Shown here piece after piece: positions 1-64,000 of a stretch of 64,000 nucleotides of DNA. The DNA comes from Vulcanimicrobiota bacterium (GTDB taxonomy: Bacteria; Vulcanimicrobiota; Xenobia; Xenobiales; JADMJV01). The DNA is taken from contig JBFWNU010000006.1 in NCBI GenBank assembly GCA_050250895.1, positions 55,513 through 119,512 of the forward strand. Reading direction: 5' to 3'. The notes under the pieces were generated by a model. That model did not search any database, was not told where the DNA came from, and saw nothing but the letters and a program-made list of their open reading frames with translations. Both the position numbers and the translations under genes were made by a program. Positions within the stretch are counted from its first letter, which is position 1. Each line of letters opens with the position of its first letter.

Positions 1-435
1 GGTCCCGGACTCGAGACAGGGACCCTCAATCACGAAGGGATCGCGGGTGCCACCGCTGCCGTCGAGTATCTGGCCAAAGGCCAGGGTCGGACCGGTCTAC
101 AGGCCACTTATGCAAGCTTGGAACAGCACGGTCAGGCTTTGCTCGAGCGACTCTGGGCCGGGCTCGAGAGGCTACCGCGAGTGACTCTCTTCGGCCCCAA
201 TCCTGAGGCTCGTCGTACCCCGACCGTGGCTTTCACCGTGGCTGGTCTGTCCTCAGGTCAGGTGGCGGCCCGCCTGGCCGACGAGGCGGTATTTGTCTCG
301 CACGGCGACTTCTATGCTACCACCGTGGTCCGCCGTCTGGGACAGGCCGAGCAGGGCTTGGTACGGGCGGGCTGTGCCTGCTACACCACTGGCGAGGAAG
401 TGGATCGCTTGGTGGCCGCCGTAGCTGATCTCTAG
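1..435 (+). CDS. Cysteine desulfurase-like / class V aminotransferase, C-terminal part (5'-truncated by window)
   Basis: Frame 1 is open from base 1: ETGTLNHEGIAG...RTPTVAF...VFVSHGDFYA...GLVRAGCACYTTGEEVDRL, typical of the class V PLP enzyme C-terminus. Confidence 0.8.
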   Translation, partial: GPGLETGTLNHEGIAGATAAVEYLAKGQGRTGLQATYASLEQHGQALLERLWAGLERLPRVTLFGPNPEARRTPTVAFTVAGLSSGQVAARLADEAVFVSHGDFYATTVVRRLGQAEQGLVRAGCACYTTGEEVDRLVAAVADL

Positions 436-507
436 GGCCATTCTTCCTACAGACGAATGCACCACAATCTGGTAGACTGGTAGTATCGATGTTCTGGGAG
501 GTAACGT

Positions 508-924
508 TTGACGGCCCAAGACATACTCCAGCGAATTTACCAGCGAAAGTGCGAGTCCGAGTCGGATCGACTCGAGCACACCCTGGCCGCCCTGGCCGAG
601 TCTTTAGGAGCCGAACGTGCCTGCCTGCTGACCGCCTCGGGGGACCAGCATCAATACCCCGCCAAAGCCGAATTCGCCTTCAGCCGGCGTATCGTCGATC
701 GGGTCCTCGATAGCGACCAGCCGATACTCTGCCACGATGCCGTCACCGACACCAATGCTCCTAACTCCAAGAGCGTGCTGGTGCGGGGAGTGCGCTCGGT
801 GATGTGCCTGCCGCTCACGGTCCATCAGCAGAAGGCGGTGCTCTACCTGGACACCACCGCGGCGAGCGGGGCCTTTAGCCGCGAAGACCTGGCCACGGTC
901 GTGCAGGTCATCTCGGCCCTTTAG
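508..924 (+). CDS. Stand-alone GAF domain protein
   Basis: GGAGG RBS then TTG start; FSRRIVDRVL...GVRSVMCLPL...VLYLD...FSREDL GAF pattern. Confidence 0.75.
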   Translation: MTAQDILQRIYQRKCESESDRLEHTLAALAESLGAERACLLTASGDQHQYPAKAEFAFSRRIVDRVLDSDQPILCHDAVTDTNAPNSKSVLVRGVRSVMCLPLTVHQQKAVLYLDTTAASGAFSREDLATVVQVISAL

Positions 925-936
925 GCCGCCCGTGCC

Positions 937-2295
937 TTAGCGACTCTCGTCTCCGCTGAATTTCTTCAAGTCGACCAGGGCGTAGCGCAGCACCTTGCCG
1001 CGCCGCAAAGTCAACATCACCTGGTCTTTCTCTTTATAGTTGGGGGCCAATTTCTCGAGGCTGTCGAGATCGTGCACCGCCCGGCCGTCGACAGCGATTA
1101 GCACATCACCCACTTCGACGCCGGCCTCGTCGGCAGCGCCTCCGCGAGACACATAAGACACCAGCACGCCATCGCGGTCGTCAAGGCGAAACTCGAGATA
1201 GAGCGCGTAAGTGATCTCCTTGACCAGGATGCCCAGCCCGGTCTCGGTCTCGCGGGCGTCGACTGGGGGTTGAGTCCCCACCGTGATGGTGAGCGGGACC
1301 TCCTGCTTATTGCGCACCACCGTCAACTGGGCCTGCTTACCCGGCTCGAGGGCTGTAACCATCTGGGCGAAGCGGTTGATCTCCTCATCCTGTTCGGCTT
1401 CGACGGGCTCCCCATGGAACGACGTGATGACGTCGCCCGACTGCATCCCGGCCCGGGCGGCCGGACTGTCGGGCTGCACATCCGATACCAGGATCCCGCG
1501 GGTAGTGGGAACCTTCAGATAGGCCGCCATCTCGCGCGTGAACGGCTGCAGATAGACGCCGATCCAGCCGCGTTCGATGCGACCCTCGACTTCGGTGCGG
1601 GTGGTCACCTCTTTGACCACGTTCGAGGGGATCGTGAAGCCCTGGCCTCGCCCGATGCCCACCGAATTGATGCCGAGCACTTCGCCGCGCAGGTTGATGA
1701 GCGGCCCCCCAGAGGAGCCGGGATCGATCAGGGCGTCGGTCTGGATGAAGTCGTTGAGCAACTGCACTTCGCTGTCGAGGCCCGGGATGTAGCGGCCTTT
1801 ACCGCTGACGATGCCAAACGAGACAGTGCGATCGAAGCCATAGGGATTTCCGATGGCCAGCACCCACTCGCCTACGCTGACGCTGTCGGAGTCGGCCAGG
1901 GTGGCGGCCGGAAACTCTCGCTTGGCGTCGATCTTGATGAGCGCCAAATCGGTCTGCTTGTCCTTTCGCAGCACCCGAGCTTCGTATTTGGTCTTGTCGT
2001 CAAGGATCACCGAGATGTATTCAGCCCGGTCGATAACGTGATGATTGGTCACGATCTTGCCGTCGGTGCTCACGATCAACCCTGACCCCAGACCCTTTCG
2101 CCGCATGTCTGCCCGCCGCGAGTTGACCTCGATGTGGACCACCGAGGGCTTGATTTTGTCGCTGAGTTCAACGATGAGAGCCTGCAGCGACTCGAACGTT
2201 TCGAGCCCCTGGCCGGCCGGGCGGGCCAGGGCGGGGCTCACCCGGGCCAAGGTCAAGAACAGGCACAACAGTAAGGCGAAGCGGCGATTGATCAC
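937..2295 (-). CDS. HtrA/DegP-family serine protease with two PDZ domains
   Basis: Triad motifs TNHHV, TDLA, DPGSSGGPL; two PDZ repeats; signal peptide after GTG at 2295 (the ORF-track start at 2424 overlaps the divergent gene). Confidence 0.9.
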   Translation of the reverse strand: MINRRFALLLCLFLTLARVSPALARPAGQGLETFESLQALIVELSDKIKPSVVHIEVNSRRADMRRKGLGSGLIVSTDGKIVTNHHVIDRAEYISVILDDKTKYEARVLRKDKQTDLALIKIDAKREFPAATLADSDSVSVGEWVLAIGNPYGFDRTVSFGIVSGKGRYIPGLDSEVQLLNDFIQTDALIDPGSSGGPLINLRGEVLGINSVGIGRGQGFTIPSNVVKEVTTRTEVEGRIERGWIGVYLQPFTREMAAYLKVPTTRGILVSDVQPDSPAARAGMQSGDVITSFHGEPVEAEQDEEINRFAQMVTALEPGKQAQLTVVRNKQEVPLTITVGTQPPVDARETETGLGILVKEITYALYLEFRLDDRDGVLVSYVSRGGAADEAGVEVGDVLIAVDGRAVHDLDSLEKLAPNYKEKDQVMLTLRRGKVLRYALVDLKKFSGDESR

Positions 2296-2365
2296 CGGGG
2301 CCGGTTCGACTTGACCTTTGATCTTCCCCCCGAGGAATCGTCTGGCCGGTTGCGAAGCTCCCGAG

Positions 2366-2854
2366 ATGGTGGTGGGAATCGTCTCGGACACGCACTGGAC
2401 CAGGCCTGAGCAGTTCGACCTCAAGCTCTTCGAGATGTTGGCCGAGGTGGACCATATTCTTCACGCCGGTGACGTGGTCAAGCCATTCGTGCTCGAGAGA
2501 TTGCGCGACCTGGCTCCGGTCACGGCCGTCCGAGGCAACTGCGACCCCTACGAACTCGATCTGCCCGATTCGGTCACGCTCGAGTGGGAGGGGGTCACCA
2601 TCGGCATGTTCCACGGCCACCAGGTGGCTCTCAATTTCAGCGAGGACGTGGTCGACTATTTTGACGGTCTGGCCGACCTGATCATTCATGGCCACATCCA
2701 CGTGCCTCGGCGTGAGCGCGTGGGGGCCTGCACCGTCTTCTGCCCCGGCAGTCCCAGCCAGCCTCGCCAATCCAGTCCCCCGGCGATCGGCATCCTCGAA
2801 CTCGAAGGCGGTCGCTTCAAGCTCGAACACCGAGCATTAAGGGTTCCAGGATAG
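2366..2854 (+). CDS. YfcE/MJ0936-family metallophosphoesterase
   Basis: SDTH, HAGD, VRGNCD, HGH, GHIH, PGS motifs; ATG at 2366. Confidence 0.88.
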   Translation: MVVGIVSDTHWTRPEQFDLKLFEMLAEVDHILHAGDVVKPFVLERLRDLAPVTAVRGNCDPYELDLPDSVTLEWEGVTIGMFHGHQVALNFSEDVVDYFDGLADLIIHGHIHVPRRERVGACTVFCPGSPSQPRQSSPPAIGILELEGGRFKLEHRALRVPG

Positions 2855-3818
2855 CCCGAATCTCGTCAAGGCTGTCGGCCCGCACCAATCGATCCCGCAC
2901 GTGACTCTGGCCGGGCGCATCCAGCCGATAGCGAGAGAGCTGGCCACGCATCTCGCGCAGGGCCACCTGCGGGGGTAGGGGGGTGGTCTCTAGCGTCAGT
3001 TCGGCCTGCCGCAGGGCCAGGCGCGCTCGCTCGGCCAGTCCGGGTTCGGCCGGCTCGGGACCCGTCAAGCCCGCGAGCAGATGGCCGAACACCCAGGGGC
3101 GACCTAGAGCGGCCCGCCCGATCATCACCCCGTCGCAGCCCGTCTGCTCGAACATCTGGCGCAGCTCGGCGGCGCTGGTGACATCCCCGTTGCCGATCAC
3201 GGGGATGCTCTCGACGGCCTGCTTGACTCGGGTGATGACGCTCCAGTCGGCCTGGCCGGTGAAGCCTTGCTCGGCGGTGCGGGCGTGAACGGTGACGCCG
3301 GCTACACCAAGCTTTTCGGCGGCCACGGCGAAGTCGACGGCCGTGTCCTTGCCTTCGTGCCAGCCGCTGCGGACCTTCACGGTCACGGGCACGGCCACCG
3401 CCTGGACCACCGCCTCGACCACGGCCGAAGCCACCTCGAGGTCCCGTAGCAGGGCAGCTCCGCCACCCTTTTTGGCCACCTTCGGGACCCAGCAACCCAT
3501 GTTGATGTCGACGATATCGGCGCCGTGGTCGACCACGATGCGGGCCGCCTGGGCCATGACCCCGGGGTCGCTGCCGAAGAGCTGCACCGCCAGCGGGCTC
3601 TCCTGGGGCGACCAGTCGAACAGTTCCATGGTGCGCTGGCGGGTGCCGTTGTGATCGAGGGCGTTGCTCGAGATCAGCTCGGTGCAGACCAATCCGCAGG
3701 CTCCCAACTCGCGGCACAAGCGACGAAAAGCATGGTGCGTCTGGCCGGCCATCGGGGCCAGCAGCAAGGCCGGATCGATCTTGATCGAACCGATATAGAA
3801 TGGGCTTGGAGGGCTCAC
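2817..3818 (-). CDS. dusB: tRNA-dihydrouridine synthase DusB
   Basis: LAPMAG, QLFG, DINMGC, VKVRSG, HARTA, GNGDV, GVMIGR motifs. Confidence 0.9.
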   Translation of the reverse strand: MSPPSPFYIGSIKIDPALLLAPMAGQTHHAFRRLCRELGACGLVCTELISSNALDHNGTRQRTMELFDWSPQESPLAVQLFGSDPGVMAQAARIVVDHGADIVDINMGCWVPKVAKKGGGAALLRDLEVASAVVEAVVQAVAVPVTVKVRSGWHEGKDTAVDFAVAAEKLGVAGVTVHARTAEQGFTGQADWSVITRVKQAVESIPVIGNGDVTSAAELRQMFEQTGCDGVMIGRAALGRPWVFGHLLAGLTGPEPAEPGLAERARLALRQAELTLETTPLPPQVALREMRGQLSRYRLDAPGQSHVRDRLVRADSLDEIRAILEPLMLGVRA

Positions 3819-3886
3819 GCTGGCCTCATTCTATCACCCGGGGCAAGGCGCAGGTCAGACTAACCCTCCGGCGAAGCACCCCTGAC

Positions 3887-5749
3887 ATGGATGTACCCGC
3901 ACGCTCGGCTCAGAGGCTCGAAGAACTCAAGCTGCGAGCCCAGGAGGCACCCAAAGAGTCCGAACTGGCCGTCTCGTTGGGCGAAGCCTACCTGCGCGAG
4001 GGCCTGGTCGAAGAGGCAGCTACCCAGTATGCCCGCTCGACCAAGCTAGACCCGCGCACCGAACTCAAGTCTCTCTACTGGGAATGGCTGGGCCTGGTGC
4101 GCGAGTCGCGGGGCGAACTCGAGGCGGCTCTAGACGCCTACTTTCAGTGGCTCGAGACCGACCCGGCCTCGGTCGAGCCGCTCGACCGCCTGGGCACGCT
4201 GCTGGTAACCTTGCAGCGCTGGACTGACGTGGTGTTGCTCAAGCCCCACTACCGCACCCGGGTCCAGTTACTGGACGAGCCCCGGGTGGCCGAGTCGATG
4301 GCTCTCTACTCTTTCGTGCTCGAGCAGTTGGGAACCCCGCTCGAGAACTCTCCCCTCGAGCTGACCTATGCGGCCCTCGAGCGCGAGTCCGAGAGTATCG
4401 CTATGCGCTACCTGCTGGGCATCCAGTTCTATCGTTCCGGCCATCTCGAGGGGGCCCGCAACGAGTTCGAGCGGGTGCTCGAACTCGATGTCCAGCAGAC
4501 CTGGGTAGAGCGGCGCTTTTCGTTGATGTGGGACGCGGCCACAGCTCGGATCATGCTGGCCCGCATCGCTCGCCTTCAGGGTTATCCCCAAGAAGCACTG
4601 GCCCGTCTCTCCGAGTCGTTCTCGCTGCATGACGAAAGCTCCGAGGGGTTGCTCGAAGTGGCTTCGGTCATGCTGGACTTCGGCCACTATGCCGAGCTCC
4701 TGGCGATTTTGCCCACCGGAGCCTCCACCGCCCTCAACCTGGATCGATTTCGCTCGGAGTGTTATCTGGGCCTGGGTCAGATCGAGCTGGCCGAGGCCGG
4801 CTACCGGCTGGTCGCTCCCGAGGCCGAAGCCGCCACCCCTGCGCCGGATGAACTCACGAAGAGTCAGCAGAACGCTCTCGAGAAGGCCGACTCGCTTTTG
4901 GCCAAAGGCGATTACAAGGGAGTGATCGATCGGCTCCGGCGGGTGGGTAGTCGCAAGCGGCCGATCTGGCAAGCGCTCGAGTATAAAGCTAAAGCCTATG
5001 TGAAACTCGAGGACTGGAACCGCGCCATCAAAGAACTCGAGCGGCTGGTCGAGCTCAGGCCTGACTCGACGCTTGCCTGGGATTTGCTCTCCTTAGCCTA
5101 CTTGAGGACCGATCAGAGGTTGCGCCACCGGTTGGCCGGGCTGCAGCGAGAGAAGCTCTCTTCCCGAAGGGTCCCCGAGGTGGGCCTGGTCTGGCCTGCC
5201 GTCGAGTCTCGCAACCTGGCCGGATTGGTCCTTCAGGCCCGCGCGCTGCCAGGCAAAGGCCGGCTCGTCGTGACCGGCGATTTGCAGGGCCGCATTCGCG
5301 AGTATGCCGAGTTAGCCCTGACGGTGCTGCGCACCGAGTTCGAATCCATCGGGGTCGAAGACCCGGCCTATCGAGATCTGCATCTGCACGCTCGCGCCGT
5401 CTGGCTAGAACGAGGGCCGGCGGACGAGCCCGAGGTGACCGAAGACGCCGGAGCAGCCATCCTCGCAAGCCTCGGCAGCGCCCTGGCGGGGCGCTTTCCC
5501 GACGAGATTTCGGTGGTGGCCGGGCGTCTCGACCTGGCCGGAACGCTACGCGGCCCGCTGGCCCTCGAAGAAGGTCTGTCCCGGTTGTCGGCGGCCGGCC
5601 TGAGCTGGTCTTCGATCCTCTTGCCTCGAGCCTGCGCTCCCGAACTCTTGCGACTGCCGCCCAGCCTGGGGGTAGGCTGCCGGCTCTACCTTTGTGATAG
5701 CGCCCAGGAACTGATCGGCGCGCTGCTCTATCCCGAGGAAGCCCTATGA
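3887..5749 (+). CDS. TPR-repeat protein fused to a C-terminal Lon (S16) protease-like domain lacking the catalytic Ser/Lys
   Basis: Multiple TPR-like helices; C-terminus PGKGRLVVTGDL...ALTVLR...RDLHLH...EDAG...AGRLDLAG...LEEG aligns to Lon PGKGKLTYTGSL...ALTVVR...RDIHVH...PSAG...TGEITLRG...LKEK. Confidence 0.8.
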   Translation: MDVPARSAQRLEELKLRAQEAPKESELAVSLGEAYLREGLVEEAATQYARSTKLDPRTELKSLYWEWLGLVRESRGELEAALDAYFQWLETDPASVEPLDRLGTLLVTLQRWTDVVLLKPHYRTRVQLLDEPRVAESMALYSFVLEQLGTPLENSPLELTYAALERESESIAMRYLLGIQFYRSGHLEGARNEFERVLELDVQQTWVERRFSLMWDAATARIMLARIARLQGYPQEALARLSESFSLHDESSEGLLEVASVMLDFGHYAELLAILPTGASTALNLDRFRSECYLGLGQIELAEAGYRLVAPEAEAATPAPDELTKSQQNALEKADSLLAKGDYKGVIDRLRRVGSRKRPIWQALEYKAKAYVKLEDWNRAIKELERLVELRPDSTLAWDLLSLAYLRTDQRLRHRLAGLQREKLSSRRVPEVGLVWPAVESRNLAGLVLQARALPGKGRLVVTGDLQGRIREYAELALTVLRTEFESIGVEDPAYRDLHLHARAVWLERGPADEPEVTEDAGAAILASLGSALAGRFPDEISVVAGRLDLAGTLRGPLALEEGLSRLSAAGLSWSSILLPRACAPELLRLPPSLGVGCRLYLCDSAQELIGALLYPEEAL

Positions 5750-7185
5750 CCCAAGCCCAGGACTTACTCAATGCTCTGGCTCTGGCCCGCAAAGAGTCGC
5801 AATATTTTGGTCATGCGTTCTTGTGCACCGAGCATCTGTTGCTGGGCTTGATGGCCAGCGAAACCACTCCGGCTGCTCGTTTCTTGATTCGGCGAGGGAT
5901 GGAGATCGAGCGTCTGCGCCAGGCACTGGTCGAGCATGTCGGCCGGGGAGAACAGCCCCTGGACGACGACCCGCCCCCCAGCCTGCGGACCCTGGGCATC
6001 TTGAGGCTGGCCGAGGACATGGCGCGAACCTACGGCCGTTCCTGCGACACGCTCATCTTGCTGTGGGCGCTGCTGCAAGACCGCGATAGCGATGCGGCTC
6101 AGCTCTTGATGAGCGAGGGAGTCGACCTGGTGTCCTGGACCGCCGCCCTGGAAGAGCTGATGGGCGAACCCACCCGGCGGCGCCCGCGGGTGTTTTCTGG
6201 GGGTGGAGAAAGGCCCGCCGGGCAAGTGGCCGAGATGCGGCGTTGGCGCGAGCGGCTGCTGGGCGCCCCCGCTTTTCTTAACGACCGCATGGTGGGTCAA
6301 AGCGACGCCATCGAGCGAGTGTCCGCCATCATCACGCGCAGTTGGGCCGGTCTGGCCGGCGCCGGGCGACCCCTGGCCAGCTTTCTCTTTGCCGGGCCCG
6401 GCGGCAGCGGTAAGACGACCCTGGCCCGCAACCTGGCCGAGTTGCTCTATCAGGATCCCGAGCGGATGATCCGCTTCAACATGGACGAGTTCAACGACGA
6501 GGCTAGCGCCTGGCGCTTGACCGGCCATCGAGGGGCCCGTCCCGAAGAGCAGGAAGGCATTCTCACCCAGGTGGCCAGCGAGTATCCGTATTCGGTGCTG
6601 TATCTCGAAGACATCGATCGGGCCCACCCCCGCGCCCTGGATATCATTGCCCAGGTGCTCACCCGCGGCCACGTCACCGACGGCGCGGGTAAACGAGTCG
6701 AGTTTCGCGACCACGTGGTCGTGCTGTCGGTCACGGTCGAGGCCGATTTCATGGCCATGGAAGTGCCGGTGGGCTTTCGCCAGTCTTCGCTTCGGCCCAC
6801 CGGAATCCAGAAGATTGAAAAGAGCTTACTACCCGAGTTCGAACGGGCTCTCGGGGGCGAGCTGGTCGAGGCGGTGGACGAACTGGTGTTTTTGCCGCCA
6901 CTGGGCAAGAACGAGCTACGCGAGTTGTTGCAGAAGTGGACGGAATCCCTCACCAACAAGCTGCGCCAACGGCGCGGAATCGAGGTGGATGTGGACTCGA
7001 AAGTGCTCGACTATTTGCTCGAGCAGGTGCAGGACCGCGGCGCCGAGGACCTGCGGCGGGCTTATGTGCGCCAGGTCGAAAACCTGATCGCCCACAAGAT
7101 GCTGGAGGGTCTCTACACCGAAGACTCGTCGATCAAGGTCGAAATGGGGGAGGGGACCCCGCAGGTCTCGATTCTAGGAGTCTGA
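5746..7185 (+). CDS. ClpA/ClpC-like protein: Clp N-domain plus a single degenerate second AAA+ module
   Basis: GHAFLCTEHLLLGL Clp-N repeat; VGQSDAI, RPLASFLFAGPGGSGKT, PYSVLYLEDIDRAHP, TDGAGKRVEF; no D1 or M domain; ATGA overlap with upstream gene. Confidence 0.85.
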   Translation: MTQAQDLLNALALARKESQYFGHAFLCTEHLLLGLMASETTPAARFLIRRGMEIERLRQALVEHVGRGEQPLDDDPPPSLRTLGILRLAEDMARTYGRSCDTLILLWALLQDRDSDAAQLLMSEGVDLVSWTAALEELMGEPTRRRPRVFSGGGERPAGQVAEMRRWRERLLGAPAFLNDRMVGQSDAIERVSAIITRSWAGLAGAGRPLASFLFAGPGGSGKTTLARNLAELLYQDPERMIRFNMDEFNDEASAWRLTGHRGARPEEQEGILTQVASEYPYSVLYLEDIDRAHPRALDIIAQVLTRGHVTDGAGKRVEFRDHVVVLSVTVEADFMAMEVPVGFRQSSLRPTGIQKIEKSLLPEFERALGGELVEAVDELVFLPPLGKNELRELLQKWTESLTNKLRQRRGIEVDVDSKVLDYLLEQVQDRGAEDLRRAYVRQVENLIAHKMLEGLYTEDSSIKVEMGEGTPQVSILGV

Positions 7186-7413
7186 CTTCTTCTCACCCTC
7201 GTTGAGCAGGCTCAGCACGCTGGGCAGCTTGATCTTGCCGGAGTCGACCATCTTGCAAAAGGCGGCCGCCACCGAAAAGCCCACCGTAACGGCCAGGCCG
7301 GCTTTGCCCAGGGCTTCGAAGGTGTCACCCAGGACCTGCCAATCCTGGGAAGGGTCGTGGCGCACTACTGCTTGCTCGGGTTGACGAGTGATTTGTTGTT
7401 CTTGGCTAGTCAC
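7174..7413 (-). CDS. Small hypothetical protein with one hydrophobic segment
   Basis: 79-aa ORF directly downstream of and co-oriented with the NHL gene; fills an otherwise empty gap. Confidence 0.5.
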   Translation of the reverse strand: MTSQEQQITRQPEQAVVRHDPSQDWQVLGDTFEALGKAGLAVTVGFSVAAAFCKMVDSGKIKLPSVLSLLNEGEKKSDS

Positions 7414-7432
7414 AGAGCCAGAAATTCAAGAA

Positions 7433-8440
7433 TTATTTGTCTGTATCCTCTTCTTCGGGCGGCTGCGGCGGCGGGACAGGACACCAAACGAAGACCGACG
7501 TGGGGTTGCGCAGCTGGCTGTCGGGGTCGTCGGTAGAGGAGAAGACCAGCAGTTCGCGCGGGCGGAAGGCGTCATAACGAATCAACCGATCGTTGCCCGA
7601 GTCGGCCACGAAGAGGTGTCCTTCCTCGTCAATAGCCAGGCCTTGCGGTCTTTGCAACTGAGTCGCATCCACCCCGTAGCCGCCCTCTTCGCGAACTCCT
7701 TTGCCATCGATATCTTGAATGGTGATCAGGCGATGGAACGAGCCGTCGACGAAATAGATCTGGCGGCGTTCGGTGACCACCTGACCGGGGGCCACGCTGG
7801 CGGTGCGCAAACCCTGGCCGCGATAGACGTGGACATAGAAGACATCCTCGCTTTGACGAATGTGAATCACCTTGCCGCCCGGCGGGTCTTCGCCGCAAGT
7901 GGCATAGAGGTCGCCGCGAAAATCCAGCCACAACTGGTGCGGCTGGGTCATCTCGGGATGCTTGATGGTGAACAACAACTTGCCGTCCCATTTGTCATAG
8001 AGCAGGATCTGGTCGTTGTCGGTGTCGGCGATATAGACGTTGTCGCCTTTTACGCAGACACCCCCGGGATGGTTGAAGCCCCCCATTTCGACCCAGCCGC
8101 GCCCGGTCATCTCATCGACCCGGACCACCCGATTGTTGCCGGTGTCGGCGATGTAGATACGACCCTGCTCATCAACCCAGACTTGCCCGGGTTCGAGAAA
8201 TCGGCCCAATCCGAAACCGGCATAGCCCAGGGCGGTGAACCCTTTGCCGGTCATGTCTTCCATGTAGACAATGCGGCCGTTGCCGGTGTCAGAGAGCCAG
8301 ATGCCGGGGGGCCGAACCTTTTGTTCTTCGGCGGGCTTGTCTTTGAGCTTCGCCTTCTTCTTTTGGGCCTGGGCGCTGGGCGTCAGCGCCACCATTGCGA
8401 CTACTAACAGAAGGCTTACCAGGATATGGAGGCGTTTCAT
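7433..8440 (-). CDS. Secreted NHL-repeat (beta-propeller) protein
   Basis: Signal peptide (AQA); repeated [11 protein letters not shown] / VYIADTDND / PQGLAID...FVADSGNDR. Confidence 0.85.
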
Positions 8441-8496
8441 GGCTGGCAGGGTTCCAGCAGGTGGGAAAGAAGACCTCCCGCCCCAGGGAGGTTTGT

Positions 8497-9510
8497 ATGA
8501 GCGTATTAGATCGACTGCATCGGCGCGCCCAGTCGGAACCCAAGCGGATTCTGCTGCCCGAGAGCCAGGATGACCGGACCCTGCGGGCGGCTCGCTTGAT
8601 CGAAGACGCCAAACTAGCCGAAGCCGTGTTGCTCGGCGAGCCGACCGCTTTGCGCCAGCGAGCCGCGCGGTTAGGCTTTTCCATCGATGACGTGGAGATC
8701 ATCGACCCGGCCAAGCATCCCAAACGCGATGAATACGTCGATGCCTATTTCAAGCTGCGCCGGCACAAGGGCATGACCGAAAGCGAAGCCGAGCAGACCA
8801 TGCAAGATCGCCTCTATTTTGGCAACATGATGGTCCGCAATGGTGACGCCGACGGCACCGTGGCCGGAGCCACCAACACCACCGCCCACACCGTGCGGGC
8901 CGCTCTCCATTGTCTGGGCCTACTGCCTGGAATTCGCACCGTCTCGAGCTTCTTCGTGATGGTCTCGCCCGACCCAAGTTTTGGCGAGAATGGCTCGATG
9001 CTGTTCGCGGACTGCGGCGTGGTCATCGATCCCAACCCCGAGCAATTGGCCGAGATCGCCGCCTGCACCGCCGAATCGTGCCGGGCTTTTCTCGAGGCCG
9101 AACCCCGCGTGGCCATGCTCAGCTTCTCGACCAAAGGCAGCGCTCAGCACGCGCTGGTCGACAAAGTCGTCAAGGCTACCGAGACCCTCAAAGCGCGCCA
9201 TCCTAACCTGCTCGTCGATGGCGAACTGCAACTCGACGCGGCCCTGATTCCCAGCGTGGGCGAGAAGAAGTCGCCGGGCTCCCCGGTGGCCGGCCGGGCT
9301 AACGTCTTGATCTTCCCCGACCTGCAGTCGGGCAACATCGGTTACAAGCTGACCGAGCGCCTCGGCAAAGCCACGGCCGTAGGCCCGATCCTGCAAGGCC
9401 TCGAGCGGCCTTCCAACGACCTCTCGCGGGGTTGCAAGGCCGAGGACATCGCCGACGCCGTAGCCATTACGGCCATTCAGGCTCAGCAACGGACCCCTAG
9501 CCGAACTTGA
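8497..9510 (+). CDS. pta: Phosphate acetyltransferase
   Basis: GGAGG RBS; [55 protein letters not shown]. Confidence 0.95.
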
Positions 9511-11057
9511 AGCCCGGGGTAGCCACCGCTGGCGTCACCGGGGTCTTGCTGGCGGCCGGGCTGGTTTTGCACCTGGCGGGTCAGACGGTGCATTGGCCCA
9601 GCTTCTTCTTCATGGTCGCTTTCTACGCGGCCGTGGTCTTCATCGGTGCCTGGGCCGGCAGTCGCGAAAACTCGGGTTCCTACGAAGAGATGATGTTGGC
9701 CGGACGGTGCATGCCTTTGTGGCTGGGCGTATTCACCATGAGCGCCACCTGGGTGGGCGGTGGCTACATCAACGGCACGGCCGAATACACCGCCTCGCAA
9801 GGCCTGGCCTGGGTGCAGGCTCCCTGGGGCTACGCGCTCAGCCTGGTGTTGGGAGGAGTCTTTTTCGCTCGCAAGATGCGCTCGGCCGGCCACACCACCC
9901 TGCTCGATCCTTTGGCTGCCAAGTACGGCGAGAAGGTGGCGGCGAGCCTCTATCTGGTGGCGCTTTCCGGCGAACTGTTCTGGACGGGCGCGATTCTAGC
10001 TGCCCTGGGCACCACCTTCGGGGTCATTCTTGGCATCAACTTCACGGCCGCTATCATCCTGTCGGCCCTGGTGGCTGTCTTCTATACCGCCCTGGGAGGC
10101 CTGTGGGCCGTGGCCGGCACCGATGTGCTCCAATTGATCATTTTGCTGTTCGGGCTGTGGCTGGTCATTCCGTTCGCGGCCGAGCCAACCGGCGGAATGG
10201 CGGCCGCCTGGAGTGCCTACCAGCTAAAGATGGGAGCGCTGGCCTCGTTCGGGCCTGACCCGGCCTGGGGAGATCTCTACTGGACCTGGTGGGATTATGC
10301 CCTGCTGCTGGTGCTGGGCGGCATCCCCTGGCAGGTCTACTTCCAGCGGGTGCTGGCTTCACGCGATGACCGCTCGGCCATAGGTTTGTCGGTGGTGGCC
10401 GGCGGAGTCTGTCTGCTGGCCGCAGCCCCCGCCGTGGCCATCGGCGTCATCGGCGCCGTGGTTGACTGGAGCTCGCTGGGACTGGCCGGGCCCTCTGAGG
10501 CCGCGCTCACCTTGCCCTACGTCATGCGCCATCTGTTGCCCACGCCGCTGGCCGCCATCGGCCTGGGTGCTCTGGCTGCGGCCGTCATGTCTTCGGTCGA
10601 CTCGTCCATCCTCTCGGCCTCGTCCATGGCCGCCTGGAACGTCTATCGGCCCTTGATCAATCCCAAGGCCGATAGCCATGAGCTGGGCCGGGTGGTGCGC
10701 TGGTCGGTGTGGGGGGTGGGCCTGCTGGCCACCATCCTGGCCCTGACCGTGAAAAGCGTCTATGCCCTCTGGTTCTTGTGCAGCGACTTCGTCTACTGCA
10801 TCTTGTTCCCGCAGCTGGTCACCGCCCTCTTTGATCCCAAGGCCAACCGCACCGGCTCGCTGGCCGGGCTGGCCGTCTCGTTCGTGCTACGCTTCGGCGG
10901 CGGTGACGCCACCCTGGGATTGCCGGTGTTGCTTCCCTATCCGATGATGGATCCCGAGCAAGGCCTGCTGTTCCCCTTCCGCACCCTCTCCATGGTCTGC
11001 GGGCTAATCACCATCATGATCGTCTCCCGCCTAAGAAAACTACCGTCTACCGTCTGA
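9507..11057 (+). CDS. Sodium:solute symporter, high-affinity choline transporter (SLC5A7)-like
   Basis: Polytopic membrane protein; [52 protein letters not shown]; TTGA overlap with pta. Confidence 0.85.
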
Positions 11058-11069
11058 CGACTACCGTCT
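11040..11069. repeat. 30-bp heptamer-phased element (CTACCGT)n, copy 1
   Basis: ctaccgt ctaccgt ctgacga ctaccgt ct; reverse complement matches 20091-20120 at 27/30. Confidence 0.7.
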
Positions 11070-13185
11070 ATCGCTCGGGATCGAACCAGTCGACTTCCCC
11101 CGTGCCTAACCAGCCCTCTTGATCCTCTTCGGGCTCGGGGGCGGTGTTGGTGGTCGGAGGTAAGCCGGCCGTGGGTGGCGGAGGAGCCGCCTCGACGGCG
11201 GGAGCCTGCCATTCGTCGGGCACGCCGCCGAGCACCGGTTCGGCGGTCGCAGGACCGGCCAGCGTCGGCTCGTCGGGTTCGGGCAGGTCGGTGGGGCCGA
11301 GCTTTTCGCGCAATTCTTTGATGCGATTGCGGATGGTTGGGGTGGCCAGGTTCAGGGGGTCGAGCACCACGAAACGCTGATACATCTCGAGGGCTCGGGC
11401 CAGATCGCCCTGCTTCTCGGCCACGATGCCGAGACCGCGCACGGCGATCGAGTCCATGAAGTCATAGTTGAGCGCATTAGAGAACGCCTGTTCGCCGGCG
11501 GACGTGTTGCCGAGCAGGGTGTGGCACTCGCCCAGCAGGCTCCACAGGGCCGAGGCGGCCGGCGCACAACCGGTTTGATGTTGAGCCGAGCGGCGTACCT
11601 CTTCGGCCAGTTTGATGGCCTCGTCTTTGCGACCCAGGCGGATCAATAGCTTCACTTTGCGGAACTGCTGGTGGATCGAGTCGGGATAAGCCTGGCAGAT
11701 CTCTTCCATGGTCTGCAGGGCGTCCTCGATCTGGTTCTCACGCATCTGGGCGGTGGCCAGAGCGACGGCCAGGTTGGAGTGAACTTCTTCGGTGGCGTAG
11801 GTACAGCGCAGACCCTGGCGGCTGGCTTCGGCGGCTTCGGCCCACTGTTCGCGGCGCACCCAGTATTCGGCCGCACCCAGGTGACTGCGCGCATCGCGGG
11901 GCGCCTGTTTGACCGAGCGCAGATACAGTTCTTCGGCCGTTTCGAGTTCGTCGACAGCCTCATAGATTGGGGCGATCATGCGCAAATTGGCCTCGGGGTC
12001 GCGCTGATAGATCTCGAGCGACTCGCGAAAGCGTCCCGTCTTGAAATAGAGGTCGGCCAGGGAGCGCTCGATGGCGCGCCGCACCGACTTTTTCTCGTTG
12101 GGGTCCGAAATGATGTCGTTGTAATAGTCGATAGCTTCCTGGCTGCGGCCCATGCGAACATAAAGGCGGCCCAGTTCCCACAGGGCCTGGGCGTTGCGAG
12201 AATCCGACACCAGGGCTGACTTGAGGGTCTCGATGGCGTCTTCGAAGTAGCCGGCCTGAATCTGCTGCTTGGCCAGTATGGTCCAGCCGCGCGAGTCGCC
12301 GCGGTATTCGCGCAGATACTCGACGAGTTCGGTGATGAAGGCCTCGTTGAGGGTTTGCCACTGGGACTGCAAGCCGGCTCCAGCGTAGACCCGCAACAGT
12401 TCGACCTTCCACTCGCGCGAGTTGCGGTGGTTGGTGTTGGTCTCGATGGCTCGCTCGTAGAAACCTTTGGCCGCGTCGAGGTCTTTGACCCGGTAAGACA
12501 GGCGAGCGGCGGCTTCGAGCAAGCTGCCGCTGCGGTCTTGATAGCTGAGGGCTTTGGCCAGCAAGCGCAGGCCCATATGCTGAAGTTTGATGCGGCTCTC
12601 GGTATCGAGGCCCTTGCCCAGCATCTCTTCGTAGAAGGTTCCGCCCAGGGGAGACTCGTCGCCCTTCTTCAGGTCGATGAGCTTGGAATACGACTGTTCG
12701 GCCGTCTGGAAGGCCCCGGCGCGCACGGCCGTGGCGGCCAACCGGCGAATGGTATCGGGGTCGTCGGGCTCGAATTGCGTGACCCAGCGGCGCCACTCGA
12801 GGGCTTTCTCGTATTTGCCCTCTTCTTCGAGCGCCTCGGCCAACTTCACCCCGAAAAACGGGTCGCGGCACTCGCGGGCGGCGGTCTGGAGGGCGGCTCG
12901 CATATTGGAGCGGTCGCCCATCTTGCGCAAAACCTTGAATTTTCGAACGTGGGCGTCTTTGTTGGTGGGGTCTTCGGCCAGTTTGGCCTCGGCCTCTTCT
13001 AAGGCGCCTTCGAGGTCTTCATCGGCGATGTCGCCGAGCATGGGCTTGAGATCATCGTCGCGCTTGGCGGCGTGTTTGTTGGTTGGCTGGTCCTTGCGGA
13101 GCAGTCCTCGGGCGTCATCCCCAGTCTTTTCCTTACCCTTCGTCGGGAACTGGGGCTTTTGGCCAGAACCGAACTTGCGCTTCAT
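11068..13185 (-). CDS. Large TPR-repeat protein with Pro/Glu-rich tail
   Basis: AAGGAG RBS; many TPR motifs (e.g. ALWELGRLYVRMGRSQEAIDYY); acidic tail ending WLGTGEVDWFDPER. Confidence 0.85.
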   Translation of the reverse strand: MKRKFGSGQKPQFPTKGKEKTGDDARGLLRKDQPTNKHAAKRDDDLKPMLGDIADEDLEGALEEAEAKLAEDPTNKDAHVRKFKVLRKMGDRSNMRAALQTAARECRDPFFGVKLAEALEEEGKYEKALEWRRWVTQFEPDDPDTIRRLAATAVRAGAFQTAEQSYSKLIDLKKGDESPLGGTFYEEMLGKGLDTESRIKLQHMGLRLLAKALSYQDRSGSLLEAAARLSYRVKDLDAAKGFYERAIETNTNHRNSREWKVELLRVYAGAGLQSQWQTLNEAFITELVEYLREYRGDSRGWTILAKQQIQAGYFEDAIETLKSALVSDSRNAQALWELGRLYVRMGRSQEAIDYYNDIISDPNEKKSVRRAIERSLADLYFKTGRFRESLEIYQRDPEANLRMIAPIYEAVDELETAEELYLRSVKQAPRDARSHLGAAEYWVRREQWAEAAEASRQGLRCTYATEEVHSNLAVALATAQMRENQIEDALQTMEEICQAYPDSIHQQFRKVKLLIRLGRKDEAIKLAEEVRRSAQHQTGCAPAASALWSLLGECHTLLGNTSAGEQAFSNALNYDFMDSIAVRGLGIVAEKQGDLARALEMYQRFVVLDPLNLATPTIRNRIKELREKLGPTDLPEPDEPTLAGPATAEPVLGGVPDEWQAPAVEAAPPPPTAGLPPTTNTAPEPEEDQEGWLGTGEVDWFDPER

Positions 13186-13203
13186 TTACGTGATGCTTCT
13201 CCT

Positions 13204-13229
13204 TACAGCCGGGGGCCTACCCGGCTGTA
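13204..13229. promoter_or_regulatory. 10-bp perfect hairpin immediately 5' of the RBS of the TPR gene
   Basis: tacagccggg-ggccta-cccggctgta. Confidence 0.4.
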
Positions 13230-13546
13230 TGCACTAACTTACCCGAATCCCACAAACCCTGTCTTCGCAGGTGGACCCTCGCAGCCCCCCGATTGTGGGA
13301 GCTTGCCATTCTCGAATCGCTAGAAACAACTTCGGGATGGTCGAAGGTGGTCCCTTCTGTCGATACCCTGCAGGTGAGGTCAGATTGGAGGAATGTTTAT
13401 CAAGTTGCCTTGAGTTCCTGCCACCATCCAGAGTGCGTTCGACCGCCGGCCTGCCTTTTCGTCTCCACTCCAGGATTTATCGGCCAAAATCGAAGCGCGG
13501 CCTGTTCTGGAGGAACCCTGGCTGTGGCTGAGAAGACTGCGCGGTT

Positions 13547-15595
13547 GTGAAGGAAGGCTTTCCGTCGATACCGAGTGACCGCTACGAGCTGATCGATCTG
13601 CTCGGCGAGGGCGGCATGGCCCGGGTCTTTCGGGCCAGAGACCGCAATCTCGACCGCGAGGTTGCTCTCAAAGTGCCCAACGATCGGGTGCTGGCCGACC
13701 AGGCTACCCTCGAGAGGTTTCGTCGCGAGGCCCGCGCGGCGGCGGCCCTCACCCACCCCAACATCGTCCGCATCTACGACTACATCGACGACGACGCCTT
13801 GCCCTGTCTGGTCATGGAGCTGGTCCACGGCCGCGATCTGGGCAGTTGGATGGCCGGCGTCGACAGTCTGGGGGTGGCCGAAACCCGGCGCATCACCCAG
13901 CAGATCCTCGAGGCCGTGGCCTACGCTCACGACCAGGGGATCATCCATCGCGACCTTTCGCCCCACAACATCATCATCGAACAAGAGACGGGGCTGGCCC
14001 GGGTCACCGATTTCGGCATCGCCCGCGCTCTGGGCGACCAGACTCTGACCGACACCGGCCAAATGGTCGGGTCGGTGACCACGATGTCTCCGGAACAGGC
14101 TCAAGGCGAGCGGGTCGACCCCCGCTCGGACCTGTATTCGGTGGGCTGCTTGATGTACCTGATGGCCACCGGTCAGCTGCCGTTCTCGGGCGATAACCCG
14201 GTGCAGGTGGCCCTCAAGCACGTGGGCCAGCCACCCACTCCACCCCGCCAAATCAATGACCAGCTTCCGCCCGATTTAGAGGCCCTGATCCTCAAAGCTC
14301 TGGCCAAGGCCCCCGACGACCGTCCCGCCTCGGCGCGCGAGATGCTCGAGAGCCTGTCCGGGGTAGAGGTCACCCCGGTCAGTGTGGCTCGCACTAGAGT
14401 TCGCCAGGCGGTGCCCGCGCCTGAGCCCGAACCGTCCCGCTCGGGAGCCGGACGCTGGCTGCTCGCCCTGGTCTTGATCATGCTGGCGAGTGGTGGGCTC
14501 TATGCGGTCAGCCGCTGGTTGGCTCCGACCGGAATCAAAGTTCCACCTTTGATCGGACTCACCACGGAGCAGGCCCAGCAGCGGGTCGAAGAGCTTGGCC
14601 TGAAGTTTGAGGTCTCGAAGGAGGCTCCTTCCGAGACATCGCCCCCCGGAGTGGTCGTCTACCAGAGCCCTCCCGACGGAGTGGCCATCGCCGCCGGGCA
14701 GACCGTTCGCGTCACCGTTTCGTCGGGCTTGCCCCGGATCAAGTTGCCCAAACTCGAAGGCTTGACCGTCTCCGAGGCCCGCAGCCGACTCGAGTCGGCC
14801 GGGCTCAAGGTCGAGATAGAAGAGAAAGCTGATGAGCGCTTCGCCACCGGGCTGGTCATCTCGCACGAGCCCGGCGAGGACGCCGAGGTCGACCGGGGAG
14901 CAACCGTCAAGCTGTTCGTGTCGAGCGGCAGCCGGTGGGTCATCGTTCCTCAACTCGAAGGGCTGGCCTCGGAAGAGGCCCGGACGGTCCTCGAACGACT
15001 CGGCCTCGAGATGGCCATCGACGAGTATCGACCGGACCCTCGAGCCGACGAAGAGGTTGTGCTGAGCCAAAATCCCTCGGCCGGGGCCAAAGTTCGCAAA
15101 GGTCGCCGAGTGTTTTTGATCCTTTCCAAGGGCAAGGTCGATCTCAACGTGCCTGAACTCGAGGGCAAGACCATCAGCGAAGCCCGTCAGATTCTGGCCG
15201 ACCTTGGCCTCGAACTCACCATCGAAGGTGACGGTCGCCCCGACGACCCCATCGTCTTTCAGGATCCGCCCCCCGGGGACCCCGTCACCACTCGAACGGC
15301 GATTCGGGTCCGCACTTCGCCCAGCACGGTGGTCCCGGTGCTGCAAGGCGACAGTGAGAACCAGGCCCGGGGCAAGCTCTCGGCGGCCGGATTGCAGGTC
15401 GGCCAGGTGCGTAAGGTTTATGGCCCGGTGGCCGGGGAAGTGATCGGACAGGAGCCTCTACCAGGGATCGAGGTGCCGCCTGGAACCCGCGTGGACCTTT
15501 TCGTAGCCGACCCAGCGCTTCCCGTCGAGCCTGGCCCGGATGCGACGCCTCTGGCGCCGAATCCAGATTTCACGCCAGCTCCTTGGGTAGAATAA
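13547..15595 (+). CDS. pknB: PknB/PrkC-like Ser/Thr kinase with TM helix and multiple PASTA domains
   Basis: GEGGMARV, VALK, HRDLSPHN, DFG, SPEQ, DLYSVG; TM; about five VPxLxG-type PASTA repeats. Confidence 0.9.
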   Translation: MKEGFPSIPSDRYELIDLLGEGGMARVFRARDRNLDREVALKVPNDRVLADQATLERFRREARAAAALTHPNIVRIYDYIDDDALPCLVMELVHGRDLGSWMAGVDSLGVAETRRITQQILEAVAYAHDQGIIHRDLSPHNIIIEQETGLARVTDFGIARALGDQTLTDTGQMVGSVTTMSPEQAQGERVDPRSDLYSVGCLMYLMATGQLPFSGDNPVQVALKHVGQPPTPPRQINDQLPPDLEALILKALAKAPDDRPASAREMLESLSGVEVTPVSVARTRVRQAVPAPEPEPSRSGAGRWLLALVLIMLASGGLYAVSRWLAPTGIKVPPLIGLTTEQAQQRVEELGLKFEVSKEAPSETSPPGVVVYQSPPDGVAIAAGQTVRVTVSSGLPRIKLPKLEGLTVSEARSRLESAGLKVEIEEKADERFATGLVISHEPGEDAEVDRGATVKLFVSSGSRWVIVPQLEGLASEEARTVLERLGLEMAIDEYRPDPRADEEVVLSQNPSAGAKVRKGRRVFLILSKGKVDLNVPELEGKTISEARQILADLGLELTIEGDGRPDDPIVFQDPPPGDPVTTRTAIRVRTSPSTVVPVLQGDSENQARGKLSAAGLQVGQVRKVYGPVAGEVIGQEPLPGIEVPPGTRVDLFVADPALPVEPGPDATPLAPNPDFTPAPWVE

Positions 15596-15633
15596 CAGGA
15601 AAGGCCCAATATCAGGGGAGAAGAATTCAAGCA

Positions 15634-16719
15634 ATGGACAAGCCCAACAGCGAAGACAACAATCGACCCGTTGTGCCCATCGGCGCCCCTGTAGAGGAGC
15701 ACCCAGATGTCGCCCTGCCCGACGGAACCTCGAACGCGCAGATGGTCACCGAGGCGACCGTGGCTTTCGGAGCCCTGGCCCTCAAGACCACGGTGTTGAC
15801 TTTGCTGATCGGAGTGACCGTCTGGTTCTCTTACATTTTCGGGTTCACGATCTATCAGAGCTACTTTCAGGTGCCTGAAGAGGTCGAAGTGCCGGCCATC
15901 AGCGGCAAGGAGGTGGCTGAAGCGTACCGTATTCTGGAGTCGGTCGGCTTACAGCTGCAGATTCACGAGTCCCGCCATGAGAAGTCGGTGCCCGATCGGG
16001 TGGTCATTTCCCAGAATCCGGCTGCCGGTCGTAAAGTCCGCAAGAACCGGGCGATTCTGGCGGTGGTCAGCCTGGGACCCGAGTTGATCGACGTGCCCGA
16101 TCTCAAAGGCAAGAGCCTTCGCGAGGCCAAGATCATTCTCTCGAACAGCCGGCTCAGGGTTGGGAACATCTCGTATAAAGACCCCGTCTATGGTCAACCC
16201 GAGCAGATTCTCAATCAGCGGCCCGGCCCCGGGGAGCGGGTGCGCAAGGGCGAGAAGGTCAACGTTCAGGTCCAGAAGGGGTCAGGCTCGGCCATGATCG
16301 ACGTGCCCAACTGGAAAGGCCAGCACGTCTATGACATGGACCGGATGGTCGGCGACAGCAACCTGGTCTTTTCTGGTATCGTCTGGGTGTTCTCTGACTT
16401 TGTGCCTCAGGGTGAGGTGGTGGGGCAGAATCCTGATGTGGGCAACAAGGTCGACCGGCGCACGCCGGTCGAACTGCAGGTCAGCGCGGGACCGAGCAAC
16501 GGTGGCGCCTTCAAGCAGCGCAAGATGCATATTGAGGTGCCCAACGGAAACCGCAGTCAAGAGGTGGCCGTAATTCTCAATTCCGAGGTGGGGGCGAGTA
16601 CCGTCTTTCGAGGGCAACACGCCGGGGGCGACCAGATGGAGTTGCTGGTGGCCGGATTTCCAGGTTCCGAGATCGAGGTCTACATCAACGACCAGCTCCA
16701 GAGCCGGGAGCGGCTTTGA
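15634..16719 (+). CDS. Membrane-anchored PASTA-domain protein
   Basis: TM then VPAISGK, VPDLKGK, VPNWKGQ PASTA repeats; lies between pknB and rpe. Confidence 0.85.
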   Translation: MDKPNSEDNNRPVVPIGAPVEEHPDVALPDGTSNAQMVTEATVAFGALALKTTVLTLLIGVTVWFSYIFGFTIYQSYFQVPEEVEVPAISGKEVAEAYRILESVGLQLQIHESRHEKSVPDRVVISQNPAAGRKVRKNRAILAVVSLGPELIDVPDLKGKSLREAKIILSNSRLRVGNISYKDPVYGQPEQILNQRPGPGERVRKGEKVNVQVQKGSGSAMIDVPNWKGQHVYDMDRMVGDSNLVFSGIVWVFSDFVPQGEVVGQNPDVGNKVDRRTPVELQVSAGPSNGGAFKQRKMHIEVPNGNRSQEVAVILNSEVGASTVFRGQHAGGDQMELLVAGFPGSEIEVYINDQLQSRERL

Positions 16720-17360
16720 GCGTCGAGGTATCGGCTTCTATCCTTTCGGCTGACTTTGGACGGCTGGCCGAAGAGGTCGAGGCCGTCTGTGAGGCGGGGG
16801 CCGATTGGCTCCATGTCGACGTCATGGACGGCCATTTCGTACCGAACCTGAGTTTCGGGCCGGTCATCGCCAGGGCCATTCGCAAGGCTCCGCGCCCTCT
16901 CGATGTGCATCTGATGGTCGAACGGCCCGAAGACTACGTCGAACCTTTTGCCGAACTCGGAGTGAAGATCCTCACGGTCCACTGCGAAGCGACCAACCAC
17001 CTCGAGCGACTGCTCACCCATATTCGCCAGTCCGGCATGCTGGCCGGAGTGGCCCTCAATCCCCACACGCCTCCCGAGTTTCTCGACTATGTTTTGCACA
17101 CTACCGACTACGTGCTGGCCATGACCGTGAATCCGGGGTTTTCGGGCCAACAGTTCTTAGCGTCGGTGGTACCAAAGATACGCACCATCAAGGCTATGAC
17201 CGAGCGCGTCGACCATCGTGTTCGGGTGGCCGTCGACGGTGGGGTGAAGCCCAGCAATGCCGGCCAGGCGCGTCAGGCGGGGGCGGACTATCTGGTCGCC
17301 GCCAGCGCTATTTTCGGGTCCGAAGACTATGCTCAGGCGATCCGCGGCTTGCGGGGTTGA
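16716..17360 (+). CDS. rpe: Ribulose-phosphate 3-epimerase
   Basis: SILSADF, HVDVMDGHFVPN, DVHLM, MTVNPGFSGQ, VDGG. Confidence 0.96.
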   Translation: MSVEVSASILSADFGRLAEEVEAVCEAGADWLHVDVMDGHFVPNLSFGPVIARAIRKAPRPLDVHLMVERPEDYVEPFAELGVKILTVHCEATNHLERLLTHIRQSGMLAGVALNPHTPPEFLDYVLHTTDYVLAMTVNPGFSGQQFLASVVPKIRTIKAMTERVDHRVRVAVDGGVKPSNAGQARQAGADYLVAASAIFGSEDYAQAIRGLRG

Positions 17361-17364
17361 GCCG

Positions 17365-18600
17365 TTGCGCGCCGTGGTGTTGTTGATGGTGGCGCTGTTG
17401 GCGGGATGCACCGTGCGCATGGTCACCAGCTACAAGCTCGACGCCCGCATCACTAATGAGGGCAACAACCTGCTCACGGTCGAGGGAGAGACGAACCTGC
17501 CGGAAGGGGCTCCCGTCGAGGCCCAGCTGCTCGACAAGGGGGGACGGCGCCTGGCCCGGGGCGAGGGTCAGGTCAGGGACGGTCACTACTTCATGGTGCT
17601 CGACGTCGGTCGCGTGCCTGGCTTTACCCACCATCAGTTGGTGGTCGATTTCGACCCGATTGTGGCTCCCTACTCCGTCACCGATCTCACCGGCAAACGG
17701 GGAGAGGCCATGACCGGCGAACAACTCGAGTTCGAAGCGGGTCGCTACCGACTCGTCAAGCGTCTCGACCTGGTGCTCGAGGTCAACGATCGCCAGGCCG
17801 GTTATCGTGAACTTGAACGGGGCGATCTGGCCGGGGCAGTGCGCGAATTAGAGTCGCACCTTCAGCGCAATCCTCGGGATCTAGACGCCACCATGCGTTT
17901 GGCCGAAACCTATATCGAGTGGCGCAAAGCCGAACAGCGAGCCGGCACCCGCGCCTACGCCCTCTTTCAGCGGGTGGTGGACCTGTCTCCCGAGTCCGAG
18001 CAAGCCGGCCGGGCCCGGCTGTGGATCTCGCGTATCGAGGCCGAACGGCGGGCCCGCGAGGCCCAGGCCGAACTTCAGCGCAGTCTAAAGAACGGCGGGC
18101 GTTTCCGCGAAATCAAGACGATCAAACCCGGGCGGGCTCTGGGAGCCATCACGCTGGGGATGCCCTACCGACCTTTGGCGCGACGCTTTGCTCCTCTCTC
18201 TCGGCCGGACTTTTCAGGCAGCGGCGTCGAGAAGGTGGTCTTCAAAGACTTCAACGGTGTCTCGGTCGGCGTGGACCGGCGGACCCACAAGATCGTCTGG
18301 GCGGCCACCGAGAGCGATTTCTATGAACTGCCCAATGGTCTGAAGGTCGGCAGCGTCATCCAGGAGTTTCGCGGCAAGATGCGGGTCAGAACACCCCGTT
18401 ACGGCAAGGTCTCGAGCGACTCGGAAGGCTACGAGGTGTCGTATGGAGACGTGCCCTTCGACGGGCTGGTCCTGACCTTCCAGCGGCGGACCGACCCCAC
18501 TTTTCGCCTACCGGTGGACCGGCTTCACCGCATCACCGTGGTGGCCCGCGAACAGGCCGAAGAAAGCAAATCTGAGCAGGAAGAGACCGAGGAGGGATGA
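17365..18600 (+). CDS. Putative lipoprotein with a central TPR region
   Basis: TTG start 4 nt after the rpe stop; MRAVVLLMVALLAGC lipobox; TPR-like helices mid-protein. Confidence 0.7.
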   Translation: MRAVVLLMVALLAGCTVRMVTSYKLDARITNEGNNLLTVEGETNLPEGAPVEAQLLDKGGRRLARGEGQVRDGHYFMVLDVGRVPGFTHHQLVVDFDPIVAPYSVTDLTGKRGEAMTGEQLEFEAGRYRLVKRLDLVLEVNDRQAGYRELERGDLAGAVRELESHLQRNPRDLDATMRLAETYIEWRKAEQRAGTRAYALFQRVVDLSPESEQAGRARLWISRIEAERRAREAQAELQRSLKNGGRFREIKTIKPGRALGAITLGMPYRPLARRFAPLSRPDFSGSGVEKVVFKDFNGVSVGVDRRTHKIVWAATESDFYELPNGLKVGSVIQEFRGKMRVRTPRYGKVSSDSEGYEVSYGDVPFDGLVLTFQRRTDPTFRLPVDRLHRITVVAREQAEESKSEQEETEEG

Positions 18601-20099
18601 GCATGGCAACCTTACATGAAGAGATGAAAGCCGTTCTGAGCGAGGCCCAGGAGCCGCTCGAACCCGCTACGATCGCCGAACGAATCGCGGCATCCGGGCG
18701 CCTGGTGCGCAAAGACGGAAAGTCGGTTCCGGTGGCCCAGATCGTGGCCCGGGCTGGCAAATATCCCGACCTGTTCGAAACCATCGAGGGCAAGCTGGGC
18801 CTTAAGGCGCCCGACCCCCTGGTCGTCGGCCACGAATACACCCGCGAGCAGGCCCATCACCGGCTCGAGCGCGGCACGGCCTTTTCGGTCGCCACCTGGG
18901 GCAAGGAAGACATCGTGCCCATCAAGTCGACCGAGGACTGTGCCCTGTTCGTCACCGAGGAGGCTCCCAGCGGCCTGGCCGAAGGCGTCCTCGCCTGGCA
19001 GTCCAAGCCCCAGCAGAAGCTGAGCCATCCCACCATCGCCGGCTTCCTCGGTCACGACCCCGACCAATCGACGGTCCACCTGTTTCTGCGGACCGACGCT
19101 GAGCACGACTACACCTATCTGGGGCCAGTCGCCTATCTAGACCACGAGCCCGATCAGGAGAAGCCGGTGAAGCTTCGCTGGAAGTTGCTCGAACCCCTCA
19201 CCCCCGAGATGTCCGAGCACCTGGGCGTGTCGGCTGCCGATGGCTATCAGGCGCCACCCCTTGAGGTGCTCCACGCCCGTCTCGCCGAAGACGGCCATTA
19301 CCTTCAGTCGGACCTGCTGCGTCGCTATCACCTGGCCTTGCGCAGCGGAGCCCCGGTTTTGCTGGCGGGGGCCAGCGGCAGCGGCAAGACCAGCCTGGCC
19401 GTTAGCTACGCCCGGGCCGCCTCGGCCAAGTACCTGCTGGTCCCTGTCCACCATAGCTGGAACAGCCTCGAAGACCTGTTGGGGCGGCCCGAGGTGGTGC
19501 TCTGGCTCCGCGAGGCGGGCATGGCCGAACGTCGGGCCGACAAGGACGGTGTGGCGGCCGTGCCCTATTACCTGATCCTCGATGACTGCAACCTGGCCGC
19601 CATGGAGGACTATCTGGCGGAATACCTGGCGGGCCAGTGCGAGGCCATGACCATGTCCAACCTCTATCTGGTGGGAACCGTCCATCATGATGGCTGGGGT
19701 CTGACCGACTGGATTCTCGACCGGGCCCAGTTGATTGAAATCGAGCCGGTGGCCAAGGACCTGCTGGCTCATCTCGGGGACGCCCCCTATCGCGGCCTGT
19801 TGCTGCAGTGCTGGCAGGCCCTCAAGCCGACCGCGCCCTTCGCCTTTCGGACCCTTGACCAGATCAAAGCCTACCTGGCGGTGGCCGAGCAAGAAGGCCT
19901 CGGCTGGGAGCAGGCCCTCGACGAGCAGATGGTGCAAAAGCTACTGCCCCGAGTGAAGGCAGATACCTCCGCTGGCGGCGACAGCCTGGGCAAATTCCTC
20001 GACCTGATCGGCGACCGCTTCCCCCGGGCCAGGGCCTATGCCGAGCGCCTGCTGGTCGAGGCCGGCGACCTGAACGAGGCGACCGCCCTAAGACGGTAG
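18597..20099 (+). CDS. McrB-like AAA+ NTPase with N-terminal winged-HTH and DUF3427-like domains
   Basis: HARE-HTH-like N-terminus; LAWQS...VHLFLR...YTYLG...PVKLRWKL (DUF3427-like); GASGSGKT, ILDDCNLA, LVGTVHHD, ILDRA, LDEQMVQKLLPRV. Confidence 0.7.
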   Translation: MSMATLHEEMKAVLSEAQEPLEPATIAERIAASGRLVRKDGKSVPVAQIVARAGKYPDLFETIEGKLGLKAPDPLVVGHEYTREQAHHRLERGTAFSVATWGKEDIVPIKSTEDCALFVTEEAPSGLAEGVLAWQSKPQQKLSHPTIAGFLGHDPDQSTVHLFLRTDAEHDYTYLGPVAYLDHEPDQEKPVKLRWKLLEPLTPEMSEHLGVSAADGYQAPPLEVLHARLAEDGHYLQSDLLRRYHLALRSGAPVLLAGASGSGKTSLAVSYARAASAKYLLVPVHHSWNSLEDLLGRPEVVLWLREAGMAERRADKDGVAAVPYYLILDDCNLAAMEDYLAEYLAGQCEAMTMSNLYLVGTVHHDGWGLTDWILDRAQLIEIEPVAKDLLAHLGDAPYRGLLLQCWQALKPTAPFAFRTLDQIKAYLAVAEQEGLGWEQALDEQMVQKLLPRVKADTSAGGDSLGKFLDLIGDRFPRARAYAERLLVEAGDLNEATALRR

Positions 20100-20120
20100 T
20101 CTCGAGACGGTAGACGGTAG
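20091..20120. repeat. 30-bp heptamer-phased element (AGACGGT)n, copy 2
   Basis: agacggt agtctcg agacggt agacggt ag; contains the TAG stop of the McrB-like gene. Confidence 0.7.
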
Positions 20121-20200
20121 CTGCGCTGGGGAAGCGTTCGCCGTTTATGGAGAGGCGTTTGGTGGAGGCTCTAAACCGGGGCCAAACTGTCGGCTGGAAT

Positions 20201-20229
20201 TGTTAACGGGATGTGCGCAGAATGTTAAC
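20201..20229 (+). promoter_or_regulatory. TGTTAAC direct repeats 22 bp apart upstream of the NlpC/P60 gene
   Basis: tgttaac at 20201 and 20223; similar boxes at 35432-35480 and 59844-59883. Confidence 0.45.
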
Positions 20230-20329
20230 ACGGTCCGGGGGCTTCCAGTCCGAGACCAACACCTGAAGACTATCCTGGGGTCAATAAGACGAGCAGACCC
20301 ACTGCTCCACCACCAGGAGGCGTCTCACT

Positions 20330-21037
20330 ATGAATTTTCTCAGCGGATTAGGCGGCGGAGGCTTTGGGGGAGGGCTTCCCGGCCTTGGCGGCATGGGCGG
20401 CTTTCCCAGCATGCTGATGAACCCCATCCAGATGATCCTCAGCTTGATCATGAGCTTGTTTGCTCTCGAAGGCATCATGGGTGGCGGTCAGAACGCGGCC
20501 GGCGGCTACTCGCCGTTGCAGAACCCGGGTTTCGGAGGCACTGGCAGCGGAATGCCGGCCTTCGGAATGCAGACCGCAGCCAACCAGTTCATGGGAGGAG
20601 TCAACGACAACTTCAAGGCCGGTCTGCCGGCCCCCAACGCCCGGGCCCAGACCTTGATCGATAAAGCCAAGTCGCACCAGGGCGCGCCCTACGTGTTCGG
20701 CGCCGCCGGGCCCAACAAGTTCGACTGCTCGGGTCTGGTTTACTACTCGCTCAACGAAGCTGGCGTGAAGGTTCCTCGCTTGACGGCCGAAGGCTATCGC
20801 CGCAAGTATTCCGACACCGCCATCAAAGATCGCAGCCAGCTCAAGCCCGGCGACCTGGTCTTTTTTCACTCGGCCAACACACGAGGTATCCCGGCTGGCC
20901 AGGCCACCCACATCGAAATCTATCTGGGCAACGGCATGACGATGGGAACCGACAGCCCTAAGGAAGGCGCCCGGGTCGAGCCCATCAACTGGAACACCTT
21001 CATCGGCGGCGCCCGCGTGCCTGAATTGGCCGGTTAA
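20330..21037 (+). CDS. NlpC/P60 (C40) peptidase with Gly/Met-rich N-terminus
   Basis: AGGAGG RBS; GAPYVFG, FDCSGL, LKPGDLVFF, THIEIY. Confidence 0.9.
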   Translation: MNFLSGLGGGGFGGGLPGLGGMGGFPSMLMNPIQMILSLIMSLFALEGIMGGGQNAAGGYSPLQNPGFGGTGSGMPAFGMQTAANQFMGGVNDNFKAGLPAPNARAQTLIDKAKSHQGAPYVFGAAGPNKFDCSGLVYYSLNEAGVKVPRLTAEGYRRKYSDTAIKDRSQLKPGDLVFFHSANTRGIPAGQATHIEIYLGNGMTMGTDSPKEGARVEPINWNTFIGGARVPELAG

Positions 21038-22737
21038 ACCGTCAACCCCACCACTTCGAAGCGGTCGACATCGACCAGGCCCTGATCGGTGAGTTTCAGC
21101 GATGGAATCACCGGCAGGGCCAAAAAGCTTAGCGACATGAAGGGGTGCGAAGCTGTGCCTCCCAGCTCGCGGGTGGCGGCCAGCAAGTCCTGATTGGCCT
21201 GGCGCACCTCGGCCAGCGGGTGGTCCGACATCAGACCGCCGATGGGCAGAGGCAGGCGAGCCTTCACCTCGCCGCCGGCCACCACCACCCAGCCCCCCTG
21301 CATTTCGCGCACGGCCTCGGCAGCGGCCCGCATGTCAGCGTCGTTGGTGCCCAACAAGACCAGGTTGTGACTGTCGTGCCCGACCGTCGAGGCCAGGGCT
21401 CCGTGCTTGAGCCCGAAGCCCCGAGCCAGGCCCAGTCCGATCTGGCCGCTGGCGTGGTGGCGCTCGACCACGGCTAGCTTCAGCTGGTCACGCTCGGGAT
21501 CGGCCACGATCTCGCCGTCTTTTCTGGTCACCTCTTCGACCAGATGCGAGGTCACGATCTGGTTGGGAATGAGCCCGATGACCCGGGCCCGGTCGCCTTC
21601 GTCAGTGATGCGCAGCGACGATTCGTCCAGAGCGGCAAAGTTGACGGTATTACGCACGGTCGTGCCCGGATGCCCGCTGGCCTGCCACAGCGGTTGCCCC
21701 TCTCTGGCTACCAGTCGACCGCGCTTGAAGACCATCTCGGCGCGGAAGTCCTCGAGGCTGCGGGTGACCACCAGATCGGCCAGATAACCCGGCGCGATAG
21801 CCCCCCGCCCCTTGAGGCGAAAGTATTCGGCTGCGTTCAGGCTGGCCATGGTCAGGGCATCGATTGGCTGACAACCCAGCGAGACGGCCTTTCTCACCAG
21901 AAAGTCGATGTGCCCCTCGTCGATCAGGTCGGCCGGTTCGCGGTCGTCGGTGCAGAACATGCAGCGGCGCAAAGTGCGCGGGTTGACCACCGGCAAGAGC
22001 GGTCCCAGGTCGCGGGTGACCGACCCCTCGCGCAGCAAGAGATACATCCCCAGAGCCAGCTTCTCGCTCGCCTCGCTGGGTGTGGTGCACTCGTGGTCTG
22101 ACTCGATACCGGCGGCCACATAGGCGTACAGCTGCTTGCCGCTCAGCTTGGGCGCGTGCCCGTCGAGGCGCCCGGCGATGGCTTCGAGCTTGGCCAATAC
22201 CTCGGGCCGCCCCGCCACCACCCCGGGAAAGTCCATCATCTCGCCCAGCCCCAGGATGCGCGGGTCCTTCAAACTGGCCAGGTCCTGCGCACTCAGACTG
22301 GCCCCCGCCGTCTCCATATGGGTCGCCGGAACGCACGATGGCACCATCACGAACACATCCAGCGGGCTGTCCTGGGCCGCTTCGAGCATATAGCGGATGC
22401 CCTCGAGCCCCCTGACGTTGGCGATCTCGTGGGGGTCGGCCACAATGGCGGTCGTCCCCTTCGGGACCACCGCCAGAGCGAACTGGTCCGGGGTCACCAT
22501 CGACGACTCGATGTGCATATGGCCGTCGATGAGCCCCGGCGTGAGATAGGCGCCTTGGAGCGAGAGCGTCGCCTTGGCCTGGTAATCGCCAAAGCCCACC
22601 ACCCGCCCCTGGAAGACGGCCACCTGAGTCTGGTCGATCGACCCGGTAAACAGGTTGACCACGCGGGCGTCGGTCAAGAGCAGGTCGACGGGTTCATCCC
22701 CCCGGGCTGCGGCAATGACGGCGGCAAGATTACTCAT
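21034..22737 (-). CDS. ade: Adenine deaminase
   Basis: PGLIDGHMHIESS, DPHEIANV, PSCVPAT, DGHAP, SDHE, REGS, CTDD, VGHDSHN. Confidence 0.95.
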   Translation of the reverse strand: MSNLAAVIAAARGDEPVDLLLTDARVVNLFTGSIDQTQVAVFQGRVVGFGDYQAKATLSLQGAYLTPGLIDGHMHIESSMVTPDQFALAVVPKGTTAIVADPHEIANVRGLEGIRYMLEAAQDSPLDVFVMVPSCVPATHMETAGASLSAQDLASLKDPRILGLGEMMDFPGVVAGRPEVLAKLEAIAGRLDGHAPKLSGKQLYAYVAAGIESDHECTTPSEASEKLALGMYLLLREGSVTRDLGPLLPVVNPRTLRRCMFCTDDREPADLIDEGHIDFLVRKAVSLGCQPIDALTMASLNAAEYFRLKGRGAIAPGYLADLVVTRSLEDFRAEMVFKRGRLVAREGQPLWQASGHPGTTVRNTVNFAALDESSLRITDEGDRARVIGLIPNQIVTSHLVEEVTRKDGEIVADPERDQLKLAVVERHHASGQIGLGLARGFGLKHGALASTVGHDSHNLVLLGTNDADMRAAAEAVREMQGGWVVVAGGEVKARLPLPIGGLMSDHPLAEVRQANQDLLAATRELGGTASHPFMSLSFLALPVIPSLKLTDQGLVDVDRFEVVGLTV

Positions 22738-22963
22738 GGACTACCTTTCGGCGGCGGTCCGGTGGATGTCCTGGGTGGGCCTGGAGGTGGGCGCGTGCTG
22801 GGTGTCAACGCGGAGAAGGGGCGTTTGCTCTCCGTCGTTGGTCGGTTTGCGCTCGAATCGCGAACCGCAGAGATGGGGTGTGGCAACGCCGGCAGATAGA
22901 ATAGGCGCCGCGGAGTTGCGACGCGGGCGGCGGGCCAACCAGAGCACGACCACGCGCCGCGGC

Positions 22964-23366
22964 TGTTCCGCGCGGAAGCCGGCTTGCCCCGCGACCGTGG
23001 TCGAGCCCCCAGGCTGACGGCGGCGGTACGGCGCCAGGTGGTGCCGGATTCGGCACGTGGTAGCGCCGTACTCGGCCGAGGTTGCTCTTCCGTGCGGAAG
23101 TCGACTTGCCCCGCGACCGTGGTCGAGCCACCCAGGCTGCCGGCGGCGGTACGGCGCCAGGTGGTGCCGGATTCGGCACGTGGTAGCGCCGTACTCGGGC
23201 GAGGTTGCTCTTCCGTGCGGAAGTCGGCCGGCCCCGCGACCGTGGTCGAGCCACCCAGGCTGGTCGGCGGCGGTACGGCGCCAGGTGGTGCCGGATTCGG
23301 CACGTGGTAGCGCCGTACTCGGCCGAGGTTGCTCTTCCGTGCGGAAGTCGTCCGGCCCCGCGACCG
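22964..23366. repeat. Tandem array of three full ~123-bp hairpin-rich units (122, 123, 124 bp) plus partial flanking copies
   Basis: Units start at 22987, 23109, 23232 (ccccgcgaccgtggtcgagcc...cttccgtgcggaagtcg), partial unit at 23356; near-identical. Confidence 0.92.
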
Positions 23367-23556
23367 AGCTCCCCCCATCTCCGCGAACTCAGCGTCCTCC
23401 GCGGTTTCCACATCGAGCGCCCAGGTTGAACGCAACCGCCACCCCTGAGCTGCGTAGCAGCGATACTCCTCGAACCGAAGGCGTTCCACTCCTCGGCCAC
23501 GCGTGGCCTCTGGGTCCCCGCAGGCCCGCCCCGCCTCGGCGGGGAAGGACACGCCT

Positions 23557-23928
23557 ATGCGGGTCTGGGTGCTGGTGTCGTTGATCCTGTTGGGCGGCTG
23601 CTATCAGCAGCAGCGTGAAGACAACCTGCGCCAAGCGGTCGAGGTGGTGCAGAGCGTGCTGGCCAAGCCCGAGTTCGAGGGCAAGACGGCCGAGCAGAAG
23701 CTCGACTTTCTCTTCTCGCCCGAGGCCCAGACGCTGTGGCCTCCCCGCCCCGAGGCCGAGCTCAACGACGCCAGCGCCAAATCGGGCCAGCAGCCCAGTC
23801 GCATCCTGTATTTGAGAACCCCCGACGCTCCCTGGTCGGTGGTGGTGCGGGTGCAAGACGATCATCTGATGGTGGAGGGCTACGGGGCTAGTTTGGCGCA
23901 ACCCGAGATATCGGTTTCGCTAAAATAG
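23557..23928 (+). CDS. Small putative lipoprotein
   Basis: AAGGA RBS; MRVWVLVSLILLGGC lipobox. Confidence 0.7.
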   Translation: MRVWVLVSLILLGGCYQQQREDNLRQAVEVVQSVLAKPEFEGKTAEQKLDFLFSPEAQTLWPPRPEAELNDASAKSGQQPSRILYLRTPDAPWSVVVRVQDDHLMVEGYGASLAQPEISVSLK

Positions 23929-23938
23929 ACTAAGGGGG

Positions 23939-25405
23939 TTGAGGGTGGCTCTCGACTTTCAACGGATCTTCATGAAGAATCTCCCTACCGTGAACGAGCG
24001 GTGGAAGCCCGTCTTGCCGCGGCTGGTCGACAAGATGATCGAACTCGGCTACACCCGCGAGGCTTGCGACAAGCTGTTTCCGGGTGGCAACCTGATCGTG
24101 CGCGACTTTGTCAAAGTGCCGGGGTATCTTCGCAACTGTCGCGAGGCGGGCGGGCCCCTCGCAGTGCTGGTGCCGTTTTTTCTGCTGCGCCGGTTGGTGG
24201 ACCGCAAGGCGCTCGAAGGGGTTATCGGAGAAGAGCTGGTGGAGTGCTTGCTCGGCTGCAACCTGATCTTGCAAGACGGCGACCAGGTCGAGGCCATCTA
24301 CGATCTCTATCCGTGCTACGGCAGTTATATCTTCACCGACTCGAAGTTTCAGCGGGCCAGCGAGCTGTCGCCTTTGACGACCTATTACCTGGGCAACGAC
24401 AGTTATGCCCTGGCCCGGGTTACTCCGCGCCAGAAGGTGCGACGGGCTTTGGACCTTTGCACCGGTTCGGGCGTGCACTCGGTGATGGCGGCCCGCCACG
24501 CCAACCTGGCCATGGCGGTGGACCTCAATCCGCGCGCCATCGCGGTCAGCGAACTCAATGCCGTGCTCAACCGCCAGGACGAGATCTGTGGCTTCATGCT
24601 GGGCGATCTGTACGGACCCATCGCCAAAGGTGGGTTTGACCTGATTACGGCCAATCCGCCCTTCATTCCCACTCCCCAGGAGGATATGGAGCTGTATCGC
24701 TCGGGGGGCGAGTCGGGTGAAGAGGTGACCGAGCGCATCTTTCGCGACCTGCCCAAGTATCTGGCTCCGGGCGGGCTGCTCAGTCTGGTGACGAACTTTC
24801 CCATCACCCGGGCCGGCGATATCCTGGAGCGCCATCAACGGTGGCTGGGCGACCCCAAAGGGTGGGGATTGCTGTTGCTCAACTTCGGAGTGATCACCCG
24901 CGAGCAGTATGTGCTGATGCAGTACAAGGCGGTGGGTGACTATGAGCAGGACTTCGCCGAGATGGACCGTTGGCTCGACCTCTACGAGCGGCTAGGCATT
25001 CTCTCTTTGAGCTTCGGCATCATCATGGTGCGTCGCCTCGAAACCGAGGATAGCTGGCTCGAGTTTCGCAACTTCCCGGGTGGGGCCCAAGCCATGTCTG
25101 ACGAGTTCGAGGCCTTTCTCGAGAGCCTGACGTTCTTCAACAGCGCCGCCTTTGCCGAGGGGTGGGCCGAGTTCGTCCCGCGGCCGCGGCCGGTCAAAGC
25201 CTTTTACACCGACCGCCTGGCCGGAGTGGGGCGGGTAGAGTTCCGCCATCCCGAGTGGCCTGCCGTCGATCTGGCGGCGGAGGAAACGGCCCTGCTGAGC
25301 AAGATTTACGACCAGCCGGGCCGCCCGGCGAGCGAGTTGACCGATGGGCCCGAGCTGCTCAAGGCCCTGGGCCGCCATAACTTGATTCTTCCCGAAGGAG
25401 CATAG
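23939..25405 (+). CDS. Class I SAM-dependent methyltransferase (PrmC/HemK-like NPPF type) with N- and C-terminal extensions
   Basis: ALDLCTGSG, VDLNPRA, GDLY, FDLITANPPFIP; start uncertain. Confidence 0.85.
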   Translation: MRVALDFQRIFMKNLPTVNERWKPVLPRLVDKMIELGYTREACDKLFPGGNLIVRDFVKVPGYLRNCREAGGPLAVLVPFFLLRRLVDRKALEGVIGEELVECLLGCNLILQDGDQVEAIYDLYPCYGSYIFTDSKFQRASELSPLTTYYLGNDSYALARVTPRQKVRRALDLCTGSGVHSVMAARHANLAMAVDLNPRAIAVSELNAVLNRQDEICGFMLGDLYGPIAKGGFDLITANPPFIPTPQEDMELYRSGGESGEEVTERIFRDLPKYLAPGGLLSLVTNFPITRAGDILERHQRWLGDPKGWGLLLLNFGVITREQYVLMQYKAVGDYEQDFAEMDRWLDLYERLGILSLSFGIIMVRRLETEDSWLEFRNFPGGAQAMSDEFEAFLESLTFFNSAAFAEGWAEFVPRPRPVKAFYTDRLAGVGRVEFRHPEWPAVDLAAEETALLSKIYDQPGRPASELTDGPELLKALGRHNLILPEGA

Positions 25406-25406
25406 C

Positions 25407-27485
25407 GTGCGATTGCTATTTTGTTTGGCCCTGATGGCCCTGCCGTTGACCGCCCTGGCCGACCCCCCGGCCTCGAAGAAGGTGGAGCAAACCGATGTCT
25501 ATCACGGGGTGACGGTGAAAGACCCCTACCGTTGGTTAGAAGATGCCGAGGCCAAAGACACTCAAGACTGGGTCAAGCGTCAGAACGAGTACACCCGCGC
25601 TCATCTCGACGACAGCCCGGTGCGGGCCGAGTTGATCGAGCGGCTGACCAAATTGTGGGACTATCCCCGCTATTCGAGTCCGTTCCATCGAGGTGAGCGC
25701 TACTTCTTCTTCAAGAATGACGGTCTGCAAAATCAGGCGGTCTTCTATGTGCAGGAGGGCCTCGAGGGCGAGGCGCGGGTGGCTATCGACCCGAACAAGC
25801 TGAGCGACGATGGGACCACCGCTTTGAGCGATGTCGAAGTTTCTGATGACGGCAAGCTTTGTGCCTATGCCGTTTCGGTCCACGGCAGCGACTGGCAAGA
25901 GGTCTTCGTGCGCGATCTCGATACCGGCCAGGATCTCTCGGACAAGCTGGAGTGGTGCAAGTTCACCTCGATTGCCTGGACTCCCGACAACAAAGGCTTC
26001 TTCTATTCGCGCTTTCCTGACCCGTCCACCGTGGCCAAAGAGGACCAGACCAATTTCAACCGCGTCTACTATCACCGGGTTGGCGACGCTCAGGCCGACG
26101 ATCAACTGGTGTTCAAAGACGACGAGAAGAAACACCTGGGCTATTCGGCCTGGGTCACCGAGGCCGGTGACTATGTCGGTCTGACGGTCTGGGATGGGAC
26201 CGACCCGCGTAACCGCGTGTATGTGCGCAAGCTTGAAGGAGAGACCGAGTTTCGCCGAGTGCTCGACCAGGCCGACGCCGCCTATTCGGTGATCGGCAAC
26301 GATGGCCCGATCTTCTATCTTCAGACCGACAAGGACGCCCCGCGCGGGCGGATCGTGGCGCTCGATGTCGAGGCTCCTGGTGAGCTGACGACGGTGATTC
26401 CCGAAGACCGAGACGTCATCGACTTCGTGGGAAGAGTCCATCACGAGTTCGTGGTGGTGCGCATGCACAACGCCCACCATCTGGTCAGCCTTTACACCAC
26501 GGATGGCAAGCTCAAGAAACAACTGGAGTTGCCCGGAGTAGGGGCCATCGGGGGCCTTTCGGGGCGAGCTAAAGACACCGAGATGTTCCTGCAGTATGAA
26601 AGCTATCTCACGCCGGCTACCAGCCTGCGCTACGACTTTCCCGGCGACAAGCTGAGCGTCTTTCGCCAACCGAAGATCGACTTTCCGGCCGACCAGTATC
26701 GCACCGAGGTCGTCTTTTGCCGCTCCCAAGACGGCACGGCCGTGCCCATCTTCTTGACCTATCGCAAGGACCTCGAGCGAGATGGCAGCAATCCGACCCT
26801 GCTCTACGGCTATGGCGGCTTCAACATCAACCTGACTCCACGCTTCTCGATCAGTCGGCTGGCCTGGCTCGAGCGCGGGGGCATCTTGGCCGTGGCCAAT
26901 CTGCGTGGTGGCTCGGAATATGGCGAAGAGTGGCACCAGGCCGGCATGATGGGCAACAAGCAGAACGTCTTCGACGACTTCATCGCCGCCGGCGAGTACT
27001 TGATCGAGGCGGGCTATACCCGTCGCGACAAGCTGGCCATCAACGGAGGCAGCAACGGCGGTCTGCTGGTGTCTGCTTGCCTCACCCAGCGTCCCGATCT
27101 GTATGGAGCGGCCCTGTGCCAGGTGCCGGTCACCGATATGCTGCGCTACCATCTTTTCACGGTAGGGCGTTATTGGGTGCCAGAGTGGGGTTCTGCGGAT
27201 GACCCCGAGCAGTTCAAGTTCCTCTACGCCTACTCGCCTTTGCACAATACCCCCCGGGCTGACTATCCGGCCACTTTAATCACCACCGCCGACACCGACG
27301 ACCGGGTGGTCCCGGCCCACGCCAAGAAGTTCGCGGCCACTCTGCAGGCGGCCCAGACGGGCTCGGCTCCCATCTTGATCCGCATCGAGACGAAAGCCGG
27401 TCACGGGGCCGGCAAGCCCACCTCGAAGCTGATCGAAGAGGCGGCCGACTGCTATACCTTTTTGCTCAAGTATCTGGGAGAGTGA
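25407..27485 (+). CDS. Prolyl oligopeptidase (S9A), exported
   Basis: Signal peptide (ALA); DPYRWLED, LLYGYGGF, GGSNGG, DDRVVP, KAGHGAGK. Confidence 0.95.
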   Translation: MRLLFCLALMALPLTALADPPASKKVEQTDVYHGVTVKDPYRWLEDAEAKDTQDWVKRQNEYTRAHLDDSPVRAELIERLTKLWDYPRYSSPFHRGERYFFFKNDGLQNQAVFYVQEGLEGEARVAIDPNKLSDDGTTALSDVEVSDDGKLCAYAVSVHGSDWQEVFVRDLDTGQDLSDKLEWCKFTSIAWTPDNKGFFYSRFPDPSTVAKEDQTNFNRVYYHRVGDAQADDQLVFKDDEKKHLGYSAWVTEAGDYVGLTVWDGTDPRNRVYVRKLEGETEFRRVLDQADAAYSVIGNDGPIFYLQTDKDAPRGRIVALDVEAPGELTTVIPEDRDVIDFVGRVHHEFVVVRMHNAHHLVSLYTTDGKLKKQLELPGVGAIGGLSGRAKDTEMFLQYESYLTPATSLRYDFPGDKLSVFRQPKIDFPADQYRTEVVFCRSQDGTAVPIFLTYRKDLERDGSNPTLLYGYGGFNINLTPRFSISRLAWLERGGILAVANLRGGSEYGEEWHQAGMMGNKQNVFDDFIAAGEYLIEAGYTRRDKLAINGGSNGGLLVSACLTQRPDLYGAALCQVPVTDMLRYHLFTVGRYWVPEWGSADDPEQFKFLYAYSPLHNTPRADYPATLITTADTDDRVVPAHAKKFAATLQAAQTGSAPILIRIETKAGHGAGKPTSKLIEEAADCYTFLLKYLGE

Positions 27486-27555
27486 TTGCAAAATCTCGGC
27501 CGGGCTGCAATGGCCCTGCCGACCCCGGCGGTTCTACAATGAGGAGGCTCACACG

Positions 27556-28011
27556 ATGGAATCTCACGAGGTGCTCAAGACGGCCATCCATCCTCTCGGC
27601 GTCAAGGCTGTCGCCAGCGAACTGCGCCTGTCTACCTCGCTGGTCTACAAATGGTGCCAGGAGAAAGAAGACGACGAAGGTTCGGGAGTGGACAACCCGC
27701 TGGATCGCCTGCAGCGGATCGTCGAAGTGACCAACAATAAGGGGCCGATCCACTGGTTGTGCCAGCAATCCAACGGTTTTTTCGTCGAGAATCCGATCAA
27801 GGGCGAGGCCGACAACGCCCCAGTGTTGCTGGCTGCTCAAAAGCTGTTGGCCGAGTTCTCGGAGCTCTTGACGGTGGTGTCCCAAAGTTGGGAAAACGAC
27901 AGCTCCATCAACCCGGAGGAGGCCGAGCGCATTCGCGCCGAGTGGGAGCAGCTCAAGACGGTGGCCGAAAAGTTCGTGGTCGCGTGTGAAAAGGGAGTCT
28001 ACGAAAGCTAA
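27556..28011 (+). CDS. Phage-regulatory CII-family-like HTH protein
   Basis: GAGGAGG RBS; GVKAVASELRLSTSLVYKW HTH, NPLDRL, IHWLC, D-x-x-I-x-x-x-E helical C-terminus. Confidence 0.65.
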   Translation: MESHEVLKTAIHPLGVKAVASELRLSTSLVYKWCQEKEDDEGSGVDNPLDRLQRIVEVTNNKGPIHWLCQQSNGFFVENPIKGEADNAPVLLAAQKLLAEFSELLTVVSQSWENDSSINPEEAERIRAEWEQLKTVAEKFVVACEKGVYES

Positions 28012-28021
28012 GGGGGTCTCG

Positions 28022-29140
28022 ATGGCAACCACGGAAGTCTCAAATCAGGGCTGGTTGAGCCGGCTCATGGAATCGATCGGCGGGGTGCTGTTCGGCATCG
28101 TCATCTTTCTGGTCGCCTTTCCCGTTCTTTATTGGAACGAGGGGCGGGCGGTTCGCACCGCCCGCGGATTGGCCGAGGGGAAGAGTAACGTGGTCTCGGT
28201 TTCGGCCGACCAGGTCGACCCGGCCAACGAAGGCAAGTTGATTCACCTGACCGGTCAGGCCACCGCCCAGGGGAGCCTGCGCGACGACCAGTTTCCGGTC
28301 GAAGTGGCCAACGCCCTGCAGTTGCGTCGCGTGGTCGAGGTCTATCAGTGGGAACAACAAGAGAAGCGTGAGAAGCGCAAGAAGCTGGGCGGTGGTGAGG
28401 AAACCGTGACCCTCTATACCTATCACGAGCAGTGGAGCGAGCAGCTGATCGACTCGACCAGCTTCAAAGAAGCCGGTCACGATAACCCCCGGCGCAAGCC
28501 TTATGAATCGGCCAACTGGGTGGCCAAGGACGCCACCGTCGGAGCCTTCAAGCTGACATCTTTGACCGACGACGTCAACGCCTGGGTGGAGATTCCCGTC
28601 GACAAGAGCCCTGAAGGTCGCCTCAAAGTAGACCACGGTGAACTGTATCTCGCGGCCAATCCGGGCCGTCCGGTGATCGGCGACGCCCGCATCCGCTTCG
28701 AGGCGGTCAAGCCCACTCAGGTCAGCATCGTGGGCGTTCAGCAGGGCGACACGTTCAGCCCTTACAAGTCAGAATCGAGCGGAACCACGGTTTTTCGCCT
28801 GGTGGTGGGCCAGCAGTCGGCTGAGCAGATGTTCGAGCAGATGGAAGCCGAGAACACGATGATGACCTGGGGGCTGCGCGGGGTCGGCTTGGTCATGATG
28901 CTCATCGGCGTCGGCCTGGTCTTTCGACCGCTGGTGGTGGTGGCCGATGTGGTCCCGCTCTTTGGAAGCCTGCTCGAGGTAGGGGTCGGGCTGGTGGCCC
29001 TGGCCATTGCGGTGCCCTGCGCTCTGGCCGCCATCGCGCTGGGCTGGATTGCCTATCGCCCGGTGGTGGGCATCGGCTTGCTGGTGGGGGCGGTGGCCGC
29101 TCTCGGCGGCGCCTTTATGCTGGCGAAAAGCAGACGTTAG
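28022..29140 (+). CDS. TMEM43 (DUF1625) family membrane protein
   Basis: LYWNEGRAV, NEGKLIHLTG, LRRVVEVYQW, P-x-IGDARI, TWGLR, C-terminal TMs with WIAYRP. Confidence 0.88.
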   Translation: MATTEVSNQGWLSRLMESIGGVLFGIVIFLVAFPVLYWNEGRAVRTARGLAEGKSNVVSVSADQVDPANEGKLIHLTGQATAQGSLRDDQFPVEVANALQLRRVVEVYQWEQQEKREKRKKLGGGEETVTLYTYHEQWSEQLIDSTSFKEAGHDNPRRKPYESANWVAKDATVGAFKLTSLTDDVNAWVEIPVDKSPEGRLKVDHGELYLAANPGRPVIGDARIRFEAVKPTQVSIVGVQQGDTFSPYKSESSGTTVFRLVVGQQSAEQMFEQMEAENTMMTWGLRGVGLVMMLIGVGLVFRPLVVVADVVPLFGSLLEVGVGLVALAIAVPCALAAIALGWIAYRPVVGIGLLVGAVAALGGAFMLAKSRR

Positions 29141-30114
29141 CTGCCGGCGATGGCTTCGAGGTGTTGTTCGAGGGCGCGTAGCACGCCCAGGGATGAGTCT
29201 TCGCCGGCGGGACGCACGATGGCGTTCTTGAGCTTCGAGCCGGCCTCGTGCAACTGAGGGTTCGAGCCGACCACGATGGCTCGGCGGCCGTCGTCGCTGC
29301 CGTCGGGAGCTTGCATCATGGCCAGGTCGTTGCCTCCGTCACCGGCGATGATGAGGTGGTCGCGCTCGACCCCGCGGGCGGCCCTGAGAAAGTCCACCGC
29401 CGTGCCTTTGTTGGCCACCGGACTGGCGGCGTCGAACATCACGATGGGTTGTCCGTGGAACGGGTAGGCGGAAGAGAGGTCGAATTCGATGCCGTCCTGG
29501 CGCAGGCGCTCGCCCAGCGCCTCCTGGAACTCTTTGATCTGCGTCGGCACGCCGAAGGTCTCTTCGTCGAAGATGTCAGCTACGCCGTTGTGATTGTCGT
29601 CGCGGCTTTCTGCGGCGGTCAGTTTGACGCTGGCCTGATCGAAGCAGAAGCTGGCGATGAAGGGGCAATCGTCGGCGGCGCTGTTGTGGACCACTTCTCC
29701 GACGGTGTGAAACTTCAGGTTGGCAAAACGCGGCAGCGTCAGCAGTTGGCGACACTCAGCCGCCACCTTGTCCGAGCGAAAGCCGCTCTGGGCGTTGAGA
29801 TCTTCCCAGGTGCTGTTCTGGTTGTTGCGGTGGTAGTCGCCGTCGAGACCGACCTGGCCTGGGCGACCTTCGTGGATGAAACCGCCGTTGAAGGTGATGG
29901 TCCAGTCCTGGCGGGGGAGATTCTCTTGCTCGACGCGCACCGGCGGGCGGGCGGTCACGTAGCCGAACTCGAGTTCGAGGCCGCGTTTTTGATAGGTATC
30001 TTTAAGTTTCTGCACGCCCTCGTCAAGAGCCCGGCGATTCTCCGGGTTCTTCGACAACCAGGTGCCGTCCAGGTCGCTTAGAAAAAGTACACGTTGAGGT
30101 AAGGCTTTCAGCAT
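29137..30114 (-). CDS. HAD-superfamily (Cof/sucrose-phosphatase-like) hydrolase
   Basis: FLSDLDGT, YVTAR, NKG, AGDGGND. Confidence 0.82.
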   Translation of the reverse strand: MLKALPQRVLFLSDLDGTWLSKNPENRRALDEGVQKLKDTYQKRGLELEFGYVTARPPVRVEQENLPRQDWTITFNGGFIHEGRPGQVGLDGDYHRNNQNSTWEDLNAQSGFRSDKVAAECRQLLTLPRFANLKFHTVGEVVHNSAADDCPFIASFCFDQASVKLTAAESRDDNHNGVADIFDEETFGVPTQIKEFQEALGERLRQDGIEFDLSSAYPFHGQPIVMFDAASPVANKGTAVDFLRAARGVERDHLIIAGDGGNDLAMMQAPDGSDDGRRAIVVGSNPQLHEAGSKLKNAIVRPAGEDSSLGVLRALEQHLEAIAGS

Positions 30115-30208
30115 CGAGAACTCTCCGCACTGAAGGTATGTCAGACACCTACGGCTGGATGTTTCAACCGTGTTGCCGTCTCAACAGTATGGCCCGATGG
30201 AGCTGCGC

Positions 30209-31816
30209 TCAGGTTGGATCGGGGGTCTCTGCGGGGCTGGTGGCGTCATCGGTTGTAAACGTCGCGCCAATCTCGTCTTCTTTCCACTCGTCGAAATGGG
30301 CCTCGCCGGGCCTGGCGCCGCTGAGGTCAAAACCTATCAATAGAAGCGCCATGATCAAATAACCCCCGGCAATGGGGCTGGGGTTGTAGCCCACGTGAGG
30401 GGCATGCAGGATGCCGATCAGGGTGAGCAGGGCGGCTCCCAGGCAGAAGCCGGCCGATTGGCGGGTATGGCCGTCGATCAAGAAGGCCACGATGGCGCCC
30501 CACAGCAAGCCGCTCACGATGGCTCCCTGGGCTAAGGCCGAGTGGCCAAGCCAGTGCACGCTTTGACCGTGCAGGCTCTCGATGAGTTCGGGAGTGACTT
30601 GCTGTCCGGTCACCTGAAAGGCCACCCCCATCTTGGTCACCAGCAGATTGCCGATGTGAGGGATGAGGGCGATGGCCACGGCCACGGCGTGGCGGGCCGG
30701 ACTGTGAGTAAAGGCCTGGCCCACGATCACGATGCCTACGAAGACCAGCAGAGGGTCCACGGCGGCGGTGGGGATGAGCTTGTAGAGAAAAGCATGAAAA
30801 CCGGTGATGGCCACCACGAAGATGACGAGGCCGACGCCCAGCGCATAGCCGGCCCGCGAGCCCAGCTTCTTGTAGGCGGGGTGACCGATGTAGACGGTGG
30901 TGGGAAAGGCGCTGCCGAAGATGGCGCCCAACATGGTGCCGGCCCCGTCGGCCAGTTGGCACGTGCGCACATCGTAGGCATCGCCGGCGGCCTCGGCCGA
31001 CTCCACATTGTTCATGGTCTCGATGAAGTTGTAGATCTCGATGGGAAGGACCACGGCCAGGATCTCCGGATGTTGACCCAGGATGGAGAAGCCGGCGAAG
31101 AGGTCGCCCAACACCGGCACGGGGATGTGCAGAGAGGGTTGCCAGCTGGTCACCTCGGCAGTGCCGTTGAAAAGGCCGATGGCTGTGCCCAGCGCGATGG
31201 CCATCAGGCCGGCCGGCAAGCCGAGCGGCAGCCGCATGCCGGCGATGAGGCCGGCTAGCACGATGGTCAAAGCCGGAAAGCCCACCATGGGGTTCTCGAA
31301 GATCGAAGCCAGGGGCACCGCCGCGATGTAGACCAGAGCGATGCCAGCCAGAGTGCCCAGCATGCCGGCTCGGGGGGTGACCCGCTTGAGGGTGGGTCCC
31401 AGCACGCTGCCCAGGGCCTCGACCACCCCACCCACGAAGGCGGCCGCGATGCCGGCTTGCCAGGCAGTCAGAGCGGCCGTCTCGGGGTCGGCGTCCTTAA
31501 GGCCGAAATAGATGGGAGCTAGAATGCCGAAGAGATAGACGAACAGGACCGGGGTCGAGATGCCGTAGGGCAGGGCGGTGACGTCGTCGCGACCCTCTTT
31601 CTGGGCCAGCTTTACCGCTTGCCAGGCGTAGAAACCCAGGCCGCTCAAGAGGGCCACTCCCAGCCCGGGCAAGATCTTGCCGAAGACGATCGAGTCGGGC
31701 ATGGCCAGCACGCCCTTGCAGATGCCGGCGGCGATGACCAGGTTGGCCAGGTTGTCGGCCAAAAGCGCCCAGAAGCCATTCCAGTCTTCCGAGCGAAAGA
31801 GACGGTAGGGTTGCAT
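30209..31816 (-). CDS. NCS2/AzgA-like xanthine-uracil permease family transporter
   Basis: Polytopic; DVTALPYGISTP, ETMNNVESA, PTTVYIGHP; ATG at 31816 (GTG at 31831 is an alternative). Confidence 0.82.
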   Translation of the reverse strand: MQPYRLFRSEDWNGFWALLADNLANLVIAAGICKGVLAMPDSIVFGKILPGLGVALLSGLGFYAWQAVKLAQKEGRDDVTALPYGISTPVLFVYLFGILAPIYFGLKDADPETAALTAWQAGIAAAFVGGVVEALGSVLGPTLKRVTPRAGMLGTLAGIALVYIAAVPLASIFENPMVGFPALTIVLAGLIAGMRLPLGLPAGLMAIALGTAIGLFNGTAEVTSWQPSLHIPVPVLGDLFAGFSILGQHPEILAVVLPIEIYNFIETMNNVESAEAAGDAYDVRTCQLADGAGTMLGAIFGSAFPTTVYIGHPAYKKLGSRAGYALGVGLVIFVVAITGFHAFLYKLIPTAAVDPLLVFVGIVIVGQAFTHSPARHAVAVAIALIPHIGNLLVTKMGVAFQVTGQQVTPELIESLHGQSVHWLGHSALAQGAIVSGLLWGAIVAFLIDGHTRQSAGFCLGAALLTLIGILHAPHVGYNPSPIAGGYLIMALLLIGFDLSGARPGEAHFDEWKEDEIGATFTTDDATSPAETPDPT

Positions 31817-31956
31817 TGAATGCGCTTCCACATGGCGACGGGCTCGTCCTGGGTGTTCGATATCGACCGTTGCGGGCTCTGCGGCCGGCTGCTAAGATGG
31901 GCTCAACCGGGTTCTTTCGCCTGGCAGGATGCCGGGAAACATGAAGGGTGCAACCG

Positions 31957-32400
31957 ATGAAGGAAGGATACCACCACCTAAGACGCGAGATGCAGGCAAA
32001 CTTTGAACTCACCTGGGCAGGCCAGGCGGATTCGAACAAGCGCATCCGCGAAATTTCAGCTCGGCTGGATGAGCAGGCGGGCAGAATCGAAATCCAGGCC
32101 CACAAGATCGAAGAGCACGGCCAAAACATCGCCCGTCAGGGAGAAGAGATCGCCCGGCAAGGCCAGGAGATCGCATGGCAAGGCCAGCAGATCGGGGAGG
32201 GCTTGCGAGAGACCGCCCGTTTAGGCAGAGAAGTGGCCTCGCTGGGAGACCAGATGGTCGGACGCCTGCGCTTGATGAGCGACCGGTTTGGGACGTTCTT
32301 GGACGTGCTCGAGGGTGAAGCCACCGAGCAGAGTTCCAGGATTGACGATCTGGATGTGCGGGTGACCAGGTTGGAAGAGCGCCAGGGACCGGCGGCCTAG
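31957..32400 (+). CDS. Coiled-coil protein with heptad tandem repeats
   Basis: IEEHGQN-IARQGEE-IARQGQE-IAWQGQQ; C-terminal DLDVRVTRLE. Confidence 0.7.
   Translation: MKEGYHHLRREMQANFELTWAGQADSNKRIREISARLDEQAGRIEIQAHKIEEHGQNIARQGEEIARQGQEIAWQGQQIGEGLRETARLGREVASLGDQMVGRLRLMSDRFGTFLDVLEGEATEQSSRIDDLDVRVTRLEERQGPAA
32128..32193 (+). repeat. In-frame 21-bp tandem repeat (3 copies)
   Basis: atcgcccgtcagggagaagag / atcgcccggcaaggccaggag / atcgcatggcaaggccagcag. Confidence 0.75.
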
Positions 32401-32418
32401 GGCCCGAACGGCGGCGCA

Positions 32419-34452
32419 GTGGAGCTGCGCCGCCAACTCAATCGCACCTGGTATGCCTTTCTGGCTCACCACCCTCACCCCCGGCCGATTCAGGTCCGGG
32501 CGGCCACCCCGATTCTGGCAGGGCGCTCGGTGTTGCTGGCTTCAGCCACCGCCTCGGGCAAGACCGAGGCCTACGCGGCTCCGCTGGTCGAGCGCTGGTT
32601 CGAGCGCTGTGTTAAGGGCGAGCCCAAGGTTCTCATCGTAGGCCCCACCCGGGCCCTGGTCAACGACCTGGCCCGCCGCCTGGAGGGCCCGCTAAGACGG
32701 TGTGGCATCGGCCTGACCCGCCGCACTGGCGATCATCCCAACGACCTGACGGCCGAGCAGGCGGGCGTGATCGTGACCACCCCCGAGTCGCTCGACTCGG
32801 TGCTTTCGCGCCATCCTCGCTGGCTGGGTGCCACCGGCTCGGTGGTGCTCGACGAGCTGCACGTGTTGCAAGGCACCCCCCGAGGCGATCAGGTCTTGTG
32901 TTTGCTCGAGCGTCTCGAGCGGGTGGTCGTGGCTCTGGGGGGGCAGCCGCCCCAACGCCTGGCCGCCACGGCTACGGCGGCTAACCCTGATGAGGTGGCG
33001 GCCCGCTACCTGGGGGCCGGGTCGGTGGTCCTGGTGGAAGAGTCGCAGCGCGATTTCGACCTGCATCTAGCCGATTGCACCAGCCCGGCCGAGATGCTGC
33101 ACAATCTGGCCGAACGCTGCCGCGCTCTGGGTGCACGCAAGGTGCTCTGCTTTATGCCCTCACGCCAGGAGGCCGAGATCTATGGCGCCCAACTGCTCGG
33201 TCGACCGCCCTTTCAGACGCGCGTGTTCGTCCACCACGGCAGCCTCTCGCGCCAGGAGCGCGAGCGGGTCGAGAAGGCCTTTTTGAAAGCTCCTTCGGCC
33301 TTATGCCTGGCCACCAATACCCTCGAGCTCGGCATCGACATCGGTGACGTGGATATGGTGGCTCTCTTCGGAGCCCCGCCCGAAGTGAGCAGCTTTCTGC
33401 AGCGGATCGGACGCGGCAATCGCCGCGGGGGGCGCGGTCAGGTGCTGGGTCTGTGTCGCCACGCGGGCGAGCGCCAACGCATGGCCCATCTGGGCGAGTG
33501 CGCGGCCGAGGGGCGTTTGTATATCGATCCAGACCGACCCTTTCGGTCGGTGGCGGTGCAACAAGCCTTTTCGCTGCTGTTTCAAAACCCGCGTCGCCAG
33601 ATCGCCCTGGCCCCGCTGGCCGACCGTCTGCCGGCCTGGCTCGAACTCGATTCTGAAGTCCTCGAGCGCATCCTCGACCGGCTGGTGGAGCGCGAGTGGC
33701 TGGTGTCCAGCGGCCACGGCTATCAGCCCACGGCCAAGCTCGAGCGCGAGTATGAGCGGGCGCGGCTGCATCAGAACTTCACCTCGACTCGCGCGACCAG
33801 TGATGAGGTCGAAGTGGTGGATGGTTCGGGGCGAGTGCTGGGCAAGGTGCAGCGAGGCTCGCAAGGCTTGCCGGAGTCGATCGTGCTGGGCGGCAGAAGC
33901 CGGCGGCTGGGGGCCGACCGGGGCCGGCAGGTGGTGGCTTCGGGCAGCGGCGAGGGGGGCAAGGCCATCTTCGTGAGCCGGGGTACGGCCCGCATCCCGG
34001 CTGGCCTGGCCGAGGATTTTCGTCGTTTTCTGGGCTACCGCCCGGACCAGGTACCGGTAGCGGCCCAGGGATCGCGGGTGATCCTGGGTCACTTTCTGGG
34101 CTCGGTGCGAGGGGCGGTGCTGCGCGACCTGGTAGCTCGTCAGACCAAGCTCAAGGTGGGCCTCAGCCCTTTCTTGCTGTGGGCAGACTTTCAGGAACTG
34201 CCCGACTTCTCGGCCAGCGCCGAGGAACTCGAGCAGTTGTTGGCCACCCGCCCTACCAAGCTGGTCGACTCGCTCAACCTGGGACCCTGGACCCGCGAGC
34301 TGCCTCGGGAGCTGATGGTCGAGGAGCTGCGCCGTCATCTCGAGCCCGAGCAACTGGCCGAACGCTTGAGAAGACTCGAGCCCGTCAAAGCCGAACCAGA
34401 GATGGCCGAGGTCTTGCGCAGTCTCGCCCCGGCCCTGGAAGAAGGGGAGTAG
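32419..34452 (+). CDS. Lhr-like SF2 DEAD/DEAH-box helicase
   Basis: ATASGKT, PTRALVND, TTPES, DELH, HHGSL, TLELGIDIG, QRIGRG. Confidence 0.88.
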   Translation: MELRRQLNRTWYAFLAHHPHPRPIQVRAATPILAGRSVLLASATASGKTEAYAAPLVERWFERCVKGEPKVLIVGPTRALVNDLARRLEGPLRRCGIGLTRRTGDHPNDLTAEQAGVIVTTPESLDSVLSRHPRWLGATGSVVLDELHVLQGTPRGDQVLCLLERLERVVVALGGQPPQRLAATATAANPDEVAARYLGAGSVVLVEESQRDFDLHLADCTSPAEMLHNLAERCRALGARKVLCFMPSRQEAEIYGAQLLGRPPFQTRVFVHHGSLSRQERERVEKAFLKAPSALCLATNTLELGIDIGDVDMVALFGAPPEVSSFLQRIGRGNRRGGRGQVLGLCRHAGERQRMAHLGECAAEGRLYIDPDRPFRSVAVQQAFSLLFQNPRRQIALAPLADRLPAWLELDSEVLERILDRLVEREWLVSSGHGYQPTAKLEREYERARLHQNFTSTRATSDEVEVVDGSGRVLGKVQRGSQGLPESIVLGGRSRRLGADRGRQVVASGSGEGGKAIFVSRGTARIPAGLAEDFRRFLGYRPDQVPVAAQGSRVILGHFLGSVRGAVLRDLVARQTKLKVGLSPFLLWADFQELPDFSASAEELEQLLATRPTKLVDSLNLGPWTRELPRELMVEELRRHLEPEQLAERLRRLEPVKAEPEMAEVLRSLAPALEEGE

Positions 34453-35430
34453 ATGCTAGAGAATATCCAGTTCAAATACCGCTACGTCGAGAACGGAAAC
34501 GTCAAAGGCTTTTTCACCAGCAAGAAGGGGTGTGTCGAGCAAACCGCCCTGATTCTTGATGGTCACAGTCTCGCCTATCAGCACGTCCACGACACCACCA
34601 GCCGCGACAACCGACTGGTCCTGGCTGTGGACGGGTCCGGTCTGCCCGGCCCCCTGCTCAACGAGATGCACGACGGATTCATCGTGCTCGAGGTGTACAA
34701 GCCCGGTGCCGAAAAGCTCGAGAAGGCCATCGACCGCTACGCTTCGGCCCATGAGGCCATGGCCAACCAGAAACGGCTCGAGGCCGAGGGTCGCGGCCAC
34801 GAGTTTCGGACCCAGCAATGCCCCAGCTGCCAGGCTACCGTCGACCTGTCCGAACTCGAGAGCGGGCGGTTCGTCTATTGTCGCTTTTGCGACTCGATCT
34901 TCGGCCAGGCGCTGGAGAGTCTATCGGCCAAGAATAGCTATCGCGAGTGCGATGAGTGCGGCATGTTCGATCGCGTGCAGGGCCATACCGAATTCTACTT
35001 CTACTTTCTGCTGGTCATCTATGGCTTTAGCCACCGCCGGCGACACCTGTGCGATTCGTGTGCCAGTTCGCTTTTCTGGAAGGTGCTGATGTGGAATCTG
35101 CCCTTCGTGTTGGGGGTTCCGCCGGCGATTTATCTCAAGGTCAAGGCCTCGACCGGCAAAGACGCCGATCTGGCCGATCTGGCGCGAGCCAACGAGTTCG
35201 CTCGTAAGGCCCGGGTGCAAGAGGCTAAAGAACTCTACCAACGGTTGCTGGGACGCTTCCCTGACCACCCGGGTTTGCTGATGAATGTGGGCTTGGCTCA
35301 CTTCTTTGCCGAGCAGGCCGAGCCCGGGGTGGAGGGATTGCTAGCCTCGGTCAAGGCTTGTCCAAACTATTTGCCGGCTCTGCGCCACCTTCGCCGCTTC
35401 CACGCGGCGGTGACCGGCCCGGCTGAATGA
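34453..35430 (+). CDS. Hypothetical protein with CxxC zinc ribbons, hydrophobic segment and C-terminal TPR
   Basis: CPSC, CRFC, CDEC, CDSC; starts immediately after the helicase stop. Confidence 0.7.
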   Translation: MLENIQFKYRYVENGNVKGFFTSKKGCVEQTALILDGHSLAYQHVHDTTSRDNRLVLAVDGSGLPGPLLNEMHDGFIVLEVYKPGAEKLEKAIDRYASAHEAMANQKRLEAEGRGHEFRTQQCPSCQATVDLSELESGRFVYCRFCDSIFGQALESLSAKNSYRECDECGMFDRVQGHTEFYFYFLLVIYGFSHRRRHLCDSCASSLFWKVLMWNLPFVLGVPPAIYLKVKASTGKDADLADLARANEFARKARVQEAKELYQRLLGRFPDHPGLLMNVGLAHFFAEQAEPGVEGLLASVKACPNYLPALRHLRRFHAAVTGPAE

Positions 35431-35431
35431 A

Positions 35432-35480
35432 TTGTTACAATCTGTTTACAGACTTTTTACGGTCTTAACAATCTGTTAGA
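35432..35480 (+). promoter_or_regulatory. AT-rich 11-bp-phased direct repeats
   Basis: ttgttac 35432, tgtttac 35443, tttttac 35454, tcttaac 35463, tgttaga 35474; acaatctgtt occurs twice. Confidence 0.5.
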
Positions 35481-35623
35481 CGGATCGGCTTGCTGACGCG
35501 TAGAAGTCTTAAAGCAGAGCCGGAGAAGGTGCTCGGCGGGCCAAGAGGTTACAGACCCGGTCCTGCTGGTCAATAACACCCACGGCTGAAGTAGTGTGCG
35601 GCATTCCACTAGGAGAGTCCGCT

Positions 35624-36556
35624 ATGCAAGCCAAGGCCGCTGGGTCCGTCGTCCACAAGCAGGCCCAACCGCTCTACCTGGTAAGAGCCGGGGTGAAAGA
35701 ACAGGCCGAAAAGGCGCTGGCCGAACAGATCGGCCCCGAGCGCGCCCTTCAGGTAGGCCCCCTCGATACCTCCCGCATTTCCGACCAGGCCATTCAAGAG
35801 ATGGGCGAGGCTCAGGACCGGGGCATGCCGTTCAAGGACCGCGTCATCTCGGCCTTGCAAGAGATGTTCGACGAGAAGGTCAAGGAAAACCCCGAGGCCG
35901 GCAGCCAGGGCAAGCCTCAGCCCAAGACCGAGAAAACCATGGAGTTCACCCCCACCACCTATCGGGGCGAGGTGATGCCCGGTCGCGACGTGATCGGGCA
36001 CGCCGAGATCAAAGAGAAGAAGGTCGAAGAGCCCGGCGAGGCCAGGGCGGCGGCCGGGCCCAAAGCCAGGCAGACGGCCGCTCCAGCCGTGCCTCCCGCC
36101 ACCGACACCAAAGGGGGCAAGAAGAACGGCGGCGGCAAATCGGATGAACAGGAGAAAGACCGGGTAGAACTCAGCGCCGAAAGCGCTCAGATGGCAGCCC
36201 GCATGCGGAATTCGGGGGTAGAGGTTCCTCAGTCTTTAGAGTCGGACAAGGGCGGTACGCCCGAGGTCAAAGGCCCCGAGCAAGGGGGCGAGAAGACGGT
36301 CTTTTCGGGCGAGGTGCGGACCCGCGCCACCGGTTGGACCCAATCGGTCGACGTGCATCCCGGTGGTGAGGTTCAAAAGGGGCAGAGCCTGCGCACCTTC
36401 CAGAGACTCGACAATCTGCCCATGCTAGACCACGCCACCCTGCATCGAGGCGAGGGCAAGGCCAACGCCAAAGAGCAGGAGAAAGCCGCCCGGGAGGGGC
36501 GCGGTGGAGGCGACGCCACGACCGTCGAGGCGCTGCGGAATCCCGTGCCTAACTGA
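35624..36556 (+). CDS. Hydrophilic, largely disordered hypothetical protein
   Basis: AGGAG RBS; E/K/G/Q-rich; contains KDRVELSAES. Confidence 0.7.
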   Translation: MQAKAAGSVVHKQAQPLYLVRAGVKEQAEKALAEQIGPERALQVGPLDTSRISDQAIQEMGEAQDRGMPFKDRVISALQEMFDEKVKENPEAGSQGKPQPKTEKTMEFTPTTYRGEVMPGRDVIGHAEIKEKKVEEPGEARAAAGPKARQTAAPAVPPATDTKGGKKNGGGKSDEQEKDRVELSAESAQMAARMRNSGVEVPQSLESDKGGTPEVKGPEQGGEKTVFSGEVRTRATGWTQSVDVHPGGEVQKGQSLRTFQRLDNLPMLDHATLHRGEGKANAKEQEKAAREGRGGGDATTVEALRNPVPN

Positions 36557-36576
36557 ACTCCTCCAGCGTTAGATTG

Positions 36577-37632
36577 TCAAGATTTCGTGGGTAGCCAGAA
36601 CCAGAAGTTGGCTCCTCCGCCCGAGGCCCTTCGATAGCCGATTCTGCCTCCCCACGAGTCCACCGTAAGGCGGCAAAAATACAGCCCCAAGCCGATCTTG
36701 CCTCCGCCGGTCTTTCCTTTGGCAAGCTTTTGAAACAGCCGGCCAACCGCCTCTTCGGGCACCCCCGGCCCATCGTCGAGCACTTCGAGTTGCCACCCCT
36801 CACCGTCGCGGCTGAGCCTGACCGATACCCGGTGGCCTGGCTTGAGGTTGCGCAGGGCGTTCTCGAGCAGGTTGGAGAGCACTCGCTCGAGTTTAGAGTC
36901 TTCTCCCACCACCAGGACGGCTCCGTCGGGGGCCTCGAGCTGCAGGCCCACCCCGCCCTCTTCAAAGGCCGGACGCAATCCATCCACGACCCGTCGGGCC
37001 ACCCTCTGCATATCGGTAAGGCTGGCGGTCCCGGCCTGGGCCAGGGCCTGAATCTCGGCGGCGAAGACCTCGAGGATCTCGCGAATCATTTTCTCCTGGC
37101 GGTCGCATTGGCGCAGGCCGATCTCGAGCAGGCTCTTGACCTGGGCGGGCTTCAAGTCGCCGCGCGAGAGAATGTGGTAGGCGCCTTTGATGCTGGTCAG
37201 CGGGCCCGCCAGATCGTGGACGATGCTGTGCAACAAGAACTCCTTCTTGCGAATCTCCTTTTCCAGGGCTTCGTGGATCAGCGCGTGCTCGCGAGCCTTT
37301 TGCAAGACAGCCACCTGCTCGACATAGCGCTGCCCGAGGTTGCGCAAGACCAGGTGCCCCGGCTTGCCACCCACCGGATAGGCCTCGAGGGCCAGCACCG
37401 CCTCCCCCCGGTGTTCCTCCCAGGGACCCAACACCTGGGGCGGCTCAAGACCCTGCCAACAAGCCTCGAATTCGTCAAGCCCGCACTCTAGAAAGGGTAG
37501 CGAGTCCAGTTCCAGGGGTTCGAGCAGATGCAACCAATCGGGTTTTTCCACCAGAGGGGTGAGCCGGCCCGCCTCTAGCCGCAGGGGCACCGCGTCGAGC
37601 AGGGCCAGAGAGGCTTCCAGCAGCTGGCTCAA
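36577..37632 (-). CDS. Cytoplasmic sensor histidine kinase
   Basis: VHDLAGPL H-box, NLLENA, DDGPG, GLGL; TTG start overlaps the GTPase stop (TTGA). Confidence 0.88.
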   Translation of the reverse strand: MSQLLEASLALLDAVPLRLEAGRLTPLVEKPDWLHLLEPLELDSLPFLECGLDEFEACWQGLEPPQVLGPWEEHRGEAVLALEAYPVGGKPGHLVLRNLGQRYVEQVAVLQKAREHALIHEALEKEIRKKEFLLHSIVHDLAGPLTSIKGAYHILSRGDLKPAQVKSLLEIGLRQCDRQEKMIREILEVFAAEIQALAQAGTASLTDMQRVARRVVDGLRPAFEEGGVGLQLEAPDGAVLVVGEDSKLERVLSNLLENALRNLKPGHRVSVRLSRDGEGWQLEVLDDGPGVPEEAVGRLFQKLAKGKTGGGKIGLGLYFCRLTVDSWGGRIGYRRASGGGANFWFWLPTKS

Positions 37633-38111
37633 AGCATGGCCCTGGCCAGCGACAGAAACGCCTCGTCGACCCCTTCGCCCGTCTTGCAACTGGTGCGCAA
37701 GATCGGGCATTCCAGACCGTCGAGGCCTGGCTGCTCGAGTTCGTACTGATCTTCGAGGTCGACCTTGTTGACCAGCAACACGCAAGGTAGTTGGCCAAGC
37801 TCGCGCTTCACGGTCTGGCGCACCTCGAGAGCAACCGCCAGCGTGGCGGCCCGGGTCGAATCCACCACCAGCAGATACCCCGCCATGCCTTTGAGATAAG
37901 CGGTGGGGATGGCCGTGAAGTCGTCTTTCCCGGCCAGGTCCCAAAGCATCATCTTGAGCGAACTGCCGTCGACCTCCACCTCTTTCTTGTCGACCTTGAC
38001 ACCCACGGTGGTGTGGTATTTGTCCGAAAACATACTGGTCACGAACCGCGCCACCAGGCTCGTCTTGCCCACCGCGAAGGCGCCCAGCATGCAGACCTTC
38101 TTACTGATCAT
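37629..38111 (-). CDS. Rab/Ras-like small GTPase (prokaryotic Rup type)
   Basis: G1 GAFAVGKT, G2 YHTTVG, G3 WDLAG, G4 NKVD, G5 SCK; 160 aa; no C-terminal prenylation motif. Confidence 0.92.
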   Translation of the reverse strand: MISKKVCMLGAFAVGKTSLVARFVTSMFSDKYHTTVGVKVDKKEVEVDGSSLKMMLWDLAGKDDFTAIPTAYLKGMAGYLLVVDSTRAATLAVALEVRQTVKRELGQLPCVLLVNKVDLEDQYELEQPGLDGLECPILRTSCKTGEGVDEAFLSLARAML

Positions 38112-39357
38112 CGCTGGTCAGTTCGAGCACTTGCTCGGCGGCAGCCACCCGGACCTTGGTCATCGAGTTGAGTGCAACCAGACTTTGGCGCGCCTGCTGT
38201 AGCTTTTCGGCGATGGCTTCGTCGTCCTGGTCGGGGTCATGATGGAACAGATACAGTTCCTTCACTTTGGCCTGGTGGGCGAGACTGGTGGCCGCGCTCA
38301 CCGACGAGTGGCCCCAACCGATGCGGGAGGGATATTCCTCATCTCGATAGGTGACGTCGGTGATCAGCAGATCGGCCTCGGCCACGAACTCGGCCAGGAG
38401 CTTTTCGTAGTTGGCCGAGTACATGTCGCTGTCTTCGGGAAAAAGCTCGTTGTCGGTGACATAGCAGAGCTTCAGTCCGCCGTAGTGCACCGCATAGCCC
38501 AGGCAAGTGCCGGGGTGGCACAGCAGCATCGTCTTGACGGTGGCGGGCCCGAATTTGAACTGACCTTCGGTGATGTCCTGGTAGTCTACCCGGGCCCCGA
38601 ACTCTCTGGGCGTGATAGGAAAGTGCAGGCCATCCATCTGATTGGCCACCAGTTGCTCGAGGGTCACCGAGCCCGAGGCTGGCCCGGTGATGGTAAAATG
38701 ATTGCCGGGTATGTACAGCGGCGCGAAAAAGGGCAAAAAGTTCAAGTGGTCCCAATGGGGATGCGAGATGAAGATGGTGCCTCTGGTCTTCTTCTTCGCC
38801 TTGACCAGGGAGTTGCCCAGGGGCTTGATGCCGGTGCCGGCGTCGAAAATGAAGATGTGGTCGTCGGGAAAGGTCAGGCTCACGCAGGCGGTGTTGCCGC
38901 CGTAGCGCAGCGTGTCGGGCCCAGGCACGGGAATGGTGCCACGGGTTCCCCAGAAGCAGACGCTCACCGAAGTGTTGAAAAGAGCCATCAGACGACGGTA
39001 CATCTCGTAGGGGTCGGTGCGCGATTTGGCGATAAAGCCGTTGGCGCCGGCGTCGAGAGCGCGTTGCCGGTCGGGTTGGTAGATCTTGCCCGAAACCACC
39101 GCGATGCACAGGGATGCGGTGTCGGGTTGAGCGCGCAGCCGGCGACACAACTCGACCCCGTCCATTTCGGGCATCATGATGTCGAGGACGACGCAGTCCG
39201 GCGGATTCTGGGTGATGACCTCGAGAGCCTCGACGCTCGAGGTGAAGGTGGTCACCTCGTGTCCCTCGATTTCGATGGCCATTTTGAGCACGGCCAGAAT
39301 GTCGGGATCGTCGTCTACCAGGACGAAGCGTTTGGATGGATTCTCTTGCACGGCCAC
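38101..39357 (-). CDS. Receiver domain fused to metallo-beta-lactamase-fold hydrolase
   Basis: VDDD, LDIMMP receiver; WGTRG, YGGNTAC, DAGTG, SHPHWDH, HPG, TDNE, WGHS, FHHDP. Confidence 0.9.
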   Translation of the reverse strand: MAVQENPSKRFVLVDDDPDILAVLKMAIEIEGHEVTTFTSSVEALEVITQNPPDCVVLDIMMPEMDGVELCRRLRAQPDTASLCIAVVSGKIYQPDRQRALDAGANGFIAKSRTDPYEMYRRLMALFNTSVSVCFWGTRGTIPVPGPDTLRYGGNTACVSLTFPDDHIFIFDAGTGIKPLGNSLVKAKKKTRGTIFISHPHWDHLNFLPFFAPLYIPGNHFTITGPASGSVTLEQLVANQMDGLHFPITPREFGARVDYQDITEGQFKFGPATVKTMLLCHPGTCLGYAVHYGGLKLCYVTDNELFPEDSDMYSANYEKLLAEFVAEADLLITDVTYRDEEYPSRIGWGHSSVSAATSLAHQAKVKELYLFHHDPDQDDEAIAEKLQQARQSLVALNSMTKVRVAAAEQVLELTSDDQ

Positions 39358-39376
39358 GATTTCGGGGCCTTGGAAA

Positions 39377-40057
39377 CTAAACCTCTAGCCGGTAGCCAAA
39401 GCCTCGCACGGAGACGATCGCGGGTCCACCCTGGGGCAATTTCTTGCGCAGGTTGAGCACATGGGTGTCGATGGTTCGGGTGTCTCCCACATAATCTTCG
39501 CCCCACACCAGGTCGAGCAGCTGTTGGCGCGAGAAGGCCCGACCGGCGTGGCTGAGCAGCACCTCGAGGAGTCCGAGTTCGCGGGGAGTGAGTTCGATCG
39601 GGTCGTCGTGGAAGTAGGCCTGACGGGCGGCCGAGTCAAGTCGCAGCGGGCCGTTAGTCAGGTCGGGGCTAGCTGGCGGAGTCTTGCTCCAGCCTTGCGA
39701 GCGGCGCAGCAGGGCTCGGGCGCGAGCGAGTAACTCGCGGGGATTGAAGGGCTTGCCGAGATAGTCGTCGGCTCCGGTTTCAAGACCCATGACCTTGTCG
39801 AGATCCTGATTGCGAGCACTGAGCATGAGGATGGGAACGCGGTGGTGCTTGCGGATTTCGCGGCAGATGGAGAGGCCGTCGAGGTCGGGCAGGTTAATGT
39901 CGAGGATGACGAGGTCAGGCCTGGCTTTCTCGAGTTTCTCCAGCCCTTCGCGGCCGCAGGTTGCCGTAATGACCTGGAAATGAGCCAGACCCAATTCGAG
40001 ATCGAGAACCTGTAGTAAGTCTGGATCGTCATCTATGGCAAGTATGGTCGCCAGCAT
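39377..40057 (-). CDS. OmpR/PhoB-family response regulator
   Basis: IDDD, LDINLP, GADDYLGKPF, LTPRE, RTIDTHVLNLRKK, VRGFGY. Confidence 0.93.
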   Translation of the reverse strand: MLATILAIDDDPDLLQVLDLELGLAHFQVITATCGREGLEKLEKARPDLVILDINLPDLDGLSICREIRKHHRVPILMLSARNQDLDKVMGLETGADDYLGKPFNPRELLARARALLRRSQGWSKTPPASPDLTNGPLRLDSAARQAYFHDDPIELTPRELGLLEVLLSHAGRAFSRQQLLDLVWGEDYVGDTRTIDTHVLNLRKKLPQGGPAIVSVRGFGYRLEV

Positions 40058-40100
40058 ACTCTAGTGGCTTCGAGAGAACGATTGCAACTCCCTGGAGAAT

Positions 40101-40136
40101 CTTGACATATCCTTGACACAGGTAGGCTACTATGCT
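40101..40136. promoter_or_regulatory. CTTGACA direct repeat with 11-bp period (OmpR/PhoB-type box) followed by -10-like hexamers
   Basis: cttgaca at 40101 and 40112; tactat/tatgct at 40128-40136; lies in the divergent region next to the OmpR-family gene. Confidence 0.5.
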
Positions 40137-40264
40137 TATGGGAGAGGCGCCCCTTACTGCCCCGTCTGGTGGCGCCCCTCCCTTCGTCGTTTCTAGATTC
40201 AGCAGGGAAGGAACCTGGGCTGGAGGGGCAAACATTGGTTCGATGATCGAACTGGGAGGGTACC

Positions 40265-40867
40265 GTGGGCAAGTCTCGTTCTGAAGAATCCGAGCTGGTG
40301 GTAAAAGGGGAGAGTGAATCCACCGTCGAGCTGCCCCCGGAGGGGCGCCACGAAACGCGCAACCTGGAGAAGGTCCGGGACATCCTGTTTGGCACTCAAG
40401 CCCGCGGCTTTGATCGCAAACTCGACCAGCTAGAAACGGTACTGGGCGAGCAGAGCGACTCCCTGAGGGCTCAGTTTCAAGAGAAACTCGATGCTCTCGA
40501 GCAGTTTATCAAGGCTGAAGTCTCGGGATTGATCGACAAGATCAGTCAGGAAGAGCGCAAGCGCACCGAGGCTCTCGAGGAGATCGGCGACGAACTGCGC
40601 AAAGTGGCCAAGAATCTGGGCCGGCGCCTGGATGACGTGGACGGAATGCGCCAGCAGAACGAACGCGAGTTTCGCGACCAATTGCTGCAAACGTCCAAGC
40701 GCATCAGTGATGAGTTGGACACGCGCGCTCGCGAGCTGCGCAATCGTCTCGAGCGCGAAGGCAGCGAGTTGCGACGAGATAAAGTCGACCGTTCGGCTCT
40801 AGCCTCCTTGCTGACCGACCTGGCCGTGCAGATGGGTCAGGAAGCTCCGGAACGCCGCGAGGGATAG
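40265..40867 (+). CDS. Coiled-coil protein
   Basis: GGAGG RBS; LEKVRDILFG start of a long helical region; ends KVDRSALASLLTDLA. Confidence 0.8.
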   Translation: MGKSRSEESELVVKGESESTVELPPEGRHETRNLEKVRDILFGTQARGFDRKLDQLETVLGEQSDSLRAQFQEKLDALEQFIKAEVSGLIDKISQEERKRTEALEEIGDELRKVAKNLGRRLDDVDGMRQQNEREFRDQLLQTSKRISDELDTRARELRNRLEREGSELRRDKVDRSALASLLTDLAVQMGQEAPERREG

Positions 40868-40870
40868 CGG

Positions 40871-42718
40871 TTGGACGGGAGAGACCTGTCAACCGACCTG
40901 GAAGCTCTCGAGCAACTGCGCGAGTTGCTCTTTGGTGAAGAACTGGCTCAGCTCAAGGCGATTCGCCGCGACCTCAAGCGTTTTCCCACGCCCGAGGAGG
41001 TGGCCCGGGCGCTGCCCGCCGCGGTGGCCCTGTGCGACGAGAAGGGGGTGGCCCTGCGCGAAGCTCTGGCCCCGCCGGTCGAACAGGCTCTCAAAGTGTC
41101 GGTCCGGGAGAATCCCCAACCCCTGTTGGACGTGATCTTCCCCCTGCTGGGTCCGGCCATCCGCCGGGCCGTGCAGTCGGCCCTGAGGGGGGCCGTTCAG
41201 TCGCTCAATCAGGCCATGGAATACAGCCTCAATCCTCACTTTCGCTTTCAGGCCTGGCGCTCCGGGCTCTCCTTTCCCGAGTATGTCCTGTTGGCTACTT
41301 TGATTTATCGGGTCGAGCACGTCTTTTTGATCCATAACGAGACCGGTTTGGTGTTGGCGCAGGCTGACGATCCCGAGGCTGAAACCACGGACGCCGACAT
41401 GGTGGCCGGCATGCTCTCGGCGATTCAGTCGTTTATGGCCGACTCTTTCAAGCCAACGGCTGGTGACACGCTCGAAGAGGTGCAATATGGAGAGTTGGCT
41501 TTGCTGGTCATCGGGGGCAGCGATGCCAGCCTGACCCTGGCAGTGCGCGGGCAGGCCCCGGAAGAACTCAGAGTGAGGGCTCAGGAGCTCCTCGAAGGCA
41601 TCCACTTTCGGGACGCCGACGCCCTCGAGGACTTCGATGGAGACACCGCCCCTTTTGAAGCCTGTCGCCCGCTCCTCGAACGGTTGATTGAGAGTCAGAG
41701 CAAGCCGCCCAGCTCCGTGCCCTCGCGAGCGGCCCTGATGGCCGTGGGGGTGGCGGTCATCGTGATCGGCCTGGGTCTGGGCTACGCAACGGTGCATGAG
41801 ATGCGCTTCCGCTCGATGCTCGGGCAACTCGAGGCCGAGCCCGGAGTGCTGGTGACCAGGGTGGAGCGGGGACCCACCGGCACCGACCTTTTCGGTCTGC
41901 GGGACCCCCTCTCGGCCGACCCCGACCCCGTCGTTCGCGCTTTCGACCCCGACATTCGCACTCACTGGGAGTCGATTCAGAGCAACGACATGGTGATGAC
42001 TCGCAAACGGGTTCAGCAAATCCTGGCCCCTCCTCAGACGGTCAAGTTGCTGTTGGAGGACGGCACCCTGCGAGCGGTGGGCCGGGCCACCAGCGAGTGG
42101 ATCGAGCGCACCCGGCTGTTGGCGCCTACCTTACCAGGCGTGGAGCACTACATCGAAGCCGGTCTGGAAGACCTCGACCCCCTCAACCGGGTGCGCGCCC
42201 AACTGGGCACCCCCGACTCGGTGGTGCTGGCCCTCGATGGTCGCCACCTGGTTGCTTCGGGAGTAGCCGAGAACGCCTGGATTCGGGCCGCAACCGAACG
42301 GCTCGAGAAGCATCCCGATGTCGATAGCTTTGACGTCGCGGCGCTCGAGAATCTGGAGGAGTCTCGTCTGCGTCAGAAACAGACGGCCCTTCAGTCGCGC
42401 TACATCTACTTTCAGGAAGGCACCACCGTGATGAAAGAGCCGGCCTCGAGCGTGCTCGACCAAACGGCGCGCGATTGGGCCGCCATCGTAACGATGGCCG
42501 ATAAATTGCAGCGGGCTCCGGTGCTGACTCTGATCGGTCAAAGTGACGCCGTAGGCACGCGCGAGATCAACGAACGCCTCAGTCTCGAACGCGCTCGCCT
42601 GGTGCAGAACGAACTGGTCAGGCGTGGCCTCAAGCAAGAGATGAAGGTCGATTCCTTGATCAGCCCCAATGAAGACCCTCGGCTCCGCCGCGTGCTTTTT
42701 CAGCTGGATCTGCGTTAG
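40871..42718 (+). CDS. Inner-membrane protein: cytoplasmic domain, TM, BON-like repeats, OmpA-like peptidoglycan-binding domain
   Basis: LEQLRELLFG N-terminus; VFLIHNETGLVL, DMVAGMLSAIQSF; TM; GLRDPL; IGQSDAVG..INERLSLERA...RRV. Confidence 0.85.
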   Translation: MDGRDLSTDLEALEQLRELLFGEELAQLKAIRRDLKRFPTPEEVARALPAAVALCDEKGVALREALAPPVEQALKVSVRENPQPLLDVIFPLLGPAIRRAVQSALRGAVQSLNQAMEYSLNPHFRFQAWRSGLSFPEYVLLATLIYRVEHVFLIHNETGLVLAQADDPEAETTDADMVAGMLSAIQSFMADSFKPTAGDTLEEVQYGELALLVIGGSDASLTLAVRGQAPEELRVRAQELLEGIHFRDADALEDFDGDTAPFEACRPLLERLIESQSKPPSSVPSRAALMAVGVAVIVIGLGLGYATVHEMRFRSMLGQLEAEPGVLVTRVERGPTGTDLFGLRDPLSADPDPVVRAFDPDIRTHWESIQSNDMVMTRKRVQQILAPPQTVKLLLEDGTLRAVGRATSEWIERTRLLAPTLPGVEHYIEAGLEDLDPLNRVRAQLGTPDSVVLALDGRHLVASGVAENAWIRAATERLEKHPDVDSFDVAALENLEESRLRQKQTALQSRYIYFQEGTTVMKEPASSVLDQTARDWAAIVTMADKLQRAPVLTLIGQSDAVGTREINERLSLERARLVQNELVRRGLKQEMKVDSLISPNEDPRLRRVLFQLDLR

Positions 42719-42799
42719 CACCGCATTCGCAGCAGAAGTAGGTCCTTCAATCCCACCGATGGGGCAGGGCGCCCGACCACTGGGCCGAAAAATACGCTG

Positions 42800-43621
42800 A
42801 TGTTCTGCAAGAACTGTGGCTCAGCCCTTAGCTCTCAGGTTTGCGATTTCTGCGGAACGGTTGAAGCCGAGGTGGCTCAGGCTCCGGGTTCGGGACCGGT
42901 TGCCCAGCCCTTGGGCGAGGGCTTCGAACTCGAGCGGACCTTTAGCGATTCCCAGCGGGTCCACGACCAGGCCGTTGCCCACAGCCTGGCCATGGAGACG
43001 CACCGATTGCGAAGCGCCCGGGCCTTGAGGTGGGTGGTGACGGCGCTGCTCGGGTTGTCTTTGTTGGGGGGGCTCTACTATCTTTTCGCTCATTTGGTTT
43101 TGAGCGAGTCGGCCCTCAATGCCGCTGTCATGAGAGTCTCGGAACGAGAGTATCCGCTCGCTCACCACGAGGCTGCCAGGGCTGCCAACATTCTTTCACT
43201 CGAAGTCGAGCCGGTCTGTTTGGACGGAGCTATCTATGTGCTCGAGGCGATCGCCCCGGGAAAGTACTCGCCCAGTCCGGAGGAGTGTTATCCGATGGCC
43301 CGTTTTCGATTGGAGAAAGCGGCCAAGCTGGAGCCTGACTATGGCCCGTCCCATTTCTATCTAGGCGTGGTCTATGTGCAACAAGGCGAACGAGCCATGG
43401 CTGTGGCCGAGTTCGAGCGAACACTCGGGCTGCTTAATCGCGCTGACGGCCGGCCGTTGACAGCAGCCTTCGCCGACGCATCGACCGCCCTTTTGGCCGC
43501 GCTCCACAGCAACCAGACGCGCTTTGAATTCTACTCGGGGGCTCCCACGGCCAACGGTCAAGCGGTCCCCAGCAAAGAAGGAGCCTTTCGTGTCCCATTC
43601 GGACGCTACCCGCCTGACTAA
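42800..43621 (+). CDS. Zinc-ribbon / TM / TPR protein
   Basis: MFCKNCG...CDFCG; TM; HFYLGVVYVQQGE TPR. Confidence 0.72.
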   Translation: MFCKNCGSALSSQVCDFCGTVEAEVAQAPGSGPVAQPLGEGFELERTFSDSQRVHDQAVAHSLAMETHRLRSARALRWVVTALLGLSLLGGLYYLFAHLVLSESALNAAVMRVSEREYPLAHHEAARAANILSLEVEPVCLDGAIYVLEAIAPGKYSPSPEECYPMARFRLEKAAKLEPDYGPSHFYLGVVYVQQGERAMAVAEFERTLGLLNRADGRPLTAAFADASTALLAALHSNQTRFEFYSGAPTANGQAVPSKEGAFRVPFGRYPPD

Positions 43622-44147
43622 TTGTCGGGCTTGCGCCGCACCCCTGTCGGACTTTGTCACGGGTCGTTGCCAGTATTGCGGTCGGGTCAACGATCTCGAC
43701 TTGCGGCAGCTGGACGCGGGCCAATCCTTGGGAGGCGCAGCCCAGTCTCGCTGCCCCCGCTGCCGAGAGGCGTTGTTGAAGCTTGAGATTCAGTTTGGGG
43801 TCCCCTTTGAACTCGAGCGTTGCAAGCGATGTCTGGGTGTCTTCTTCGAGGTAAGCGAGCTCGAGCGTCTGCTCCGCCTGATCGCCAGCGACCGGAGCAT
43901 CGACCAAGGTCGTCTACAGCGGTTGATGGCCGAGCACAAGGAAGCTTGGCCGGTTAGCTATCTTCCATGTCCGGCCTGCGCAGAACCGATGACTCGAACC
44001 TGCTTTGGCCAAAGTCCCGTCATCATCGACCGCTGCAAGGCTCACGGAGTCTGGCTCGATGGTGGCGAACTGGGGCGTTTGCTGGTGTGGGCCCGAGCCG
44101 GCGGACTGGGAGAGGTAGAGGCAAGCCACTGGGAAAGCCCAGCTTAG
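43590..44147 (+). CDS. Multi zinc-finger (zf-TFIIB-like) protein
   Basis: AAGGAG RBS, GTG start; CRAC..CQYC, CPRC..CKRCLGVFFEVSEL, CPAC..IDRCKAHGVWLDGGEL. Confidence 0.8.
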   Translation: MSHSDATRLTNCRACAAPLSDFVTGRCQYCGRVNDLDLRQLDAGQSLGGAAQSRCPRCREALLKLEIQFGVPFELERCKRCLGVFFEVSELERLLRLIASDRSIDQGRLQRLMAEHKEAWPVSYLPCPACAEPMTRTCFGQSPVIIDRCKAHGVWLDGGELGRLLVWARAGGLGEVEASHWESPA

Positions 44148-45664
44148 TGGAGTTGGTCGCTACCCATATCAAAACCCGCGAATCGGTTCGGTTTGCTTTG
44201 GGCGAAGGCAGCTACACTCTGGGCCGGGCCACCGCCGATGACCCCGACGACAAGCTTGCCATTGGCTTCGATGGCAAACTTTCGCGCCGGCACGCTCGGC
44301 TCGAAGTGCAGGGGCAACGGGTGAAGGTGAGCCGCGACGGAAGTCGCTATCCCCTCTATCGCGATGGCCGCGAGAGCGAGGAGTTCTATCTGGCTCCCGG
44401 CGAGCGTTTCAGTTCGGCCGAGACTCTTTTCGAGGTCGAGGCCGAGCCGGCCGAACAAACCATCTGCCTGGCTCGACTCGGCATCGACACCGCCAACCAG
44501 CGCAACGCCGAGAAGGTGCTCGAGGTGGTGCTAGGGCTTCAACCCTTGCTGTGTGGGTGCCCCGGTGAGCAGTTGTTTGTCGAGGTGCTGGCTCTCTTGC
44601 GACGCCTGTTACCCACGGCCACCGTGCGTTTTCTTCGTCTGGACGAACACGGCCGACCGCTCGACGAAGGCCAGCCCCGACCCAGTCGTCGGTTGGTGCG
44701 AGACTGCCTGGAGCAAAGAGAGCCGGTTTATCATCTCTTCGGCAGCAGTCCGTCAGATGCCGCCACCGTGGTCGAGGGAGTGGGCTGGGCCCTGGCTGCT
44801 CCGGTGGTGGGAGGGGAGCAGCGCTACGTTCTCTACGCGGTCGGCCGCGAGGACCGCCAGGATGCTCCGGGAGAGCGGGACCGGGCTGCTCTGGCTCTGA
44901 TTGCTTCGGTGCTGTCCCAGCATCTGGAAGGGCGCCGGGTGGCCCACCTGCAGGCTCAGATGGAGGCCGAGCGCAAGGCCATCCAGAGCAGCAAACTGGC
45001 GGCGGTCGGGCAACTGGCGGCCGGGATGGCCCACGAGCTGAACAATCCTCTGGCCACGGTGAAGCTGGCTCTGGATTACGCTCGTCTCAAAGCGGTCGGG
45101 GACGAGACGGTGAGGCGGCGTCTGGAGGCGGCCAACCTCGAGCTCGAGCGGGCCCACCGCCTGGTGGAGCAGTTGCTGCGCTACAGTCGAGAGGGAGGGC
45201 ATAGGCAGTTTCTATGCCTGGGAGAGATGGTCGAAGACACGCTGGCCATGGTGCGGGGCGGCTTTGAGGAGACCGGGCTCGAGTTGCAGCATCGGCGCCA
45301 GAATGAGGTCTACGTCGAGGGTGAGGCCAACGAGCTTCAACAGTTGTTGCTGAACCTGTTGCTCAACGCGCGCCAGGCCAATCTCGATCACGGTCAAGGC
45401 CTGATTGAAGTCCGAACCGGGGCTGACGAACACGCCTTTCTCGAGGTGCGGGACCGGGGTCCGGGTCTGGCCGCCGAGGTGCGGCGCCGAATGTTCGAAC
45501 CGTTTTTCACCACCCGCCCGGTCGGTCAGGGAGCCGGGCTGGGGCTGACCATTGCTCGTGACATTGCTACCGCTCACGGAGGCACGCTGGAGGCTCTGGA
45601 TAGCTCTGACGGAGCTATTTTTCGATTGACGCTGCCCAGGGCGACCGATAACCGCAGCTCTTAG
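44147..45664 (+). CDS. FHA-domain, GAF-like, histidine kinase
   Basis: YTLGR...LSRRHARL FHA; LAAGMAHELNNPL, NLLLNA, DRGPG, FEPFFTT, GAGLGL. Confidence 0.88.
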   Translation: MELVATHIKTRESVRFALGEGSYTLGRATADDPDDKLAIGFDGKLSRRHARLEVQGQRVKVSRDGSRYPLYRDGRESEEFYLAPGERFSSAETLFEVEAEPAEQTICLARLGIDTANQRNAEKVLEVVLGLQPLLCGCPGEQLFVEVLALLRRLLPTATVRFLRLDEHGRPLDEGQPRPSRRLVRDCLEQREPVYHLFGSSPSDAATVVEGVGWALAAPVVGGEQRYVLYAVGREDRQDAPGERDRAALALIASVLSQHLEGRRVAHLQAQMEAERKAIQSSKLAAVGQLAAGMAHELNNPLATVKLALDYARLKAVGDETVRRRLEAANLELERAHRLVEQLLRYSREGGHRQFLCLGEMVEDTLAMVRGGFEETGLELQHRRQNEVYVEGEANELQQLLLNLLLNARQANLDHGQGLIEVRTGADEHAFLEVRDRGPGLAAEVRRRMFEPFFTTRPVGQGAGLGLTIARDIATAHGGTLEALDSSDGAIFRLTLPRATDNRSS

Positions 45665-47999
45665 CGTGGTCGTTCTCGGCGGCCCGCCACTGCTGCCACC
45701 AGCCGGCGAACTCGTCGTGGTCGAGCATGCGAATACGGGCTGTGTCGTCAAATACCCAGCCCGTCACGCCCGTAACCCGCAGACGCCAGAGCGAGGCGGG
45801 AGCGTCCTCGTCCCAGGCAGCCGGTGGGCGCGGCTTGCGCCAGACGGTGACAGTGTCGGACATGCTGACCAGGTCACCTTGGGGCTGAACATAGACCCAT
45901 TGGGCCTGGTCCTCGGTCTCCACAGCCGGCCAGGCCGGCTGGCCCGAACTCAGGTTATAGCCGCGCATCAGGCCGTCACGGGTGACACACACCAGCAGTT
46001 GGCCGTCCGGGCTGAAGTTCATGTCATTGAGGGTCCGTCCCACCTCGACCTCGGCCAGCAATGGCCCGTTGGTCTGCCAGACTTTGAGTTGGCGATCGCC
46101 GTCGTGGACCGCCAGTCGCGAGCAGTCGGGAGAAAAGCGCAACAGTTCGCCGCGGAGCATCGGGGAGAGCGAGACCCGGCGATAGCCGTCCTGGCGTCGA
46201 TAGAGATCGACCGGGTCGTTGTCCCAACCCACCGCCAGGTCGCCTTCACGAGAGAGAACCGGAGCCGAGATCTGAGCGGGGTGCAAGCGCGGCTCGAACA
46301 CGATCCGACCGGTTCGGTCGCGCACCAGCAAGCGGCCGGTGGTTTCGCGCTCGGCCCGCAGGATCCGATCGGGGCGGATCATCAGGCTCATCAGCCGGGT
46401 CTGGTCCAGGGGCGAGGCGCTGACGCTGACGCTCTCGTTCCAGGTGGCCGGCCCACCCCGACCGTGCTGGGGGTCGAGCAGCACGCCCTCGAGCTGATAG
46501 CGAATCTTGTCGCGCTGGTCCCAGTCGAGAGGGCCAAATTCGGCCGGTAGGGGCGAGGTCTTGCCGCTCACCAGGTCGAGCACCAGCCGCTGGGTGCGGT
46601 CGGCCGGATTGCGGATCAGGGTGTAGGTTCCGCTGGGGCTGGGCGAGGGGTTGCAGGCTCGCCGATACAGGTCAGGCCCGGCCAGATAGGGCAGCGACCC
46701 AAGCTCGCGGGCCAGGCTGCGACGATACTCGGGTTCGGGCTCGGACTCGAGGGCTCGGACCATCCACACCAGTCCGCTGGAGCGGCCCTGCTCGACCAGG
46801 GCTTTGCCTCGGTCGAACTGGGATTGAGCCAGTTGCTGGCGGGCCTCGCGCCGGGCCTGGTAGACCCGTCGGGCGGCCAGGGCCGAGCCCGCCGTCAGCA
46901 CCAGCAGGGCCACCATCGCCACCGAGACCGCCTTGCGATTGCGGCTCAGATAGCGTTCGAGCACGTAGCCCTTGGTGGCGGGCAGGGCCCGCACCGGCAA
47001 GCGTTCGCGGCGGCGCCAGAGGTCCTCGAGCAACTCTCCCATGCCGGCGTAGCGTCGCTCGGGCGAGAGCTCGAGACAGCGCTCGACGATGGCGGCCAGA
47101 CAGCGGTCCACCTGGGGATTGAACCGGGTTACCGATACTAGCTCTGAAGCTTTGAGCAAACTGCGATAGAGGGCCATCTTTTCGTGCGCGGGCTCGGTTT
47201 CACCCAGGCGCGCGCGAGCCTGCTGGTCGGCTCGGGGCGGACGGCCGGTCAGCAGGCGATAGATGGTCGCCCCGAGCGCATAGACATCCCAGGCAACATC
47301 GGGTGCCTGGACGCTCTCCGAAGGCAGTTGAGCCTGCTCCGGCGGCATATACCAGAAGGTGCCCAGCCGGACGGCGTCGCCCTCGAGTTCGACCGCCTTG
47401 CCGAAGTCGACCACTCTGGCTTGCCCTTCTTCCCCCAGCAGAATGTTGGAGGGCTTGAGATCGCAGTGCAAGATGCCCCGACCGTGCACGGCCTGCAGCG
47501 CCTGAGCGATCTGCCAGAACCACAGCACCACCTGCTCGATGTCGGCCTCGGGCACTCGCTCCTCCAGCGAAGCGCTCAGTAAGGGGGTCACCAGGTAGGG
47601 AGGCTCGTGGTCGAGACGGGCATCGAGCAGGGTCACGATATTGGGGTGCTCACTGACCCGAGAGAGACGCTCGACCTCGCGCTGCCACTGGGTCAGAGCC
47701 TCGGGGCGGCCGCTGAGGACTTTGATGGCCACCGGTTGGCCGGTACTTTGCTGCACGCCGCGATAGACCTGACCAAAGGCGCCCCGACCCAGCAAACCCT
47801 CCAGCCGATAGCCGGGTAGGGAAGGAGGTGGGCCCGCCACCGAGGTCTGGCGAGCCAGATCCAGCGAAAGGTCCCCCGCGGTGCCGGTGAGGTCCACGCT
47901 CTGCTCTGGCTCAAGCGTCGCCGCCGGCCCGGGTTTGCCAGTGGATAGCCAAAGGCCGGCTAGCGCCACCAGAATCAACGTCGCCACAACCAGGCCCAC
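45615..47999 (-). CDS. Membrane Ser/Thr kinase with C-terminal WD40-like propeller
   Basis: GRGAFGQV, VAIK, HCDLKPSN, DFG, YMPPEQ, DVYALG; TM; FSPD repeats. Confidence 0.88.
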   Translation of the reverse strand: MGLVVATLILVALAGLWLSTGKPGPAATLEPEQSVDLTGTAGDLSLDLARQTSVAGPPPSLPGYRLEGLLGRGAFGQVYRGVQQSTGQPVAIKVLSGRPEALTQWQREVERLSRVSEHPNIVTLLDARLDHEPPYLVTPLLSASLEERVPEADIEQVVLWFWQIAQALQAVHGRGILHCDLKPSNILLGEEGQARVVDFGKAVELEGDAVRLGTFWYMPPEQAQLPSESVQAPDVAWDVYALGATIYRLLTGRPPRADQQARARLGETEPAHEKMALYRSLLKASELVSVTRFNPQVDRCLAAIVERCLELSPERRYAGMGELLEDLWRRRERLPVRALPATKGYVLERYLSRNRKAVSVAMVALLVLTAGSALAARRVYQARREARQQLAQSQFDRGKALVEQGRSSGLVWMVRALESEPEPEYRRSLARELGSLPYLAGPDLYRRACNPSPSPSGTYTLIRNPADRTQRLVLDLVSGKTSPLPAEFGPLDWDQRDKIRYQLEGVLLDPQHGRGGPATWNESVSVSASPLDQTRLMSLMIRPDRILRAERETTGRLLVRDRTGRIVFEPRLHPAQISAPVLSREGDLAVGWDNDPVDLYRRQDGYRRVSLSPMLRGELLRFSPDCSRLAVHDGDRQLKVWQTNGPLLAEVEVGRTLNDMNFSPDGQLLVCVTRDGLMRGYNLSSGQPAWPAVETEDQAQWVYVQPQGDLVSMSDTVTVWRKPRPPAAWDEDAPASLWRLRVTGVTGWVFDDTARIRMLDHDEFAGWWQQWRAAENDHAKSCGYRSPWAASIEK

Positions 48000-48038
48000 G
48001 GCCCGCCGCTTCGCGGGAGGCCGCCCGTTTTCCCTATC

Positions 48039-48068
48039 TTGACGACCCTAAAAGCCCTGGGTTAGGCT
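48039..48068 (+). promoter_or_regulatory. Sigma70-like promoter upstream of codB
   Basis: TTGACG-N18-TAGGCT. Confidence 0.45.
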
Positions 48069-48077
48069 GTTTGCAAG

Positions 48078-49268
48078 CTGCAAGACTTTCCGCTAGAACC
48101 GGTTCCGGCCGAGGCCCGCCAGAGCGACCTCTCGCTTTGCTTTGTGTTGCTGGGGTTCACCTTTTTCACGGCCACCATGTTTGCGGGGGGCAAAGTCGGC
48201 GTCGCCTTCGAGCTCGGTGCCCTGGTAGCGGTGGTGCTGGTGGCCAATCTTTTGTTGGCAGGCTATGCCGCCATCCTGGGTGTGGCCGCTTTCCGCAGCG
48301 GCCTGCCCACGACCGTGATGGCCCGCTACTGCTTTGGCGAGTGGGGCAGCCGCTGGTCCGATTTCTTGCTGGGCTTTACTCAAATCGGCTGGTATGCCTG
48401 GGGGACGGGCACGGTGGCCGTCGTTTTTGTTCGCCTGGCTGGTCTTTCCCCGAGTTGGCAGCTTCCTCTGATGTTCTTCTTTGGCCTGTTCTTTTGCATC
48501 ACGGCCTATGTCGGCTACCGAGGGCTGGACCTGTTGGCTCGGGTGACGGTCCCGCTGATGGCGGCCCTGATCTTCTGGTCTTTGGCCCGGGCCGCCGCCA
48601 ACTATGCTCCCATCGCCCCCACCGAGTCGTTGGGATGGGGCCAGGCGCTCACCATCATCGTCGGCACCTTCGTCTCCGGAGCCACGCAGTCGACCAACTG
48701 GACACGCTTTGCTTCCAGCCAGCGGGGGGCGATTGGGGCTACCCTGGCAGCTTTCTTGTTGGGCAATGGCCTGATGGTCTTCTATGGTGCCTTCGCAGCC
48801 ATCGTCTATCAACAGCCCGATGTGGTCGAGGTGCTGGCCCTCCAGGGGATCGTCGTGGGGGCCGCGGTCATGTTGTTCGGCAACATCTGGACCACTCAAG
48901 ACAACACCATCTATAACTTCTCGGTAGCCGGCTGCAGTCTCTTGCGCACCGACAATCGGCGGCTGGTCACCCTGGTGGGAGCCCTGCTCGGCACGCTGCT
49001 GGCCGTGTTCGGATTCGCCGACGCTCTGGTTCCTTTTCTACTGCTCCTGGGCACCTGGATTCCACCCCTGGGCGGGGTCATCATGGCCGATTTTTTCTGG
49101 GTGCGGGGGGGAGCCTATCCGCCTCTGTCCGAGGACCTGCCGGCGCTACATTGGCCCGGGATCCTGGCTTATGCGGCCGGGGTGGCGGCCGCCCTCTGGG
49201 TGCCGGGAGTGGCGCCCGTCAACGGGGTGGTGACGGCTTTTCTGGTCTATCGGCTGGCCAGCCGCTGA
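48078..49268 (+). CDS. codB: Cytosine permease (NCS1 family)
   Basis: LGFTFFTATM, TQIGWY, VGTFVSG, NIWTTQDNTIY, IPPLGGVIMAD; CodB-like sequence extends upstream of GTG 48144 to CTG 48078 (start uncertain). Confidence 0.88.
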   Translation: MQDFPLEPVPAEARQSDLSLCFVLLGFTFFTATMFAGGKVGVAFELGALVAVVLVANLLLAGYAAILGVAAFRSGLPTTVMARYCFGEWGSRWSDFLLGFTQIGWYAWGTGTVAVVFVRLAGLSPSWQLPLMFFFGLFFCITAYVGYRGLDLLARVTVPLMAALIFWSLARAAANYAPIAPTESLGWGQALTIIVGTFVSGATQSTNWTRFASSQRGAIGATLAAFLLGNGLMVFYGAFAAIVYQQPDVVEVLALQGIVVGAAVMLFGNIWTTQDNTIYNFSVAGCSLLRTDNRRLVTLVGALLGTLLAVFGFADALVPFLLLLGTWIPPLGGVIMADFFWVRGGAYPPLSEDLPALHWPGILAYAAGVAAALWVPGVAPVNGVVTAFLVYRLASR

Positions 49269-49270
49269 AT

Positions 49271-49501
49271 CTACTCTTGCTCTTCTTGCTTTCGCTGGAT
49301 CTTGCGGATCAGGCGTTGGCGGGCCTCGAGATAGCTCGAGAGAAAGTAGCCGAGCACGCCAAAGGCCAGCGCCATCTCGCCGGCCATGATGGCTCGTGGC
49401 AGATGCTGACCGTGGATACCCAGTGCCCCGGGTTGCACGATGCCCAGGAACAGACCGAAAACGAGGCCGATCAGGATGGGCTTGCCGTGTCGTTCCAGCA
49501 T
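49271..49501 (-). CDS. Small two-TM membrane protein
   Basis: 76 aa, two hydrophobic segments and a charged tail; fills the gap between codB and the vWA gene. Confidence 0.55.
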   Translation of the reverse strand: MLERHGKPILIGLVFGLFLGIVQPGALGIHGQHLPRAIMAGEMALAFGVLGYFLSSYLEARQRLIRKIQRKQEEQE

Positions 49502-49606
49502 ACCGATCTGTTGGCCCTGAACTGGCTCGAGTCCTGGCGGCGGGAAAAGTTCACTGAGTTCAGCTCCCTGGCCAGACTATGCTGGGGTCACTCAAGGAGG
49601 CACGTC

Positions 49607-51106
49607 ATGGCAAGAATCAGTCTATCTCCCGTTCGTGAAGCAATCGAGTTCAACAGCCGGTCGGACCTGTTCGACGCGTTCTTGCAGCCAGCCCACGGCA
49701 GCTATGAGGCGCTGGCCCCGTTGCATCTGCAAGCGCGCGACTATGATCCCATCTTCTATGCTCACTTGTCTTCGTGGTATCTCGAAAACGGTTCGGTGCG
49801 AGACCACCACGAACTGTTCGCAGCCTGTCTGCTGCTCAGCAAGTGGAACGGCCACCGCGATCAGGGCCGCTATCTCTTGCAGTTTCTGCGTCCCTATCAG
49901 CTGGCCCGGATGGTTCGCTGGGTCAAGCAGCACCACTTCGTGCCCCGGGCCATGCGCACGGCCATCAAGTTCTACCTGCGCCGCCGGGAAAAGCAGCCCG
50001 ATTGGTTCGATGAATGCGTGATTCGCGACCGTCAATCCATGAAGTACCTGTACGCTATCTTGCGTCTGGCACCCGGTCGGCGGGCTGAAGCCATCCTCTT
50101 TGGGGATGCCGTTCCGTCCGATAGCCGGGTGGCAGTAGTCCGACAACTGGCCGGCTTGCGGTCGCGCCCCGACCTGCAGGCCGAGTTGATCCGTCGCAAC
50201 CACATCCACTACACCACGGCGGTCGGTCTGATCGGTCAACGAACCCCACAACTGGTCGAGGCTCTGGTCGAGGTCATGACCCCGCAGCAACTGATCAACA
50301 ATCTGCGTTCGCTGAAAAACACCGGCGCTCTTGGACGGGACTCGACCCGGGAACTCATCGCCACCAAGTTGCATCGAGGAGTGACCGAATCGCGGGTCAA
50401 CGACCTCAAGGCCGTCATCGCCATGATGCAGGTCGAGCTGGATCCCGACCTGACCCTGCGCCTGTTTCGCATGACCGAGAACCGGCTGCGTCAGCGCGGT
50501 CGCCTGACCCGGCCCACCGCTCTGCTGGTGGATAAGTCCGGCTCGATGGAGGCGGCCATCGAAGTGGGCAAGCTGATGGCCGCCATGCTCAGCTGCGTGG
50601 CCGAAGCTCCTCTTTACGTCGAGGCCTTCGACGGGCTCTCGTTCACGGTCTCGAGCCGAAGTGCAGGTCTGGGGGCCTGGACCGAGGCCTTTCGACCCAT
50701 CCGGGCTTCTGGCTGCACCAGTATTGGAGCGCCACTTCACAAGCTGCGTGAAAAGTCACTCGAGCAAGTGGTGGTCATCACCGACGGCGAAGAGAACACA
50801 GCGCCCTATTTCGCCGACACCCTGAGGGCCTATGAGGCCCGTTGGAACCGCCAGCTGGATGTCTTCGTGGTCAAGATTGGCCGGGGCAATTCCAGCTTCG
50901 AGCTGGACCTTCTGAATATGCGTCGCCGCCCCACCACCTTTCAGTTCAAGGGCGACTATTACAATCTTCCCAACCTGTTGCCGATGTTGTGCGAGGGTCC
51001 CGAGATGGACCTGTTGGGCAAGGTGCTCGAGCAGCCGCTCTTTAGCCGGGCGGACCTGGACCGTCTTCCTCCGGGCTTTGATCCCGATACCTGCGAGGTG
51101 TTGTGA
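49607..51106 (+). CDS. Helical N-domain plus vWA domain protein (TROVE/Ro60-like architecture)
   Basis: AAGGAGG RBS; DPIFYAHL..WY...VRDH; MTPQQLINNL; MIDAS LVDKSGSM, GCTS, ITDGEEN; GDYY. Confidence 0.8.
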   Translation: MARISLSPVREAIEFNSRSDLFDAFLQPAHGSYEALAPLHLQARDYDPIFYAHLSSWYLENGSVRDHHELFAACLLLSKWNGHRDQGRYLLQFLRPYQLARMVRWVKQHHFVPRAMRTAIKFYLRRREKQPDWFDECVIRDRQSMKYLYAILRLAPGRRAEAILFGDAVPSDSRVAVVRQLAGLRSRPDLQAELIRRNHIHYTTAVGLIGQRTPQLVEALVEVMTPQQLINNLRSLKNTGALGRDSTRELIATKLHRGVTESRVNDLKAVIAMMQVELDPDLTLRLFRMTENRLRQRGRLTRPTALLVDKSGSMEAAIEVGKLMAAMLSCVAEAPLYVEAFDGLSFTVSSRSAGLGAWTEAFRPIRASGCTSIGAPLHKLREKSLEQVVVITDGEENTAPYFADTLRAYEARWNRQLDVFVVKIGRGNSSFELDLLNMRRRPTTFQFKGDYYNLPNLLPMLCEGPEMDLLGKVLEQPLFSRADLDRLPPGFDPDTCEVL

Positions 51107-51663
51107 TGAAACTGCGTGTCTGTGGCGACCATTCGTGTCACGATCCGGCCCAGGCCATGGCCCTCTTTCGCCGGGCCGGCCGCCTGGCTCCCCAGAGTCA
51201 CCTGGTCTGGAAAACCTGGCGGAGCTTTCTAGAACGAGGCTACCTGACCGGCGACGAGGTCGAAAGTCTGGCCTCGATCCGGCGCCTCGAGCCCCTCGAC
51301 TGGGAATGTGTCTGTCCCTATTGTCGCCAGGAGATGACCGACTTTCCCTGGATGGGTAAAGAGCTCGAGCTGGTCCCCTCCGCCGGGCCTGCTCCGGAGT
51401 TGGCGGCCGGAGCGTTGAGCTACGTGCCTCGGCGCCTGATCGGCGTGCTGTTGTTGTTGCCACCCTTGCCGCTGTGGCTGGGTCTCTACTCGTTGGTGAT
51501 CTGCACGCTGTTGGGCCTATGGCCTCGCCGCGTGCTAGCTCGGGGTTGGTCGTTCTGGCGCGGCACCTATGCCTGGCTCTTTCATGACGATTTGGGGGCC
51601 GGCCATTTGCTCTGGGCTCTAGGCTGGATTCCACTCGGGCTCAAGCTCTGGTTGGTGTTCTAG
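51103..51663 (+). CDS. Cys-rich hypothetical membrane protein
   Basis: CGDHSC and CVCPYC motifs, C-terminal TMs; overlaps the vWA stop codon. Confidence 0.65.
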   Translation: MMKLRVCGDHSCHDPAQAMALFRRAGRLAPQSHLVWKTWRSFLERGYLTGDEVESLASIRRLEPLDWECVCPYCRQEMTDFPWMGKELELVPSAGPAPELAAGALSYVPRRLIGVLLLLPPLPLWLGLYSLVICTLLGLWPRRVLARGWSFWRGTYAWLFHDDLGAGHLLWALGWIPLGLKLWLVF

Positions 51664-51694
51664 GAATCTCGCCCGGTGAAGCGAACGGCCGTGT

Positions 51695-52387
51695 ATGAGC
51701 CTAGAATATCGCATCGACTATGCCGGCTCGCACCCGATGGTCACGATCCTGCTCGACTCGGAGCAGTCGGTTCGCGTCGAGCCCGGGGCGATGATCGGAA
51801 TGAGTCCCAACATCGAGTTGACTTCAACCCAACCCGGCGGACTGCATGGCTTAATCGTCAAGCGTCCCGACCAGCCCGAGCGCAGGATGCGGTTTCAGAT
51901 GCTCTACACCGCCCGCGGCGGCTCGGGGCAGTTGATGCTGTCTCCTGGCTTTCCGGGCGAGATCTACGCTATGGAACTCAACAACCACAGCCTGCTGGTG
52001 CAATCCTACTGTCTGCTGGCTTGCGACACCAACCTGGAGGTCGACGAAGAGGTGCCCAACGGTGGGCTCTTTTTCTCGCCCGAGGGTCGTCGCGCCGAGC
52101 AGTACCTGGTGCGCGTCCAGGGGACCGGAGTCTTGCTGTTGTCTTCGTTTGGGGCCAGTCACCTGCATAGTTTGGGGGCCGGCGAGCGCTTTCTCATGGA
52201 TACCTCCCATGTGATGGCGTTCGAAAGCCGAATCGGTTACCAGGTGCGCCAGGCTGCCTCTGAGCTCTGGCTGCGGCTGGCCAGTGCCGAGGGGTTGGTG
52301 GCGGAGTTCGAGGGGCCCGGTGAAGTGCTGGTCCAGACTCGCAACCTCTCGGCCCTCTCGGATCGGCTTCGGCCTTTTCAGGCGTAG
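51695..52387 (+). CDS. AIM24 / TIGR00266 family protein
   Basis: VEPGAMIGMS, PGFPGEI, GTGVLLLSSFG, DTSHVMAF, EGLVAEFEGPGEVLVQTRN. Confidence 0.88.
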   Translation: MSLEYRIDYAGSHPMVTILLDSEQSVRVEPGAMIGMSPNIELTSTQPGGLHGLIVKRPDQPERRMRFQMLYTARGGSGQLMLSPGFPGEIYAMELNNHSLLVQSYCLLACDTNLEVDEEVPNGGLFFSPEGRRAEQYLVRVQGTGVLLLSSFGASHLHSLGAGERFLMDTSHVMAFESRIGYQVRQAASELWLRLASAEGLVAEFEGPGEVLVQTRNLSALSDRLRPFQA

Positions 52388-53154
52388 AGGGGGGCCAGGG
52401 CCGCCCAACCGAGCACCTCTTGAAGGAAGTTCGGATTGGCCAGTAAGCGGTGCCGGCTGGGCTGGCGGGTGATCACCGAAAAGCAGTCGATCATGCGGCG
52501 TCCACCCCAATTAAGCGTCTCCTGGGTGGCGCAGTAGAGGTCGGCCTCTTCGGCCAAACGACGAAAGCATTCGGCCGACATGGTCGGGGCTCTCCATTGG
52601 TCCAGGTCAACCAGGCCCACTCGATTCAGGCGACTTCGAAGCCAGTCGGGCAAACGGGCGGTGCGTCGGAAATAGTCTTGCTGGTCGGCCAGGTTGGAAT
52701 GATGCAGAAAGGCTGAGCCGTCAGGTTTGAGCACGCGCCGCAGTTCACCGAGATAGGCCTGCATCACGTCGGCTTCGGCGTGCACGAGCGACTCGAAGCT
52801 AAAGCAAAAGTCGACGGATTCGTCGGCAACCATCGGTAGACTGGCGCCGTCGTTGACGCTGAACTGGGCTTGAGCACGATCGCGAAACCGCTCTTTGAGC
52901 AAGACGACACAGCTGTCGGAAAGCTCGACACCGGTGTAGCTCCGGCAGTGGTCGAGCAGGTAGTGGGTCCAGCGGCCGTAGCCGGGAGCGATCTCGAGCA
53001 GGTGGGCGCAGGGCAAGAAGCGAGAGATTCGAGGCAGAATGGTGGCCGCCCACTGCAGGCTCGAGCCTCCCCACGGCACCGACCACTCTTCGCCGCCTTC
53101 GGACCAGGCGTAGAGGGTGTTCCAGAAATGGAGGTTTTCATCGCGACTGGGCAT
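52378..53154 (-). CDS. Class I SAM-dependent methyltransferase
   Basis: LEIAPGYGRW, SVDFCFSFESLVH, RVLKPDG; TAGCAT 6 nt before ATG suggests a leaderless transcript. Confidence 0.85.
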   Translation of the reverse strand: MPSRDENLHFWNTLYAWSEGGEEWSVPWGGSSLQWAATILPRISRFLPCAHLLEIAPGYGRWTHYLLDHCRSYTGVELSDSCVVLLKERFRDRAQAQFSVNDGASLPMVADESVDFCFSFESLVHAEADVMQAYLGELRRVLKPDGSAFLHHSNLADQQDYFRRTARLPDWLRSRLNRVGLVDLDQWRAPTMSAECFRRLAEEADLYCATQETLNWGGRRMIDCFSVITRQPSRHRLLANPNFLQEVLGWAALAPLYA

Positions 53155-53250
53155 CGGGCCATGCTAGCTCGAAAAGCCCCGAGGTGACAAGGGTTAGAGC
53201 CGGTACGAAGTGGGTAAAGCCCAATACAGAAATTTCCAGGAGACCAGATC

Positions 53251-53541
53251 ATGACTTTGACCTTGCCTAACCTCGATGAGCTGCTTAAGACCATCGATAA
53301 AGCCGAGCCTCAGCGCTCTTGGAAAGTGTTGCTCTATAACGACAACCGCAATCGGTTTGATGACGTGGTGCTGTGGATTCAGAAAGCCACCGGTTGCTCT
53401 CACGAGTGCGCCAGCGTGATCACCAAAACCGCCCACGAGAACGGCCGCGCTGTTTGCTTCGAGGGTGAACGCGAAAAGTGCCGCCAGGTAGCCGGTTATC
53501 TACGCAATCGAGGCTTGCAGGTCGAAGTCGACGACTATTGA
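53251..53541 (+). CDS. clpS: ATP-dependent Clp protease adaptor ClpS
   Basis: AGGAG RBS; WKVLLYNDNRNRFDDVV...AHENGRAVC. Confidence 0.85.
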   Translation: MTLTLPNLDELLKTIDKAEPQRSWKVLLYNDNRNRFDDVVLWIQKATGCSHECASVITKTAHENGRAVCFEGEREKCRQVAGYLRNRGLQVEVDDY

Positions 53542-54263
53542 GACTGCTCGAGCAGGCGCACTACCTCTTGCCACTCGCCCTGACGGTAGCCTTCGGCGAG
53601 CTGTTTGGCGGTGCGGTTACGCCCGTCTTTGAGGGTGGTGTCGGCCCCGGCCGCCAGCAAAACCTCGATCACTTTGGCCTGGCCAGAGAACGCCGCTTTG
53701 TGAAGCGCGGTCATTCCGTTGGATGCTTTAGCGTTAATCTCGGCCTTGTGCTCGAGCAAGATCTTTACTGACTCGTCATCGCCAGCGGCGGCTGCCAGGA
53801 TTAAGGGAGTTTCGTAAGAGTTGCCCTGGGCGTCGACCAGAGCCCCCTCGTCGACCAGAAATCGGACCACCTCCGCATGGCCTTTATAGGCCGCGTGGTG
53901 AAGGGGTGTGTAGCCGGTTTCGTCGGTGGCGTTAAGGTTCACGCCTTTGGCTAGCTCGAGTCTGAGATTCTCGAGTTGCCCGGCGGCGGCGGCTTTGTGG
54001 ATCATCAGGCTCTGAGAGCCTGAAGGCCTGGCGTCGGTTGGCGTCGGGCGGGGTGGGGGAGCCTGGCGGGGAGGAGGGTGCCCCCCCGGAGGCGGCCCGC
54101 CGGGGGGCGGTTGGCGAAGATCCTGGGCATCCTGCAGCATCGTCTTGGCTCGGGCGTTGACGGGCTGTCCACCCTGGCTGGAAGGGCCGGTAGGGGTTGG
54201 GACTTGGGCCAGCGCCAGGCCAGGCAACATCAGCCCGGTGATGACCACGATCTTGATATTCAT
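53535..54263 (-). CDS. Exported ankyrin-repeat protein with Pro-rich linker
   Basis: Signal peptide (ALA); GYTPLHHAA, ETPLILAA, GMTALHKAA. Confidence 0.9.
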   Translation of the reverse strand: MNIKIVVITGLMLPGLALAQVPTPTGPSSQGGQPVNARAKTMLQDAQDLRQPPPGGPPPGGHPPPRQAPPPRPTPTDARPSGSQSLMIHKAAAAGQLENLRLELAKGVNLNATDETGYTPLHHAAYKGHAEVVRFLVDEGALVDAQGNSYETPLILAAAAGDDESVKILLEHKAEINAKASNGMTALHKAAFSGQAKVIEVLLAAGADTTLKDGRNRTAKQLAEGYRQGEWQEVVRLLEQSQ

Positions 54264-54299
54264 ATTACTCTTTATACCCGTCGCGACGGAAATGTCCCG

Positions 54300-55814
54300 C
54301 TAACGGCTCCGAAGCAGGGCGGGAATGGCTGAGGGGGCCACCGGTGCCGAGAGGTAGTAACCCTGACCCAGCCGACAGCCGTTGTTCCAGAGAAACTGAA
54401 ACTGTTCTTGAGTTTCGATGCCCTCGGCCAGCGACTCCATGTTGAGGCTGGCGGCCAGTTGGATGGCCGCGACGCAGACCGAAAGATCGCGACGGTTGTT
54501 GGGAATACCCGAGACGAAGGTCGAATGCAATTTGAGCACTTTGGTTCGGCCTAGCTTCATGCTGGGCAGGTTCGAGACCCCGGTGCCAAAATCGTCGATG
54601 GCCGTCCGAACTCCCGAGCGACCCAGTTCCTCCAACACCACTCGGATCCGTTCGTCCATCATGAAGGTCTTTTCGCTCACATCCAGCACCAGGTCGCGGC
54701 CTACCAGCATATGGCGCTGGAGGGTGGCCAGGATATCGTTGCTGATATCCGCGGTGAGCAGCTGGCGGGGGCTCAGGTTGATATCGAGATACAGATCGAA
54801 CCCCATGCTGCGCCAGGTAGCCAGCTGACGGCATGCCTCCTGCAAGATCCAGCGACCCAGTGGAATGATCAGCCCTGTTTCTTCCGAGACCTGCAGAAAT
54901 TCGGCCGGGCCCAGGGTGCCCCGCAAGGGATGCTCCCACCGGATCAAAGCCTCGACGCCCACCACTTCGCGGCTGTCGAGCAGATAGATCGGCTGGTAGT
55001 GGAGGAAGAACTCGCCTGCCCGCAGAGCCGAAGCCAGCTGGTTTTCGAGGGTCAGCCGGCGGGTGAGGCGCTCTTGCAGCTCGCGACTGTAGATCTCGAT
55101 TCGGCCGCCGCCTAGCTCTTTGGCGCTATACAGGGCGGCGTCGGCGTGTTCGAGCAGTTCGTCGGCGCTGGAAGCGTCGCCCGGGGCCAGGCTGATGCCG
55201 ATGCTCACCGAGACATGCAGGGGCTGTCCTTTAATGCTGAAGGGCTCGCGCAGCTTTTCCATCAGGCGGGTAGCTACGTGCTCGGCTCGCGAGCTGACCT
55301 GGTCGAGTTCGGGCTTGGTGATCTCTTCGTCGGTGTCGCCTAGATGGCTCAACAGCAACAAGAACTCATCTTCGCCCCGCCGGGCCAGCACATCCGACAC
55401 CCGCATCTGAGCCCGCAGGCGTTCGGCCACCTGGATCAGTAAGCCATCACCGGCCGAGAATCCGAGGGTTTCGTTGAGCAGACGAAATCGATCGAGATCG
55501 ATGGCCAGCAGGGCAGTGGAACGGCCGTAGCGGACCACCTGCTTGATGTTGAAGTCGATCTGGCGCACCATCGTGTTGTGATTGGGGAGGCCGGTCAACT
55601 CGTCTTCGAAGGCCAGCCGGGCCAACTCTTCCTGGCGTTCGGGAGACGGCAGCAGGGCCAGTTTCTCGTCGGCCTGGCGCAGCTTTTCTTCGGCTTCGAG
55701 GAGAGTCATCCTGGCGGCACTCTCCTTGGCTTCGGCCGCCATCAGCTTCTCCTGGGCGCGTTGTTCGAGTTCGATGGCCTGGGCCAGCCGGGCCTCGATC
55801 GATTGTTCGCTCAT
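54300..55814 (-). CDS. Coiled-coil GGDEF-EAL protein
   Basis: DELTGLPN, DLDRF, RRGEDEF (degenerate), YQP, EALIRW, DDFGTG, AEGIET, GQGY. Confidence 0.9.
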   Translation of the reverse strand: MSEQSIEARLAQAIELEQRAQEKLMAAEAKESAARMTLLEAEEKLRQADEKLALLPSPERQEELARLAFEDELTGLPNHNTMVRQIDFNIKQVVRYGRSTALLAIDLDRFRLLNETLGFSAGDGLLIQVAERLRAQMRVSDVLARRGEDEFLLLLSHLGDTDEEITKPELDQVSSRAEHVATRLMEKLREPFSIKGQPLHVSVSIGISLAPGDASSADELLEHADAALYSAKELGGGRIEIYSRELQERLTRRLTLENQLASALRAGEFFLHYQPIYLLDSREVVGVEALIRWEHPLRGTLGPAEFLQVSEETGLIIPLGRWILQEACRQLATWRSMGFDLYLDINLSPRQLLTADISNDILATLQRHMLVGRDLVLDVSEKTFMMDERIRVVLEELGRSGVRTAIDDFGTGVSNLPSMKLGRTKVLKLHSTFVSGIPNNRRDLSVCVAAIQLAASLNMESLAEGIETQEQFQFLWNNGCRLGQGYYLSAPVAPSAIPALLRSR

Positions 55815-55840
55815 CGCGGCGGAGTTCTGCCCTACAGGAT

Positions 55841-56449
55841 TCAGTCCCTCTGTCGGAAGACAGAGGGAGGGGCCACCGGGGAGAGTTCAGGGTAAAGCTC
55901 CACCAGTTTTTCTTCGAAGCCCTTGAGTAGCTCACGGTCTTGCTGCTGCTGGGAGAGCGTAAGCGATTCGAGTTGGCCGCCTTCGAGCCGGGTCTCGAGC
56001 TTCTGGGCCATCTCGGTGTAGTGAGAAGATTCTTGCTTGTGCCCCGATTCGCGGGCTCGGGAAGCGAGTTCTCGCAAGACCATGACCAGATCCTCATAAA
56101 CCTCCCTTTCCCGCTGGGCGGTCAGCAATTCGGCCAGGCGCACGGCCTGCTCGTGAATTGCCTTAGGGGCTCGCCGCCCGGCCAGGTCAGAGAGGCTGCG
56201 CTCGAAGCGCAACAGCAGGAGGCGGGTGCGATTGATGGTGATCTTAGCGGCCGACCCGGCCGGCCACAGGCTCAGCCGATTGGCGCGGGTGCGCAGCCAG
56301 CCGGCCCAGTCGAGCAAGAGCAGGCGCAGCTGAGGGTCGTCTTCGAGGTCGGCCTGGTCAAGCGCCTGGACGGCCAGATCCTGGAACTCTTCGAGTTGGC
56401 GTCGAGCCAGTTGCTGGTTGTGGGGATTGGCCTCATAGGCCCACGACAC
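55841..56449 (-). CDS. Hypothetical helical protein
   Basis: 202-aa ORF co-oriented with its neighbours and overlapping the upstream gene by 17 nt. Confidence 0.6.
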   Translation of the reverse strand: MSWAYEANPHNQQLARRQLEEFQDLAVQALDQADLEDDPQLRLLLLDWAGWLRTRANRLSLWPAGSAAKITINRTRLLLLRFERSLSDLAGRRAPKAIHEQAVRLAELLTAQREREVYEDLVMVLRELASRARESGHKQESSHYTEMAQKLETRLEGGQLESLTLSQQQQDRELLKGFEEKLVELYPELSPVAPPSVFRQRD

Positions 56450-56993
56450 GACGCTTGGCCTTCCAGGTAGGCTGGCTGTCGTAGTCGATGTAGCGGGTAG
56501 CCTCGATCACGATCCGGCCTTGTTCTAGTCGGCCGAGGTGCAAACGGATATGGTGGTAGCAGCGCGGAGCCAGGTCGACGGCCAGGTTGTGGTTGGGGAC
56601 CTCGGGCCAGGCGGACCGATCGTCAGAGGTGTCGAAGACGGCCAGGTTGCCCCACTGGCCCGGCCCGCGTTCGAGGCTGCAATAGGCGGCCAGACCCCGG
56701 GCCTGGGGAAACTGGGCCACCAGCGCGTCGTCGACCTGCATCAGGTGCTGCATCGGGTAGTCGTCGCGAATCTTGCCGAAGAAGCCCACGATGGCCCCTT
56801 CGGCGGGCAGGTCGGCCCGCAGGCGAAAGAGACGGTAGGCGCGGCCCCGCCTTTCTCCTTCCAGGCGAGGCAAGACCTGAGGGAACTCTCTGACCAGCTC
56901 TAACATGCGCTCGAGATGTTCAAGGTCAGGCAGACTTTCGTCTGGATGGGTGAAAGGTCGGTCGGGGCAGGCCTCGGTGAGAGAGAACTCCAT
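56433..56993 (-). CDS. Hypothetical protein
   Basis: ATG at 56993; VGFFG, YCSLE, WGNLAVF, HHIRLH look like conserved motifs; the longer ORF-track start overlaps larE. Confidence 0.65.
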   Translation of the reverse strand: MEFSLTEACPDRPFTHPDESLPDLEHLERMLELVREFPQVLPRLEGERRGRAYRLFRLRADLPAEGAIVGFFGKIRDDYPMQHLMQVDDALVAQFPQARGLAAYCSLERGPGQWGNLAVFDTSDDRSAWPEVPNHNLAVDLAPRCYHHIRLHLGRLEQGRIVIEATRYIDYDSQPTWKAKRRVVGL

Positions 56994-57055
56994 ACCCCAT
57001 GATTCGGGATGTTGCCTTGATTCCCTCGACGAAGGGGACCTACCAGCGAGCGAGA

Positions 57056-57919
57056 ATGGTCGCCTCGATGGCCGAGAATCTAGCGGAGATAGGGCCGCCG
57101 ACCGGCGAGGATCAGCAGCGCCTGGGTCAACTCGACCAGCTGCTGCTTGACTGCCGATCCATGCTGGTAGCCTATTCTGGGGGGGTCGATTCGACCTTTC
57201 TCGCATGGCGAGCGGCGCGGGTGCTGGGGCGGCGCAGTCTGGCCGTCACGGCGGTCTCGGATTCGCTGGCCTCGGCCGATCGCGAGCGGGCCCGCCGGCT
57301 GGCTCTCGAGTTCGAGATTTCTCACCTCGAGCTCCCGACCCACGAACTTGAGCGTCCTGACTATCGCAAGAATGACGCCGACCGGTGTTTTCATTGTAAG
57401 ACCGAGTTGTTCGAGGCTCTGGCCCGGGTGGCGCGCCAGCGAGATTATGCCGTGCTGGCCTACGGCGCCATCCCCGAAGATCAGCAAGACCATCGACCCG
57501 GTGCTCGGGCCGCGGCCGAAGCCGGTGCCCGCGCGCCCCTGGCCGAGGCGGGGCTGACCAAGCCGGCCATCCGCCGTCTGTCCCGGGAGGCGGGGTTGCC
57601 GACTTACGATTTGCCGGCGGGGGCCTGTCTGGCCTCGCGCATCGCTTATCACACCGAGGTCACCAGCCAGAAGCTAGCCATGGTGGCCGCAGCCGAAGCT
57701 TATCTGCGGGAATTGGGCTTCGAGCAGTGCCGGGTGCGTCATCACGAAGGCCTGGCTCGGGTCGAGGTGCCGCGACCTCGGTTGGTGGAACTGCTCGAGC
57801 ACGCCGAACCCATCACCACTCGCCTCCGCCAGCTTGGTTTTGTTTATGTCACTCTCGACCTGATGGGACTGCGCTCGGGTAGCATGAACGAGATTTGGCG
57901 CCTGCCGGTGGTGGGCTAG
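57056..57919 (+). CDS. larE: ATP-dependent sacrificial sulfur transferase LarE
   Basis: AYSGGVDS PP-loop, RCFHCK, DHRPG, ACLASRI, RVRHH, GLRSGSMN; start uncertain (56999/57056/57068). Confidence 0.92.
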   Translation: MVASMAENLAEIGPPTGEDQQRLGQLDQLLLDCRSMLVAYSGGVDSTFLAWRAARVLGRRSLAVTAVSDSLASADRERARRLALEFEISHLELPTHELERPDYRKNDADRCFHCKTELFEALARVARQRDYAVLAYGAIPEDQQDHRPGARAAAEAGARAPLAEAGLTKPAIRRLSREAGLPTYDLPAGACLASRIAYHTEVTSQKLAMVAAAEAYLRELGFEQCRVRHHEGLARVEVPRPRLVELLEHAEPITTRLRQLGFVYVTLDLMGLRSGSMNEIWRLPVVG

Positions 57920-58672
57920 GTGAGTCCAGAGAAGCTTTTGAGCTTGCTGGCCCGGGTCCGCGACGGCCAGCTTGACCCGGAGCAGGCCTGCCAGCAATTG
58001 GCTCAGCTACCGTTTGAAGATGTCGGGTTCGCTCAACTCGACCGGCACCGCGAGTTGCGCCAGGGCTTTCCCGAGGTGGTGTTCGGCCAGAGCAAGACCC
58101 CCGACCAGTTGCTAGAGTTGCTGCGTCGCCTCGAGCGGGGCCACGGACGGGGCATGGCGACCCGGGTGGCCACGGAGGTCGGGCCGGCTCTGGTAGAACA
58201 GCTGGGGGCTCAGGCCCGATTCTATCCTCGGGCCCGCTTGCTGACGGTGGGCCCGGAGCCGGCGGAGAAGAAGGGCCTGGTGGTGGTGGCCTGCGCCGGT
58301 ACCTCAGACCTGCCCATTGCCGAGGAGGCCTCCTTGACGCTGAGCTTCATGGGTAGTCGCTGCGAGCTGGTGACCGACGTTGGCGTGGCCGGACTGCATC
58401 GCGTCCTCCACCGCCTCGAGGTTCTGCGCCAGGCTCGAGCGGTGGTGGTGGTGGCCGGCATGGATGGGGCTCTGGCTTCCGTCATCGGCGGCCTGGTGGC
58501 CTGTCCGGTGATTGGGGTGCCCACTTCGATCGGCTATGGAGCCAATTTTGCGGGAGTCGCGCCGCTTCTGACCATGCTCAATAGCTGCGCCCCCGGCGTG
58601 ACCGTGGTCAACATCGACAACGGGTTCGGAGGAGCCTACGCGGCTCACCGAATCAATCTGGCTGGCCAATGA
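57920..58672 (+). CDS. larB: Nickel-pincer cofactor biosynthesis protein LarB
   Basis: GFPEVVFG, AGTSD, DVGVAG, AGMDGAL, PTSIGYG, MLNSC, VVNIDNGFG. Confidence 0.95.
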   Translation: MSPEKLLSLLARVRDGQLDPEQACQQLAQLPFEDVGFAQLDRHRELRQGFPEVVFGQSKTPDQLLELLRRLERGHGRGMATRVATEVGPALVEQLGAQARFYPRARLLTVGPEPAEKKGLVVVACAGTSDLPIAEEASLTLSFMGSRCELVTDVGVAGLHRVLHRLEVLRQARAVVVVAGMDGALASVIGGLVACPVIGVPTSIGYGANFAGVAPLLTMLNSCAPGVTVVNIDNGFGGAYAAHRINLAGQ

Positions 58673-59835
58673 TTCTCTACGTCGAGCCGTTCTCCGGCGC
58701 CAGCGGCGACATGCTACTGGGAGGTCTGTTGGGGCTGGGGGTTCCCCTCGAGCATTTACGGCGGGGCCTGAGCGGTCTCGGGTTGTCGGACTGGAGTCTC
58801 GATTACGAACAGGTCGAGCGGTGTTATCTGTCCTGCCATCGAGCCGTGGTGAAGGTTCCTGAAGAACATCATCATCGTCATCTTAGCGATATTCTGGAGT
58901 TGCTCGAGGCGGCCCAGCTCGTCCCCCGGGTCAGCCAGCGGGTAACTTCAATTTTCACCCGGTTGGCCCGGGCCGAGGCCGAGGTGCACGGCATCGACCT
59001 CGAGCAGGTGCACTTTCACGAGGTGGGTGCGGCCGATGCCATCCTCGATGTGGTCGGTTTTGCTCTCGGTCTGGAATGGCTAGGGGTAGACACTCTTTAC
59101 TGCGCCAGCTTTCCGCTGGGGGAAGGTCAGGTGAACTGTCAGCACGGGCTCATGCCCAATCCGGCCCCGGCCACCATGCGGCTGCTCGAGGGTTGGCCAC
59201 TGCGTTCGGTGGACTGCCGGGTCGAACTGGTCACCCCGACCGGGGCCGCCATCTTGACCGCCCTCGCTCAGCCGGGTCGGCCGGCGGGGGTGTTCAGGCT
59301 AGGGGCTTCGGCTCTGGGGGCCGGCTCACGCGAATTGGAGTTCCCCAACGTGGTGCGCCTCTCGCTGGGCAGCCAGGGGACGGCTGGCTGGGAGGACCTG
59401 GTGAGCCTCGAGAGCCATCTCGACGACTGTTCACCAGAGTGGCTGGGCCATCTGGTCGAGCTGCTCTTCGCGGCGGGAGCCCTCGAGGTCAGCTTCGAGG
59501 CCGTCACCATGAAGAAGTCTCGCCCCGGCCATTTGCTCTGGGTCTTGTGCCGCCCTGAGCTGTCCGAACCTTTGGCCAACATGATCCTGACCGAGACTAC
59601 CACCCTGGGTGTGCGCCGCCAGCCACTGGAGCGCTTGAGCCTTCCTCGGCACGAGAAGCAGGTGGCCACGCCTTACGGTTCTCTGACCCTCAAGTTGGCC
59701 ATCGACCCGGAAGGCCGGGTGCGGGCGACCCCGGAGTTCGAACAGGCGAAGTCGCTGGCCCGGCAGCATGAAGTCCCCTTGCGTCTGGTATTCGAGGCTG
59801 GTCTGAAGGCCTTCTGGGAGGAAGAATCGGTCTAG
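58669..59835 (+). CDS. larC: Nickel insertase LarC
   Basis: SGASGDM, HHHRH, VHFHEVGAAD, HGLMPNPAPAT, ELVTPTGAA, MKKSRPG, ETTTLGVR, PEFE. Confidence 0.95.
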   Translation: MILYVEPFSGASGDMLLGGLLGLGVPLEHLRRGLSGLGLSDWSLDYEQVERCYLSCHRAVVKVPEEHHHRHLSDILELLEAAQLVPRVSQRVTSIFTRLARAEAEVHGIDLEQVHFHEVGAADAILDVVGFALGLEWLGVDTLYCASFPLGEGQVNCQHGLMPNPAPATMRLLEGWPLRSVDCRVELVTPTGAAILTALAQPGRPAGVFRLGASALGAGSRELEFPNVVRLSLGSQGTAGWEDLVSLESHLDDCSPEWLGHLVELLFAAGALEVSFEAVTMKKSRPGHLLWVLCRPELSEPLANMILTETTTLGVRRQPLERLSLPRHEKQVATPYGSLTLKLAIDPEGRVRATPEFEQAKSLARQHEVPLRLVFEAGLKAFWEEESV

Positions 59836-59843
59836 GAGAAAAA

Positions 59844-59926
59844 TGTTAACAATTAGGCAACATCAAGTTTTCATGCCGTTAACGGTTCTTTGAGGGTGCC
59901 TAACCTATAATGAATCCTGATATAAT
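59844..59926 (+). promoter_or_regulatory. 11-bp-phased boxes and two TATAAT hexamers upstream of the low-complexity gene
   Basis: tgttaac 59844, aggcaac 59855, agttttc 59866, cgttaac 59877; tataat at 59906 and 59921. Confidence 0.5.
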
Positions 59927-59959
59927 ATCGGGGCGGAAACTTAGACCTCCGGAGGTAAG

Positions 59960-60991
59960 ATGTTCAATTCCATCAATATGCTACCCGCACTGGGCTCCCT
60001 GGCAGGATCCTTTGGTGGAGGCGGCGGCGGTTACGGGATTGGCTTCTCGATTCTCTCCAGCCTGGTGGGCCAACTGCTTCAGGGCTCGCAGAATTACGGC
60101 TCGAGCTACGGCGCCGACTATGCCGCCGGGGCCAATTTTCAGCCTCCCAACCTGAGCACCCTGGGCTCTTACAACAATTATTTCGGCTCGGCCAATCAGG
60201 GCCAGGCTCAAGCCTTCAACCCTATCAGTGCCGCCAGTTACTCGAGCTACGGAAACGCTTACGCCGGCCAGGCCGGTTATCAGTACGGCACCCACGCGGC
60301 CAGTTACGCCCCGGCTCCCGCTCAGGCCCAGTCTCAGTACTTCGGCAGTTACTACCCGCAGCGTGCCGACGCTCGCCAGACGGTGACCAACCTGAATATC
60401 TCGGGCAACCTCTCGGGTTACGTTCAAAATTACGGCAACTACTTCGGTTCGTATCAGCCGCAGCAGGGCTACGGCGCCCAGAGCTACGGACAGGGTTATG
60501 GCGCCCAGGGTTACGGTGCGCAGGGCTACGGACAGGGTTATGGCGCCCAGGGTTACGGCGCGCCCTCCTACTATGGAAATTTTGTTCAGGCACCGACCTA
60601 CGTGCAGACCAACGCGCCCCAGAACAACTACTACATCTTCAACACCCAGGGCAATTTTTACGGTCACGCCCACACCCTGAACGGTCACCTGTCCGGTCAG
60701 GTCGGCGGACCCAACCGCTACGGAGGCCGTCATCACCACCACCATCATTACGAGCCACCTGCACCCCCTACGGTGCCCACCCCGACCATGTCGACCCCTT
60801 TGCCCCCGCGGGCCGAGCCGACTCCGCCACCGGTGACGCAGCAGACCCCACCGCCCGCTCCGGCGCCGTTCCCGGCCCCGCCGCCAACCAATCCCGTCTC
60901 GACCTTCCCGCCGGCTTTCCAGGGGCTGGGTATTGGCAACACCCCGGTCGACATCTTTACGCTCCAGGCTCAGTCAAGGTTTTTCGGCTAA
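59960..60991 (+). CDS. Low-complexity G/Y/Q/N/S-rich protein with His run and Pro-rich tail
   Basis: GGAGG RBS, downstream terminator; QGYG(A) repeats; NxYFGSY repeats; HHHHHH. Confidence 0.8.
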   Translation: MFNSINMLPALGSLAGSFGGGGGGYGIGFSILSSLVGQLLQGSQNYGSSYGADYAAGANFQPPNLSTLGSYNNYFGSANQGQAQAFNPISAASYSSYGNAYAGQAGYQYGTHAASYAPAPAQAQSQYFGSYYPQRADARQTVTNLNISGNLSGYVQNYGNYFGSYQPQQGYGAQSYGQGYGAQGYGAQGYGQGYGAQGYGAPSYYGNFVQAPTYVQTNAPQNNYYIFNTQGNFYGHAHTLNGHLSGQVGGPNRYGGRHHHHHHYEPPAPPTVPTPTMSTPLPPRAEPTPPPVTQQTPPPAPAPFPAPPPTNPVSTFPPAFQGLGIGNTPVDIFTLQAQSRFFG

Positions 60992-61007
60992 GGCTAGCCA
61001 ATATAAG

Positions 61008-61034
61008 CAAAAAGGCCCTGGACGGGCCTTTTTG
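61008..61034. terminator. Rho-independent terminator (symmetric A/T tails)
   Basis: caaaaaggccc-tggac-gggcctttttg just after the stop at 60991. Confidence 0.85.
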
Positions 61035-61078
61035 ATTTGGTTTACAACTGTTAGGGGTTGGGCAGTTTGGAGGTAGGT

Positions 61079-61642
61079 ATGGCTAAAGGTCGTGTCCAGA
61101 TGATCGAAGCGGCCGCGCGACTGATCCATAAGCAGGGTTATCACGCGACCGGACTAGCCGAGGTGGTCGACAAGAGCGGCGCGCCTCGCGGCTCCATTTA
61201 TCACTACTTTCCTCGCGGCAAGAATCAACTGGTCGAGGAGGCAATCGAGTCGGCCTGCTCCCGACTGGTGGGCTATCTCGAACCTTTGATGGCCGCAGCC
61301 GGCAATCCGGTAGCAGCGCTTGACCGCTTAGCCCAAGAAGCCACGGTCCAGCTCGAAAAGTCGCAGTTCAAGTATGGGTGTCCTTTTGTGCTGACCGCGC
61401 TCGAAGCCGGCTCGACCCAAGACGACATTCGCCAGCGCTGTGCCGCCGCCTATGGCCAGGTGCAAGGCTTGATTCGGCGCCACGCGTGTCCTGCGCAGAT
61501 GGATGAAGCCAGGGCCGAAGAACTGTCCCTTTTTCTGTTCTCGAGCTTTCAAGGTGCCTTCATCACCAGCCAGACCCTGCACGATGTCAGGCCTCTGCAG
61601 ATGTTCCGGCGGCAATTGCCTGCGCTGCTGGCTCAGGAATGA
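61079..61642 (+). CDS. TetR/AcrR family regulator (LmrA/YxaF-like)
   Basis: GGAGG RBS; QGYHATGL..V...SGAPRGSIYHYFP.GK; GCP. Confidence 0.9.
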   Translation: MAKGRVQMIEAAARLIHKQGYHATGLAEVVDKSGAPRGSIYHYFPRGKNQLVEEAIESACSRLVGYLEPLMAAAGNPVAALDRLAQEATVQLEKSQFKYGCPFVLTALEAGSTQDDIRQRCAAAYGQVQGLIRRHACPAQMDEARAEELSLFLFSSFQGAFITSQTLHDVRPLQMFRRQLPALLAQE

Positions 61643-62223
61643 AGATCCACCAGGCGGCCTACGTCCAGAGCGCGCCTTCTCTAGCTGAGGCGCCGGACCT
61701 GGGCGGAGTGCCGGAGTTTGCTCTCGTGGGCCGTTCCAATGTCGGTAAATCTTCGTTCATCAATCGGGTCCTTAGCCGGCGCAATTTGGCCCGAACCAGC
61801 AACACCCCGGGCAAGACCCGAATGCTGAACTTCTATCTCGTCGATGAGCGCTGGGCCTTTGTCGACTTGCCTGGCTACGGTTACGCCAAAGTCTCGAAAG
61901 AAGAGAAGAGGTCCTGGCAAAAGAACCTCGAGGAATTCTTGTTGATGCGCGAGCCCTTGACCCACGTTTTTCAGATGGTCGACTCGCGGCACGGTCCTCA
62001 GGCCAACGACCTCGAGATGATGGCCTGGCTTCGCCACCACGACCTGGGCTTTACAGTCGTCATGACCAAGGCCGACAAGGTGAAGAAGAGCCACCTCAAG
62101 ACCAAAGTCGACCAGTCGGCCCGACTGCTAGGGGTCGACCCGGGGCGCTTGCTGCTGTTTTCGGCCGAGACCGGACTGGGACGGGATCAGGCTGTGGACC
62201 TTATCGCCTCTTGTCTGGGCTAG
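61639..62223 (+). CDS. yihA: Ribosome biogenesis GTP-binding protein YihA/YsxC (EngB)
   Basis: GRSNVGKSS, TSNTPGKT, DLPGYGYA, DSRH, TKAD, FSA. Confidence 0.95.
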   Translation: MKIHQAAYVQSAPSLAEAPDLGGVPEFALVGRSNVGKSSFINRVLSRRNLARTSNTPGKTRMLNFYLVDERWAFVDLPGYGYAKVSKEEKRSWQKNLEEFLLMREPLTHVFQMVDSRHGPQANDLEMMAWLRHHDLGFTVVMTKADKVKKSHLKTKVDQSARLLGVDPGRLLLFSAETGLGRDQAVDLIASCLG

Positions 62224-63335
62224 TCGAGCGGACGGCCGCCGAAATCGTGGGCTGAGCAAACTCGATTCTTGCCCTCGGCTTTGGCCCGATACATGGCCTC
62301 ATCGGCCAGGCGAATGAACCGGTGGCGCTTGGCGCGTAGGTCCTGGCCGGCAAGCTGGCAGTGCTTGAGGCTAGCCGTGCCCACACTGGCGGTGACCGCC
62401 CGCTCGAGCTTGAGGCCGGGATTGCCCTCGGCGTCGGGCTGGCAAAGCAAAACCGCGTTTTCTACCGCCCAACGGATCAGCTCGGCCTGCTGGGCGATGG
62501 TCTCGAGATCGGCTCCGGGCAGCAGGACCACATACTCATCGCCGCCGTATCTGGCCATCTTGGCTCCGGGGTGATCGACGGTGCGGGCCAGCAGCAATCC
62601 CACCTCGCGCAGAGCCTGGCTACCCACGAGGTGACCGTGGCGGTCGACCACCGACTTGAAGTGGTCGAGATCGAAAAAGATCAAGCCAAGGTTCTCTTGA
62701 GTCTGCTCGACCCGAGCCATCTCTCGCGAGACCACCTCGAAGAAATAGCGGTCGTTGTACAGCCCGGTGAGATGGTCCATCTTGGCCATCTCGGCATGGT
62801 GGCGCGCTTGCAACACTTCGTTGAGCGAGGCCGACACGTAGCCCGAAAAGACTTCCAACAGGGCCAAATCCTTTTCCAGGAACGGCCCTTCCGTGCGGTT
62901 GACCAGTGAGAGCACCCCGATGGGCGAGGCCCCGATGAGAATGGGAACGCATAGCAGCGAACGGGTCTCATGTTCGATCTCGGTATCGATATTGTCGTAG
63001 AAGTTCTGGTTCGAGCGAGGATCGTTGGCCACTGCTGGCTCACCACTGCGGTATACCGAGCCACTGATGCCGCGGCCCGGGGGCACCACTCGTCCCACCA
63101 GATTCTCGGCCCCCTCGCCGAAGCTGGCCACGAACACCAGCTGGTCGACGGTTTGACCATCGCGCAGCAGAATCGAACCCGAGCGCGAGGGAACGAACTG
63201 GTTGGCCACCCGCAGGATTTCTTTGAAAATCTCGTCCAGACGCCGGTCCACGCTCAAGCTGAGAGCAGCTGCATCCTCGAGCAGCGAGGCGATAGAGTTG
63301 GATTCAAGACTGTGAATGCGTTCTGTCTCGCCCAT
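62220..63335 (-). CDS. GAF-domain diguanylate cyclase
   Basis: GAF (GISGSVY...TRSLLCVPI..GVLSLVN); DHLTGLYN, DLDHFK, RYGGDEY, ADEAMYRAK; ATG at 63335. Confidence 0.9.
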   Translation of the reverse strand: MGETERIHSLESNSIASLLEDAAALSLSVDRRLDEIFKEILRVANQFVPSRSGSILLRDGQTVDQLVFVASFGEGAENLVGRVVPPGRGISGSVYRSGEPAVANDPRSNQNFYDNIDTEIEHETRSLLCVPILIGASPIGVLSLVNRTEGPFLEKDLALLEVFSGYVSASLNEVLQARHHAEMAKMDHLTGLYNDRYFFEVVSREMARVEQTQENLGLIFFDLDHFKSVVDRHGHLVGSQALREVGLLLARTVDHPGAKMARYGGDEYVVLLPGADLETIAQQAELIRWAVENAVLLCQPDAEGNPGLKLERAVTASVGTASLKHCQLAGQDLRAKRHRFIRLADEAMYRAKAEGKNRVCSAHDFGGRPLD

Positions 63336-63443
63336 CGTTATTTTTGCGAAGTTCGGGTGTGCTTTTCCTGTTGGGTGGGAAGGAGATCCCTTGGGTCTGT
63401 CACAATCAGGCCAGTTCTCCCCACACAAACAAAGGAGTAAGCA

Positions 63444-64000
63444 ATGAAAGAACGCCGCATCACCAACCGATTTCCCAGCGATTGCCTGGTCCGCTACGGC
63501 CGGCCCGGTAACTATTGCGTGGGGGTGGTCAAGGATATCAGTCTGGATGGGCTGCGTCTGTCTTGCCAACAGCCGCTAGACCTCGGTGAAGAAATCGAGA
63601 TCGCGCCGCTCGACTTCAACGACGCCAGCCCGGTGGTTTGTTGGGTGCAATGGAGCGAGCATTCCCGTCAAACGGCTCAGGCCGGCCTGCAGTTTCAGGC
63701 TCCCGTGGCGCGCGTGATGGGCACCTGGGTGGGTGGCCTGCTGCGCGGTCAGAACGACCTTTTACAGCGACGAAGTCACGTGCGCGTGCCGCTCGAGCTA
63801 CCGGTAACGGTGTCCGAGTCGGGCATCTCCGTGCAGGGTCGCCTGGTCGACCTGTGCGAAGGTGGCGGACTGCTCTCCTGTTCTTCGCTGTTTTCGACCG
63901 GAACCCAATTGAGCCTGAGCGCCGAGGGTCTCGACGCGGTCGAGGCTGTGGTCATGGCTGGCCGCTTCGCTCAGGACAGCTGGAACTACAGCTTGCGCTT
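63444..64000 (+). CDS. Tandem PilZ-domain protein (3'-truncated by window; absent from the ORF track)
   Basis: AAAGGAG RBS; manual translation MKERRITNRF...KDISLDGL and QRRSHVRV...VDLCEGGG gives two RxxxR plus D-x-S/C-x-x-G motifs. Confidence 0.85.
   Translation, partial: MKERRITNRFPSDCLVRYGRPGNYCVGVVKDISLDGLRLSCQQPLDLGEEIEIAPLDFNDASPVVCWVQWSEHSRQTAQAGLQFQAPVARVMGTWVGGLLRGQNDLLQRRSHVRVPLELPVTVSESGISVQGRLVDLCEGGGLLSCSSLFSTGTQLSLSAEGLDAVEAVVMAGRFAQDSWNYSLR

Follow-up and report, generated by a model that had tools for sequence, protein, structure and literature searches.

A TPR-linked dead Lon domain paired with a degenerate single-module ClpC: a candidate accessory of Clp proteolysis in Xenobiales-type bacteria

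Introduction

Clp ATPases dock on the peptidase ClpP by means of an [ILV]GF-type loop, and these loops are normally presented to ClpP by a hexamer. Several described proteins consist of inactive or partial copies of such machines: ClpT and mycobacterial ClpC2 comprise nothing beyond the N-domain, ClpR is an inactive subunit of ClpP, and N-domain-only decoys of ClpC exist in actinobacteria. Skd3 (human CLPB), an active disaggregase whose motor residues are intact, has no ClpP loop and a non-Clp N-terminal domain. On the Lon side, RadA/Sms and ComM carry non-catalytic Lon-P-like ring domains that serve as structural or oligomerisation modules; these are fused to DNA-dependent ATPases and function in recombination or transformation. 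The available part of one study reports that plastid iLON/LON-like proteins were trapped with CLPC1 (PMC8889267), and the available part of another mentions clp for Patescibacteria only (PMC11484240).

Here, we analyze two adjacent genes in a 64,000-nucleotide stretch of a Vulcanimicrobiota contig (the window), one encoding a TPR array that ends in a Lon protease fold and the other a Clp N-domain joined to a single ClpC-type D2 module. We found no description of this pair in the literature searched.

Results

Gene 1 joins a TPR array to a Lon fold that lacks the catalytic dyad

Gene 1 (3887..5749, plus strand, stop codon included), delineated from its open reading frame, Pfam matches and an AF2 model, encodes a protein of 620 amino acids. 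The list of open reading frames gives a longer version (3800..5749, plus strand, 649 amino acids); the start at 3887 agrees with the relatives, whose alignment with gene 1 has a near-invariant first Met column. Several of the many Pfam TPR families that match the protein score above their cut-offs (TPR_2, E 3.8e-14), as tandem 34-residue helix-turn-helix repeats should. Its AF2 model (pLDDT 84.2) consists of paired helices up to residue 427, which Foldseek matches to the superhelices of OGT, SPY and CTPR, and the ESM Atlas returns generic TPR clusters only (scores 0.82-0.83). The N-terminal block of the array (residues 1-240; 3887..4606, plus strand) is the best-conserved part of the protein, with a mean pairwise identity of 48%, at least 80% conservation in 66 of 240 columns, and the majority of the invariant columns in the alignment. 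The C-terminal block (residues 241-427; 4607..5167, plus strand) is variable, with a mean pairwise identity of 26%; it forms helical repeats in the AF2 model, contains a low-confidence loop at residues 308-320, and holds the best individual TPR matches in Pfam (residues 362-409). Together the two blocks would give the gene 1 protein a long binding surface.

The remainder of the protein (residues 428-620; 5168..5746, plus strand) adopts the fold of a Lon protease domain. Lon_C matches residues 433-614 with an E of 2e-10 and 41 bits (Pfam cut-off 21.1), and Foldseek aligns the model with E. coli Lon P domains at TM-scores of 0.72-0.76 (by target), with an rmsd of 3.6 for the match at 0.76. When gene 1 is aligned with Lon structures and with LonA of the same genome, Asp520 (5444..5446, plus strand) falls at the position of the catalytic Ser and Glu561 (5567..5569, plus strand) at that of the catalytic Lys, so that the Ser-Lys dyad of S16 proteases is missing. 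The Ser column among 21 sequences reads Asp in 11, Glu in three, Asn in two, and Val, Ser, Ala, Thr or His in one each; the only sequence with Ser lacks the Lys. The Lys is found in 0 of 21 gene 1 sequences and likewise in 0 of 24 library representatives, so that both dyad residues never occur together. The AAA+ module that Lon carries on the same chain is also absent, residues 1-427 being TPR helices, and the NCBIfam endopeptidase La model, with a cut-off of 891, gives 27.7 bits. With 32% mean identity and just three invariant columns, the Lon domain counts as one of the less conserved regions of the protein, and it would most likely serve as a ring or oligomer scaffold.

Homologues of the Lon region were collected by an exhaustive profile search, replacing a word-based search that had given four proteins. 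A tblastn search with this region against its own genome matched nothing besides gene 1 itself, missing the genome's real Lon proteins, which a Pfam family search located.

Gene 2 is a ClpC-like protein with one degenerate D2 module

Gene 2 (5746..7185, plus strand, stop codon included) encodes 479 amino acids. Its AF2 model has a pLDDT of 85.3 and matches NBD2 of Thermus thermophilus ClpB at TM-scores of 0.87-0.89 (Foldseek, by target). Residues 1-140 (5746..6165, plus strand) form a Clp N-domain with two recognizable repeats (Clp_N, E 6.5e-15) that matches N-domain structures of ClpC and ClpC1 with an E of about 1e-13 and is at least 80% conserved in 32 of 140 columns. This is followed by AAA_2 (residues 208-365, E 1.9e-26) and ClpB_D2-small (residues 386-465, E 5.6e-8); residues 157-470 as a whole align with residues 487-799 of B. 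subtilis ClpC (E 4e-56). The protein contains one AAA_2 only, and lacks the D1 and M-domain that complete the two-module architecture of ClpC. Its D2 fold is complete, at about 310 residues, which separates it from N-domain-only proteins of the ClpC2 or ClpT type.

Between the two parts lies a conserved basic linker, EPTRRRPRVF (residues 141-150; 6166..6195, plus strand), in which R146 and P147 are near-invariant. The AF2 model predicts disorder here, with pLDDT below 50 for residues 141-155, and we regard the linker as a possible binding motif. One candidate partner was the acidic former active site of gene 1, but co-variation of the two across lineages is unclean and we retain this as an idea only.

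Of the four elements expected of a catalytic D2 module, Walker A alone is intact in the window. The motif itself, GPGGSGKT (6394..6417, plus strand), is canonical here and degenerate among relatives: GK[ST] occurs in 9 of 36 family members, the other 27 are degenerate, and Arg replaces the Lys in five. Walker B, aligned to ClpC, reads VLYLED (6595..6612, plus strand), its Asp-Glu changed to Glu-Asp; the canonical pair occurs in 0 of 36 family sequences, and the column of the catalytic Glu holds Asp in 13, Ser in four and Gly in four of 21. A pore-loop remnant (6523..6558, plus strand), aligned to GAPPGYVGFEEGG in the ClpC of this genome, has lost its aromatic residue, with a shortened GARP stretch in place of GYVG; the Tyr is found in 0 of 21 sequences and its position is a gap in 11. 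The Arg finger is likewise gone, with Ala at its position in the window (ELVEAVDE; 6859..6882, plus strand) and Leu in 14, Lys in four, Gln in two and Ala in one of the 21 sequences. At the sensor-2 Arg the window has Glu (GAEDLRR; 7039..7059, plus strand) and the family Gly (11), Asp (four), Ser or Thr (two each) and Glu or Ala (one each).

Only one motor-linked element is retained, all of the others (pore-loop Tyr, Arg finger, sensor-2 Arg and Walker B Glu) being found in 0 of 21 sequences. This is a putative ClpP-docking loop, PVGFRQ (residues 341-346; 6766..6783, plus strand), which aligns with NIGFRQ of the genome's own ClpC and with the VGF loop of B. subtilis ClpC, and is flexible in the AF2 model. 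G343 and R345 show no exception among 36 of 36 sequences, the Phe position is Phe in 32, Leu in three and Ile in one, and the pattern [VLM]-G-[FL]-R is present in all 21 sequences of the smaller alignment. A conserved [ILV]GF-type loop indirectly supports, at the level of sequence, an action of gene 2 on ClpP. We propose that gene 2 would be a descendant of ClpC that has given up ATP hydrolysis and substrate threading while keeping the ClpC-type N-domain and the [VLM]GFR loop. In an unrooted tree of D2 modules, its family sits on a long branch apart from all canonical D2 modules (stems of 1.06 and 1.35 changes per column); lacking a root and given the length of the stem, the tree decides neither for a placement beside ClpC nor for one beside ClpB.

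What the original prediction observed about the two proteins is borne out. It described two genes joined by an ATGA overlap, which the bases confirm; a first gene with a TPR array and a C-terminal Lon protease fold, recovered here as TPR_2 and Lon_C in Pfam; and a second with a Clp N-domain and D2 only, in agreement with Pfam and with the alignment to B. subtilis ClpC. Its claim that both have lost catalytic residues in intact reading frames stands for the dyad, Walker B, pore loop, Arg finger and sensor 2, with the nuance that Walker A is canonical in the window. Its reading of the pair as a co-opted non-catalytic complex, in which the TPR array would capture substrates, the Lon domain would serve as oligomer scaffold and the pseudo-Clp would cap or gate ClpP or mix into ClpC hexamers, is partly supported.

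The two genes are inherited and constrained together

The genes meet at 5735..5749 (plus strand), where the sequence reads GAGGAAG at 5735-5741, resembling a Shine-Dalgarno site, followed by ATGA at 5746-5749, whose ATG is the start of gene 2 and whose TGA is the stop of gene 1. The spacing between the genes stays between -4 and +49 nucleotides in 20 of 20 related loci. A scan of positions 3600-7600 gave no promoter-like site and two terminator-like sites that did not exceed shuffled sequence, and Rfam and tRNA scans of the window gave no match.

Gene 1 has orthologues in 34 of 41 related genomes. Across 251 genomes sampled from the phylum, gene 1 occurs in 34 and gene 2 in 33, all within one order of uncultured Xenobia, and 33 of the 34 carriers have the pair on the same contig and strand and in the same order, as a single copy at a conserved chromosomal site. 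Both genes are retained across the order at 25-74% identity. The genus g5, with small genomes of 2.2-2.9 Mb, carries the pair in 10 of 10 genomes. In genus g2 both genes are absent from 6 of 6 genomes, and the syntenic site held no remnants in any of the three that we inspected. Between families, the pair has been flipped as one unit relative to an NHL-Pta-TPR block, a local rearrangement. Adjacency is nonetheless weaker evidence than it appears, because the whole neighborhood is syntenic within the order.

Reading frames are intact in 21 of 21 loci, and both frames in the window run without interruption and with domain scores far above chance. Over the entire coding sequence, omega lies at 0.02-0.21 in gene 1 and at 0.04-0.23 in gene 2. 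Calculated per domain from seven pairs with dS below 0.8, it is 0.00-0.12 for the N-terminal TPR block, 0.02-0.21 for the Lon domain, 0.00-0.13 for the D2 large subdomain and 0.00-0.10 for the linker. Both genes are under purifying selection in every domain, including the dead ones. Their evolutionary rates across 15 loci correlate at r = 0.96, and at 0.91 as a partial correlation given Pta (0.23 and 0.36 for the NHL neighbor), values that, like the genome counts above, overstate the support because related genomes are non-independent samples. The gene 1 and gene 2 trees share the same starred clades, and both follow taxonomic families. Of the checks proposed at the outset, the pair passes those asking whether the two genes stay together in relatives and are maintained by selection, and it also lies, as originally suspected, outside any annotated family of known function: all NCBIfam matches fall far below cut-off, the equivalogs giving gene 2 211 bits for ClpB (cut-off 1232) and 172 for ClpA (cut-off 993). 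Source annotations of gene 2 are no more specific than "AAA family ATPase" or ClpA/ClpC.

The neighbors of the pair are of a housekeeping type: HtrA, Dus, an NHL protein, Pta and a symporter. We considered the NHL protein as a third partner and rejected it; it has a signal-peptide-like N-terminus and shows no rate co-variation with the pair once Pta is factored out. No ClpP or ClpC gene lies close to the pair. The genome encodes two ClpP proteins and a canonical ClpC, the presumed targets of the pair, as well as LonA; we searched it for MecA and found none.

Discussion

Since the catalytic and motor residues of both proteins are gone while the ClpP-docking loop has been kept, the probable role of the pair is to regulate or scaffold protein degradation, not to perform it. 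As a more specific account, which we hold tentatively and give somewhat less than an even chance, we propose that the genes form a translationally coupled operon whose products act together as a non-catalytic accessory of a Clp proteolysis system. The two proteins would bind one another, and the resulting complex would be seated on ClpP or contend with ClpC and ClpX for that site. It would modulate access to the ClpP peptidase (the direction of this effect is one that we infer), possibly as a cap or competitor, as an ATP-free gate opener or as a delivery platform. Against this account, a lone D2 ring whose P-loop is degenerate may be unable to hexamerize unaided, and the pair has no ClpP or ClpC gene close by. 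In one version of the mechanism, which we consider unlikely in this particular form, a hexameric ring of dead Lon domains carried on TPR arms would template the pseudo-ClpC ring, and the VGF loops of the latter would open or plug the ClpP gate independently of ATP.

The same parts could be assembled differently. Summed over both genes, the domains (one for binding, plus the AAA+ and Lon P folds) amount to a Lon-like machine in the layout of LonA, and the loop of gene 2 could have been re-used for another receptor, a candidate being the six-fold ring of gene 1. The D2 ring of gene 2 would then stack on a hexameric Lon ring of gene 1, docking its VGF loops there, as an ATP-independent holdase or assembly scaffold that has no need of ClpP. 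Six-fold symmetry would match on both sides, an entry titled "Hexameric structure of a LonA protease domain" suggests that Lon P domains on their own crystallize as hexameric rings, and the strong rate covariation of the two genes fits such an arrangement. However, the loop of gene 2 has barely diverged from its counterpart in the genome's own ClpC, for which an unchanged receptor, ClpP, is the easier explanation, and the Lon domain that would form the docking surface is one of the less conserved regions of gene 1. We consider this arrangement improbable, if the best of the alternatives.

Somewhat less probable still is that the pair tunes ClpC rather than ClpP, with gene 2 mixing into ClpC hexamers or soaking up adaptors or tagged substrates and gene 1 acting as its adaptor. 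The retention of a conserved, two-repeat N-domain is consistent with this, the actinobacterial decoys provide a precedent, and the absence of MecA from the genome makes another ClpC partner plausible. A pure N-domain decoy, however, requires neither a constrained D2 module nor a conserved ClpP-type loop, and the long stem that separates gene 2 from canonical D2 modules argues against interfaces that are still compatible with ClpC.

A role outside proteolysis, in which the TPR array and the Lon P and AAA+ folds are re-used purely as a structural scaffold, appears less likely again. No neighboring gene points to proteolysis in a consistent manner, the generic TPR look-alikes of gene 1 carry no functional hint, and the DNA-repair proteins RadA and ComM set an example of dead Lon-like rings as scaffolds; yet such a role leaves both the conserved ClpP-type loop and the Clp N-domain of gene 2 unexplained. 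An anti-phage defense pair, such as one related to Lon-like BrxL, is very improbable: the weak PADLOC matches (BrxL, E 6.1e-6, in the Lon region only; PDC-M37B, E 1.7e-7, in the P-loop region) are domain-level only and do not extend to a full-length BrxL, and the pair is single-copy at a conserved site, with trees that follow taxonomic families, among housekeeping neighbors and no BREX genes. The loss of catalytic residues from both genes might suggest functionless paralogues in the course of being lost, but frames intact at every locus examined, low omega and retention across the order, including small genomes of 2.2-2.9 Mb, make this almost certainly wrong.

Returning to an accessory of Clp proteolysis, the retained docking-type loop of gene 2 is a direct and cheap experimental handle on our proposal. 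If the complex does gate or cap ClpP independently of ATP, it would represent a new mode of control for a protease that is a major drug target, and a protein counterpart of the proteasome activators that work independently of ATP, or of gate openers of the acyldepsipeptide type, assembled wholly from parts of two different AAA+ proteases. If borne out, the pair would also illustrate how pseudo-enzymes originate from core proteostasis machines. It is, moreover, a lineage marker for Xenobiales-type bacteria, including small-genome members from gut and rumen.

Among known systems, ClpC of B. subtilis and S. aureus shares with gene 2 the Clp N-domain, the large and small D2 subdomains and an [ILV]GF-type loop in the same place, but possesses the D1 and M-domain that gene 2 lacks, and gene 2 has lost its motor residues family-wide. 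Skd3 also has one ClpB-D2-like module and is among the sequence and fold matches of gene 2; unlike this active enzyme, gene 2 is degenerate yet carries a ClpP-type loop. The P domain of LonA (MEROPS S16) has the same fold as the C-terminal domain of gene 1, which scores above the Pfam cut-off for Lon_C, whereas gene 1 lacks the dyad, the AAA+ module and the Lon N-domain, and has a 427-residue TPR array instead. Like gene 1, RadA/Sms and ComM contain a Lon fold devoid of catalytic residues, but gene 1 joins this fold to a TPR array, and the protein with which it is paired derives from Clp. According to the available part of its description, iLON carries the Lon N-terminal domain, in contrast to the P domain of gene 1 (PMC8889267). 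That inactive copies of protease parts regulate Clp machines is a known principle, and as far as the available part of the iLON source extends, iLON, ClpR, ClpT and ClpC2 resemble our pair as inactive copies that regulate or accompany a Clp protease. Within that same scope, none of them brings an inactive Lon P domain together with an inactive one-ring ClpC, and the pair described here would be the first case of two different AAA+ proteases each contributing a dead part, the Lon P domain and the ClpC ring, with both parts inherited as a unit.

Results

Gene 1 and gene 2 occupy open reading frames at 3800..5749 and 5746..7185 on one strand of the window, and the ATGA in which the stop codon of the first is overlapped by the start codon of the second (5746-5749) reads as originally claimed, with GAGGAAG 5 nt upstream of the overlap. 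A gene 1 start at 3887, giving a protein of 620 residues, is backed by relatives: the first Met column of the gene 1 family alignment is nearly invariant. Both predicted architectures hold up. Gene 1 matches many Pfam TPR families and ends in Lon_C (residues 433-614, E 2e-10, 41 bits with a cut-off of 21.1); its tail aligns to LonA protease domains (E 1e-11), and Foldseek places it on the P domain of E. coli Lon (TM 0.76 by target). Gene 2 joins a Clp N-domain to a D2 module only, with Pfam assigning Clp_N (two repeats), AAA_2 (208-365) and ClpB_D2-small (386-465). Its best alignment to a solved structure is with B. subtilis ClpC, in which N-domain pairs with N-domain and residues 157-470 correspond to ClpC residues 487-799, the D2 module (E 4e-56); by Pfam and alignment to solved structures, D1 and the M-domain are absent. 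For gene 2 the Foldseek matches include ClpC chains and ClpB NBD2, the latter, as an isolated domain, at TM 0.87-0.89 by target. AlphaFold models built from the family alignments are confident (pLDDT 84.2 for gene 1 and 85.3 for gene 2).

We aligned 21 family members (the window and 20 loci from relatives) with the LonA of the same genome for gene 1, and the same 21 sequences with the D2 module of its ClpC for gene 2. The catalytic residues of gene 1 are lost, as predicted: Asp520 and Glu561 align to the Lon Ser and Lys, the Lys column contains no lysine (0/21), and the Ser column contains D 11 times, E 3 times, N twice, and V, S, A, T and H once each. A profile of the gene 1 Lon domain, searched against 1.84 billion representatives, matches 17 proteins at E < 1e-30 and about 27 down to 1e-21, nearly all of 544-792 residues with the domain C-terminal (four shorter proteins are presumably fragments); from about 1e-15 the matches are ordinary Lon proteases. 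Among the best 24 representatives, Lys is found in 0/24, Ser in 1/24 by alignment, and both residues in 0/24. In one genus, g3 (loci L013-L016), about 12 additional residues are inserted into the dead Lon domain at the former Ser loop, and the branch leading to this domain is very long (1.89 changes per column); gene 2 of these genomes is far less diverged.

For gene 2, the claim of lost catalytic residues stands for Walker B, the Arg finger, sensor 2 and the pore loop, and is wrong for Walker A in this copy, because the window's GPGGSGKT is canonical. Across the 21 sequences, the Walker B Asp column is E in 20 and D in 1, the catalytic Walker B Glu is replaced by D (13), S (4) or G (4), and the Arg finger by L (14), K (4), Q (2) or A (1); the pore-loop Tyr is found in 0/21, with a gap in 11, the sensor-2 Arg in 0/21, and the Walker A Thr in 4/21. 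A wider alignment of 36 family sequences retains GK[ST] in 9/36 and a canonical D-E pair in 0/36.

Other elements are retained. The window's gene 2 has PVGFRQ at the alignment position where the resident ClpC has NIGFRQ, aligned to the VGF of B. subtilis ClpC; G343 and R345 are present in 36/36 family sequences, and the Phe position is F in 32, L in 3 and I in 1. Loops of this [ILV]GF type dock ClpA, ClpC and ClpX on ClpP. The gene 2 model is flexible at this loop (pLDDT < 50, residues 340-352); its second low-confidence stretch is the linker (141-155), with a conserved basic motif, EPTRRRPRVF, in which R146 and P147 are nearly invariant. Four gene 2 orthologues from genera g8 and g9 (L028-L031) encode an extra Arg/Lys/Pro/Ala-rich tail of 40-60 residues at the 3' end, absent from the window protein. 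Conservation in gene 1 is highest in the N-terminal TPR block rather than in the Lon fold: mean identity is 48% versus 32%, and at least 80% conservation is reached in 66/240 versus 24/193 columns.

We estimated Nei-Gojobori dN/dS for 17 pairs of loci, 7 of which have dS < 0.8 for both genes, the others being saturated or undefined. In these 7 pairs, gene 1 has a whole-gene omega of 0.02-0.21 and gene 2 one of 0.04-0.23, values far from the neutrality expected of degenerating copies, and omega remains low by domain: 0.02-0.21 in the dead Lon domain, 0.00-0.12 in the N-terminal TPR block, 0.00-0.13 in the degenerate D2 large subdomain and 0.00-0.10 in the gene 2 linker. Both genes thus encode constrained proteins, not decaying paralogues.

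We compared the genome of the window with 40 relatives: 34 of these 41 genomes contain both families and the other 7 contain neither. The 7 comprise six of genus g2 (same family) and one of another family of the class. In these non-carriers, the matches to gene 1 are confined to TPR stretches (E 1e-5 to 1e-8), and those to gene 2 are full-length Hsp100 proteins only (about E 1e-42). Match coordinates place the two genes on one contig and strand, gene 1 first, in 33 of the 34 carriers, so that the pair is co-conserved as anticipated; the exception, G011, is a 75% complete genome of 730 contigs with the genes on two small contigs. In the fetched loci the genes abut in 20/20, with gaps of -4 to +49 nt, and the pair is single-copy in each carrier. 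Of 251 genomes sampled from the phylum, 34 have gene 2 and 33 have the dead Lon domain; G011 accounts for the difference, since its gene 1 is seen only over residues 1-307. All carriers belong to one order of Xenobia (families f1, f2 and f3), and neither gene was found in 4 other genomes of the class or in the remaining 207 of this sample. Genomes of the order measure 1.9 to 9.5 Mb; a small-genome genus, g5, keeps the pair in 10/10 genomes. By sequence search the gene 2 family is sharply bounded, with 48 clusters at 43-100% identity and 450-528 residues; the next matches, ordinary ClpC-type proteins, drop abruptly to about 32% identity. Its members come from MAGs of Candidatus Eremiobacterota, Candidatus Xenobium (class Xenobia, order Xenobiales in NCBI taxonomy) and 'Armatimonadetes', and the titles of four family loci from the genome collection include 'bacterium UBP9_UBA6111' and MAGs labelled gut or rumen. 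The entry for one member (P0049) gives the alga Phaeothamnion confervicola as its source and describes it as an 'unnamed protein product'; bacterial DNA within the algal assembly is the most likely explanation.

Plain adjacency is weaker evidence than it seems, because synteny across the order extends in part to the neighbours: the pair is accompanied by an NHL-repeat gene in 16/21 loci, by Pta in 15/21 and by a gene for a 705-residue TPR protein (TPR705) in 13/21, the three forming a block at 7433-13185 in the window. Three observations go beyond synteny. First, families differ in how the pair is oriented relative to this block, gene 1 and gene 2 being inverted as one unit, with TPR705 (+), Pta (-), NHL (+), gene 1 (+), gene 2 (+) in family f3 and gene 1 (+), gene 2 (+), NHL (-), Pta (+) in f1 and f2, the internal order and tight junction of the pair being the same in both layouts. 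Second, in the 3 genus g2 genomes with a fetched site, the block is intact and the pair is gone, with no remnant at these sites by tblastn (E up to 5). Third, pairwise distances of the two proteins co-vary over 15 loci (r 0.96; partial r given Pta 0.91, versus 0.23 and 0.36 in the two controls that use the NHL neighbour); because pairs of loci are not independent, this is indicative rather than a formal test. The gene 1 and gene 2 trees contain the same well-supported clades; in the latter, which took in five Hsp100 paralogues of the same genome and 12 of about 70 canonical ClpC-type matches, the family forms a single clade (100/100), which a long stem separates from both groups.

In family f2, the TPR705 gene lies directly upstream of gene 1. 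We set aside the NHL protein as a cytosolic partner because its N-terminus, as read from sequence, resembles a signal peptide. Upstream, on the other strand, are a Dus gene and an HtrA/DegP-type serine protease with two PDZ domains (937-2424, minus strand, two genes from the pair), which is not conserved beside the pair in other families; downstream neighbours include Pta, a symporter and a PASTA kinase.

The genome encodes two ClpP genes, a canonical ClpC and three ClpS homologues; MecA was not found in it. One ClpS homologue is a stand-alone protein of 96 residues, about 46 kb downstream of the pair (53251-53541, plus strand), with no ClpA-type gene after it on the same strand. The genome is also rich in Lon-like proteins, with canonical LonA (C6:502629) and, outside the window, three open reading frames of 698-765 residues with Lon_C above cut-off and two shorter ones with weaker Lon_C.

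Discussion

We infer that the two proteins form a stable complex that would act on the ClpP/ClpC system while itself being unable to unfold or cleave, based on their architecture, the residue losses, the retained loop and N-domain, constraint on every domain, and inheritance as a unit. We would expect gene 2 at most to bind nucleotide, not to hydrolyse it. The most economical reading, which we propose tentatively as a good possibility short of a probable one, has the pseudo-ClpC retaining its ability to dock on ClpP through its VGF loop, since this loop is the one motor-linked element that is visibly constrained and differs little in sequence from the loop of the resident ClpC. Gene 1 would then supply binding surfaces through its TPR array and an oligomeric platform through its Lon fold; a single degenerate D2 ring may depend on such a platform for its assembly. 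The effect at ClpP could be inhibitory, with the complex serving as a competitor or cap; it could also be delivery, or opening of the gate without ATP.

An unlikely alternative is a self-contained 'split pseudo-Lon', in which the loops of gene 2 would dock on gene 1. It is rather improbable that the pair modulates ClpC or acts as its decoy, and distinctly improbable that it is a scaffold unrelated to proteolysis; a role in defence is very improbable indeed. Decay of the two genes is the least credible explanation, given the low omega in both genes and in every domain analysed.

Gene 2 probably descends from ClpC-type proteins and would work like them, yet it departs from that family in four respects: it has a single module where ClpC has two, and it lacks the M-domain, a catalytic D2 and the pore loop. 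Its scores lie well under the NCBIfam cut-offs and its relatives are named only 'AAA family ATPase' or 'ClpA/ClpC' at source, in line with the expectation that no annotated family of known function covers it. Gene 1 has the Lon P fold, but without the dyad and without an AAA+ module. The original prediction did not recognise the pairing as a described system, and we likewise did not find the combination of a dead Lon with a dead single-ring ClpC in full-text searches of open-access papers and preprints. The principle of dead protease parts accompanying a Clp machine is already known: ClpR, ClpT and mycobacterial ClpC2 are such copies. Dead Lon-like ring domains are also present in RadA and ComM. 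Plastid iLON proteins trapped with CLPC1 represent inactive protease parts beside a Clp machine (PMC8889267). The pair described here is a real, conserved and selected pseudo-enzyme pair, specific to one lineage.
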